A stretch of 6,185 nt of DNA from a virus. Taxonomy: Duplodnaviria; Heunggongvirae; Uroviricota; Caudoviricetes. The stretch lies in the IMG/VR virus record IMGVR_UViG_2778261570_000026; one strand, written 5' to 3'. Positions 1 to 6,185 of this stretch are shown here, one piece after another. The notes below the pieces were generated by a model. It did no database searches and was not told where the DNA came from. It worked only from the letters and a program-made list of their open reading frames with translations. Both the position numbers and the translations under genes were made by a program. Within the stretch, counting starts at the first letter, position 1. Each line of letters opens with the position of its first letter.

Positions 1-78
1 AGCACTCTGTTAACCCCGGTTATTGATGAATTAAACGCGGTTATGGAAATACACAACAAGACCCGCGCAGAGGAATAA
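1..78 (+). CDS. Possible 3' end of an upstream ORF (partial; open frame ending at TAA 76-78)
   Basis: Frame 1 is open from the window edge to TAA at 76-78 (…NPVIDELNAVMEIHNKTRAEE*), and all other genes are co-directional. Only 25 codons, so an open frame here is weak evidence by itself. Confidence 0.25.
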   Translation, partial: STLLTPVIDELNAVMEIHNKTRAEE

Positions 79-83
79 AAACC

Positions 84-383
84 ATGAAACAGAAAATTTC
101 TGGCTTTACTGCCAGCGGCCCCGCTCGGCCTGAAATCCACCCCGGCGATATTTTCCGGGATAACTACGGCGGCACGGTAACGATAAAAAGCGTGGCAGGA
201 CGGTGCGTTACTTACCGCCGTGATGGGTACGGCTATGACTGTGTGATGCCTGTTTATCAGTTCCGGCGTGATTTTTCACTGATACAGGCCACACCACGCA
301 AACAGCCCACCAGCAACGCAAAGGCACAGGCAAATATTCAGAAAATGAAAAACATGATTAACGCATTCAGGGGCAAAAAATGA
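84..383 (+). CDS. Hypothetical protein (99 aa), translationally coupled to the replication gene
   Basis: ATG at 84 is preceded by GAGGA at 71-75 (8-nt spacer). The stop TGA (381-383) overlaps the ATG of the next gene (380-382) in an ATGA junction. I recognise no family for the protein. Confidence 0.55.
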   Translation: MKQKISGFTASGPARPEIHPGDIFRDNYGGTVTIKSVAGRCVTYRRDGYGYDCVMPVYQFRRDFSLIQATPRKQPTSNAKAQANIQKMKNMINAFRGKK

Positions 384-1795
384 AACTGGCACCGAACTTA
401 AAAAAACAGCCACACGACAAAATGACCGAAGTCATTATTTTTGCGGGTAGTGATGCCTGGGCGCACGCGAAACAGTGGCAGGAACAGGACGGACGACTTG
501 CTGGCGACAACGTGCCACCTGTATGGCTTGGAGACAGCCAGCTTGACGAACTGGCAGACCTGAAAATCATCGACGATGGTCGCTATTGTGTCCGGCTGTA
601 CAAGGCAGGCCACATCAAGCCGTCAAATATTAATGCCATCGGGCAAAAACTGGCGGCGGCAGGTGTACGGGATGCGAATTATTACCCTGAGGGAATGCAC
701 AGCCAGAAGCTGGAGAACTGGCACGACTACCTGCAACGGATCCGCGAACAGGCAGAGCGCGGGGAAATTCTTACTGACGAGCAATACAGCCAGCGAAAAA
801 CCACGCTACCAATGAGTATTGGATCTGCAGGGTACGACACACAGCTTGATTATGTCGTTAAGGGCGTGATTCCGGCTAATTCATTGTGCAGCACATACGG
901 CGCGAGCGGTTCCTATAAATCGTTCCTCGCGTGTTCCTGGGCGTGTCATGTTGCCACGGGGCGCCACTGGGGAGGCCGCAGGGTTGCGCATGGTTCGGTG
1001 ATGTATGTCGTCGGTGAAGGGGGGATAGGTGTCCCCCGTCGTATCAAGGCATGGGAAATCGTTAATGATAAACGGGTGGAAAATCTGTACCTGGTAAATC
1101 GCCCGATTTTTCCGGCGGTCCCGCTTGATGTTGATGAGATGGTCATCGCTTCCCGTCAGGTTGAACGGGAAACGGGTAAACCGGTACGCATGATTATTCT
1201 GGATACGCTGGCGCGTTGCTTTGGCGGTAATGATGAAAATGACGCGCGGGATATGGGGGCGTTTATCCGTGGATGTGACGAACTGAAACGACGCACAGGG
1301 GCCACGGTACTGGTGGTTCACCATTCCGGCAAGGATGAAACAAAGGGGGCGCGTGGTTCCAGTGCATTTCGTGCATCTCTGGACGCTGAATACCGTATTC
1401 GCCGTGAAGGTGCGGACAGTGAAGCCCTGGTTATCTCCTGCACCAAAATGAAGGATGCGGAGGAACTGAAAGAGGCTGCATATGATTTACGCGTGGTGGA
1501 GCTTTTTACCGACACTGACGGGGAGTTAATCACGTCGCTGGTGGTTGTGGATAAGCCGCGCCCACCTGTTGAACTGGAACGCATCGAGGAAGCCGGGAAC
1601 AAGACGGAGAATCACGCCGCGCTATGGGGCTGTATCCGTTCACGCACACAGCGCGGCGATAAATGCACTATCCCGTTGTTGCGTGATGATATGAAAAAGC
1701 TGGGGTATGAGATGAAACACTTCCGGCGCTGGCTGTACAAGCTGGAAGGTGATGGCGTTATTGCTATTGACGGTGATGACGTGCGCCCACTGTAA
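380..1795 (+). CDS. Replication initiator/helicase-type protein: RepA-like RecA-fold P-loop NTPase (AAA_25-like) with a ~140-aa N-terminal domain
   Basis: 471-aa ORF. C-terminal half carries a P-loop-like segment (TYGASGSYKSF), a Walker-B-like hydrophobic strand ending in Asp (RMIILDTLA) and a VVHHSGKD motif, matching the pattern of RSF1010-RepA/AAA_25-type replicative NTPases in phages and plasmids. An iteron array begins at its stop codon. Family assignment is from motif reading only. Confidence 0.75.
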   Translation: MKLAPNLKKQPHDKMTEVIIFAGSDAWAHAKQWQEQDGRLAGDNVPPVWLGDSQLDELADLKIIDDGRYCVRLYKAGHIKPSNINAIGQKLAAAGVRDANYYPEGMHSQKLENWHDYLQRIREQAERGEILTDEQYSQRKTTLPMSIGSAGYDTQLDYVVKGVIPANSLCSTYGASGSYKSFLACSWACHVATGRHWGGRRVAHGSVMYVVGEGGIGVPRRIKAWEIVNDKRVENLYLVNRPIFPAVPLDVDEMVIASRQVERETGKPVRMIILDTLARCFGGNDENDARDMGAFIRGCDELKRRTGATVLVVHHSGKDETKGARGSSAFRASLDAEYRIRREGADSEALVISCTKMKDAEELKEAAYDLRVVELFTDTDGELITSLVVVDKPRPPVELERIEEAGNKTENHAALWGCIRSRTQRGDKCTIPLLRDDMKKLGYEMKHFRRWLYKLEGDGVIAIDGDDVRPL

Positions 1796-1990
1796 AAAGT
1801 GGGTAGTAAAAGTGGGGAGTGTGGGGAATTTAACAAAATTGAAACGCGATTCCCCACTTTCCCACCTGTATATACCCCAAAAAGTGGGGAGTAAAAAATA
1901 CATTGAAAAACATCACGTTAGAATCACAAAAAAAAGAAGTGGGGAGACGTTGGGTAATTTCAAAAAGTGGGTAGTAAAAGTGGGGAGCAG
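1794..1990. repeat. Iteron-type replication origin (candidate ori)
   Basis: Direct copies of AGTGGG(G/T)AG at 1798-1806, 1811-1819, 1883-1891, 1938-1946, 1966-1974 and 1979-1987, with degenerate copies at 1820-1828 and 1949-1957. One inverted copy (TTCCCCACT) at 1850-1858. A perfect 26-bp direct repeat (AAAAAGTGGGTAGTAAAAGTGGGGAG) at 1794-1819 and 1962-1987 bounds an A-rich stretch (about 1892-1937). Sits in the non-coding gap right after the rep gene. Confidence 0.7.
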
Positions 1991-1996
1991 TGAGGA

Positions 1997-2248
1997 ATGA
2001 CCAGAAAAACCAGAGATAAGACAGCGCCAAAATATCGCGCATTAGACATGACAGAGCACGCCTTAAAGGTGGCAATCAGAACGATAGACCGCCATGCCGG
2101 GGAAGGATACGCGAAAGCACATCCCGAACTGATAAGCGCATTCATGACCACAGCGGCGGCAAACTTTGCCACGCTGACCGAAAGGGAGATTGCCGAAGCG
2201 GAACAGGTGACAACCATCAACGTTAAAACCGGAGAGCATACAGCATGA
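1997..2248 (+). CDS. Hypothetical protein (83 aa), translationally coupled to ssb
   Basis: ATG at 1997 has GGGGAG at 1982-1987 upstream (9-nt spacer). Stop TGA (2246-2248) overlaps the ssb ATG (2245) in an ATGA junction. No recognisable family. Confidence 0.5.
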   Translation: MTRKTRDKTAPKYRALDMTEHALKVAIRTIDRHAGEGYAKAHPELISAFMTTAAANFATLTEREIAEAEQVTTINVKTGEHTA

Positions 2249-2667
2249 CAGCACAGATAGCGGCTTACGGGCGGCTGGTGGCTGACCCGCAGTTAAAGAC
2301 CACCAGCAAGGGAACACAAATGGCGATGGCGAGTATGGCGGTTCCCCTGCCGTGCAGCCAGGCCGATGACGGAACGGCGACGATGTGGTTATCCGTCCTG
2401 GCGTTTGGCAGACAGGCCGACGCACTGGCCAGACACCACAAAGGCGAACTGGTGAGCGTGGCGGGTAACATGCAGGTAAGCCAGTGGACAGGCCAGAACG
2501 GCGAAACGCGGCAGGGCTGGCAGGTTATCGCAGACAGCGTAATCAGTGCGCGAACGGCGCGACCGGGCGGCAAAAAAGGCCAGCAGGGCCAGGCTACTGA
2601 CGCACTGAACAGGGCAAAACAACAGGCGGGAAATGATGCCCCGTACGGGGATAACATATCGTTTTAA
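2245..2667 (+). CDS. ssb: Single-stranded DNA-binding protein (OB-fold SSB family)
   Basis: 140-aa protein that aligns by eye with the E. coli SSB OB-fold: GRLVADPQL vs GNLGQDPEV, WLSVLAFGRQAD vs WHRVVLFGKLAE, KGELVSVAGNMQVSQWTGQNGETRQ vs [24 protein letters not shown]. Short Gly/Gln-rich tail ending in DNISF, resembling the SSB C-terminal DDDIPF tip. Confidence 0.8.
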   Translation: MTAQIAAYGRLVADPQLKTTSKGTQMAMASMAVPLPCSQADDGTATMWLSVLAFGRQADALARHHKGELVSVAGNMQVSQWTGQNGETRQGWQVIADSVISARTARPGGKKGQQGQATDALNRAKQQAGNDAPYGDNISF

Positions 2668-2681
2668 GCAACGAGTGACAG

Positions 2682-2707
2682 AAGCCGGGATTTTTCCCGG
2701 CTTTTTT
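2682..2707 (+). terminator. Rho-independent terminator after ssb
   Basis: Stem AGCCGGGA (2683-2690) pairs with TCCCGGCT (2695-2702) around a TTTT loop, followed by a T-run (2702-2707). Confidence 0.7.
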
Positions 2708-2713
2708 GTGCGC

Positions 2714-2746
2714 AAAAAAATCCCCCGGGATGAGGTTCCGGGGGAT
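2714..2746 (-). terminator. Second hairpin oriented as a minus-strand intrinsic terminator (together with 2682-2707 forms a bidirectional terminator)
   Basis: 9-bp inverted repeat ATCCCCCGG (2720-2728) / CCGGGGGAT (2738-2746). The A7 run at 2714-2720 is a U-run after the stem only when read on the minus strand. Confidence 0.4.
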
Positions 2747-2807
2747 TTCATACCGCTAACGTGATTAATGCTGAATGACTCTGTGGTACAAGGATTAAAA
2801 CCACGGC

Positions 2808-2875
2808 ATGATGATTTCATGATTTGCAATAACAGTCAATTGCATTGCAAAAAATGCAATGATGATTAAAATCAT
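2808..2875 (+). promoter_or_regulatory. Candidate sigma70 promoter of the capsid operon overlapped by operator-like dyads
   Basis: -35 TTGCAA (2845-2850), 16-bp spacer, -10 TAAAAT (2867-2872). Inverted repeat ATTGCATT (2839-2846) / AATGCAAT (2853-2860) spans the -35; palindrome ATGATT-AA-AATCAT (2862-2875) covers the -10. Further TTGCAAT (2824-2830) and ATGATTT copies (2811-2817, 2819-2825) lie upstream. Promoter call is by consensus matching only. Confidence 0.4.
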
Positions 2876-2924
2876 GGCTGACTTTTCGTTATGTTTGTTT
2901 TTTAGTCAAAGAGGAATCTCATTT

Positions 2925-3131
2925 ATGGGAACACAGAAGCCGGGCGGTGTATCCGTGTACATCAGCCCCGATATTATCGCCGCACTTAATGCGCGCTTTG
3001 AGGAGAACGCAGAGGCAGGGAAAAAAGTCGGCCTTGATCCGTTGTGCATGGTGAAGCCGTCAGTCGGCTGGATGGTACGCAGTCATTTACGCGCTGCGCT
3101 TGGCATGAATCAGCCTCATGGGGGTGAGTAA
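2925..3131 (+). CDS. Small protein (68 aa) directly upstream of and coupled to the major capsid gene; function unknown
   Basis: Strong RBS AAAGAGGAA (2909-2917), 7-8 nt before ATG 2925. The ORF-track start at 2859 would place the N-terminus inside the predicted promoter and has no RBS. Stop TAA (3129-3131) overlaps the ATG of the capsid gene (TAATG). Confidence 0.55.
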   Translation: MGTQKPGGVSVYISPDIIAALNARFEENAEAGKKVGLDPLCMVKPSVGWMVRSHLRAALGMNQPHGGE

Positions 3132-4186
3132 TGACAGCGCTGCAACTGGTAAGCACACCAACGCTACTGAAAAATATCGGGCGCGAAGATGTGCCGGAAT
3201 TTAAATTTAATCCGCTCTTTACGACGCTGTTTTTTCCGAATATCGCCACGTTCAGTACGCGAGATATTGCGCTTGATACGCTGGACATTGAAAACGTGGT
3301 CATGAGTCCGTTTTGTTCACCAATGTCAGGCAGTCAGGTTATGCGTGACAAAGGTTTTACAACGAACACTTTCACGCCGGGTTATATGAAGCCCAAACAC
3401 GTTATTGATCCCACTAAAACAATCATGCGCATGGCTGGAGAACAGATCGGCAATGGTCAGTCTTCCCCGGCACTACGCCGCGTAAAAATGGTTCACGACA
3501 GCCAGAAAAAACAGCTTGCTGCCATCAAAGCGCGTGTTGAATGGCTGGCGGTCAATGCCATCACAACAGGCCGTAACGTTATCGAAGGCGAAGGCATTGA
3601 GCGTTATGAAATTGACTGGGGATTACCCGCAACCAATCACATTACACAGGCTGGCGGGAAAGAATGGTCAAAACAGGATGCCGAGACGTTTGATCCGATA
3701 AGCGACATTGAGGCTTACGCTGATTTTTCCGAAGGTACGGTAAATATTATCGTCATGGGTGGCGAAGCCTGGCGTATTTTGCGCTCGTTCCGTCGATTCC
3801 GCGAACTCCTGGACACCCGCCGCGGTTCAAACTCGTCACTTGAACTTGCGCTAAAAGATTTGGGCGGTGTTGTCAGCTTCAAGGGGTATCTCGGTGATGT
3901 GGCGCTCGTGGTTTATTCCGGTCGTTATGACGACGAAAACGGGCAGCAGCAATATTTCCTGAAACAAAACATGATGGTTTTCGGCAATACCGAAAATAAA
4001 GGTCTTGTTGCTTATGGTGCCATCATGGATCAGGACGCGGCACGCGAGGGATTTTCTGAGGGGATGTACTACCCGAAAAATTATATCGTACCGGGCGATC
4101 CGGCGATTGAATACGTGCAGACGCACAGCGCCCCGCAGCCAGTACCCGTGGATATTGGTCGCTTTGTTACCGTCGAAGTGAAATAA
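3131..4186 (+). CDS. Major capsid protein, phage lambda gpE family
   Basis: 351-aa protein with long collinear blocks matching lambda gpE as I remember it: KFKF(N/D)PLF, (E/T)FTPGY(V/M)KPKH, ITQ(S/A)GG(T/K)EWSK, DIEAYA, VNIIV, DTRRGSNS, VS(Y/F)KG, GDVA(I/L)VVYSG, YPKN, GDPA. Length is also close to gpE (341 aa). SD-like GGGGGTGA lies just upstream. Confidence 0.9.
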   Translation: MTALQLVSTPTLLKNIGREDVPEFKFNPLFTTLFFPNIATFSTRDIALDTLDIENVVMSPFCSPMSGSQVMRDKGFTTNTFTPGYMKPKHVIDPTKTIMRMAGEQIGNGQSSPALRRVKMVHDSQKKQLAAIKARVEWLAVNAITTGRNVIEGEGIERYEIDWGLPATNHITQAGGKEWSKQDAETFDPISDIEAYADFSEGTVNIIVMGGEAWRILRSFRRFRELLDTRRGSNSSLELALKDLGGVVSFKGYLGDVALVVYSGRYDDENGQQQYFLKQNMMVFGNTENKGLVAYGAIMDQDAAREGFSEGMYYPKNYIVPGDPAIEYVQTHSAPQPVPVDIGRFVTVEVK

Positions 4187-4196
4187 AGGGGATCGT

Positions 4197-4526
4197 ATGC
4201 CAACACCTTACACGCAATTCCTTTCCGGCACGCAGGAACTGGTCAGCACGCTGGCCTGTTTTGCCAGTGCCGGAGAAATTAAAGCGAGAACTCCGCTGAT
4301 GCAGAACGGCGCGGGCCTGATGGTTGAGTGGGACGGTACACCCGGTAAGGCGGTGTATCTGACCATATCGGACATTAACACGGCCACAAAAAACCGCGCA
4401 CAGGTTTATAAGTGCGGGGTTTTTAATATCGATGAAATTAACTGGCCTGATACAGCGGACACGTTCGAGAAAAAAGTGTCGGCTTTTGTTGGTTCCGGTA
4501 TTTCCGTGCAGCCTTTAGGGCAATAA
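4197..4526 (+). CDS. Head decoration protein, lambda gpD-like
   Basis: 109 aa (lambda gpD is 110). Shares TPLM, WDGT, YK.G.F, WP and KK..AF.G..IS blocks in the same order as gpD. RBS AAGGGGA lies 4 nt before the ATG. Sits immediately downstream of the capsid gene. Confidence 0.7.
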   Translation: MPTPYTQFLSGTQELVSTLACFASAGEIKARTPLMQNGAGLMVEWDGTPGKAVYLTISDINTATKNRAQVYKCGVFNIDEINWPDTADTFEKKVSAFVGSGISVQPLGQ

Positions 4527-4540
4527 TTTTGTGGTGATTT

Positions 4541-4966
4541 ATGACTGAGAAAGCAAATTCAACCAGAGCATTGATCATGGCACTGCCTGAGGCGCAGAAA
4601 TACCCGACGCTTGCGGAAAATCTCGCAAATAATGGCGCATCACTGACAGAAGCCCGAACGGTGCTTACTGCAAAGGCTGAGAGTGATAAACAGCGCATAG
4701 AGGGTATCAAGGCGTTACCGCTGGCATCAAAATACCCTGAGTTCACCAGTAAGCTGATTGAGTGTGGTTCTGAAGTAATGACAGTAACCTATGCACAAAC
4801 GTTACTGGCTGCCGTGGATGCCCAGGCAATGATGCAGGAAAAGAAAACGGCTTTTCTGTTTGATGCGTACATGGAAAAGCACAGCCCGAAATGTGTTGGA
4901 CCAGCAGCCGGTGATGGCAACGCCGGACTGACCGAAGATGAAAAGCTGTTGCTGTCTGTTAAGTAA
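4541..4966 (+). CDS. Hypothetical protein (141 aa) with an internal tandem duplication; last gene of the capsid operon
   Basis: Co-directional, tightly packed after the gpD-like gene and followed by a terminator. Contains two related ~33-aa modules (LPEAQKYPTLAENLANNGASLTEARTVL and LPLASKYPEFTSKLIECGSEVMTVTYAQTLL). No recognisable family. Confidence 0.6.
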   Translation: MTEKANSTRALIMALPEAQKYPTLAENLANNGASLTEARTVLTAKAESDKQRIEGIKALPLASKYPEFTSKLIECGSEVMTVTYAQTLLAAVDAQAMMQEKKTAFLFDAYMEKHSPKCVGPAAGDGNAGLTEDEKLLLSVK

Positions 4967-4980
4967 CTGAAATGAACGTT

Positions 4981-5012
4981 CGCGAGGTTGGCAAGGCCTC
5001 GCGATTTTTTTT
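4981..5012 (+). terminator. Rho-independent terminator closing the capsid operon
   Basis: Stem CGCGAGG (4981-4987) pairs with CCTCGCG (4997-5003) around a 9-nt loop, followed by a T8 run (5005-5012). Confidence 0.7.
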
Positions 5013-5022
5013 GTGTCCGGAA

Positions 5023-5128
5023 CGGTGGTGATCACCCCAATTTTCACGGGTCCTTTCCGGAACCTGAAACACCGGGGGTACGTGTACGCGCAAAAACGCG
5101 CTATTTATGACGCTTTCCGGGAAAGGGT
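5023..5128 (+). repeat. Left copy of an inverted repeat (~100 bp) upstream of the Nu1-like gene
   Basis: Core 5065-5110 equals the reverse complement of 5793-5838 at 40 of 46 positions with no gap, including a perfect 17-mer (5086-5102 = reverse complement of 5801-5817). Weaker similarity extends to about 5023-5128. Contains the palindrome GGTGATCACC (5027-5036) and CTTTCCGG motifs (5053-5060, 5113-5120). Confidence 0.6.
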
Positions 5129-5177
5129 ACACCACCACCACTTGATTAATATTTAATCGCATTATTAAGGTAACGTT

Positions 5178-5618
5178 ATGAATAATAAAGATTGTTTTGT
5201 TAGTCAGCAGGAAATAGCAGAACATTTCAAGGTCAACAGAACCACTATTCGCGCATGGACCAAACAGGGCATGCCGTATCTTGATGCGGATCGCGGAAAG
5301 TCCGGCGGTTATCACATCGGACACACATTATTCTGGTGCATGGGTAAAAGTCATCTTGATGCTATTGAGTACCACGGAGAAACCAGCGCACTGGAAAAGA
5401 TTATGGTTGCCAGGTTGATTTCATCAGAGCGCGACGAGTATTTCAGTGAAGAAACAGAACAGCGATTTGATAATGGTCTGCAGATTTACGGGTACTCGCC
5501 GGAAGATGTGAGCAAGGCACGAAATAAAATGGCTGGCTTTCTGGCTGGGTGGCGTCATGCCGTAGCCGTTCGCCGTGAGCATCTGCAACAATCTGTAGTT
5601 ACAGAGCAGGAAAGCTAA
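5178..5618 (+). CDS. Nu1-like winged-HTH DNA-binding protein: candidate terminase small subunit or packaging-specificity factor
   Basis: 146 aa. The N-terminus (VSQQEIAEHFKVNRTTIRAWTKQGMPYL) closely parallels the lambda Nu1 DNA-binding N-terminus as remembered (KKQLADIFGASIRTIQNWQEQGMPV). The remainder is not recognisably Nu1-like and the protein is shorter than Nu1. No large terminase gene follows. Nu1-like HTHs also occur in small regulators, so the function is uncertain. Confidence 0.55.
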   Translation: MNNKDCFVSQQEIAEHFKVNRTTIRAWTKQGMPYLDADRGKSGGYHIGHTLFWCMGKSHLDAIEYHGETSALEKIMVARLISSERDEYFSEETEQRFDNGLQIYGYSPEDVSKARNKMAGFLAGWRHAVAVRREHLQQSVVTEQES

Positions 5619-5627
5619 TAAGTATGC

Positions 5628-5720
5628 AATACAACAACCGCGTATTTTTGTTAAACCATTTGATTTAATTGGTATTTTTGGAACCATAACATCAAAAAAA
5701 CGTCCTCAGGTTGTTGTATT
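5628..5720. repeat. AT-rich structured non-coding region downstream of the Nu1-like gene
   Basis: 12-bp perfect inverted repeat AATACAACAACC (5628-5639) / GGTTGTTGTATT (5709-5720) brackets two direct repeats GTATTTTTG..AACCAT (5642-5659 and 5672-5687). A third ACAACAACC copy lies at 5768-5776. Confidence 0.45.
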
Positions 5721-5774
5721 TCTTTCAGTTTTCTCTTAGTTATCAAATGGATATAACAAACAATTAAACAACAA

Positions 5775-5880
5775 CCACCCTTCCGAAAAATCTCATAAAC
5801 AGCGCGTTTTTGCGCGTCCCATGACCCCCGGTGTTTCATTTTCCAGGAAGGACCCGCCACAATTACGGCATTGTTTCCCA
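5775..5880 (-). repeat. Right copy (inverted orientation) of the repeat flanking the Nu1-like gene
   Basis: Reverse complement of 5793-5838 matches 5065-5110 at 40 of 46 positions. Flanking similarity is weaker (about 17 of 30 in the outer arm). Confidence 0.6.
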
Positions 5881-5900
5881 TCATCACGGAGGCCATGACA

Positions 5901-6185
5901 ATGACCGAAGCCGAAATGCTCAAAATGATTCGCCGCGTTACCGGAGCCAACCAGGCAGCAGGCAAACAGGAGGCCACGCAGCCGGACAGCGTGATAGCCG
6001 AAAATTACGCGCGTGTGGTGGCTGAGGTGATGCGCCGTGACGGTATTGAGCTTAACGGCGTGGATATGCGCAATATATGCACCAGAGTTCTGGAGATGTT
6101 GTCATACCGTCGCCGCGTGCAGATGTACCAGGAGAAAGAAAAAATTACTTACCACTGGAAGAAGCCGGAGCGGTTACGACGTTAA
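5901..6185 (+). CDS. Hypothetical protein (94 aa)
   Basis: ORF is in frame from 5871, but GGAGG (5888-5892) gives a good spacer only for ATG 5901; ATG 5895 is 2 nt after the SD. Stop TAA is at 6183-6185, the window edge. No recognisable family. Confidence 0.5.
   Translation: MTEAEMLKMIRRVTGANQAAGKQEATQPDSVIAENYARVVAEVMRRDGIELNGVDMRNICTRVLEMLSYRRRVQMYQEKEKITYHWKKPERLRR

Follow-up and report, generated by a model that had tools for sequence, protein, structure and literature searches.

The window, that is, the whole 6,185-nucleotide stretch of DNA that was analysed (IMG/VR virus record IMGVR_UViG_2778261570_000026), holds the features listed below, all on the plus strand unless marked otherwise; those named by the original prediction lie where it had placed them. 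The order that it described, from rep, iteron origin, ssb, terminator, promoter and a small ORF through a gpE-like gene, a gpD-like gene, an ORF and a terminator to the helix-turn-helix (HTH) gene that it called Nu1-like and a last ORF, was recovered in full. The counterparts named in the list are those of EcCICFT073, the prototype Gram-negative phage-inducible chromosomal island (PICI), from Escherichia coli (Fillol-Salom et al., 2018, ISME J, PMC6092414; Fillol-Salom et al., 2019, Mol Cell, PMC6739421).

84–383, +, DUF4222 small protein (Pfam DUF4222, 2e-24; 69% identical to its counterpart)
380–1795, +, RepA-type (AAA_25) replication initiator/helicase (Pfam AAA_25, 3e-44; PHROG 2850, 5e-251)
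1794–1987, no strand, iteron origin of replication: six AAAAGTGGG(G/T)AG repeats of 12–13 nt, spacing 13/72/55/28/13
1997–2248, +, conserved small ORF of 83 aa overlapping the ssb start (PHROG 1231, 3e-50; 75% identical to its counterpart)
2245–2667, +, single-strand DNA-binding protein, SSB (Pfam SSB, 9e-16; PHROG 44, 2e-37; 69% identical to the EcCICFT073 SSB)
2683–2746, +, intrinsic terminator at the end of the replication operon: AGCCGGGA-TTTT-TCCCGGCT and then T6, plus another G+C hairpin
2845–2872, +, sigma-70-like promoter candidate of the capsid-gene operon (TTGCAA-16-TAAAAT, consensus match only)
2925–3131, +, conserved 68-aa ORF (PHROG 3255, 6e-25; 65% identical to its counterpart)
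3131–4186, +, full-length homologue of the gpE-type (HK97-fold) major capsid protein (Pfam Phage_cap_E, 3e-47)
4197–4526, +, homologue of the lambda gpD-type head decoration protein (Pfam HDPD, 9e-8; PHROG 49, 1e-18; PDB gpD/SHP, 5e-9)
4541–4966, +, homologue of the Nu3/gpC-C-terminus-type scaffolding protein, 141 aa (PHROG 53, C-terminal end, 2e-8)
4980–5012, +, strong intrinsic terminator at the end of the capsid-gene operon (10-bp stem, then T8)
5039–5156, +, cos1 (aligned to the cos of lambda, to cos1/cos2 of EcCICFT073 and to cos regions from phages)
5178–5618, +, rppB, redirecting-phage-packaging protein, 146 aa (PDB 6HLK/6HN7 RppC, 1.5e-33)
5783–5864, −, cos2, cos-like and inverted (cosQ-like 5845–5855; cosN-aligned GGTCATGGGACG at 5815–5826)
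5901–6185, +, conserved last island ORF, 94 aa (PHROG 1561, 2e-48; 73% identical to its counterpart)

Replication module and capsid-gene operon

The stop codon of the DUF4222 gene overlaps the start of the replicase gene, and the former is kept directly 5' of the latter in every PICI examined. RepA is 62% identical to the primase of EcCICFT073 over its first 134 aa only, the remainder being a different module, and these N-terminal ~134 aa are common to primase-type PICI replicases. The iterons begin at the RepA stop codon and number six against 0.1 expected by chance, a count reached in none of 200 shuffles; the origin also holds an inverted iteron-like copy at 1849–1877 and an A/T-rich spacer. 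Other RepA-type PICIs carry the same repeats at the same spacing whereas primase-type PICIs carry unrelated iterons, such that iteron type co-varies with replicase type in the six islands compared. The terminator hairpin at 2683–2708 was read by eye, having been missed by the scan, and the only Rfam match to the region 2683–2746 was a sub-threshold chance hit. It should be noted that the number of sigma-70-like sites in the window, of which the listed promoter candidate is one, is not above chance.

In the capsid-gene operon, the stop codon of the 68-aa ORF overlaps the capsid gene start, and this 207-bp gene is the same in all PICIs fetched. The capsid protein (PDB 3BQW, 4e-152; lambda gpE 7VI9, 2e-87) is the ortholog of EcCICFT073 c1499, to which it is 64% identical as against 44–47% to phage capsid proteins, and within its type the gene has a dN/dS of 0.07–0.14. 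Likewise, the decoration protein is the ortholog of c1500 (50% identity, versus 30–35% to phage proteins). The ORF that follows was left unnamed by the original prediction; its product matches the C-terminal 130 aa of a gpC from a prophage (37% identity, E 2e-9) and the C-termini of phage Nu3/gpC proteins (hhalign, 97.7% probability, E 2.5e-12). The capsid and decoration proteins of PICIs form a clade apart from those of phages, with 54–64% identity among PICI types versus 41–47% to phages. Judged from these sequence comparisons, the capsid, decoration and Nu3-like scaffold genes constitute an old, conserved and satellite-specific clade under purifying selection.

Island context and family

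Near-identical copies of the block (96–98%; L001 and L002) occur in complete E. coli genomes inside a 10,921-bp island at a tRNA-Pro gene, between yejM and yejO. The att ends were read in these copies, as the window stops short of both island ends; a 10-bp core, CTCTCGTGCC, lies at both and repeats the tRNA-Pro 3' end. In the island copies, an integrase gene (Phage_integrase, 9e-27, plus Arm-DNA-bind_3) adjoins tRNA-Pro, and a co-directional AlpA gene lies downstream of it (L001, 11844–12050; Pfam Phage_AlpA, 4.5e-8, above cut-off). The right attachment site, attR, is ~600 bp beyond the last ORF of the window, and core chromosomal genes, with yejM and yejO as the flanks, are reached within 5 kb on the window's left side and 1 kb on its right side. 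No window protein matches the TerL, portal, prohead protease or head–tail adaptor/connector families in Pfam or PHROG, and the att-bounded island, all of whose genes were annotated in two genomes, contains no portal, protease, TerL, tail or lysis genes. The full lambda-type head cluster was present in the true prophages fetched as a contrast.

The lack of portal, protease and large terminase genes predicted for the window thus holds for the whole 10.9-kb island between tRNA-Pro and yejO. The flanks, where integrase and att were found and terL, portal, protease and tail genes were absent nearby, also bear out the predicted phage satellite rather than a rearranged prophage. An intact or rearranged lambdoid prophage (Nu1-A-W-B-C-Nu3-D-E with tail and lysis genes) is ruled out by the core-gene flanks. 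The further suggestion of a phage-plasmid-like element does not fit an element that is integrated next to a tRNA gene and has its own integrase and att repeats.

The PICI definition in SatelliteFinder (de Sousa et al., 2023) has five core components, namely an integrase, an AlpA/MerR/Stl regulator, a primase-replicase, a capsid-morphogenesis gene and a small-terminase-like gene. Homology in Pfam, PHROG or PDB identifies all five here, the replicase counted being RepA-type and not primase-type. The window is in all probability the right-hand 6 kb of an ~11-kb PICI of the E. coli EcCICFT073 family, comprising its replication, capsid-gene and packaging part, at tRNA-Pro. EcCICFT073 in strain CFT073 is syntenic with the window gene for gene, each window protein being 29–84% identical to its counterpart. 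Both islands belong to the same size class and share the order from DUF4222 to the last ORF, including the block of capsid (c1499), decoration (c1500), ORF, rpp and last ORF, and their DNA agrees to ~85% in rpp and the cosB-like region. They differ in integration site (tRNA-Pro in the window island, roxA/phoQ in EcCICFT073), in replicase and origin (RepA helicase with AAAAGTGGGGAG iterons versus primase with CTGTCTACC-type iterons), in the PerC gene, which the window island lacks, in the capsid allele (only 64% identical) and in Rpp, which is allele B and not A. Moreover, the cosN region of the window differs from GGGCGGCGACCT of lambda, unlike that of EcCICFT073.

The element is a compact phage satellite that depends on a helper and combines a replication module with homologues of capsid genes and a gene for packaging specificity. 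The original prediction recognised no described family in this gene combination; it matches EcCICFT073 gene for gene, and the kind of element is already known, its capsid and decoration genes, iteron origin and packaging system all having been published. Experiments showed that EcCICFT073 depends on a helper phage for induction, is transferred at high frequency and interferes with its helper, and the packaging mechanism of its family, based on an Rpp protein and the island's own cos sites, was worked out experimentally (PMC6092414, PMC6739421). Of 29 reference PICIs, 21 were reported to carry a capsid gene (PMC10111431). What is new here is modest and is read from sequence: a variant cosN class in this lineage, the same class in a co-resident prophage type, and the old satellite-specific capsid/decoration/Nu3-like clade under purifying selection. 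Twenty-one genomes share the 10.9-kb structure, and ~1900 carry a member of the family, at dedicated att sites.

Packaging gene, cos sites and candidate helper

An 82-nt inverted repeat (5039–5120 and 5783–5864, 79% complementary) constitutes two lambda-like cos sites that flank rppB, the same arrangement as in EcCICFT073; the original prediction had missed both. Within cos1, a cosQ-like GGGTCCTTTCC (5048–5058) is followed by 12 positions that align to lambda cosN, GGTACGTGTACG (5077–5088), by a CGCAAAAACGCGCTATTTATGA box (5089–5110) and by a PICI-specific cosB-like region beginning GGGTACACCACCACCACTTGATTAAT (5125–5156). The boxes conserved with lambda are the cosQ-like one and the one after cosN. 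The sequence becomes similar to EcCICFT073 again at 5099, directly after the cosN position, and from there onward the PICI-type cosB is common to both. Compared with a co-resident prophage, cos1 has the same cosQ/cosN flanks and beyond them changes to a cosB of the EcCICFT073 type, while its cosN-aligned core is unlike that of the prophage and varies even between islands that are 96–98% identical. The cosQ/cosN part of this lineage belongs to a non-lambda cos class, the functional meaning of which we infer.

The alignment of the HTH gene product with RppC spans 135 residues; the protein shows 84% identity to RppA, and its sequence agrees with that published for RppB. RppB comprises an N-terminal winged HTH that mimics the DNA-binding domain of TerS and a C-terminal dimerisation region, and the functionally essential residues R21, T22, L51 and F121, which read DNA or serve dimerisation, are conserved in the window. 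In this it resembles the RppB- and RppC-encoding E. coli PICIs (PMC6739421, Fig. S1, Table S1; PDB 6HLK, 6HN7), although the cos class beside the window rppB differs from theirs. The earlier call of a Nu1-like family member is a weak one, as the Phage_Nu1 match (14.1 bits where the cut-off is 30; E 0.037) is confined to the N-terminal ~30 residues, at profile positions 3–32 of 164. A full-length lambda Nu1 small terminase, with an N-terminal winged HTH and a C-terminal gpA-binding region, was rejected given this sub-cut-off score, the short coverage (40 residues in blastp against Nu1) and a length of 146 versus 181 aa. Nor does the proposed orphan TerS acting as an independent DNA-recognition subunit agree with the published behaviour of Rpp, which heterodimerises with the TerS of the helper and redirects packaging to the island cos (PMC6739421). 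RppB blocks lambda and phi80, the two phages to which its published tests are limited (PMC6739421).

The following steps derive from experiments on EcCICFT073 and are transferred to the window island by orthology. Once the lytic cycle of a lambdoid helper prophage begins, AlpA and the integrase of the island would excise the island, and RepA together with SSB would produce concatemers of it by replication from the iteron origin. Dimers of RppB would attach to the small terminase of the helper, which is of Nu1 type, at its N-terminal DNA-binding domain, and the resulting heterocomplex would no longer recognise the phage cosB but would recognise the island cosB beside cos1, so that the helper large terminase would cut the island cosN (cleavage being assumed) and pack island DNA into heads and tails made by the helper, with phage packaging blocked. 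Island DNA would probably be packaged as approximate tetramers (4 × 10.9 = 43.7 kb).

Two phage records have the variant cos upstream of terS, and so does one complete-looking prophage of a host strain. This prophage family combines a lambda-type head gene set with a baseplate-type tail and is co-resident with the island. The prophage type is present in 16 of the 21 genomes with a window-type island, and thus absent from five, versus 42 of 5405 others (Fisher P = 6e-29, a value that ignores strain relatedness). The TerS of the variant-cos prophage keeps Y50 and E65 of Nu1, the sites of lambda mutants that escape Rpp. Variant-cos prophages, rather than lambda or phi80, are likely to be the natural helpers.

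Role of the capsid-type genes and alternative origins

The original prediction went further in proposing that the element supplies its own capsid and decoration proteins, and on this reading a shell, possibly smaller or chimeric, would be built from the capsid, decoration and Nu3-like scaffold proteins on the portal of the helper, which would place the island midway from classical PICIs to capsid-forming PICIs (cf-PICIs). We consider this improbable. The three shell proteins are full length and form a coherent set, the PICI capsid/decoration clade is separate from that of phages as described above, and within-type dN/dS values of 0.06–0.30 are as low as those of the essential rpp/terS slot. 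There are also precedents in SaPIbov5 Ccm and PmCI172, satellite-encoded homologues of the helper's HK97-fold major capsid protein that are linked to small capsids; Ccm brings about small capsids and interference, whereas no phenotype of this kind has been seen for the capsid homologue of E. coli PICIs, which, unlike Ccm and PmCI172, is accompanied in the window by decoration and scaffold homologues. Against this, PMC6092414 discusses the EcCICFT073 genes explicitly, and when either c1499 or c1500 was deleted, the resident helper still transferred the island as before and interference with lambda was unaltered; lambda packaged EcCICFT073 as phage-sized DNA in phage-sized heads (PMC6092414, PMC6739421). 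The literature states that PICI capsid genes are dispensable for transfer, and genes for a portal, protease, adaptor or TerL are missing from the island. The claim is thus contradicted for the model element and, because of the missing deletion phenotypes and the phage-sized heads, unproven for this one. Nonetheless, the purifying selection on the capsid-like genes is strong, and a model that treats these genes as dispensable does not account for it. There is perhaps a one-in-several prospect that the three genes form a functional shell set that, with the cognate variant-cos helper, co-assembles on its portal to give capsids that are island-encoded or chimeric and possibly smaller, the EcCICFT073 null result being condition-dependent; if so, common islands with shell genes would be a functional intermediate between classical and capsid-forming PICIs.

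Two further origins are far less probable. Descent as a decayed or rearranged lambdoid prophage that kept E, D and a Nu1 fragment by chance would account for the lambda-type capsid, decoration and scaffold homologues and cos sites, but is hardly credible for a compact element with intact ORFs under purifying selection whose integrase, AlpA and iteron replicon are its own and none of them lambda genes, whose structure recurs across the genomes counted above at dedicated att sites, and whose relatives were mobilised experimentally (PMC6092414). Assignment to the P4-like satellites or the cf-PICIs is just as remote, despite a left end with P4-type integrase, AlpA and an Icd-like gene, the only genes shared with P4-like satellites, and despite capsid-family genes and a PICI-type left end as in cf-PICIs such as EcCIEDL933. 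No Pfam or PHROG match to Sid, Psu, Delta, Ash/epsilon or the alpha primase-helicase was found among the window or left-end proteins, and the cos sites are lambda-like and not P2-like. The cf-PICIs additionally encode TerL, TerS, portal, protease and head–tail connectors, with which they build complete heads, and the window island has none of these defining genes. The EcCICFT073-type PICI that we favour shares its backbone, capsid and decoration genes included, with helper-embedded PICIs of the 11capE type (PMC10111431), unlike which it sits at a chromosomal tRNA gene apart from its presumed helper. One helper-embedded example (L014) was recovered inside a prophage portal gene.

Identity and bounds of the island

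The window is Escherichia coli chromosomal DNA, and at least 80% of it is held by 12 complete genomes at 95-98% identity. In the two genomes examined, the element runs from tRNA-Pro, which follows yejM, to a point before yejO, measures 10,921 bp and is delimited by a 10-bp copy of the tRNA 3' end. The window's block is its right-hand part, beginning 4.1 kb inside the island and ending 0.6 kb short of attR; the left end carries integrase, AlpA-family regulator and Icd-like genes. The block had originally been read as a phage satellite, a reading to be given up if portal, protease, large terminase, tail and lysis genes stood nearby; none of these was found in the island or its flanks, and the satellite reading is upheld. 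A PADLOC search returned zero defence-system families among the small ORFs and the island's two reverse-strand accessory genes. Just inside both island ends lie probable arm-type integrase binding sites, TAGCTACACGTT(T/A)AGCTATACG, with two copies near attL and one near attR (9988-10025 and 20689-20712 in the near-identical island copy L001). In the same copy, five GTGAC motifs in exact 10-bp phasing directly follow the last ORF (20177-20226, 7-56 bp beyond the window end), and a G/C-rich palindrome, GGGGGGTGTTTAATACCCCCGGGGGG, comes next.

Within the block, every ORF is on the plus strand and the order is that of the original prediction: replication gene, iteron origin, ssb, terminator, promoter, small ORF, capsid gene, decoration gene, ORF, terminator, helix-turn-helix (HTH) gene and small ORF. 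Profile searches agreed with the assignments of the replicase (AAA_25, 3e-44), SSB (9e-16), gpE-type capsid protein (Phage_cap_E, 3e-47) and gpD-type decoration protein (HDPD, 9e-8; PHROG 49, 1e-18). The terminator after ORF141 was recovered by a terminator scan, while that after ssb was missed by the automatic scan and is read from the sequence. An Rfam sub-threshold match to a Bacillus sRNA model, located on terminator hairpins, was dismissed as chance.

Features of the window
1794-1987: iterons, six copies of AAAAGTGGG(G/T)AG
2683-2708: terminator after ssb
2845-2872: promoter-like site
4541-4966, plus strand: ORF141, followed by a strong terminator
5039-5120 and 5783-5864: arms of an 82-nt inverted repeat on either side of rpp
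5178-5618, plus strand: rppB, coding for the 146-aa HTH protein

The gene combination had been thought undescribed, but it is gene for gene that of an EcCICFT073-type PICI. EcCICFT073 was located in the CFT073 genome, from which a lambdoid prophage was also taken for comparison, and its order is that of the window: DUF4222, replicase, small ORF, SSB, 68-aa ORF, capsid (351 aa), decoration, ORF, 144-aa ORF and last ORF. Each window protein matches its syntenic counterpart.

Amino acid identity of window proteins to their EcCICFT073 counterparts
DUF4222: 69%
ORF83: 75%
SSB: 69%
ORF68: 65%
Capsid: 64.5%
Decoration: 49%
ORF141: 29%
146-aa HTH protein: 84% (to RppA)
Last ORF: 73%

Every defining feature of the EcCICFT073 type that can be judged from sequence is present in the island. 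Assignment to other satellite groups fails: the island lacks the TerL, portal, protease and connectors of capsid-forming PICIs, and it has neither the Sid, Psu, Delta and alpha primase of P4-like elements nor their cos, its own being lambda-type. The element is thus already known, its type, gene set, origin, two cos sites and packaging-hijack protein all having been published, even to the level of the RppB allele, and the additions made here are modest: a variant cos class with a candidate helper, the evolution of the capsid-like genes, and the two orientations in which the cos-bounded cassette occurs. A PICI with the same backbone as the window's is embedded in a helper in APEC O2-211 (NZ_CP006834.2 1830486-1847477), where it sits inside a lambdoid prophage and interrupts its portal gene. 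This PICI has a single cos site, and its capsid is of a third type with 55-57% identity to the other two.

Replication module and packaging cassette

The predicted iterons are real: there are six, where 0.1 would be expected by chance, and in 200 shuffles this number was never reached. The iteron replicon is a self-contained module; iterons and their spacing are common to RepA-type islands, whereas primase-type islands carry unrelated iterons. Over its first ~134 aa the RepA-type replicase shares 62% identity with the N-terminus of the EcCICFT073 primase-type replicase (window 380-790 versus 27242-27650 of the EcCICFT073 locus), and the remaining parts of the two proteins are unrelated. One N-terminal domain is thus combined with two different catalytic modules, and it is always preceded by an overlapping DUF4222 gene.

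The gene between the repeat arms had been labeled Nu1-like and read as a TerS gene. The Pfam Phage_Nu1 profile matches just the N-terminal HTH of its product and scores 14 bits, short of the cut-off of 30 for family membership. The nature of the gene is a different one: it encodes a redirecting-phage-packaging (Rpp) protein, RppB. The protein equals the published RppB sequence over the portion shown in the supplement, aligns with the RppC crystal structure (6HLK/6HN7) at 1.5e-33 across 135 residues, and retains R21-T22, L51 and F121, the residues that RppA requires for cos1 recognition, TerS binding and homodimer formation, respectively (PMC6739421). The spacer that separates rpp from cos2, which is A/T-rich (~40% G+C) and apparently non-coding, contains a perfect 12-nt inverted repeat, AATACAACAACC / GGTTGTTGTATT, at 5628-5639 and 5709-5720.

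The 82-nt inverted repeat is a pair of inward-pointing lambda-like cos sites. Both arms retain a cosQ-like GGGTCCT and the lambda CGCT(A/G)TTTATGA box, and exactly the same layout, cos1 and cos2 around rpp, is found in EcCICFT073, where cos1 is the site required for transfer (PMC6739421). No DNA similarity to EcCICFT073 is seen across cosQ/cosN; it restarts at window position 5099, and from there the PICI-type cosB-like region and rpp are 86% identical. Thus cosB and rpp form one conserved unit, and the cosQ/cosN part has been exchanged.

If the steps shown in EcCICFT073 carry over to this island, as orthology suggests, helper induction would lead to excision by Int and AlpA and to replication from the iteron origin with the island's own initiator. 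Rpp dimers would attach to the helper TerS, which is of Nu1 type, at its DNA-binding domain. The heterocomplex would ignore the phage cosB and recognise that of the island, drawing the helper TerL to the island and blocking the packaging of phage DNA (PMC6739421). EcCICFT073 DNA is packaged at phage length by lambda; four copies of the present island compute to 43.7 kb.

Islands that are near-identical and otherwise collinear can carry the cos-bounded cassette in either orientation. The segments equivalent to window 5039-5864 in strains TUM1881 (L017 4417-5448) and CEA224S (L018 4408-5439) are inverted relative to each other and 96% identical, with terS on opposite strands. Flipping by terminase was considered and rejected, since each cosN core remains associated with its outer flank; this places the crossover inside the identical inner part of the repeats, where ordinary recombination would suffice to explain the inversion. 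No mention of it was found in the PICI literature examined.

A variant cos class and a candidate helper

A search of the window for the lambda cosN 12-mer gave only chance-level matches with three mismatches, and this failure led to the recognition of a variant cos class. Lambda's exact cosN, GGGCGGCGACCT, is present in all five other PICI types fetched; the window and its close relatives carry ...AAACACCGGGGGT-N6-ACGCGCAAAAACGC... in its place. The central ~6 nt of the cosN-aligned positions vary between variant sites, even among islands that are 96-98% identical, whereas GGGCGGCGACCT is identical in all lambda-class sites examined.

Variant cos cores and their sites
Cores: ACGTGT, CGGCAG, CATGGG, CTGGGG, CGGTAG, AGCCAT
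Window: 5077-5088 and 5815-5826
Island copy L001: ~19062 and ~19811
P393-F10 prophage (L016): ~12054
Genome locus L008: ~6540
Genome locus L010: ~21097

Immediately before terS, the variant cos is also found in the LT-IIb prophage fragment SerU-LTIIb, in phage vB_EcoM-705R4, and in a prophage of strain P393-F10 (NZ_CP076274.1 1110204-1134862) that looks complete; this strain is itself an island host. The P393-F10 prophage joins a lambda-type head and packaging module (the full Nu1-A-W-B-C-D-E-FI-FII set) to a baseplate-type tail, and its toxin genes, stx2A/B and a subtilase-type AB5 cluster, lie upstream of the lysis genes. The prophage TerS, a homologue of Nu1, keeps Y50 and E65, the positions at which lambda mutants escape Rpp, and the prophage cos has the cosQ/cosN flanks of island cos1 followed by a lambda-like cosB, where the island continues into a PICI cosB. 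Among 5426 complete genomes, the window-type capsid module occurs in 21 and a variant-cos/terS prophage in 58; both are present in 16 of the 21, nearly always at distant loci (Fisher P = 6e-29, uncorrected for strain relatedness). This variant-cos prophage family, rather than lambda or phi80, is therefore inferred to be the natural helper of the island lineage, which appears to be matched to it through a non-lambda cos class. As the candidate helper family bears Shiga toxin 2 and subtilase cytotoxin genes in one host, this concrete assignment is relevant to the question of which satellites interfere with toxin-converting phages or travel alongside them.

Capsid-like genes

The family of the capsid homologue has a deposited structure (3BQW, 4e-152). 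The neighboring ORF141 matches the C-terminus of PHROG 53 (2e-8), is 37% identical to a prophage gpC (E 2e-9) and aligns in hhalign with the C-terminal scaffold region of Nu3/gpC (97.7%, E 2.5e-12); a PDB sequence search gave no match, and the scaffold call rests on profile comparison. ORF141 is thus a homologue of Nu3 and the C-terminal gpC scaffold region, so that the operon codes for homologues of capsid, decoration and scaffold proteins.

At least three types can be distinguished among PICI capsid proteins. Identity is 54-64% between these types but 41-47% to phage capsid proteins, which are mutually 54-61% identical; the decoration proteins show the same split. Within types, dN/dS is 0.07-0.14 for the capsid gene (within-type values only, as synonymous sites are saturated between types), 0.06-0.30 for decoration, 0.08-0.24 for the scaffold-like gene and 0.12-0.24 for the packaging gene. 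The identity pattern and low dN/dS point to an old, maintained, satellite-specific lineage of capsid-like genes. That three such homologues share one operon kept under selection would suit an island that makes its own capsid, as had been proposed. However, published knockouts of the EcCICFT073 capsid gene (c1499, "no phenotype") or decoration gene (c1500) had no effect on transfer or interference, which argues against a structural role; self-supplied capsids are wrong on current evidence, and the reading stays open as an unlikely, minority one. No later resolution of the role of the capsid gene was found in the searchable literature.

There is no fixed pairing of capsid type with packaging type: genes of the CFT073 capsid type (95-97% identical) are accompanied by RppA or by a 180-aa TerS, and those of the window type by RppB or by a 194-aa TerS. 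Relatives of the capsid gene were taken from the E. coli complete-genome collection; a single-protein scan and a two-sequence alignment scan of a one-genome-per-species collection found none. A capsid gene is present in 21 of 29 reference PICIs (PMC10111431), and one of the PICI type in approximately one third of complete E. coli genomes. A very common element thus presents a puzzle, namely a capsid gene that is under strong purifying selection and distinct from the phage lineage, yet can be deleted with no known phenotypic effect. Some genomes, such as NZ_CM143726.1 (663360 and 4218084) and NZ_CP068035.1 (three places), carry two or three copies of islands with the window-type capsid module at separate chromosomal sites.

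Follow-up and report, generated by a model that had tools for sequence, protein, structure and literature searches.

The 201-bp gap between the stop codon of rep and the ATG of the next gene (1796-1996 of the window, that is, of the whole 6,185-bp stretch of DNA analysed) very probably serves as the vegetative origin of replication in a phage-inducible chromosomal island (PICI) that belongs to the EcCICFT073/EcCIDI14 type. Its position, the exchange of rep and origin as a module, concerted change of the repeats and their co-variation with Rep together give this reading good computational support. Every comparative test run was consistent with the proposal of the sequence-only reading that the gap is the element's own origin, bound by the upstream Rep. 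The origin is of an already described kind (Fillol-Salom et al. 2018), an ordinary example of the PICI iteron origin beside rep, and the value of the finding lies mainly in annotation, as RefSeq records leave the 201-bp gap unannotated.

Judged by its gene content and relatives, the window is part of such an island, a phage satellite of E. coli. The stretch that contains the end of rep and the origin (1700-2100) is 97.5% identical to EcCIDI14, a PICI catalogued by Fillol-Salom et al. (2018, ISME J, PMC6092414). Full-length relatives are inserted beside tRNA-Pro, between yejM and yejO. They carry int, genes for an AlpA-like HTH protein, an Icd-like protein and DUF4222, rep, the gap, an 83-aa gene, ssb, lambda-E-type capsid and gpD-like decoration genes, and a TerS-like HTH gene. 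The int, HTH, rep and capsid/decoration/TerS-like genes were seen adjoining tRNA-Pro in two loci (L001 and L097), and the gene order of EcCICFT073 matches that of the island. Of 5426 complete E. coli genomes, 1059 contained sequence similar to 1700-2100, and in 626 of these 1059 at least 80% of the stretch was covered. The genes of the window that bear on replication are as follows.

380-1795, + strand: rep, encoding a 471-aa initiator-helicase (Pfam, PDB-sequence and fold matches; AF2 models)
1598-1792, + strand: part of rep encoding the predicted C-terminal winged helix
1997-2248, + strand: 83-aa downstream gene, phrog_1231
2245-2667, + strand: single-stranded-DNA-binding protein (SSB) of the island (Pfam SSB, E=9e-16; synteny conserved), likely an accessory of the replicon

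The repeats are concentrated in the gap. Six exact copies of AGTGGGKAG stand on the + strand (at 1798, 1811, 1883, 1938, 1966 and 1979), which bears out the six strong direct 9-mers first noticed after rep, and an inverted copy with one mismatch lies at 1850-1858. When up to one mismatch was allowed, the window held 8 matches, compared with 1.47 +/- 1.25 in shuffled sequence, and 0 of 200 shuffles reached 8. Nine of the 14 GTGGG/CCCAC pentamers of the window fall in 1790-1995. A search of a 24-kb locus (L001) placed all six exact AAGTGGGG sites within the rep-adjacent gap, and no second iteron cluster or other candidate origin was found there. Tandem copies are 13 bp apart from start to start, in agreement with the 12-13 bp initially reported. 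The array had also been described as bounded by a perfect 26-bp direct repeat. This repeat, AAAAAGTGGGTAGTAAAAGTGGGGAG, is present at 1794-1819 and 1962-1987, and by simple arithmetic about 4e-9 perfect pairs of this length would be expected by chance in 6185 bp, but it consists of two tandem iteron pairs and was rejected as a distinct bounding element. Its identity is lost in P393F10 and strain 135, the closest of the relatives that were aligned slot by slot, where the corresponding pairs of iterons no longer match one another.

Alignment with relatives resolved 11 conserved slots for iterons in the gap, where 7 had been counted, and their arrangement is fixed: three direct, two inverted, the palindrome GTATATAC, one direct, an A-rich spacer, and five direct. 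The iterons are about 9-11 bp long here and spaced 9-13 bp, with the core (A)AAGTGGG.

1796-1828, + strand: left iteron cluster, all direct, beginning at the rep stop codon
1796-1806, + strand: I1, AAAGTGGGTAG
1809-1819, + strand: I2, AAAGTGGGGAG
1818-1828, + strand: I3, core GTGGG at 1821-1825
1829-1849: spacer of ~21 bp from the left direct iterons to the inverted iterons, its first part mostly A/T
1850-1868, - strand: inverted iterons I4 and I5
1850-1860, - strand: I4, reverse complement AAAGTGGGGAA
1858-1868, - strand: I5, core CCCAC at 1861-1865
1868-1875: palindrome GTATATAC, at the dyad of a perfect 10-bp inverted repeat (1851-1860 / 1881-1890)
1881-1891, + strand: I6, AAAGTGGGGAG, the direct iteron paired with I4 on the other side of the TATATA core
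1892-1935: A-rich, low-stability central spacer of ~45 bp, a candidate unwinding element or factor-binding spacer
1936-1997, + strand: right iteron cluster, all direct
1936-1946, + strand: I7
1946-1956, + strand: I8, degenerate, GTTGG at 1949
1964-1974, + strand: I9
1977-1987, + strand: I10
1987-1997, + strand: I11, degenerate, GTGAG at 1990

I11 shares bases with the Shine-Dalgarno sequence and the ATG of the gene that follows. Six slots (I1-I6) lie to the left of the A-rich spacer and five (I7-I11) to the right. Opposed copies (I4/I5 and I6) flank the short TATATA palindrome, which was missed at first reading; the A-rich spacer is flanked by iterons of the same direction. The single inverted iteron originally noted, at 1850-1858, was located correctly but is not the only one, as a second inverted copy lies at 1858-1868.

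The motif [CT][GA]TATA[TC][AG] was found 50-87 bp (mostly 60-77 bp) past the rep stop codon in 70 of 86 loci, as against 5% of control windows, and where found it has an inverted iteron on one side and a direct one on the other, irrespective of their sequence. A layout of opposed sites around a TATATA core, together with a low-stability spacer, is kept across genera. The core formed by inverted iteron, TATATA and direct iteron (1850-1891) is conserved family-wide and is a candidate site of melting or assembly, and GTATATAC itself (1868-1875) is a candidate for the site of initial melting and helicase assembly. An A-rich core had been proposed at the outset, and the stretch 1890-1939 does have low stability (nearest-neighbour dG -56.4 versus a window mean of -70.2, sd 5.0, or 2.7 sd under the mean), and the spacer reaches 78% A+T over its richest 40 bp. 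The site of melting is uncertain, since this spacer is only the fourth least stable 50-mer of the window and many relatives have no AT-rich sequence in its place. A search of 1700-2100 found no DnaA box (with up to 1 mismatch), IHF consensus or GATC, and an Rfam search of the whole window at E<=1 returned no match in the gap, the only matches being sub-threshold ones at 2631-2751 and 4907-4957.

Rep comprises an N-terminal domain (aa 1-~135), a RecA-fold RepA-like ATPase (aa ~150-390) and a predicted C-terminal winged helix (aa 407-471). It matches Pfam AAA_25 (E=3e-44), the nearest solved relative of its ATPase domain is RSF1010 RepA (1g8y, E=0.0026), and its RefSeq name is 'helicase RepA family protein'. 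Foldseek analysis of the full-length model gave genuine RadA/Rad51 matches for the ATPase core; matches to periplasmic binding proteins were spurious (TM about 0.16). The AF2 model has pLDDT <50 over 317-408 and low confidence outside the N- and C-terminal domains, and the winged-helix prediction is confident. The N-terminal domain (aa 1-137) had no Pfam, PDB-sequence or NCBIfam assignment, its only matches being to the N-terminus of the EcCICFT073 Pri-Rep and to an N-terminal stretch of a 'DNA primase' family in PHROG; domain searches recognised no primase domain in Rep. There was also no Rep_3 match, Rep being an AAA_25 helicase with only one winged helix, at the C-terminus. The N-terminal domain had been suggested for EMSA as the DNA binder, but the structural models favour the winged helix, and aa 407-471 are likely to be the DNA-binding domain of Rep. 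His447, whose codon is 1718-1720, begins the predicted recognition helix MKHFRRWLYKL and is placed by AF2 just before helix 3 of the winged helix.

Comparison of the iterons with those of related elements, which had been suggested along with the origin proposal, brought out concerted change, co-variation with Rep and module exchange. Among 10 E. coli elements of 69-99% identity, almost every intact slot is GTGGG-type throughout an element or GTGAG-type throughout, with a few slots degenerate in individual elements. The inverted slots follow the same pattern: I4 is CTCAC in 3/3 GTGAG-type relatives, and I5 is CTCAC in UC4224 and OkiPb01712 and a degenerate TCGAC in NCTC9112. Within the limits of these alignments, the iteron copies of an element are shown to change in concert.

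In EcCICFT073 the origin lies immediately 3' of rep and consists of two iteron sets around an AT-rich stretch; its rep-ori segment drives plasmid replication, and deletion of the ori reduces replication (PMC6092414). The origin of the window, with its first iteron at the rep stop codon, occupies the position of this experimentally validated ori. Homology between the window and EcCICFT073 extends over 73-733, is absent over 734-2035, and resumes from 2036 onward, which marks the right edge of an exchangeable rep-ori module. In the three islands examined that have a D5-type Pri-Rep, the syntenic gap contains 9-11 iterons of the type GGTAGA/TCTACC and a single GTGGG. Rep and its iterons are swapped together, as one module, between islands that are homologous elsewhere.

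The array is situated inside a unidirectional operon without a predicted terminator or promoter, and its last iteron covers the translation start of the next gene. Many plasmid iterons also serve as autoregulatory operators. The repeats might act mainly in transcriptional control, bound by Rep or by another regulator from the island or the helper, through autoregulation of rep or by gating read-through to the ssb, capsid and packaging genes, with replication starting elsewhere. We consider this unlikely. The region of EcCICFT073 syntenic with the gap is experimentally an ori, the island has no other candidate in the 24-kb locus searched, and conserved opposed sites, TATATA and a low-stability spacer are expected of an origin and not of an operator. 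A scan of 1600-2300 found no sigma-70-like promoter or terminator, in the gap or around it, and so gives no support to a promoter or operator reading. A regulatory side-role is compatible with origin function.

A further tie between the repeats and Rep came from a comparison, taking in about 90 relatives, of residue X of the Rep motif K-X-F-x-R-W (His447 in the window) with the core that predominates within 300 bp downstream of the rep stop codon. In the resulting tally of 79 loci, the fourth base of GTGNG is G where the residue is H or K, A where it is N, and C where it is S or G, with 78 of the 79 in agreement by a relaxed count. By a strict count, N occurs with GTGAG in 25/25, H with GTGGG in 14/14, K with GTGGG in 17/17 and S with GTGCG in 6/6. 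The single exception (L081, H with 'A') lacks an iteron array and is apparently a decayed element; the origins of L032 and L079 are truncated in a similar way. Loci fetched later concur, a G-type Rep being found with (A/G)TGCG and an N-type Rep with GTGAG. The rep gene and the origin are adjacent and inherited together, and linkage alone gives some association. The association seems to be more than linkage, since H/N switches are repeated among E. coli Reps that are 87-97% identical; on a tree of the ATPase domain, each character changes about 11-12 times by parsimony. The co-variation is correlative.

These same relations bear on a role in packaging or partition. The island is packaged by a helper phage, and short direct-repeat arrays occur also in cosB/pac and parS/parC sites, but it is highly improbable that the array is a packaging (cos/pac) or centromere-like partition site bound by a protein other than Rep. 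Its core co-varies with a Rep residue and is swapped with rep, not with the TerS-like or capsid genes, cos sites have been described for EcCICFT073 apart from its ori, and par genes were not found in protein searches of the window. A lambda cosN-like search gave matches at chance level only. That the repeats are the by-product of a coding repeat, in a mechanical ORF (1749-2000, 83 aa) that spans the region, or are chance low-complexity sequence has almost no probability left, being effectively refuted by 1-nt indels within the gap among relatives, by the inverted copy and strand-independent conservation, by the shuffle statistics, which rule out chance, and by annotation, with no RefSeq gene there among the RepA-type records with annotation examined.

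As an origin, the gap would work as follows. Upon induction by a helper phage the island would express Rep, whose winged helix would bind each iteron via its recognition helix, with residue 447 (His here) reading the fourth base of GTGNG. Rep oligomers on the opposed iterons around the TATATA core would melt the DNA, with help from the arrays on either side and from the A-rich spacer of low stability. Rep would load itself as the replicative helicase, as has been described for SaPI Rep proteins, to be followed by the island SSB and by host polymerase and primase. We infer that Rep binds, where exactly the DNA melts, that the helicase loads itself and what provides priming, and self-loading by a RecA-fold Rep is an extrapolation, as the EcCICFT073/SaPI precedent uses a D5/SF3 superfamily helicase. 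Circumstantial support for Rep-dependent autonomous replication comes from a 16,971-bp circular K. pneumoniae 'plasmid', a capsid-encoding PICI-like element with the same origin layout, in which a Rep of the window's family is the sole annotated candidate replication gene; this circle appears to be a natural episome.

We tentatively propose, at a little less than an even chance, that a code of nearly one residue to one base (H/K-G, N-A, S/G-C), residing in the recognition helix of the winged helix, sets replicon specificity in this widespread Rep family, with all ~11 iterons of an origin converting in concert at each switch of the residue and Rep acting as a self-loading RecA-fold (SF4-like) initiator-helicase. 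The apparent residue-to-base code may be new, as may the replacement of a D5-type helicase by a RecA-fold (RepA-like) one. If the code is true, co-resident satellites would have orthogonal replicons that do not cross-react, and occasional 'orphan' second origins would be allowed, as in a Xenorhabdus locus (L013). If confirmed, the relation would explain how many PICIs can share a cell without cross-talk between replicons, and would give a means of designing satellite replicons that are orthogonal, for use in synthetic PICI delivery vehicles. Confirmation would also provide a tractable RecA-fold counterpart to the self-loading SF3-type Rep helicases of SaPIs, self-loading RecA-fold initiator-helicases being a class not yet studied biochemically in satellites.

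Among known systems, SV40 large T antigen and papillomavirus E1 also use paired opposed sites, but this is an analogy only, without homology, as both the helicase superfamily and the DNA-binding fold differ. Rep_3 plasmids (pPS10, R6K, RK2, F, P1) have a dimeric initiator with two winged helices and no helicase activity, and their origins, which load host DnaB, have DnaA boxes, in many cases IHF sites as well, beside iterons that measure about 17-22 bp. The window differs from these in its iterons of about 9-11 bp and in having no DnaA box or IHF consensus in 1700-2100. RSF1010 (IncQ) has a related ATPase domain and an iteron-based origin; its iterons (about 20 bp), however, are bound by a separate RepC, its primase is a separate RepB, and its RepA has no DNA-recognition domain, whereas here a predicted winged helix is fused to the helicase and the iterons are about 9-11 bp. 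RepC/RepB homologues were absent among the window proteins. Phage P4, like the island, is an enterobacterial satellite. It replicates by means of one multifunctional protein, which binds short origin repeats through its C-terminal part (PMC6092414), as is predicted here for Rep. It differs in requiring a distant crr repeat cluster, where the island has one cluster, and in that alpha joins a primase to an SF3 helicase, while Rep has no recognisable primase domain.

In SaPIs the Rep protein is both initiator and helicase, its C-terminal winged helix reads iterons of 5-6 nt, and no accessory loader is used; the ori has 6-12 iterons immediately downstream of rep, with an AT-rich centre and oppositely directed iterons on its two sides (PMC9371898). 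SaPIbov1, SaPI1 and SaPI5 resemble the island in an initiator-helicase with a C-terminal winged helix (here predicted), in short iterons 3' of rep and in an AT-rich stretch between iteron sets. The differences are that SaPI Reps are AAA+/SF3-type hexamers from a Gram-positive host, whereas the Rep of the window has a RecA fold, and that here the opposed iterons flank a TATATA palindrome, the long A-rich spacer lying between iterons of the same direction. EcCICFT073 is the prototype for the ori of Gram-negative PICIs. The Rep of the window falls outside the AAA+/SF3 (D5-like) class, matching AAA_25, RSF1010 RepA and RadA, while that of EcCICFT073 matches D5_N, DUF5906 and Pox_D5 (SF3), and the iterons are (A)AAGTGGG in the one and GGTAGA/TCTACC in the other; the experimental test exists for the EcCICFT073 module only. 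The two are alike in island type, in gene order and in an ori immediately 3' of rep with two iteron sets and an AT-rich stretch. Homology covers the first ~118 residues of Rep and the DUF4222 gene upstream of it (76% identity at the nucleotide level), and also the 83-aa gene and ssb downstream.

The proteins encoded by the window, in order, are:

DUF4222 protein
AAA_25 'helicase RepA family' protein (Rep)
83-aa protein
SSB
small protein
lambda-E-type major capsid protein
gpD-like decoration protein
another protein
HTH/TerS-like protein (gene 5178-5618)
small protein, last in the window

EcCICFT073, the prototype of the Gram-negative phage-inducible chromosomal islands (PICIs), has the same order of genes. 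Among 5426 complete E. coli genomes, 1957 matched some part of the window, and twelve matched all of it at 95-98% identity. The complete island, as present in strain P393-F10, is approximately 10 kb in length, adjoins tRNA-Pro between yejM and yejO, and starts with integrase, HTH regulator and Icd-like genes. The segments 2683-2751 and 2820-2880, 3' of ssb, comprise terminator-like hairpins lying back to back, with a sub-threshold match to Rfam ncr1175 (37.5 bits, gathering score 60), and then an AT-rich stretch with palindrome TTGCATTGCAAAAAATGCAATGA, which is upstream of the capsid operon and is probably its promoter or operator. An inverted duplication of approximately 82-90 nt (5039-5120 and 5783-5864, 79-82% identical) with a GCGCAAAAACGCGC hairpin inside each arm brackets the HTH/TerS-like gene and its AT-rich surroundings; it may be related to cos or have a regulatory role.

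A gap of 201 bp separates the stop codon of the 471-codon rep gene (380-1795) from the ATG at 1997. The sequence-only reading had described a 26-bp perfect direct repeat, at least six direct 9-mers in tandem pairs, an inverted iteron and an A-rich stretch in this gap, and each of them was located:

1794-1819 and 1962-1987: perfect 26-nt direct repeat
gap, + strand: six exact copies of AGTGGGKAG, tandem spacing 13 bp
1790-1995: 9 of the 14 GTGGG/CCCAC pentamers of the window
1850-1858: one inverted copy of AGTGGGKAG
1851-1860 and 1881-1890: perfect 10-bp inverted repeat
1868-1875: palindrome GTATATAC, the TATATA element of the window, at the dyad of the 10-bp inverted repeat
1890-1939: A-rich stretch, stability 2.7 sd below that of the mean 50-mer, with three other 50-mers of the window weaker still
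1949 and 1990: degenerate iteron slots (GTTGG and GTGAG)

The layout is constant across the Rep family regardless of iteron sequence, and reads as follows:

rep stop codon, then two or three direct iterons
20-30-bp spacer
one or two inverted iterons
(C/T)(G/A)TATA(T/C)(A/G) element
one direct iteron
40-55-bp spacer
four or five direct iterons, then the next gene

The TATATA element was found 50-87 bp (mostly 60-77 bp) past the rep stop in 70 of 86 loci; the corresponding figure for control windows was 5%. In the window the long spacer is rich in A, but in many relatives it is not AT-rich. The core is therefore favoured for Rep assembly: the opposed iterons and TATATA element would form the best-conserved candidate site of assembly and first melting, with the A-rich spacer as a putative auxiliary unwinding or spacing element. 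Scanning the gap revealed no DnaA box, IHF consensus or GATC, and no sigma-70-like promoter, terminator or Rfam family.

In a subset of relatives the long spacer carries CTGAAACC-N-CATTACTGG, which is also found in EcCICFT073-type origins. An element, CTGAAA(C/G)C-N4-8-CATTACTG(G/A), is conserved in the origin spacer of related loci (for example L040, L052, L087, L092 and, at approximately 4960-4985, L096) and of the EcCICFT073-type loci L011 (approximately 9180-9204), L098 and L099. As it spans islands of differing iteron classes, and even of differing Rep superfamilies, it points to a site independent of Rep, used by a host factor or in priming. The clade of the window is without the full element and has kept a GAAAC-type remnant (TGAAAAAC in the window, TGAAAC in relatives).

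Alignment of the rep-ori regions of ten E. coli elements (69-99% identical) gave eleven iteron slots. Within each element the core was all GTGGG or all GTGAG in almost every intact slot, inverted slots included, with a few slots degenerate in individual elements. Residue 447 of Rep (MK[H/N]FRRW) was Asn in three GTGAG elements and His in six GTGGG elements. The set was extended to 80 loci, one genome per species, from Enterobacterales and two Oceanospirillales (Rep 46-71% identical), and GTGNG was counted within 300 bp after the rep stop. Among called loci, Asn was accompanied by A in 25 of 25, His by G in 14 of 14, Lys by G in 17 of 17 and Ser by C in 6 of 6, with no discordant locus. Using a relaxed core, residue and base agreed in 78 of 79 loci, the sole exception (L081) being without any iteron array. 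Loci fetched later followed the same rule, with a Gly-type Rep beside (A/G)TGCG and another Asn-type Rep beside GTGAG. Comparison with related elements, as the sequence-only reading had proposed, thus showed that the eleven slots are shared and that their core changes in concert and with Rep. Mapped onto an ATPase-domain tree, residue and base each required approximately 11-12 parsimony changes, and several H/N switches fell between E. coli Reps that are close relatives. Some of this association comes from rep and ori being physically linked; that near-identical Reps have switched repeatedly speaks for a functional coupling of Rep and iterons.

It is possible that the array doubles as an operator, since its last iteron overlaps the ribosome-binding site of the next gene. 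As a replacement for an origin, however, an operator is opposed by the lack of any other candidate ori and by EcCICFT073, whose rep-ori segment drives plasmid replication that is reduced when the ori is removed (PMC6092414). The iterons are coupled to Rep and not to packaging genes, which contradicts a packaging or partition site. Coding sequence or chance is excluded as the source of the repeats by the inverted copies, by single-nucleotide indels among relatives and by dinucleotide shuffles, in which AGTGGGKAG with at most one mismatch occurred 1.47 +/- 1.25 times, compared with 8 in the window (at least 8 in 0 of 200 shuffles).

In AlphaFold2 models the N-terminal alpha/beta domain (aa ~10-125) is confident and the RecA-like core is poorly resolved. 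The C-terminal domain (aa 407-471) is again confident (pLDDT about 95) and has helix-helix-helix-hairpin topology, with residue 447 directly before the third helix. Foldseek analysis of this last domain agreed with a winged helix, with weak E-values. In sequence the ATPase core resembles RSF1010 RepA (E=0.0026), and in fold RadA/Rad51. No recognisable primase motifs were found in the N-terminal domain, which is common to the EcCICFT073 Pri-Rep.

BLAST analysis against EcCICFT073 showed homology over 73-733 (DUF4222 and Rep residues 1 to ~118, 76% nucleotide identity) and again from 2036 on, but none over 734-2035. The differing unit therefore runs from the helicase through the C-terminal domain and the ori to codon 13 of the next gene. 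Beyond the mosaic junction inside rep (733/734) the EcCICFT073 Rep is of an unrelated D5/SF3 type, so that one shared N-terminal domain is joined to two helicase classes. In three islands with D5-type 'DNA primase family' Reps, EcCICFT073 among them, the syntenic gap has 9-11 GGTAGA/TCTACC repeats and only one GTGGG.

A Xenorhabdus beddingii locus (L013) has two complete origins of like build in tandem (2527-2735 and 2752-2960) downstream of one Asn-type rep. The iterons of the first origin, GTGAGG, match that Rep; those of the second, (G/A)TGGGG, go with His/Lys Reps. The second origin may be an orphan, either a remnant of module exchange or one that another satellite serves in trans. L096 (CP018459.1, K. 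pneumoniae pKp_Goe_795-4), a circular 16,971-bp capsid-encoding PICI-like element deposited as a plasmid, encodes integrase, a Ser-type Rep of the same family, capsid, adaptor and terminase. Its origin has (A/G)TGCGGC iterons in the family layout, and it is probably an excised, replicating satellite; NZ_CP148328.1, a 10.8-kb E. coli 'plasmid' with a primase-type Rep, may be similar. In the decayed relatives L032, L079, L081 and L008 the origin ends after the first iterons or is absent altogether, and in SCU-171 rep is in fragments beside an IS66 insertion.

We infer that helper-phage induction would start rightward transcription through rep and ori, after which the Rep winged helix would bind the iterons, residue 447 reading base 4 of GTGNG. 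Rep would oligomerise where opposed iterons enclose the TATATA core, its local occupancy raised by the arrays on either side, and would then melt the DNA and load itself as helicase. The strands would be coated by the island's SSB, and the primer would come from host primase or an island function.

SaPI Rep is a self-loading helicase whose C-terminal winged helix recognises 5-6-nt iterons just downstream of rep (PMC9371898). With this and the PICI precedent, an ori belonging to the element itself, as first proposed, is the reading expected for such an element, and it fits the module exchange, concerted change, co-variation with Rep and fold prediction. Descriptions of the residue-to-base relationship, the family-wide TATATA core and the RecA-fold nature of this Rep were not found in the literature searched, and together they merit brief experimental follow-up. 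Between the rep-ori region (1700-2100) and its counterpart in EcCIDI14 the identity is 97.5%. EcCIDI14 is among the PICIs listed in Table S1 by Fillol-Salom et al. 2018 (PMC6092414), who reported this origin organisation as common to all PICIs they identified; this kind of origin is therefore already known. All exact AAGTGGGG sites of the 24-kb locus L001 are inside the gap, and there is therefore no crr-like second site. The window origin does not belong with the P4 ori/crr system, the Rep_3 iteron-plasmid origins or the IncQ system. By its position and predicted workings the gap is very probably a PICI/SaPI-type origin, having an AT-rich stretch with an iteron set on either side and a predicted winged-helix initiator, but its Rep is of the RecA fold (RepA-like), whereas the studied examples are D5/SF3-type.

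Follow-up and report, generated by a model that had tools for sequence, protein, structure and literature searches.

A conserved promoter with two putative dyad operators in front of the capsid operon of EcCICFT073-type phage satellites

The window analyzed in this work, a DNA stretch of 6185 bp, is part of a PICI of the EcCICFT073 type, a phage satellite of E. coli. It is 95-98% identical to E. coli chromosomal islands, and it was assigned to this type because the gene order is the same in CFT073; Pfam and PHROG scans were concordant with the assignment. The island, which is adjoined by tRNA-Pro in a complete genome, carries in its first part an integrase, a small HTH regulator, Icd-like genes, DUF4222, a RepA-type helicase, and SSB, followed by genes for a 68-aa protein, a major capsid protein, a head decoration protein, a 141-aa protein, an HTH protein, and a 104-aa protein. 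The small regulator is annotated simply as an HTH protein and is of the AlpA type according to published work (PMC6092414, PMC6739421). In the island of CFT073, c1499 was described as a capsid homologue, c1500 as a decoration protein homologue, and c1503 as Rpp (PMC6092414, PMC6739421). Of 5,426 complete E. coli genomes, roughly 190-200 contain related elements, and islands of the EcCICFT073 type are model Gram-negative phage satellites. The following genes of the window are relevant here:

380-1795: AAA_25 helicase (Pfam/PHROG)
2245-2667: SSB (Pfam/PHROG)
2925..3131, plus strand: 68-aa protein, first gene of the operon and candidate autorepressor (phrog_3255; CFT073 c1498)
3131..4186, plus strand: major capsid protein of the lambda gpE family, c1499 homologue (Pfam Phage_cap_E, 2.9e-47)
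4197..4526, plus strand: head decoration protein of the gpD family, c1500 homologue (Pfam HDPD; phrog_49)
4541..4966, plus strand: 141-aa protein, c1501 homologue (phrog_53, profile positions 500-577 of 583, E 1.6e-8)
5178-5618: Nu1-like or terminase-small-subunit-like HTH protein (Pfam/PHROG)

The stop codon of the 68-aa gene overlaps the start of the capsid gene (TAATG). The 141-aa protein, judged by its profile alignment, resembles the C-terminal (Nu3/scaffold-like) part of head maturation proteases. SSB and the 68-aa gene are separated by a gap of 257 bp, which contains the region of interest, and the transcription unit that begins there appears to be bounded by intrinsic terminators on both sides:

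2682..2709, plus strand: terminator hairpin 1 (AAGCCGGGA/TCCCGGCTT) with 9-nt perfect arms and a T-run, 3' of the SSB gene
2718..2748: hairpin 2 (AAATCCCCCGG/CCGGGGGATTT) with 11-nt perfect arms, also recovered by folding
4980..5012, plus strand: strong intrinsic terminator ending the operon, a 10-pair stem followed by T8

Hairpin 2 is flanked by an A-run and T-rich sequence and is thus terminator-like in both directions. The fold of the segment 2668-2765, which includes both upstream hairpins, has an energy of -46.4 kcal/mol (z -5.1). One or two strong hairpins are found at the equivalent place in every lineage described below; their sequence differs and their presence is kept. Such hairpins should block transcription arriving from the AlpA-driven replication module, so that the operon would depend on a promoter of its own. 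A search of Rfam at a permissive threshold returned nothing but a sub-threshold match caused by the two terminator hairpins, and a known RNA element was rejected on this ground.

Downstream of the hairpins, the combination of a promoter scan, motif analysis, and column conservation yielded the following elements, of which the two 17-bp dyads are named O2 and O1:

2783..2804: dyad GTGGT-N12-ACCAC, near -85
2814..2830: O2, upstream 17-bp dyad ATTTCA-tgatt-TGCAAT, putative operator, one mismatch to TTGCA-N5-TGCAA
2836..2840: conserved TCAAT between O2 and O1
2844..2860: O1, promoter-proximal 17-bp dyad ATTGCA-aaaaa-TGCAAT, putative operator, perfect match to TTGCA-N5-TGCAA
2845..2850, plus strand: candidate -35 hexamer TTGCAA (promoter scan), inside O1, followed by a 16-bp spacer
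2862..2875: palindrome ATGATTAAAATCAT over the -10
2867..2872, plus strand: candidate -10 hexamer TAAAAT (promoter scan and conservation)
2908..2916, plus strand: ribosome-binding site AAAGAGGAA

From the position of the -10 hexamer, the transcription start is predicted near 2879, which places the center of O1 near -27 and that of O2 near -57. O1 thus covers the -35 hexamer together with the spacer, and O2 lies 30 bp upstream, i.e., three helical turns away on the same face of the helix. Judged from the sequence, this placement is the geometry of a repressor. The TCAAT element is in helical phase with the half-sites and may represent a fifth, degenerate subsite. Since the window contains fewer promoter-like sites than its shuffles, the promoter call by the scan alone is weak. 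Another promoter-like site, on the minus strand (2839-2811), was discarded, as there is nothing for it to transcribe and its hexamers are not conserved.

The clustering of the half-site is unusual for this sequence. The pentamers TTGCA and TGCAA start at 11 positions in the window, and six of these starts, including all three copies of TTGCA, fall within 40 bp; a comparable cluster was reached by one of 1000 dinucleotide shuffles of the window and by none of 2000 shuffles of the intergenic region. Apart from O1 and O2, neither the window nor the island portion of a 30-kb locus contains a match to TTGCA-N5-TGCAA. The initial annotation had described four TTGCAAT-type heptamers within about 40 bp, and these are indeed present at 2824-2830, 2839-2845, 2844-2850, and 2854-2860.

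Equivalent regions were gathered from other E. coli islands, from IMG/VR contigs, and from loci in Salmonella, Edwardsiella, and unassigned assemblies where a homologue of the 68-aa protein is encoded, and were compared by alignments and by an anchored table comprising 36 distinct sequences from at least nine lineages. Scans of species-representative genomes found no relatives, and phage records gave no DNA match to the region. All lineages share a common layout: one or more terminators, O2, 13 nt, O1, 6 nt, the -10 hexamer, a leader, the ribosome-binding site (kept as AGTCAAAGAGGAAT in most lineages), and the small gene. The gap between O1 and the -10 is exactly 6 nt across lineages, and the centers of O1 and O2 are 30 bp apart, except for one lineage with 32 bp; the gap between the dyads is 15 nt instead of 13 in the Edwardsiella lineage. 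The O1 consensus is RTTGCR-N5-TGCAAY in all lineages, the window holding the perfect ATTGCA/TGCAAT palindrome, and the O2 consensus is ATTKCA-N5-TGMAAY (9 lineages). TTGC of the -35 is kept in all lineages, and the -10 conforms to TAWAAT, being TATAAT in most lineages and TAAAAT in the window. With TATAAT at -10 in most lineages and the -35 TTG always present, the promoter should fire unaided.

The information content is 1.6-1.7 bits per position in the half-sites and 1.70 in the -10 hexamer, as compared with about 1.0 in the spacers. Identity between lineages reaches 69-81% in the 61-bp core, 63-74% in the neighboring genes, and about 45% in the 80 bp upstream. The conservation of the left half of O1 is inseparable from its role as a -35 element. 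O2 is a perfect palindrome in two different spellings, ATTGCA..TGCAAT in the lineage L138 and ATTTCA..TGAAAT in L141, and this fits recognition by a symmetric protein.

The comparison also separates the conserved elements from several features that had been listed as operators on the basis of the window alone. The 8-bp inverted repeat ATTGCATT/AATGCAAT, which had been placed over the candidate -35, is present (2839-2846 / 2853-2860), but its left arm (2839-2843) is not conserved, and the repeat is offset by 5 bp from the truly conserved dyad, O1. The palindrome at 2862-2875 also exists and is conserved in part: its left portion with the hexamer, ATGATTAWAAT, is kept, while the right end varies among CAT, CAG, ATA, and TAT. 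Tandem copies of ATGATTT do occur at 2811-2817 and 2819-2825, but not as a repeat conserved across lineages; ATGATTT is nothing more than the left half of O2 together with its spacer. The dyad GTGGT-N12-ACCAC, likewise real in the window, has been either deleted or replaced in three close relatives (L001, L004, and L005) and does not occur in any other lineage; it was judged not to be functional. Along with the tandem ATGATTT copies and the left arm of the inverted repeat, it is probably lineage-specific or due to chance. The description of the region as operator-dense therefore stands in a reduced form, with two conserved dyads placed as repressor operators would be and without two of the operators that had been listed.

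A leader terminator or attenuator was considered and rejected as a core feature, since the hairpin CTGGAT-N4-ATCCAG located after the -10 in CFT073 and Salmonella is absent in the window and in L138. The palindrome over the -10 also fits the FNR consensus with two mismatches; sites of this quality are common in the window and the right arm is not conserved, so that the meaning of this match is uncertain.

The conserved segment coincides with an AT-rich trough of 30-37% G+C, as compared with 55-65% in the flanks. This raises the possibility that there is no dedicated binding protein and that conservation reflects the -35, UP-like, and curvature elements of an AT-rich promoter, which would be silenced by H-NS/StpA and relieved at 37 °C. 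Expression data for CFT073 bear on this possibility. In an RNA-seq comparison of 37 °C with 23 °C, the genes c1498-c1501 showed significant log2 fold changes of 2.24, 2.05, 1.45, and 1.17, and their neighbors were unchanged, with values of 0.24-0.36 for c1495-c1497, 0.33 for c1503, and 0.58 for c1505 (PMC12890032 supplement file 1). The edges of the responding block correspond to the positions of the predicted promoter and terminator. This shows that c1498-c1501 behave as a discrete regulated unit, apart from their neighbors and with no helper needed. Together with the conserved layout, it bears out the view of the initial annotation that the region is a promoter in front of the capsid operon.

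A thermal rise is typical of horizontally acquired genes silenced by H-NS, and the rise of the homologous CFT073 operon, about 4-fold, agrees with such silencing. The pattern of conservation, however, is not one of general AT-richness: it is position-specific and comprises half-sites with G and C, dyad symmetry, and fixed spacing. Moreover, the spacer, for which sigma-70 needs no particular sequence, contains the right half of O1, and both halves of O2 change symmetrically between L141 and L138. Silencing in place of a dedicated binder is thus improbable, and H-NS may act alongside a specific repressor. We consider it likely that the segment is a promoter with dyad operators bound by a protein.

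The only partner of the dyads that stays constant across lineages is the gene that follows. The 68-aa gene is located directly 3' of the promoter in every locus. Its family is small, with 11 representatives in 1.8 billion proteins, and homologues were absent from 50,697 phage records. Among the double-dyad matches counted in the collected IMG/VR loci, the small gene was present in 62 of the 63 with a correctly spaced -10 and in none of the 114 lacking such a -10; about 50 of these loci had been found by a pattern already requiring the -10 and the ribosome-binding site. A scan of IMG/VR with the dyads only returned many unrelated chance matches from environmental contigs, and the dyad pair is therefore diagnostic solely in combination with a correctly spaced -10; it also uncovered 13 new satellite loci, each of them with the small gene as well as the -10. 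The homologue that has diverged furthest, with 39% identity, is that of the lineage L149, and it is likewise encoded directly after the promoter. There the two dyads are kept 30 bp apart, and the downstream genes encode a head protein of a different family and a tail spike. On the sequences collected here, the 68-aa protein is thus found only in satellites and always with the dyads, even where the downstream cargo differs.

The N-terminus of the 68-aa protein is invariant, GGV(S/T)VYISPDI; with its alternating pattern and the helix that comes next, it is similar to the strand and helix cap in ribbon-helix-helix proteins. The Pfam search gave no match above threshold; the sub-threshold matches to RHH_1 (E 0.15-0.2) and BrnA (E 0.017) were both aligned at the N-terminal strand and helix. 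A profile search of PDB returned nothing significant, and the best Foldseek match of the model, a VapB antitoxin, was not significant (E 1.8). Comparison by hhalign with manually entered reference sequences of Arc, Mnt, CopG, NikR, and ParD gave a probability of 1%. In the AlphaFold monomer (mean pLDDT 69), residues 8-14 are extended and helices span residues 15-34, 39-42, and 49-58; relative to a typical ribbon-helix-helix protein, helix 1 is longer, helix 2 is shorter, and a 12-residue insert lies between them. The model and the N-terminal pattern hint at a possible ribbon-helix-helix fold, although none of the profile and structure comparisons reached significance.

The locus of L149 also supplies an argument against the small protein as the binder. 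Its half-site is unchanged, although two residues of the strand that putatively face the DNA differ (Y to M and S to D), and a host factor would be the simpler explanation. A host candidate is CytR, binding of which to the half-sites would make the capsid operon respond to nucleoside availability. The reported forms of the CytR motif are TGCAA-N2-3-TTGCA, the palindrome TTGCAA, and AYGTGCAAC-N10-13-GTTRCATT, the last of which is optimal without CRP (PMC3454398). Four TGCAA/TTGCA half-sites are present, and in most lineages the O2 right half-site and the O1 left half-site combine to TGCAAC-N13-GTTGCR, which fits this CRP-independent optimum; constancy of the half-site during divergence of the small protein is what would be expected of a host factor.

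In contrast, CytR operators are normally located between CRP sites, and none with up to three mismatches to TGTGA-N6-TCACA was found in 2700-2930, nor is the sequence upstream of O2 conserved. The close pairs are TTGCA-N5-TGCAA, the reverse of the order in natural CytR sites, and the spacing between the dyads in L138, 15, exceeds the reported 10-13. The udp, cdd, and deoC promoters of K-12 contain no dyad like ATTGCA-N5-TGCAAT with up to three mismatches. As in the CytR/CRP promoters deoP2, udp, and cdd, the region contains TTGCA/TGCAA pentamers, for which several spacings are tolerated in those promoters (PMC3454398); unlike in them, the array lies over the -35 and the spacer and not between activator sites. 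Taken together, control by CytR is very unlikely.

The dyads could also be bound by another trans-acting factor, either a regulator of the satellite (AlpA, PerC, or Rpp) or a helper protein, perhaps as an activator compensating for a weak -35. Activators that bind between the -35 and the -10 are known, and MotA of T4 and Lpa of P1 act near -30 or -22. With 3-4 of 6 matches the -35 is imperfect, and it is followed by a 16-bp spacer, as such activation would have it. Satellites are generally induced by helpers, and in EcCICFT073 the role of master activator falls to AlpA (PMC6092414). The initial annotation had proposed that the operon possibly responds to a helper phage and that the same dyads be sought elsewhere in the element or in helpers. 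At 0-1 mismatch, the dyad is absent from the proven helpers lambda and phi80, and the CI operators of phi80 are unrelated. Nor does it occur elsewhere in the island, not even in the promoter of alpA, which AlpA autoregulates, and this counts against AlpA, a factor that acts on its own promoter. The perC gene, located just upstream in CFT073, is missing in the lineage of the window, although the operators are the same, and the types of AlpA, primase, and Rpp vary between lineages while the half-sites remain constant.

The temperature shift in expression of the CFT073 operon also occurs without helper induction. The proposed responsiveness to a helper thus gained no support, no link to a helper having been found, and an activator from the satellite or the helper is an unlikely explanation that nothing found here favors. 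Other phage-type and host-type controls were also rejected. No match to the LexA box CTGT-N8-ACAG with up to one mismatch occurs in 2700-2930. A lambdoid late promoter antiterminated by Q does not agree with the absence of the dyad in lambda and phi80, the unrelated pR' and Q site of phi80, or the lack of a stable leader terminator in the lineage of the window. A late promoter of the P2/P4 Ogr/Delta type (TGT-N12-ACA near -55) was discarded because the candidate dyad, GTGGT-N12-ACCAC, is located near -85 and has been lost by deletion in close relatives.

The reading that best connects these data is autorepression by the 68-aa protein, and it has precedents. The operators of CopG and Arc overlap their promoters and consist of two inverted 4-bp boxes 5 bp apart, TGCA in the case of CopG, and the repressor gene is the first in its own operon (PMC2724298). 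Short inverted boxes about one helical turn apart that overlap a promoter are shared by the region with the cassettes of CopG, Arc, and Mnt, and O1 itself contains TGCA-N5-TGCA (TGCA-AAAAA-TGCA) over the -35. A close parallel is with CopG at Pcr of pMV158 (copG-repB), whose operator likewise overlaps the -35 and has as its core a 13-bp symmetric element formed by two TGCA boxes separated by 5 bp (PMC2724298). By way of additional subsites on a single helical face, the contacts of CopG extend over about 50 bp (PMC2724298), and here four or five phased subsites span 2814-2860. As with CopG, a small candidate regulator gene is the first in the operon.

The differences are that the central base pair is A:T and not the G:C of CopG, that the half-sites reach 6 bp (ATTGCA) and a second full dyad lies 30 bp upstream, that the downstream genes encode capsid proteins and not a replication initiator, and that neither sequence nor structure comparisons gave a significant match between the 68-aa protein and CopG. 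With Arc at Pant (and Mnt) in immI of P22, the region shares a small repressor, putative here, encoded by the first gene and the setting of a mobile element. The Arc operator lies between or over the -35 and -10, with inverted 4-bp boxes 5 bp apart that are bound by a dimer of dimers (PMC2724298); the Arc boxes, however, are TAGA, and Arc controls an antirepressor and not structural genes.

Among phage satellites, operon I of the SaPIs is a comparable case, as a separately controlled operon for morphogenesis and packaging that is repressed in the resting state. It is an operon for packaging and capsid remodelling controlled by LexA of the host, according to Ubeda 2007 as cited in PMC6739421; unlike it, the present region has no LexA box in 2700-2930.

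On the evidence of conservation, the segment 2814-2872 is a real and previously undescribed promoter-operator cassette of a design that is itself familiar. From its architecture we infer protein binding at the dyads and propose the 68-aa protein as the most likely candidate for the binder. A sigma-70 promoter would drive the four genes encoding the 68-aa protein, the gpE-like capsid protein, the gpD-like decoration protein, and the Nu3-like protein. The 68-aa product would bind with one dimer per half-site, the half-sites being one helical turn apart; occupation of O1 by the protein would keep RNA polymerase off the promoter, and O2 would contribute cooperativity. By analogy with Arc and CopG, this complete mechanism of autorepression by the product of the first gene is a tentative proposal, with somewhat less than an even chance of being correct. 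A point against it is that negative autoregulation would not be the obvious choice for a gene with a product needed in bulk.

The consulted literature on PICIs describes no promoter or operator for the capsid and decoration genes. Interference with lambda persists when c1499 or c1500 is deleted, and transfer does not require the capsid genes (PMC6092414, PMC10111431). The defined promoter, its operators, a candidate regulator, and the hint of temperature control provide experimental handles on this insulated capsid unit, and a compact module of terminator, operator, promoter, and regulator could serve in engineered PICI delivery vehicles. An extension of the proposed mechanism, which we regard as unlikely, is that the 68-aa gene and the double operator form a portable, insulated cassette that fixes the amount of satellite morphogenetic proteins, is independent of AlpA and the helper, and responds to the body temperature of the host, with a 68-aa protein that possibly has a dual function. 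If this were true, the level of capsid protein would feed back on transcription, similarly to a toxin that co-represses with its antitoxin. The putative DNA-binding core of the 68-aa protein is conserved in all homologues, and a GLDPL loop and a C-terminal GGE tail are found only where a gpE-type capsid gene follows.

The operon's fourth gene, one of the features of the window given below, codes for a 141-aa protein whose similarity to profiles of head maturation proteases is limited to their C-terminal end:

1794-1987, 13-nt iteron present six times, directly after the helicase gene
4541-4966, gene for the 141-aa protein
5039-5120 and 5783-5864, arms of an 82-nt inverted repeat
5178-5618, Rpp-like winged-helix gene, between these arms

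In the profile search, the match of this protein to phrog_53 covered profile positions 500-577 of 583, the end that corresponds to the lambda Nu3 scaffold. Because the match is confined to this Nu3-like C-terminal part, the island may encode capsid, decoration, and scaffold proteins without a portal or protease. Within the 68-aa protein encoded by the first gene of the operon, the GLDPL loop (residues 36-40) and the C-terminal GGE (residues 66-68) never vary when the next gene encodes a gpE-type capsid protein, and both are lacking in the homologue from L149, the contig with the most divergent copy. Besides the core common to all members, the protein may thus have a further function that is tied to the capsid.

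L149 (region 710-4296) is a satellite-like contig with the same helicase type as the window, and it carries the same operator-plus-small-gene cassette. Downstream of the cassette are two tiny ORFs, a 315-aa protein weakly resembling another family of head proteins (phrog_617), and a tail spike; this gene content suggests that here the cassette expresses morphogenetic genes of another sort, suited to a helper of a different type. Several relatives, from Edwardsiella (L138) and Salmonella (L141/L142 and L150), are helper-embedded islands that fit the HE-PICI class (PMC10111431). Their insertion sites are in late genes of lambdoid prophages (portal, terminase large subunit, near FI), and the operator cassette is the same in these islands.

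Upstream of the operators, in CFT073-type and some Salmonella islands, the SSB gene is separated from the terminators by a gene for a PerC-family regulator. The regulator gene is missing from the window lineage (2668-2760 in the window versus 7613-7861 in the CFT073-type locus L002), which nevertheless retains the terminators and operators. Most other lineages also possess a hairpin, CTGGAT-N4-ATCCAG, which begins only a few bases from where the transcript is predicted to start and has a T-rich run after it (L002, about 8050-8075; equivalent positions in L141, L145, L147, and L150). Its stem can reach 10 bp in CFT073, and the hairpin is absent from both the window lineage and L138. Its role may be to protect the 5' end of the mRNA or to serve as a weak attenuator.

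The arms bracketing the Rpp-like gene are 79% complementary; the CFT073 gene is likewise bracketed (77 nt, 82%), and the repeat is absent from one Salmonella lineage. Such a repeat could delimit a module for packaging specificity that can be swapped or inverted, or it could be connected with the cos region of the island. The iterons, AAAAGTGGG(G/T)AG, are arranged as two symmetric clusters, which are the expected PICI replication origin. Analogous iterons, GTGAGGAG, are located in L149 immediately upstream of its operator cassette.

Follow-up and report, generated by a model that had tools for sequence, protein, structure and literature searches.

A lambda-type coat, cement and Nu3-like scaffold gene set in a probable EcCICFT073-type PICI

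EcCICFT073, the closest described relative of the locus studied here, is the only element of its kind for which helper-dependent induction, packaging and high-frequency transfer have been shown experimentally (PMC6092414, PMC6739421). Its capsid and decoration genes (c1499 and c1500) were already described in 2018, and the capsid protein has been crystallised (PDB 3bqw). Deletion of c1499 or c1500 left both resident-helper transfer and interference with lambda unchanged, replacement of c1499 by cat still allowed transfer of up to ~1e6 per ml, the EcCICFT073 DNA packaged with lambda was phage-sized, and the authors themselves state that they found no phenotype for these genes (PMC6092414). Among the genes after the ori, rppA alone interfered with lambda when expressed singly (PMC6739421).

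Two other groups of islands are instructive. The cf-PICI EcCIEDL933 has the same int, alpA and rep backbone and also encodes its own coat, although published trees place cf-PICI and classical PICI coats in separate lineages. cf-PICIs encode in addition a portal, a protease, head-tail connectors, HNH and both terminase subunits, all absent from the element described below, and they make small capsids of their own. In SaPI1, CpmB competes with the helper scaffold through a common C-terminal coat-binding tail, and Ccm of SaPIbov5 is a coat homologue. Such SaPI-encoded relatives of helper scaffold and coat compete with the helper proteins and change capsid size (PMC6893505). Any likeness to CpmB and Ccm is an analogy, with no sequence relationship expected, and the E. 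coli prototype shows no size change with lambda.

The DNA analysed here (the window, 6,185 nucleotides of an IMG/VR virus record) very probably comes from an EcCICFT073-type island, one of the classical Gram-negative PICIs, and its capsid operon is that family's conserved block of capsid genes. The whole element was seen in a 96.5%-identical copy (L001) of 10,701 bp, with 26-nt att direct repeats 10,701 bp apart. We assign it to the classical PICIs because, besides these repeats, it carries a tyrosine integrase gene (PF00589) ~210 bp from a tRNA-Pro gene, a gene for an AlpA-family regulator after int (PF05930, 33.3 bits, cut-off 21), a RepA-type helicase as replicase (AAA_25, E=3e-44), an iteron-type ori after it with six 13-nt repeats (AAAAGTGGGGAG, at 1794-1987), an SSB gene and Rpp. 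Together with the capsid block and two cos-like sites, these provide what is expected of a classical PICI: int with att and a size of ~10-15 kb, AlpA, a replicase with iterons, and Rpp with cos. The narrower assignment to the EcCICFT073 type follows from synteny with c1498-c1501 and rppA, the TAATG junction included. No portal, protease, large terminase, tail or lysis gene is present in the complete 10.7-kb element. The earlier note on this DNA had found neither portal nor protease in the window and allowed that they might lie beyond it; the complete element bears out their absence, and both would have to come from a helper. An Rfam scan of the window returned no RNA element, and none of the four operon proteins matched a known defence system in PADLOC.

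The operon has the same four genes, gene order and TAATG coupling as c1498-c1501 of EcCICFT073 (Fillol-Salom et al. 2018, 2019), and the two elements also share the promoter, the terminator, cos and rpp directly downstream, and the overall architecture. The alleles are 65% (68-aa protein), 65% (coat), 49% (decoration) and 29% (Nu3-like) identical. Three further points set the window apart from EcCICFT073: PerC is missing upstream, the replicase is of the RepA and not the D5 type, and the cos core differs from that of lambda. The earlier note did not recognise the block as the known one of EcCICFT073-type PICIs.

Table 1. Coordinates of the capsid operon and its neighbouring features in the window.
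Feature	Position	Strand	Basis
Upstream intrinsic terminator (predicted)	2682..2706	+	perfect 9-bp inverted repeat (hairpin 2682-2703), then T run
Promoter/operator region of capsid operon (putative)	2808..2886	+	promoter scan and inverted repeats
68-aa ORF	2925-3131	+	Shine-Dalgarno AAGAGGA at 2909-2915
Major capsid protein, 351 aa	3131-4186	+	PF03864
Decoration protein, 109 aa	4197-4526	+	PF02924
Nu3-like scaffolding-domain protein, 141 aa	4541-4966	+	phrog_1999
Downstream intrinsic terminator, closing the four-gene operon (predicted)	4980..5012	+	10-bp GC-rich stem (hairpin 4980-5004), then T8
cos-like site directly after operon	5045..5115	+	alignment with CFT073 cos, lambda left end and ON470624 cos region
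Rpp (redirecting phage packaging) homologue	5178..5618	+	PDB 6hlk RppC E=1.5e-33; 84% identical to RppA (c1503)
Second cos-like site, inverted	5790..5860	-	reverse complement aligned with first cos-like site

The four ORFs are co-directional (Table 1), and the reading of them as one operon with its own operator-rich promoter and terminator holds up well. A sigma-70-like promoter (-35 TTGCAA at 2845-2850, a 16-nt spacer, -10 TAAAAT at 2867-2872) is accompanied by the inverted repeats ATTGCA..TGCAAT and, over the -10, ATGATT-NN-AATCAT. This block is nearly invariant between window-type and CFT073-type alleles, with a -10 of TATAAT in CFT073, while the downstream proteins are just 29-65% identical. 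We infer from this pattern that the region acts as a promoter and that a protein binding it exists. The hairpin upstream (-19.9 kcal/mol, z=-5.3) is predicted to end the replication/SSB transcript; a second hairpin, in the opposite orientation, lies at 2718-2748. The downstream terminator folds at -16.9 kcal/mol (z=-3.5). At the junction of the 68-aa and capsid genes, GAGTAATGACA, the TAA stop (3129-3131) has one base in common with the capsid ATG (3131-3133), and the same TAATG is found in EcCICFT073 and in an Edwardsiella relative. This overlap, noted before, couples the two genes in translation.

Equally sound was the observation that a gpE-type gene precedes a gpD-type gene. The 351-aa product belongs, by homology, to a PICI lineage within the gpE family of lambda-type major capsid proteins (HK97 fold): it matches Phage_cap_E (PF03864) with E=2.9e-47 (161.8 bits, cut-off 22.9), the structures PDB 3bqw (E=3.9e-152) and lambda gpE (7vi9, 2e-87), and it is 45% identical to lambda gpE. 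PICI coats are at most 48% identical to any of the 369 matching phage records. The 109-aa product likewise falls in the lambda gpD family of head decoration (cement) proteins (HDPD PF02924, 32.8 bits against 29.1; phrog_49, E=1.4e-18; BLASTP to lambda gpD, 8e-13; 34% identity).

The 141-aa protein changes the picture most, as the operon had been thought to lack a scaffold. Profile comparisons identify it as homologous to the C-terminal portion of lambda Nu3/gpC; the S49 protease domain is missing, and Peptidase_S49 has no match in this protein or anywhere in the element. The gene is a cut-down copy of Nu3, and the block does, on this homology, carry a scaffold homologue, which is the new point of this work. 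The same family, phrog_1999, is matched by the 141-aa protein (1.3e-11), by c1501 of CFT073 (1e-64) and by residues 117-200 of lambda Nu3 (2.7e-26); a PICI-only profile aligned by hhalign with a phage-only Nu3/gpC profile gives a probability of 98.4% over 118 columns (E=7.2e-15), and in BLASTP it matches the C-terminus of a 501-aa gpC-type protein (E=3e-5). In common with the C-terminal region of Nu3/gpC, the protein has the repeat motif IMALxEA...GMTV..A..LLAA, here in two copies, and the tail motif F-D/E-x-F/Y-M-x-x-H-S-P...LL. The homology emerges at the profile level only: an exhaustive phmmer search and a word-indexed single-sequence search with the protein each returned just itself and a fragment. 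An AF2 model is all-helical with a disordered linker at 118-131 and a terminal helix, which is consistent with a scaffold. Compared with lambda, where the order is Nu3, D, E, the genes here run E, D, Nu3-like, and the scaffold homologue is encoded by a stand-alone ORF after the decoration gene, not in frame inside an S49 protease gene, and lacks the first ~80 Nu3 residues. The element as a whole differs from lambda in having no portal, terminase or head-completion genes and in having the 68-aa gene, which lambda does not. A literature search for a link between PICIs and Nu3, or for later functional work on c1498-c1501, found none in the papers covered.

The earlier note's proposal of scaffold-like, size-determining or capsid-modifying functions for both small proteins is supported for the 141-aa protein as a scaffold relative, by its Nu3 homology, which also contradicts that note's own heading of no scaffold. 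It is not supported for the 68-aa protein, for which nothing favours assembly over regulation. The latter is a PICI-specific orphan that occurs only with the PICI capsid gene: it matches phrog_3255, a family of unknown function, has no match among 50,697 phage records and has no counterpart in the head regions of lambda or CFT073 prophages. Fold searches with the 68-aa and 141-aa proteins gave nothing significant, and profile searches of genome contigs with the 68-aa family and coat alignments yielded no confirmed loci. A derivation of the 68-aa protein from the gpC segment upstream of the Nu3 repeats (residues ~255-300) was rejected, since the hhalign E-value is only 0.2-0.6 and the score of 10.5 falls inside the column-shuffled distribution (9.3 +/- 2.1); the gpC scan of IMG/VR had returned only sequences at least 98% identical to that of lambda, so that the gpC profile gained no depth. 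The protein may serve assembly as a factor coupled to the coat, or it may regulate the operon itself. The second idea, that a ribbon-helix-helix (RHH)-like dimer (auto)regulates the operon by binding the conserved inverted repeats that overlap the -35 and -10 and has no part in capsid assembly, is plausible, if somewhat short of an even chance. It is suggested by the position of the gene, first beside a conserved promoter rich in inverted repeats, by the pattern of an extended N-terminal segment (GGVxVYISPDI) followed by two helices (AF2 model, pLDDT 78), and by the Pfam matches of the family, which are to RHH families only and all below threshold (BrnA_antitoxin in 5 of 14 members, best E=0.017; RHH_1 in 4 of 14, best E=0.15). 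Such a role for the 68-aa protein would fit either reading of the other three genes, assembly or size redirection.

The Rpp homologue identifies the type of element and marks it as dependent on a helper terminase. In EcCICFT073, Rpp redirects the small terminase of the helper to the cos site of the island. The first cos-like site of the window has flanks like those of lambda and CFT073 cos and a different cosN core; matches to lambda cosN in the window are at chance level, with 3 mismatches. The cos class of the window is not that of lambda but that of a prophage (ON470624) whose head is lambda-type and whose tail is contractile. The cos class tracks the type of capsid module.

The block is widespread. 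The CFT-type is found in ~595 of 5,426 complete E. coli genomes (~11%) and the window-type allele set, which is rare, in 19-23 of them. The order SSB, 68-aa gene, E, D, N is retained in nearly all of 80 IMG/VR loci, and loci from E. coli, Salmonella and Edwardsiella alike keep the gene order, the coupling junction and the promoter. No allele has a disrupted copy of any of the four genes (19 of 19 intact for the 68-aa gene), and all four are under purifying selection, with dN/dS of 0.21 (68-aa gene), 0.10 (capsid), 0.13 (decoration) and 0.24 (141-aa gene). The allele types of E, D and N always travel together, although the comparison has only two allele sets and tight linkage alone could explain this, and the Rpp type is common to both sets. 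Given the distance of the coat from phage coats and the absence of both small proteins from phage records, we regard the block as belonging to an old, maintained satellite lineage.

The best overall explanation, to which we give about an even chance, is that the satellite owns a set of scaffold, coat and cement proteins that assembles on the portal and protease of a helper. In lambda, E, D and Nu3 are physical partners. Upon induction by a helper with a lambda-type head, the operon would supply a coat, a cement and an internal scaffold matched to one another; the Nu3-like protein would bind coat subunits through its conserved C-terminal tail, as is thought for Nu3/gpC; shells would nucleate on the helper portal and mature by the helper protease, giving satellite-built or mixed capsids; and the Rpp-redirected terminase would fill them with island concatemers (4 x 10.7 kb is ~43 kb). 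Taken on its own, this assembly mechanism is tentative and falls somewhat below an even chance. Homology, synteny, the intact and selected genes, co-inheritance of E, D and N, and a cos class that tracks the module argue for the explanation as a whole. Against it count the silent c1499 and c1500 deletions, the phage-sized packaged DNA and the interference confined to rppA. In the published c1501::tetA strains, which we considered as cases of a disrupted scaffold gene, the primer arm extends only as far as the stop codon of c1501 (L003:7438-7497) and the cassette sits 3' of the c1501 ORF with the ORFs intact; since it lies after the ORF, it does not undermine the no-phenotype results.

The same results bear on the other readings. 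A size-determining role, raised in the earlier note, would have the coat homologue (like Ccm) and the truncated scaffold (like CpmB) divert helper coat into small shells with room for one or two 10.7-kb island copies, which would exclude the helper genome, with the natural helper only and not with lambda. A protease-less scaffold homologue with a conserved C-terminal tail beside a coat homologue is what such a scheme might use, a coat homologue goes together with small capsids in the related PmCI172 (PMC6092414), and the non-lambda cos class implies that lambda may not be the right helper with which to test the window allele. However, all EcCICFT073 DNA packaged with lambda was phage-sized, deletion of c1499 or c1500 neither relieved interference nor altered resident-helper transfer (PMC6092414), and the literature searched holds no report of small capsids for any E. 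coli classical PICI. At least for lambda and the helper resident in CFT073, these findings speak against size determination in a simple form, and we consider capsid-size redirection unlikely.

Less probable still, and in our view very doubtful, is that the island tops up or replaces helper coat, cement and scaffold with spare copies, which could be useful to helper-embedded islands that interrupt helper head genes until excision. Two relatives (L053 and L084) do sit within the portal gene of lambdoid prophages, and published PICI insertions lie in the helper capsid gene E, but excision makes the interrupted gene of the helper whole again (PMC10111431). The divergence of the island coat from phage coats makes substitution doubtful, the window-type element lies near a tRNA-Pro gene outside any prophage, and the knockouts had no phenotype. 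That last fact would also suit a non-functional remnant of captured phage head genes. We disfavour this as extremely improbable, given intact alleles under selection in all four genes, conservation of order, junction and promoter across three genera, and the frequency of the CFT-type block in E. coli.

A block that is this common, is under purifying selection and serves as a PICI marker was reported by its discoverers without a phenotype. With three mutually interacting shell components recognised (scaffold, coat and cement), and not merely a coat homologue and a decoration protein, the vague label of capsid morphogenesis gives way to specific experiments, and c1498, c1501 and their relatives, together with the choice of helper, are likely reasons for the missing phenotype. 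We further conjecture, as a rather remote prospect, that with natural helpers of the lambda-head type (here apparently not lambda itself) the assembly set and the 68-aa factor use stolen portals to make shells specific to the satellite and possibly smaller. If this were true, EcCICFT073-type PICIs would stand midway between PICIs that take over complete capsids and cf-PICIs that take tails only, and the phenotype lacking so far would reflect the helpers and assays used.

The capsid operon at 2925-4966 (+) adds a divergent new member to the kind of block already known from EcCICFT073, the prototype E. coli phage-inducible chromosomal island (PICI). Genes c1498-c1501 of that island (L003:5463-7497) are the same block by position and by sequence, with the same TAATG junction and with terminator, cos and rppA following next. 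Over almost the whole of its length the window coat protein matches PDB 3bqw (E=3.9e-152), an entry from CFT073 crystallised as a "putative capsid protein of prophage". ORF calls on the window returned the four ORFs that the earlier note described, the TAATG junction from the 68-aa ORF to the coat gene was read in the sequence, and the order of E before D was borne out by family searches and comparison with lambda gpE and gpD. The coat and decoration genes of EcCICFT073 were described in 2018 (PMC6092414), most reference Gram-negative PICIs carry a coat gene (21 of 29; PMC10111431), and the SatelliteFinder definition of PICIs counts "capsid morphogenesis" as a core component. The earlier note read a known element correctly, save for one wrong inference. 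We are highly confident of the identity of the parts and of their homologies.

Features of the window, with identities to the EcCICFT073 counterparts
Feature	Position	Strand	Basis or relation
DUF4222 protein	84-383	+	ORF/family search
RepA-type AAA_25 helicase, 471 aa	380-1795	+	ORF/family search
83-aa ORF	1997-2248	+	
SSB	2245-2667	+	
68-aa ORF	2925-3131	+	c1498, 65% identity
gpE-type coat, 351 aa	3131-4186	+	c1499, 65% identity
gpD-type decoration, 109 aa	4197-4526	+	c1500, 49% identity
Nu3-like, 141 aa	4541-4966	+	c1501, 29% identity
cos-like site 1	5045-5115 (about)	+	flanks like lambda/CFT073 cos
146-aa HTH protein	5178-5618	+	Rpp homolog
cos-like site 2	5790-5860 (about)	-	inverted relative to site 1
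104-aa ORF	5871-6185	+	

The architecture of the element is that of a classical Gram-negative PICI, with the genes in the order listed. E. coli chromosomes match the window, and in the copy with 96.5% identity (L001) the element spans 10,701 bp bounded by 26-nt direct repeats. Its left end carries a tyrosine integrase, approximately 210 bp from a tRNA-Pro gene, and then an AlpA regulator (PF05930); beyond the 104-aa ORF comes chromosomal yejO. This whole element was found to have no gene for portal, protease, large terminase, tail or lysis, and the claim that portal and protease are missing holds beyond the window as well. The 146-aa protein is a homolog of Rpp (redirecting phage packaging; PDB 6hlk RppC, E=1.5e-33), 84% identical to EcCICFT073 RppA. 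Six 13-nt AAAAGTGGGGAG-type iterons after the helicase gene and ahead of the 83-aa ORF (1794-1987), in a region where a 26-nt unit recurs exactly 168 bp away, are expected to be the PICI replication origin. The EcCICFT073 replicase is a 584-aa D5-type primase (L003:2242-3996) in contrast to the window helicase; the first ~131 residues of both are 62% identical, and therefore a common N-terminal domain is carried on two unlike replicase bodies. Five close-set GTGAC repeats (L001:18170-18225) lie past the window's right end, after the last ORF and before the att site.

The wrong inference concerned the scaffold, which the earlier note held to be missing: the 141-aa protein is, by homology, a Nu3-type scaffold remnant. 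It matches phrog_1999 (1.3e-11), and the head-protease family phrog_53 at that family's extreme C-terminus. Lambda Nu3 residues 117-200 (gpC residues 355-438), taken as a control, match phrog_1999 at 2.7e-26, and the 137-aa EcCICFT073 counterpart does so at 1e-64. Plain BLASTP against a 501-aa gpC-type S49 protease-scaffold protein, encoded beside a related island (L053), gave 30% identity over residues 12-140 of the window protein (E=3e-5), and 36% for the CFT073 protein (E=5e-9). In a non-circular comparison, a PICI-only profile aligned with a phage-only Nu3/gpC profile at 98.4% probability (E=7.2e-15, 118 columns), placing window residues 8-125 on Nu3 residues 83-190. The family alignment has the repeat IMALxEA...LA...GMTV..A..LLAA in two copies and a common C-terminal tail, F-D/E-x-F/Y-M-x-x-H-S-P ... 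LL. The protein has neither the S49 protease domain nor a counterpart to Nu3's first ~80 residues. In its AF2 model (pLDDT 73) the secondary structure is helical throughout, residues 118-131 are a disordered linker and the end is a short helix, which is consistent with a scaffolding protein and proves nothing. A literature search found no paper linking PICIs to Nu3, and we regard this homology as a modest new annotation. NCBI names the 137-aa CFT073-type relatives (P0024-P0034) "phage head-tail connector protein", probably a legacy of the old gpC label "head-tail preconnector", because the homology found is to the Nu3/gpC scaffolding region.

The earlier note had proposed the 68-aa protein, too, as a scaffold-like candidate; the analysis gave no support to an assembly role over a regulatory one, and this protein is still an orphan. 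Islands of E. coli, Salmonella and Edwardsiella hold relatives, and in every case examined the gene comes just before that for the coat; no match turned up among 50,697 GenBank phage records or in the head regions of lambda or co-resident prophages. Family searches gave only sub-threshold matches to two ribbon-helix-helix families. Descent from the part of gpC that precedes the Nu3 repeats was tested by comparison and rejected. The invariant C-terminal G-G/A-E overlaps the purine-rich stretch ahead of the coat ATG, and its conservation may reflect a nucleotide-level (ribosome-binding) constraint.

The operon has, as had been noted, its own signals. A predicted sigma-70-like promoter (TTGCAA, 16 nt, TAAAAT; 2845-2872) sits amid inverted repeats, and this stretch hardly differs in the divergent CFT073 allele (-10 there TATAAT), whose downstream proteins are only 29-65% identical. 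Terminator hairpins stand upstream (-19.9 kcal/mol, z=-5.3) and downstream (-16.9 kcal/mol, z=-3.5, then T8). Between the SSB gene and the promoter (2682-2748), two back-to-back hairpins, with T runs on the + and - strands, form a predicted bidirectional terminator pair.

Almost all of the 80 IMG/VR loci compared show the gene order SSB, 68aa, E, D, N. All alleles of all four genes are intact. Compared with the CFT073 alleles, dN/dS is 0.21 (68 aa), 0.10 (coat), 0.13 (decoration) and 0.24 (Nu3-like), values that are comparisons to one reference and not independent events. E, D and N types are strictly co-inherited (E1-D1-N1 or E2-D2-N2), which tight linkage could explain, there being only two sets; the Rpp type is common to both. 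None of the 369 matching phage records exceeds 48% identity to the PICI coat, which is therefore an old satellite lineage rather than something recently captured. The window type of the block is rare: among 5,426 complete genomes of E. coli it occurs in 19-23, and the CFT type in ~595. An Edwardsiella helper-embedded island carries 68aa-E-D only, and the fourth position in Salmonella (L086:9719-9958) holds a 79-aa ORF undetected by the family HMM; it ends ...NNLLLSVPAH, which by eye resembles the conserved scaffold tail, and may be a minimal variant keeping only that tail. This leaves 68aa-E-D as the core and makes the scaffold partner the variable part. The Salmonella island also carries a second integrase. 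Related islands sit in the portal gene of lambdoid prophages (L053:7227-9555, L084:10120-12370), each with a truncated portal ORF and, after it, the gpC, D and E of the helper itself. PMC10111431 described helper-embedded PICIs of this sort; one of the two is the Edwardsiella island.

We hypothesize that the operon would supply internal scaffold, coat and cement as a matched set, that this set would assemble on a helper portal, and that the helper protease would process the shells, which the helper terminase, redirected by Rpp, would fill. Deletions of c1499 and c1500 left both transfer and lambda interference unchanged (PMC6092414), and on lone expression only c1503 (rppA) interfered with lambda (PMC6739421). 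Disruption of c1501 by the published tetA marker was ruled out, since primer mapping puts tetA just past the stop codon; the published negative results therefore stand. These knockouts speak against the block being essential for transfer in the laboratory, and for this reason we hold the assembly mechanism tentatively, at somewhat less than an even chance. Its chief rival is that the block would redirect capsid size with natural helpers, much as Ccm and CpmB do (the SaPI coat homolog and alternative scaffold); EcCICFT073 DNA packaged with lambda is phage-sized (PMC6092414).

In CFT073 a lambda cosN lies directly after the c1501 terminator. The two inverted cos-like sites flanking rpp in the window have conserved flanks and a cosN core that differs from GGGCGGCGACCT; their class is that of the cos region lying upstream of terS in ON470624, a prophage whose head module is lambda-type and whose tail is contractile. 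Across loci, cos class tracks capsid-module type. Both observations suggest that the relevant helper for the window allele may be a phage other than lambda.

Follow-up and report, generated by a model that had tools for sequence, protein, structure and literature searches.

An inverted repeat around rppB as the common part of two putative facing cos sites in a phage-inducible chromosomal island

The inverted repeat that brackets a small gene in the 6,185-nt stretch of viral DNA analysed here (the window) is very probably the common part of two convergent cos sites, cos1 and cos2, which enclose rppB in a phage-inducible chromosomal island (PICI) of the EcCICFT073 family. E. coli PICIs with rpp between a pair of cos sites were already described and tested in 2018-2019 and our core finding is a rediscovery; the window is another such island, of the RppB type and with a non-lambda cosN. 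The core finding by itself changes nothing, and what could matter is a by-product of the analysis, namely the phage origin of the cosB of cos2 and the natural inversion of the block between the two sites.

Results

Measurement and geometry of the inverted repeat

An exact recount gave 40/46 ungapped identities between 5065-5110 and the reverse complement of 5793-5838 and, in the same register, 65/82 for 5039-5120 / 5783-5864 and 73/106 for 5023-5128 / 5775-5880, in agreement with an earlier sequence-only reading of this DNA that had reported 40/46 with weaker similarity extending to about 106 bp. An independent repeat search of the whole window found the same pair (82 nt, 79%, 662 nt between the arms); the pair 5039-5120 / 5783-5864 is the sole long inverted repeat of the window, which holds no further copy of the arms. 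Chance is ruled out, since the top ungapped inverted-repeat score was 48, whereas 100 shuffled sequences averaged 14.4 and never exceeded 20. Between the left arm and the ATG of rppB there are 50-58 bp, and 165 bp separate the stop codon of the gene from the right arm; the earlier estimates of about 50 bp upstream and 160 bp downstream were thus sound. Similarity between the arms breaks off at the inner edge of each, because the sequences next inward are the cosB regions of cos1 and cos2, between which there is no relationship. Islands of the window type have at most 17 nt of uninterrupted identity between their arms; in RppA-type islands the figure rises to 25 nt, in TerS-type islands to 35 nt.

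The arms as probable cos cores

Each arm carries ACGGGTCCTT(T)CC, corresponding to cosQ, followed by a cut region at lambda's distance and by GC..CGCT(A/G)TTTATGA in the I2 region. The 15-nt ACGGGTCCTTTCCGG and the CGCTATTTATGA anchors are present in both arms, and the order of lambda is kept. By homology the arms are putative cosQ-cosN-I2 cores of two convergent lambda-type cos sites, composed as follows.

5039..5120, plus strand: left repeat arm, putative core of cos1; points rightward; lambda cos and the published cos1 of EcCICFT073 are both collinear with it
5045-5058, plus strand: cosQ-like CACGGGTCCTTTCC of cos1
about 5070-5095, plus strand: cosN region of cos1, with a putative 12-nt cohesive end near 5077-5089 and the variable centre ACGTGTA
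within 5039..5120, plus strand: I2-like GCAAAAACGCGCTATTTATGACGCTTTCCGG of cos1
5783..5864, minus strand: right repeat arm, putative core of cos2; points leftward and is homologous in place and orientation to the published cos2 of EcCICFT073
about 5845-5859, minus strand: cosQ-like GGCGGGTCCTTCC of cos2
about 5808-5833, minus strand: cosN region of cos2, with the variable centre CATGGGA
within 5783..5864, minus strand: I2-like GCAAAAACGCGCTGTTTATGAGATTTTTCGG of cos2

When each arm was compared with 50,697 phage records in a similarity search, just two matches were returned, SerU-LTIIb and vB_EcoM-705R4. Since lambda stayed below threshold in this search, the kinship of the arms with lambda rests on collinear motifs and not on a BLAST score; the cos regions were compared by anchored inspection, as a five-region multiple alignment was partly out of register. 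In the matches inspected, the arm-like sequence has the lysis genes on one side and terS on the other, both in vB_EcoM-705R4 and SerU-LTIIb and in prophages of strains SK6988, E2863 and MSB1_4I.

At the place of cosN the window has GGTACGTGTACGC in the left arm and GGTCATGGGACGC in the right arm, not the GGGCGGCGACCT of lambda and EcCICFT073. The window class reads CCGGGGGT-7 nt-CGCGC, the left centre being ACGTGTA and the right centre CATGGGA, and in both arms the cosQ and I2 anchors lie 1 nt closer together than in lambda. As the same non-lambda class stands upstream of terS in the SK6988 prophage and in phages SerU-LTIIb and 705R4, we regard it as a variant class of cosN, and phages of that group are therefore the likely helpers. 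In each island examined one cosN class is common to both arms. The nick and cohesive-end positions given for the window are uncertain, being putative assignments by homology.

The gene between the arms encodes RppB

5178..5618, plus strand: rppB, redirecting-phage-packaging protein of 146 aa, with a winged-HTH like the DNA-binding domain of TerS and a dimerisation/TerS-capture domain

The ORF had been read as Nu1-like, which is right as far as the winged-HTH is concerned, the one domain that it has in common with Nu1, and wrong if taken to mean a terminase small subunit. It matches RppC (PDB 6HLK) with E=1.5e-33 over residues 1-135, whereas the lambda Nu1 domain 1J9I is matched with just E=0.31 over residues 8-49; its identity with RppA of EcCICFT073 amounts to 84%. 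It also matches, with few differences, the RppB sequence of 146 residues given in Fig. S1C of Fillol-Salom 2019 (PMC6739421), and some of these differences are probably machine-reading errors. Pfam gave weak HTH matches on the ORF and no Phage_Nu1 (PF07471) at E 0.01 or below, while true Nu1 homologues score 68-333 bits on PF07471. A terminase small subunit is ruled out by the RppC and RppA matches and by the absent PF07471 match; the ORF is RppB.

Rpp binds the helper TerS, and the complex passes over the cos of the phage in favour of that of the island (PMC6092414, PMC6739421). Residues R21, T22, R25, K29 and K41, plus T23 and W27, were proposed to contact DNA (Fillol-Salom papers, PMC6092414/PMC6739421). 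In alignment with RppC the window protein has all of them (R21 T22 T23 R25 W27 K29 K41), with Q at position 30 and R at position 39 where RppC has R30 and K39. TerS binding and redirection to the island cosB are published for RppA and RppC, and for RppB the block of lambda and phi80 only; binding of TerS and cosB by RppB is accordingly given here as putative, from homology.

Place of the window within a PICI

Gene content was taken from Pfam and from annotated relatives, and the window comprises, besides rppB and the two cos sites, the following.

window: DUF4222 protein (Pfam / annotated relatives)
380-1795: RepA-type AAA_25 helicase (Pfam)
1793-1987: iterons directly after the RepA helicase (repeat search)
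window: SSB (Pfam / annotated relatives)
window: lambda gpE-like major capsid protein (Pfam / annotated relatives)
window: gpD-like decoration protein (Pfam / annotated relatives)
window: 141-aa protein, listed between the gpD-like gene and rppB
4980..5012, plus strand: intrinsic terminator, a 10-pair stem and T run, closing the capsid-gene operon just before cos1
window: conserved last gene, after rppB and cos2

In strain P393-F10 the window is covered 100% at 96.5% identity, where it forms the right half of an island of ~10 kb that starts with an integrase beside tRNA-Pro, ends before yejO and is devoid of tail and lysis genes. The gene set of this type of island at tRNA-Pro (int, an AlpA-like HTH, Icd, DUF4222, RepA helicase with iterons, SSB, gpE-like and gpD-like capsid genes) has its order in common with EcCICFT073, the prototype Gram-negative PICI. 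Of the traits by which PICIs are recognised, the P393-F10 relative has the integrase at one end, the attachment site, the length, the lack of lysis and tail genes and the HTH regulator after int; the window itself supplies the replication initiator with its neighbouring iterons and the Rpp protein. The window is thus the right half of an EcCICFT073-family PICI, in which helper-driven induction, replication and packaging, together with phage interference, would be expected by homology with that family.

The terminator at 4980..5012 sets the cos-rpp-cos block apart as a separate unit, and a similar hairpin with a T run is found at the equivalent place in EcCICFT073. As rppB lies behind this terminator, it needs a promoter of its own somewhere in 5120-5177.

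EcCICFT073 has the same inverted pair flanking rppA (77 nt, 82%). The pair corresponds to the published cos1, upstream of rppA, and cos2, the reverse complement of the right arm (Fig. S1A, Fillol-Salom 2019, PMC6739421). Both of these cos sites are functional (Fillol-Salom 2018 ISME J PMC6092414; 2019 Mol Cell PMC6739421). Transfer of EcCICFT073 by lambda and phi80 needs cos1, the cosB of which is recognised by RppA-TerS, deletion of cos2 increased transfer with lambda and phi80, and deletion of both sites abolished it (PMC6092414, PMC6739421).

Two unrelated cosB regions of putatively different specificity

The cosB regions of the two sites comprise the following elements.

5123..5177, plus strand: cosB of cos1, of island-private specificity: ACACCACCACCAC, then TTGATTAATATTTAA, then the ribosome-binding region of rppB
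5129-5141, plus strand: proposed Rpp site ACACCACCACCAC, with one occurrence in the window
5631..5776, minus strand: cosB of cos2, of phage-type specificity, with three R boxes GGTTGTTGT
5768-5776, minus strand: R3 box GGTTGTTGT
5709-5717, plus strand: R2 box GGTTGTTGT
5631-5639, minus strand: R1 box GGTTGTTGT

The cosB of cos1 is 80% identical over 75 nt to that of EcCICFT073, with which it has the ACACCACCACCAC-TTGATTAATATTTAA stretch in common, and in EcCICFT073 this cosB confers RppA-dependent packaging (PMC6092414, PMC6739421). According to Murialdo and Feiss (2022), the Rpp site would be ACCACCACC at bp 55-63. With one proposed R3-like site, cos1 agrees with what these authors described for PICI cos and phage N15. 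The strict IHF consensus WATCAANNNNTTR has 0 sites in 4900-6000.

The cosB of cos2 is of another kind. All 3 exact matches of GGTTGTTGT in the window, against 0.07 expected, lie within it and alternate in orientation like R3, R2 and R1 of lambda, and behind them comes the 3' end of rppB and no terS. In a lambdoid prophage of E2863 a cosB directly upstream of terS is 77% identical to it over 163 nt. EcCICFT073 presents the clearest case: the cosB of its cos2 is 84% identical to the cosB of the second lambdoid prophage of CFT073, which ends ~5 kb upstream of the EcCICFT073 integrase gene, and 95.7% identical to a prophage cos of strain MSB1_4I; the terS that immediately follows this cos encodes WP_000235436.1, a protein which the second CFT073 prophage has as well. 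No similarity was detected between this cosB and those of lambda and phi4 (the phi4 prophage cos being taken from the CFT073 sequence), which are among the sequences that were compared with the EcCICFT073 cos in the Fillol-Salom papers (PMC6092414, PMC6739421). On sequence grounds, the cosB of EcCICFT073 cos2 is a copy of a genuine prophage cosB.

The TerS proteins cognate to cos2-type cosB have 168-169 aa and keep the C-terminal part of Nu1, and their N-terminal DNA-binding regions are divergent, which suggests that Rpp may not capture them. We infer from these comparisons that cos2 is the copied cos of a second class of lambdoid phage, read directly by its own TerS. Both arms, in convergent orientation, and the cosB of cos2 are present in 10/10 contigs that encode an identical RppB, and none of the island types examined lacks a second cos.

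Inversion and exchange of the block among relatives

The sequence-only reading had suggested a search for orientation variants, which exist in relatives of the window. In strain WP4-S17-ESBL-08 an EcCICFT073-like island encodes the same RppA protein on the opposite strand, in an 813-bp block that is inverted with respect to CFT073 and 99.4% identical to it, while the flanks are directly oriented. Among 5,426 complete E. coli genomes, the RppA-type block is oriented as in CFT073 in 68 and flipped in 15; the 15 have identical scores and may descend from one event or lineage.

Sister islands with the backbone of the window have a full Nu1-type terS between the arms in place of rpp, and here too the cassette occurs both ways, with terS on the plus strand in 8 genomes and on the minus strand in 2. 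Strain U90 has two copies of the island, at 1.30 and 3.38 Mb, with the block in opposite orientation and 0 differences in the 640 nt of the left flank, the 902 nt of the block and the 330 nt of the right flank. The only other differences are in the arms, in the 7-nt centre of the left cosN and at one inner-arm base, and in one of the copies the centre of the left cosN is identical to that of the right. This is the trace to be expected, by inference, of a break at cosN that was repaired from the facing partner site. Orientation was called from public assemblies, in which normal reads can bridge repeats of 80-120 bp; for the two near-identical 10-kb copies of U90 mis-joining is possible in principle.

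No flip was seen in the RppB type of the window itself: all 21 islands (11 complete genomes and 10 further contigs) are native, and a synthetic query with the window block flipped found 0 genomes at 80% coverage or more. The same synthetic query brought out the flipped RppA islands. Flips were thus seen where the arms have exact runs of 25 and 35 nt and none at the 17 nt of the window type, a distribution that fits homology-dependent recombination. Neither the gene annotation of the P393-F10 island nor a Pfam scan of the larger ORFs of the window includes an invertase, and the sole recombinase of the island is the integrase at its far end.

Discussion

A mechanism for cos1 can be taken by homology from the published experiments with EcCICFT073. 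A lambdoid helper phage would induce the island and RppB would bind the helper TerS, upon which the complex would no longer recognise the phage cosB and would bind instead the private cosB of cos1 (ACACCACCACCAC), bringing the large terminase of the helper to the neighbouring cosN. The concatemeric island DNA would be cut there and then packaged rightward from cos1. With a complete phage-type cosB (R3, R2, R1) and no terS behind it, cos2 could provide an Rpp-independent entry, with packaging leftward. As the two sites face each other and have sequence in common, the block lends itself readily to homologous recombination, for which terminase breaks at cosN may be the trigger, and the flips and the exchange of rpp for terS would be a by-product of facing cos sites and no programmed switch.

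More tentatively, and with a probability that we would put below even, cos1-rpp/terS-cos2 can be seen as a self-contained packaging-specificity cassette in which a private cos and a copied phage cos together widen the helper range. The private cos would be read through the island's own Rpp or TerS, whereas the other would be a faithful copy from a different lambdoid class, with a TerS probably beyond Rpp capture, and repair of cosN breaks from the facing site would lead to flipping, to homogenising of the arms and to swaps between islands and phages. Against this stands the view that cos2 has no function of its own and is the leftover of an exchange of phage modules (cos-cosB-terS, with terS lost), so that only cos1 matters. 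The mosaic make-up of the block and the sister islands with a full terS at this place would suit such a history, and lambda and phi80 as helpers require cos1; as deletion of cos2 raised the transfer of EcCICFT073 by these helpers, cos2 can even be a cost. Yet all three R boxes are intact and exact, the arms and the second cosB are kept in all ten contigs with identical RppB, and every island type examined has a second cos. In EcCICFT073 the double deletion was worse than deletion of cos1 alone, and cos2 is therefore functional there; moreover, the published helpers do not have the TerS whose cosB cos2 copies. On balance we hold a functionless cos2 to be unlikely, albeit a view to be reckoned with.

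The sequence-only reading had offered four meanings for the repeat. The closest was that of a duplicated packaging region, as the arms are very probably packaging sites, with cosQ-cosN-I2 cores that the large terminase of the helper would cut; they are not, though, duplicated cosB regions or binding sites for the product of the ORF. An invertible or exchangeable cassette was another, and it holds for the relatives, where both orientations and an exchange of rpp and terS are found, and does not extend to a site-specific recombinase or to the window's own type. A programmed switch in the manner of Hin, Gin, Cin or a shufflon, in which a recombinase acting on the arms would change packaging specificity or rpp expression, could account for two cassette types being found both ways, including the otherwise near-identical copies in the one genome of U90. 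It is nevertheless very improbable, since there is no invertase and no recombinase but the distant integrase, the arms are cos sites common to prophages and not short crossover sites, both cos sites are intact either way with nothing obvious being switched, and flips occur only where the arms have 25 nt or more of exact identity. Still less credit can be given to the arms being duplicated promoter or operator regions with convergent or antisense transcription across the gene. The promoter that rppB needs in 5120-5177 might be cited in its favour, but the arms contain no sigma-70-like site, the single match in 4900-6000 lies inside the ORF and is no above-chance count, Rfam matched no RNA family in the window, and cos cores explain the arms fully. 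A pair of inserted copies of a small dispersed element, REP- or MITE-like, has a next to negligible probability as the origin of the arms: arm-like sequence does occur in 4267/5426 E. coli genomes (EcCICFT073 query), but the copies inspected stand at the cos position just upstream of terS in lambdoid prophages and phages or in EcCICFT073-family PICIs, and not in unrelated intergenic regions, where the earlier reading had proposed to look for them. The window has two copies only, and these are collinear with cosQ-cosN-I2 of lambda.

The copying of a phage cosB by cos2, the flips of the block and the non-lambda cosN are not reported in Fillol-Salom 2018/2019 or in Murialdo and Feiss. The latter review makes no mention of cos2, a second cos site or inversion, and literature searches on inversion between PICI cos sites and on cos2 by name turned up nothing further than the two Fillol-Salom papers. 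As the cosB of EcCICFT073 cos2 matches a resident prophage that was not used as a published helper, the question of the two cos sites, which those authors left open, is directly testable in strains already available. The natural flips indicate that facing cos sites form a recombination-prone module, which bears on the trade in packaging specificity between satellites and phages and on the design of PICI-based delivery vectors. If the cassette reading is true, the second cos site widens the helper range of the island.

Comparison with known systems

The window resembles lambda in having cosQ (ACGGGTCCTTTCC), the cut region and the CTATTTATGA segment in the same order and at near-identical spacing, in the three R boxes of cos2 with their alternating orientation and, in related prophages, in the place of cos relative to the Nu1-type gene. 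It differs in the sequence of cosN, in the spacing shorter by 1 nt, in R boxes of unrelated sequence and in having two facing sites; unlike Nu1, the product of the gene behind cos1 is an Rpp, without the TerL-binding C-terminus. EcCICFT073 has the same order of capsid genes, terminator, cos1, rpp, cosB2, inverted cos2 and last gene. Its cosB2 boxes are CCGGACATG in place of GGTTGTTGT, its cosN is GGGCGGCGACCT, that of the window being of another class with a different 7-nt centre in each arm, and it is integrated next to phoQ, the window type of island at tRNA-Pro next to yejM.

The TerS sister islands (for example those of TUM1881 and U90) are 93-97% identical to the window in the backbone, up to the cosN of each arm, and their cos sites, likewise two and convergent, differ from each other in cosB. 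Their block, found in either orientation, encodes in contrast a 194-aa Phage_Nu1 protein with a 21/phi4-like cosB, and their second cosB (CAGATCCGTTCTT boxes) matches SK6988-type prophages and phage SerU-LTIIb.

A satellite with a helper-type cos that is packaged by the helper terminase, the role proposed here for cos2, is known from P4 (with P2), SaPIbov5 and SaPIbov4, and for SaPIbov4 two putative cos sites were reported. These satellites use the helper's own specificity only, whereas one site of the window island is private and made so by Rpp. With Hin/hix, Gin/gix of Mu and Cin of P1 the relatives of the window have in common a gene-sized block between inverted repeats that is found in both orientations in natural isolates; unlike those systems, the island has no invertase, its repeats are cos cores of 80-120 bp, and nothing is visibly switched on or off.

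Genes and probable replication origin of the island

Upstream of cos1, one of the two convergent cos sites that bracket rppB, lies this gene:
4541-4966, gene for a 141-aa protein, upstream of cos1

The 141-aa protein aligns to phrog_53, a family of the lambda gpC-type 'head maturation protease', over that family's C-terminal 80 residues (positions 500-577 of 583). This portion is the Nu3 scaffold-like part, so the island encodes a Nu3-like protein besides its gpE-like and gpD-like proteins. For the latter two, published work found no phenotype (PMC6092414, PMC6739421).

At the right end of the window stands the most widespread portion, by far, of the region:
5871/5898-6185, last gene, phrog_1561, function unknown

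It finds matches in about 1,745 of the 5,426 complete E. coli genomes, EDL933 and Nissle 1917 among them, and in matching genomes it is sometimes adjoined by a DUF1441 protein.

Further to the left are the repeats:
1793-1987, iteron array, three spaced copies of AAAAAGTGGG(T/G)AGTAAAA

The same interval holds an exact 26-nt repeat pair, 168 bp apart. Since these repeats directly follow the RepA-type helicase gene (380-1795), they are very likely the iteron replication origin of the island.

Variation among the cos sites

The centre of cosN, the cut region of cos, is 7-13 nt long and varies between islands that elsewhere share over 96% identity (window ~5078-5088 and ~5815-5825; related-island loci L001, L002, L014-L017 and L025). 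The centres observed were ACGTGTA, CATGGGA, AGCCATA, GGCCATA, GACGGCAGA and GGCGGGAGCGG, and the CCG.GGG and ACGCGC on either side were constant across those islands. It looks as if the cohesive-end sequence can vary freely or undergoes frequent conversion.

In E. coli U90 (NZ_CP068035.1) the same island is present twice, at separate sites, 1.30 Mb and 3.38 Mb (L014 and L015). Four proteins are annotated in the stretch examined (decoration protein, 141-aa protein, TerS and the last gene), each of them identical between the copies, and the cos-terS-cos block is oppositely oriented.

The island of E. coli GPEC874 (L013) has lambda-type cosN in both arms, with an Rpp-type cosB on one side and a GGTTGTTGT-type cosB on the other, so among islands cosN class and cosB type assort independently.

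In E. coli CFT073, home of the prototype island EcCICFT073, the loci are:
L011 3430-4238 and 32931-43655, CFT073 prophage and island

The prophage whose cosB matches cos2 of EcCICFT073 sits just upstream of the island, its final annotated gene fragment stopping about 5 kb before the island integrase gene. A different prophage, phi4, is the one identified as the helper of EcCICFT073 in CFT073.

Follow-up and report, generated by a model that had tools for sequence, protein, structure and literature searches.

Proteins of the Rpp family, named for 'redirecting phage packaging', are encoded by phage-inducible chromosomal islands (PICIs) found in E. coli, and three of them, RppA, RppB and RppC, block the reproduction of phages lambda and phi80 (PMC6739421). 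Phages escape through mutations in their TerS, Rpp was shown to bind TerS by two-hybrid and pull-down experiments, and transfer of the island EcCICFT073 needs both rppA and phage terS (PMC6739421). In the RppC structure a lambda-TerS-like N-terminal winged helix–turn–helix (HTH) is joined to a C-terminal helical dimerization domain, and in the co-crystal 6HN7, with lambda TerS 1–98, the Rpp DNA-binding domain replaces the second TerS domain, giving a TerS–Rpp2–TerS complex (PMC6739421). RppA lowers the transfer of plasmids carrying phage cos and raises that of plasmids carrying island cos1, the RppA-dependent specificity being mapped to cosB of EcCICFT073 cos1; the RppA mutants R21A/T22A lose targeting, L51D loses TerS binding and F121R loses dimerization, and RppA and RppC do not cross-dimerize (PMC6739421). 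A review of the mechanism found no conserved TerL-binding motif in Rpps (PMC9026076).

EcCICFT073 has been published with two cos sites, and its transfer by lambda and phi80 needs cos1, not cos2. Phage cosB could not be identified in the island in the 2018 and 2019 papers (PMC6092414, PMC6739421), and deletion of its capsid and decoration homologues did not relieve interference, packaging taking place in phage-sized capsids (PMC6092414). In staphylococcal pac-type islands the SaPI pair of TerS and Ppi has the same outcome, in that the helper can no longer package itself and its TerL packages the satellite (PMC6739421). SaPIs divide the work between a TerS of their own and Ppi, which inhibits the phage TerS, whereas Rpp combines both jobs and needs the phage TerS.

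The window gene encodes an Rpp protein, very probably RppB

We analyzed a 6,185-nucleotide stretch of viral DNA (IMG/VR record IMGVR_UViG_2778261570_000026), here called the window, and within it the gene whose features and surroundings are collected in Table 1. Searched against the PDB with phmmer, its product matched RppC (6HLK/6HN7) with E=1.5e-33 over residues 1–135 of 146. Protein identity amounts to 84% with EcCICFT073 RppA, 92% with a sister allele of 146 aa and 42% with RppC, and the DNA at 5099–5615 is 86.6% identical to E. coli CFT073, whose counterpart is RppA (c1503) of EcCICFT073 (Fillol-Salom et al. 2019, PMC6739421). RppB as given in Fig. S1C of that paper has 146 aa, from MNNKDCF to VTEQEN; read from the figure by machine, it differs from our product at about six positions at most, some of them evident misreadings. 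On the strength of these matches we regard the gene as an allele of rppB, and we have high confidence, from sequence comparison, that it encodes RppB and would act through the TerS of a helper. It is therefore an already known protein in an already known arrangement, and its identification amounts to an annotation correction, a useful one because RefSeq labels the product 'hypothetical' or 'helix-turn-helix domain-containing protein'.

Each of the four residues that were mutated in RppA (R21, T22, L51, F121) is kept. Residues 8–35 and 37–51 are identical to RppA, with position 36 being D here and N in RppA. The DNA-reading residues R21, T22, R25, K29, R39 (wing, K or R) and K41 are present along with the TerS-mimicking L51, as are T23 and W27, and Q30 is as in RppA. 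RppC shares R21, T22, T23, R25, W27, K29, K41 and L51 and a long C-terminal helix with a G120/G124 pattern, but the window protein is 7 residues shorter and has changes at the dimer interface, such as N116 for G118 and H127 for L129, in line with the published lack of cross-dimerization between RppA and RppC. Single-sequence AlphaFold2 gave one long helix (residues 108–145) and a mean pLDDT of 44.3, too poor for a fold search, and for this reason the fold is predicted from sequence homology to the crystal structure.

Pfam and NCBIfam have no Rpp model; the product gave only sub-threshold HTH matches in Pfam, NCBIfam and PADLOC, and Rfam gave no match. Exact peptide words, which detect close relatives only, found none in the one-genome-per-species contigs. 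The phage collection yielded no Rpp by megablast of the window, blastn of the cos arms or tblastn of Rpp, and only the cos region was matched, in SerU-LTIIb and one other record.

Table 1. Positions of features in the window, with matching segments in other records (L numbers) listed last
Feature	Position	Strand	Remarks
RepA-type helicase	380-1795		
SSB	2245-2667		
gpE-like major capsid protein	3131-4186		Pfam Phage_cap_E, E=2.9e-47
gpD-like decoration protein	4197-4526		
Scaffold-like protein	4541-4966		resembles the scaffold portion at the C-terminus of head maturation proteases
Terminator-like hairpin	4980-5004	+	10 bp stem, T8 tail; between scaffold-like gene and cos1; single match, not above shuffle expectation
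Left arm of 82-nt inverted repeat	5039-5120	+	cosQ-cosN-proximal part common to cos1 and cos2
cos1	5048-5141	+	island-type, directly upstream of rpp
cos1 cosQ	5048-5054	+	heptamer GGGTCCT
cos1 cosN, inferred cohesive end	about 5077-5088	+	GGTACGTGTACG; register +/-1 nt, by alignment to lambda
cos1 cosB, candidate Rpp site 'R3-PICI'	5124-5141	+	AGGGTACACCACCACCAC; bp 48-65
ACCACCACC			associated with candidate Rpp-TerS target 5124-5141
rpp ORF	5178-5618	+	ATG start, 146 aa
rpp product, N-terminal winged-HTH DNA-binding domain	about residues 1-64		
rpp product, C-terminal helical dimerization/TerS-contact domain	C-terminal half		alignment to 6HLK runs to residue 135
cos2	5631-5855	-	second cos, inverted, downstream of rpp
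cos2 cosB, three R-like elements	5631-5639, 5709-5717, 5768-5776	-, +, -	GGTTGTTGT
Right arm of 82-nt inverted repeat	5783-5864	-	counterpart in cos2
cos2 cosN, inferred cohesive end	5815-5826	-	GGTCATGGGACG
cos2 cosQ	5849-5855	-	GGGTCCT
94-aa ORF 3' of cos2	5901-6185	+	ATG 5901; ends at last base of window
Prophage cos regions matching window cos2	L008 4001-4228; L010 4011-4241		
EcCICFT073 cos2 and prophage cos regions matching it	L005 7520-7765; L011 and L012 about 3453-3680		

Resemblance to small terminases

The original prediction had taken the ORF for an orphan with a Nu1-like N-terminus and no adjacent large terminase gene. The N-terminal likeness is real: lambda Nu1 aligns with residues 8–47 at 35% identity (BLASTP, pairwise E=8e-6), and PHROG 57, 'terminase small subunit', matches at residues 2–46 only (E=2.4e-8). 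As far as sequence comparison reaches, however, the resemblance is limited to the N-terminal winged HTH. Pfam Phage_Nu1 (PF07471) scored 14.1 bits against a cutoff of 30, over profile positions 3–32 of 164, and the regulator families were sub-threshold as well. When aligned with Nu1 of lambda and with four TerS proteins from prophages or islands, the product lacks the Nu1-type C-terminal oligomerization/TerL-binding region and stops before the PLSxQRxFP...LLxEYI block, the roughly 35–50 C-terminal residues common to Nu1 homologues. The idea that the C-terminus recruits the large terminase thus has to be dropped, since the C-terminal half corresponds to dimerization and TerS-contact helices and the Nu1 block is missing.

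The predicted surroundings were borne out, with 282 nt free of annotated genes (about 280 bp had been stated) and then the 94-aa ORF. A terL is present neither in the window nor anywhere in the full-length island of strain P393-F10, where the chromosomal yejO comes next after that ORF. 'Orphan' is nevertheless the wrong word, because cos1–rpp–cos2 without terL is the published layout of such islands. The downstream ORF, which has 104 aa when started at TTG 5871, matches PHROG 1561 (unknown function) and has as its homologue the last gene of EcCICFT073; RefSeq carries the same 94-aa ORF in the 96.5% identical island.

Lambda gpNu1 (PF07471; PDB 1J9I) and the window protein share a winged HTH (35% over 40 residues) and a gene position just after cosQ–cosN–cosB. 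They differ in that rpp lacks the C-terminal oligomerization/TerL-binding region and an adjacent terL; lambda has the elements R3-I1-R2-R1, whereas window cos1 has one R-like element, and Rpp dimerizes through a different surface. In the prophages compared terS overlaps terL, whereas rpp in the window has no terL directly downstream.

These comparisons bear on whether the gene could encode a genuine but shortened small terminase, which would bind the flanking repeats, recruit the helper TerL by its C-terminus and replace the helper TerS in the manner of SaPI TerS. The Nu1-like winged HTH and the location directly downstream of a cos site would both fit such a protein, as would a sister island (L007) that has a 194-aa lambda/21-like TerS at exactly the position of rpp. 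We nevertheless consider it very improbable: the conserved C-terminal region of Nu1 homologues is missing, Phage_Nu1 is far under its threshold, the review found no conserved TerL-binding motif in Rpps, and RppA, at 84% identity, needs the helper TerS for island transfer, with escape mutations falling in TerS and the co-crystal showing Rpp complexed with TerS. Less probable still is a transcriptional regulator of the island of the MerR/BldC/excisionase type, unrelated to packaging, given that all such matches are under the curated cutoffs and cover the HTH only, that over its full length the product matches Rpp proteins whose role in packaging has been demonstrated, and that rpp is placed between two cos sites, where a morphogenesis-like module ends, outside the regulatory module.

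Genomic context of rppB

A 96.5% identical copy in P393-F10 (L001) covers the whole island, which runs from tRNA-Pro through an integrase, a small HTH regulator, Icd-like genes, DUF4222 and the RepA-type helicase to SSB, the gpE-like capsid protein, the gpD-like decoration protein, the scaffold-like gene, rpp and the last small ORF. Terminase (terL), tail and lysis genes are absent from this complete island, which encodes a capsid module (window 3131–4966) but has no portal, protease or terminase. The island has the features of a PICI, namely an integrase at tRNA-Pro, a regulator, a replication module of its own and no terL, tail or lysis genes. The gene order of EcCICFT073 matches from DUF4222 through the last ORF, which makes the window the right-hand half of a PICI of the EcCICFT073 type.

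RppA/RppB and EcCICFT073 (PMC6739421) are in accordance with the window in protein length (146 aa), DNA-reading and interface residues, the cos1–rpp–cos2 arrangement, gene order and the cosB-PICI element. In contrast, EcCICFT073 adjoins phoQ, whereas the window island lies at tRNA-Pro/yejM–yejO. EcCICFT073 also has a primase where the window island has a RepA-type helicase, a lambda-class cosQ–cosN where both window sites are of another class, and a cos2 cosB of the CATGTCCGG type where window cos2 is of the GGTTGTTGT type. The exchanged replication proteins are a 471-aa RepA/AAA_25 helicase in the window and a 584-aa primase-family protein in EcCICFT073 (L005 1662–3416), and the DUF4222 and SSB genes flanking them are common to both islands. 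Directly after the helicase gene (window 1793–1987) stand three copies of AAAAAGTGGG(T/G)AGTAAAA spaced 83–85 nt apart, two of which extend to 26 nt; they are probably iterons of the island replication origin.

The terminator-like hairpin ahead of cos1 also precedes cos1 in EcCICFT073 and in record L006. A simple scan found no sigma-70-like promoter for rpp.

Two cos sites flank the gene

An 82-nt inverted repeat with 79% complementarity flanks rpp. A 45-nt cos-like core pattern occurs in the window exactly twice, at 5066–5110 (+) and 5793–5837 (−), against 0 expected by chance. Both sites were identified by alignment to lambda cos and to EcCICFT073, and the nick positions come from alignment only. 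The repeated segment is, as read from these alignments, the cosQ–cosN of two cos sites, that is, the TerL cutting and termination signals, and the likely Rpp site accordingly lies just outside the repeat, at about 5124–5141. The original prediction had offered the flanking repeats as candidate recognition sites; the repeats exist, but the part that is repeated is cosQ–cosN and not the candidate Rpp site.

With bp 1 placed at 5077, the ATG of rpp falls at bp 102, as is published for PICI-C (PMC9026076). In all the rpp loci examined the same cosB-PICI segment, ACACCACCACCACTTGATTAA, stands upstream of the gene, regardless of cosN type. The ACACCACCACCAC element is likewise unchanged 5' of each rpp examined, and its region is the Rpp site as proposed by Murialdo and Feiss (PMC9026076).

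Downstream of rpp, cos2 is by alignment a complete phage-type cos with cosQ, cosN and cosB, beyond cosQ–cosN alone. The window holds three copies of GGTTGTTGT against 0.07 expected by chance, and they run direct/inverted/direct, as do lambda R3/R2/R1. Two lambdoid prophages have cos regions that match cos2 over ~230 nt, with about 82% (L008) and 81% (L010) identity and E about 1e-57 to 1e-60, and in both prophages the terS, terL, head–tail joining and portal genes lie directly downstream of the matching cos.

The stretch of EcCICFT073 cos2 that begins at cosQ and ends with the third CATGTCCGG element gives a close alignment to the cos upstream of terS–terL in prophages of EDL933 and THO-008, and the cosB part alone has 89.0% and 85.6% identity to these prophages (blastn). 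We also considered EcCICFT073 cos2 as a match to the natural helper phi4 and rejected it, the cosB of phi4 being of the 21-type, CATGTCGG (Fig. S5, PMC6092414).

Proposed mode of action

The rpp product is a satellite packaging-specificity factor that either derives from the DNA-binding domain of Nu1 or mimics it. The original prediction was right about the kind of protein, as the family match shows, and wrong about the partner, which genetics and the 6HN7 structure identify as the helper TerS and not TerL. For the allele and island of the window, TerS binding, interference and cosB recognition can be put forward by analogy with the literature. By homology to RppA, RppB and RppC, window RppB would homodimerize through its C-terminal helices. 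Upon induction of a lambdoid helper, its winged HTH would replace one TerS DNA-binding domain to give TerS–Rpp2–TerS, a complex that would no longer read the phage cosB, so that phage packaging would be blocked. The same complex would instead read the island cosB downstream of cos1 (about 5124–5141), and the TerS partner would bring the helper TerL to cut at the island cosN (about 5077–5088), directing island DNA into helper capsids.

The homology of cos2 to the cos of prophages of another lineage leads us to infer a second, Rpp-independent route with a different helper lineage. In this scheme cos2 would be a full packaging site acquired from another lambdoid prophage lineage and no degenerate duplicate. 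Helpers whose TerS can be captured by Rpp would use the Rpp-dependent cos1 route, while helpers whose own TerS reads the cosB of cos2 would package the island from cos2 without Rpp. The scheme would hold for EcCICFT073 too, where cos2 matches the cos of EDL933-type prophages. We offer it tentatively, as a possibility slightly more apt to be wrong than right, together with the suggestion that the variable cosN hints at rapid adjustment to local helpers. Beyond the known RppB, the homology of cos2 to prophage cos and the variability of cosN provide modest new leads.

A non-lambda cosN class and the choice of helper

At both window sites cosQ–cosN reads ACCGGG/GGTnnnnnnACG/CGCAAAAACG, compared with GTTACG/GGGCGGCGACCT/CGCGGGTTTT in lambda, EcCICFT073 and several sister islands; the comparison took in records L001, L013–L015, L007, L008, L010 and L004 and the window. 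The ACCGGG/GGTnnnnnnACG/CGCAAAAACG class is common to phage SerU-LTIIb and prophages L008 and L010, and in it the cosQ-to-nick spacing is 29, versus 30. The inferred cohesive-end interiors within the class are GGTACGTGTACG, GGACGGCAGACG, GGGCGGCAGACG, GGTCATGGGACG and GGTAGCCATACG. These six interior bases vary even among islands that are about 98–98.5% identical across the region, and cos1 and cos2 of one island differ in them.

Since both window cosN sites differ from the lambda GGGCGGCGACCT, lambda and phi80 may not be helpers of this island. In the L008 and L010 prophages the N-terminal domain of TerS is unlike that of lambda TerS at the positions published as the interface (I11/F12 and S43/A44/I47/Y50/A51), and for this reason binding by window RppB is not assured.

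The 168–169 aa TerS proteins of L008, L010, L011 and L012 are nearly identical over their C-terminal two-thirds and have unrelated N-terminal DNA-binding domains, each of which fits a different type of cosB repeat. Exchanged TerS N-termini with matching cosB types indicate, from sequence, that packaging specificity may be exchanged as modules among lambdoid prophages.

Module exchange among sister islands

Across the islands, the Rpp/cosB-PICI module is constant, while the cosQ–cosN and cos2 modules are swapped with different prophage lineages. Such swapping suggests a way for islands to gain further helpers or to change from one helper to another, and could account for the second cos site.

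Three sister islands show further variants. In EC21Z-144 (L017 133–1523) the cos1–rppA–cos2 cassette is turned around with respect to the scaffold-like and last-ORF genes on either side, and the encoded proteins match those of CFT073 exactly, which suggests that the inverted cos repeats recombined with each other. STEC2018-607 (L009 3600–4260) has lost rpp apart from an inverted piece of its 3' end, about 70 nt long, which lies between two phage-type cos sites with cosB of the GGTTGTTGT and CATGTCCGG types. In STEC313 (L007 3078–4099), whose capsid module is nearly identical to that of the window island, the 194-aa TerS in the place of rpp is 53% identical to Nu1; it is preceded by a cosB with CATGTCGG elements and followed by a cos2 with lambda/SerU-like R elements.
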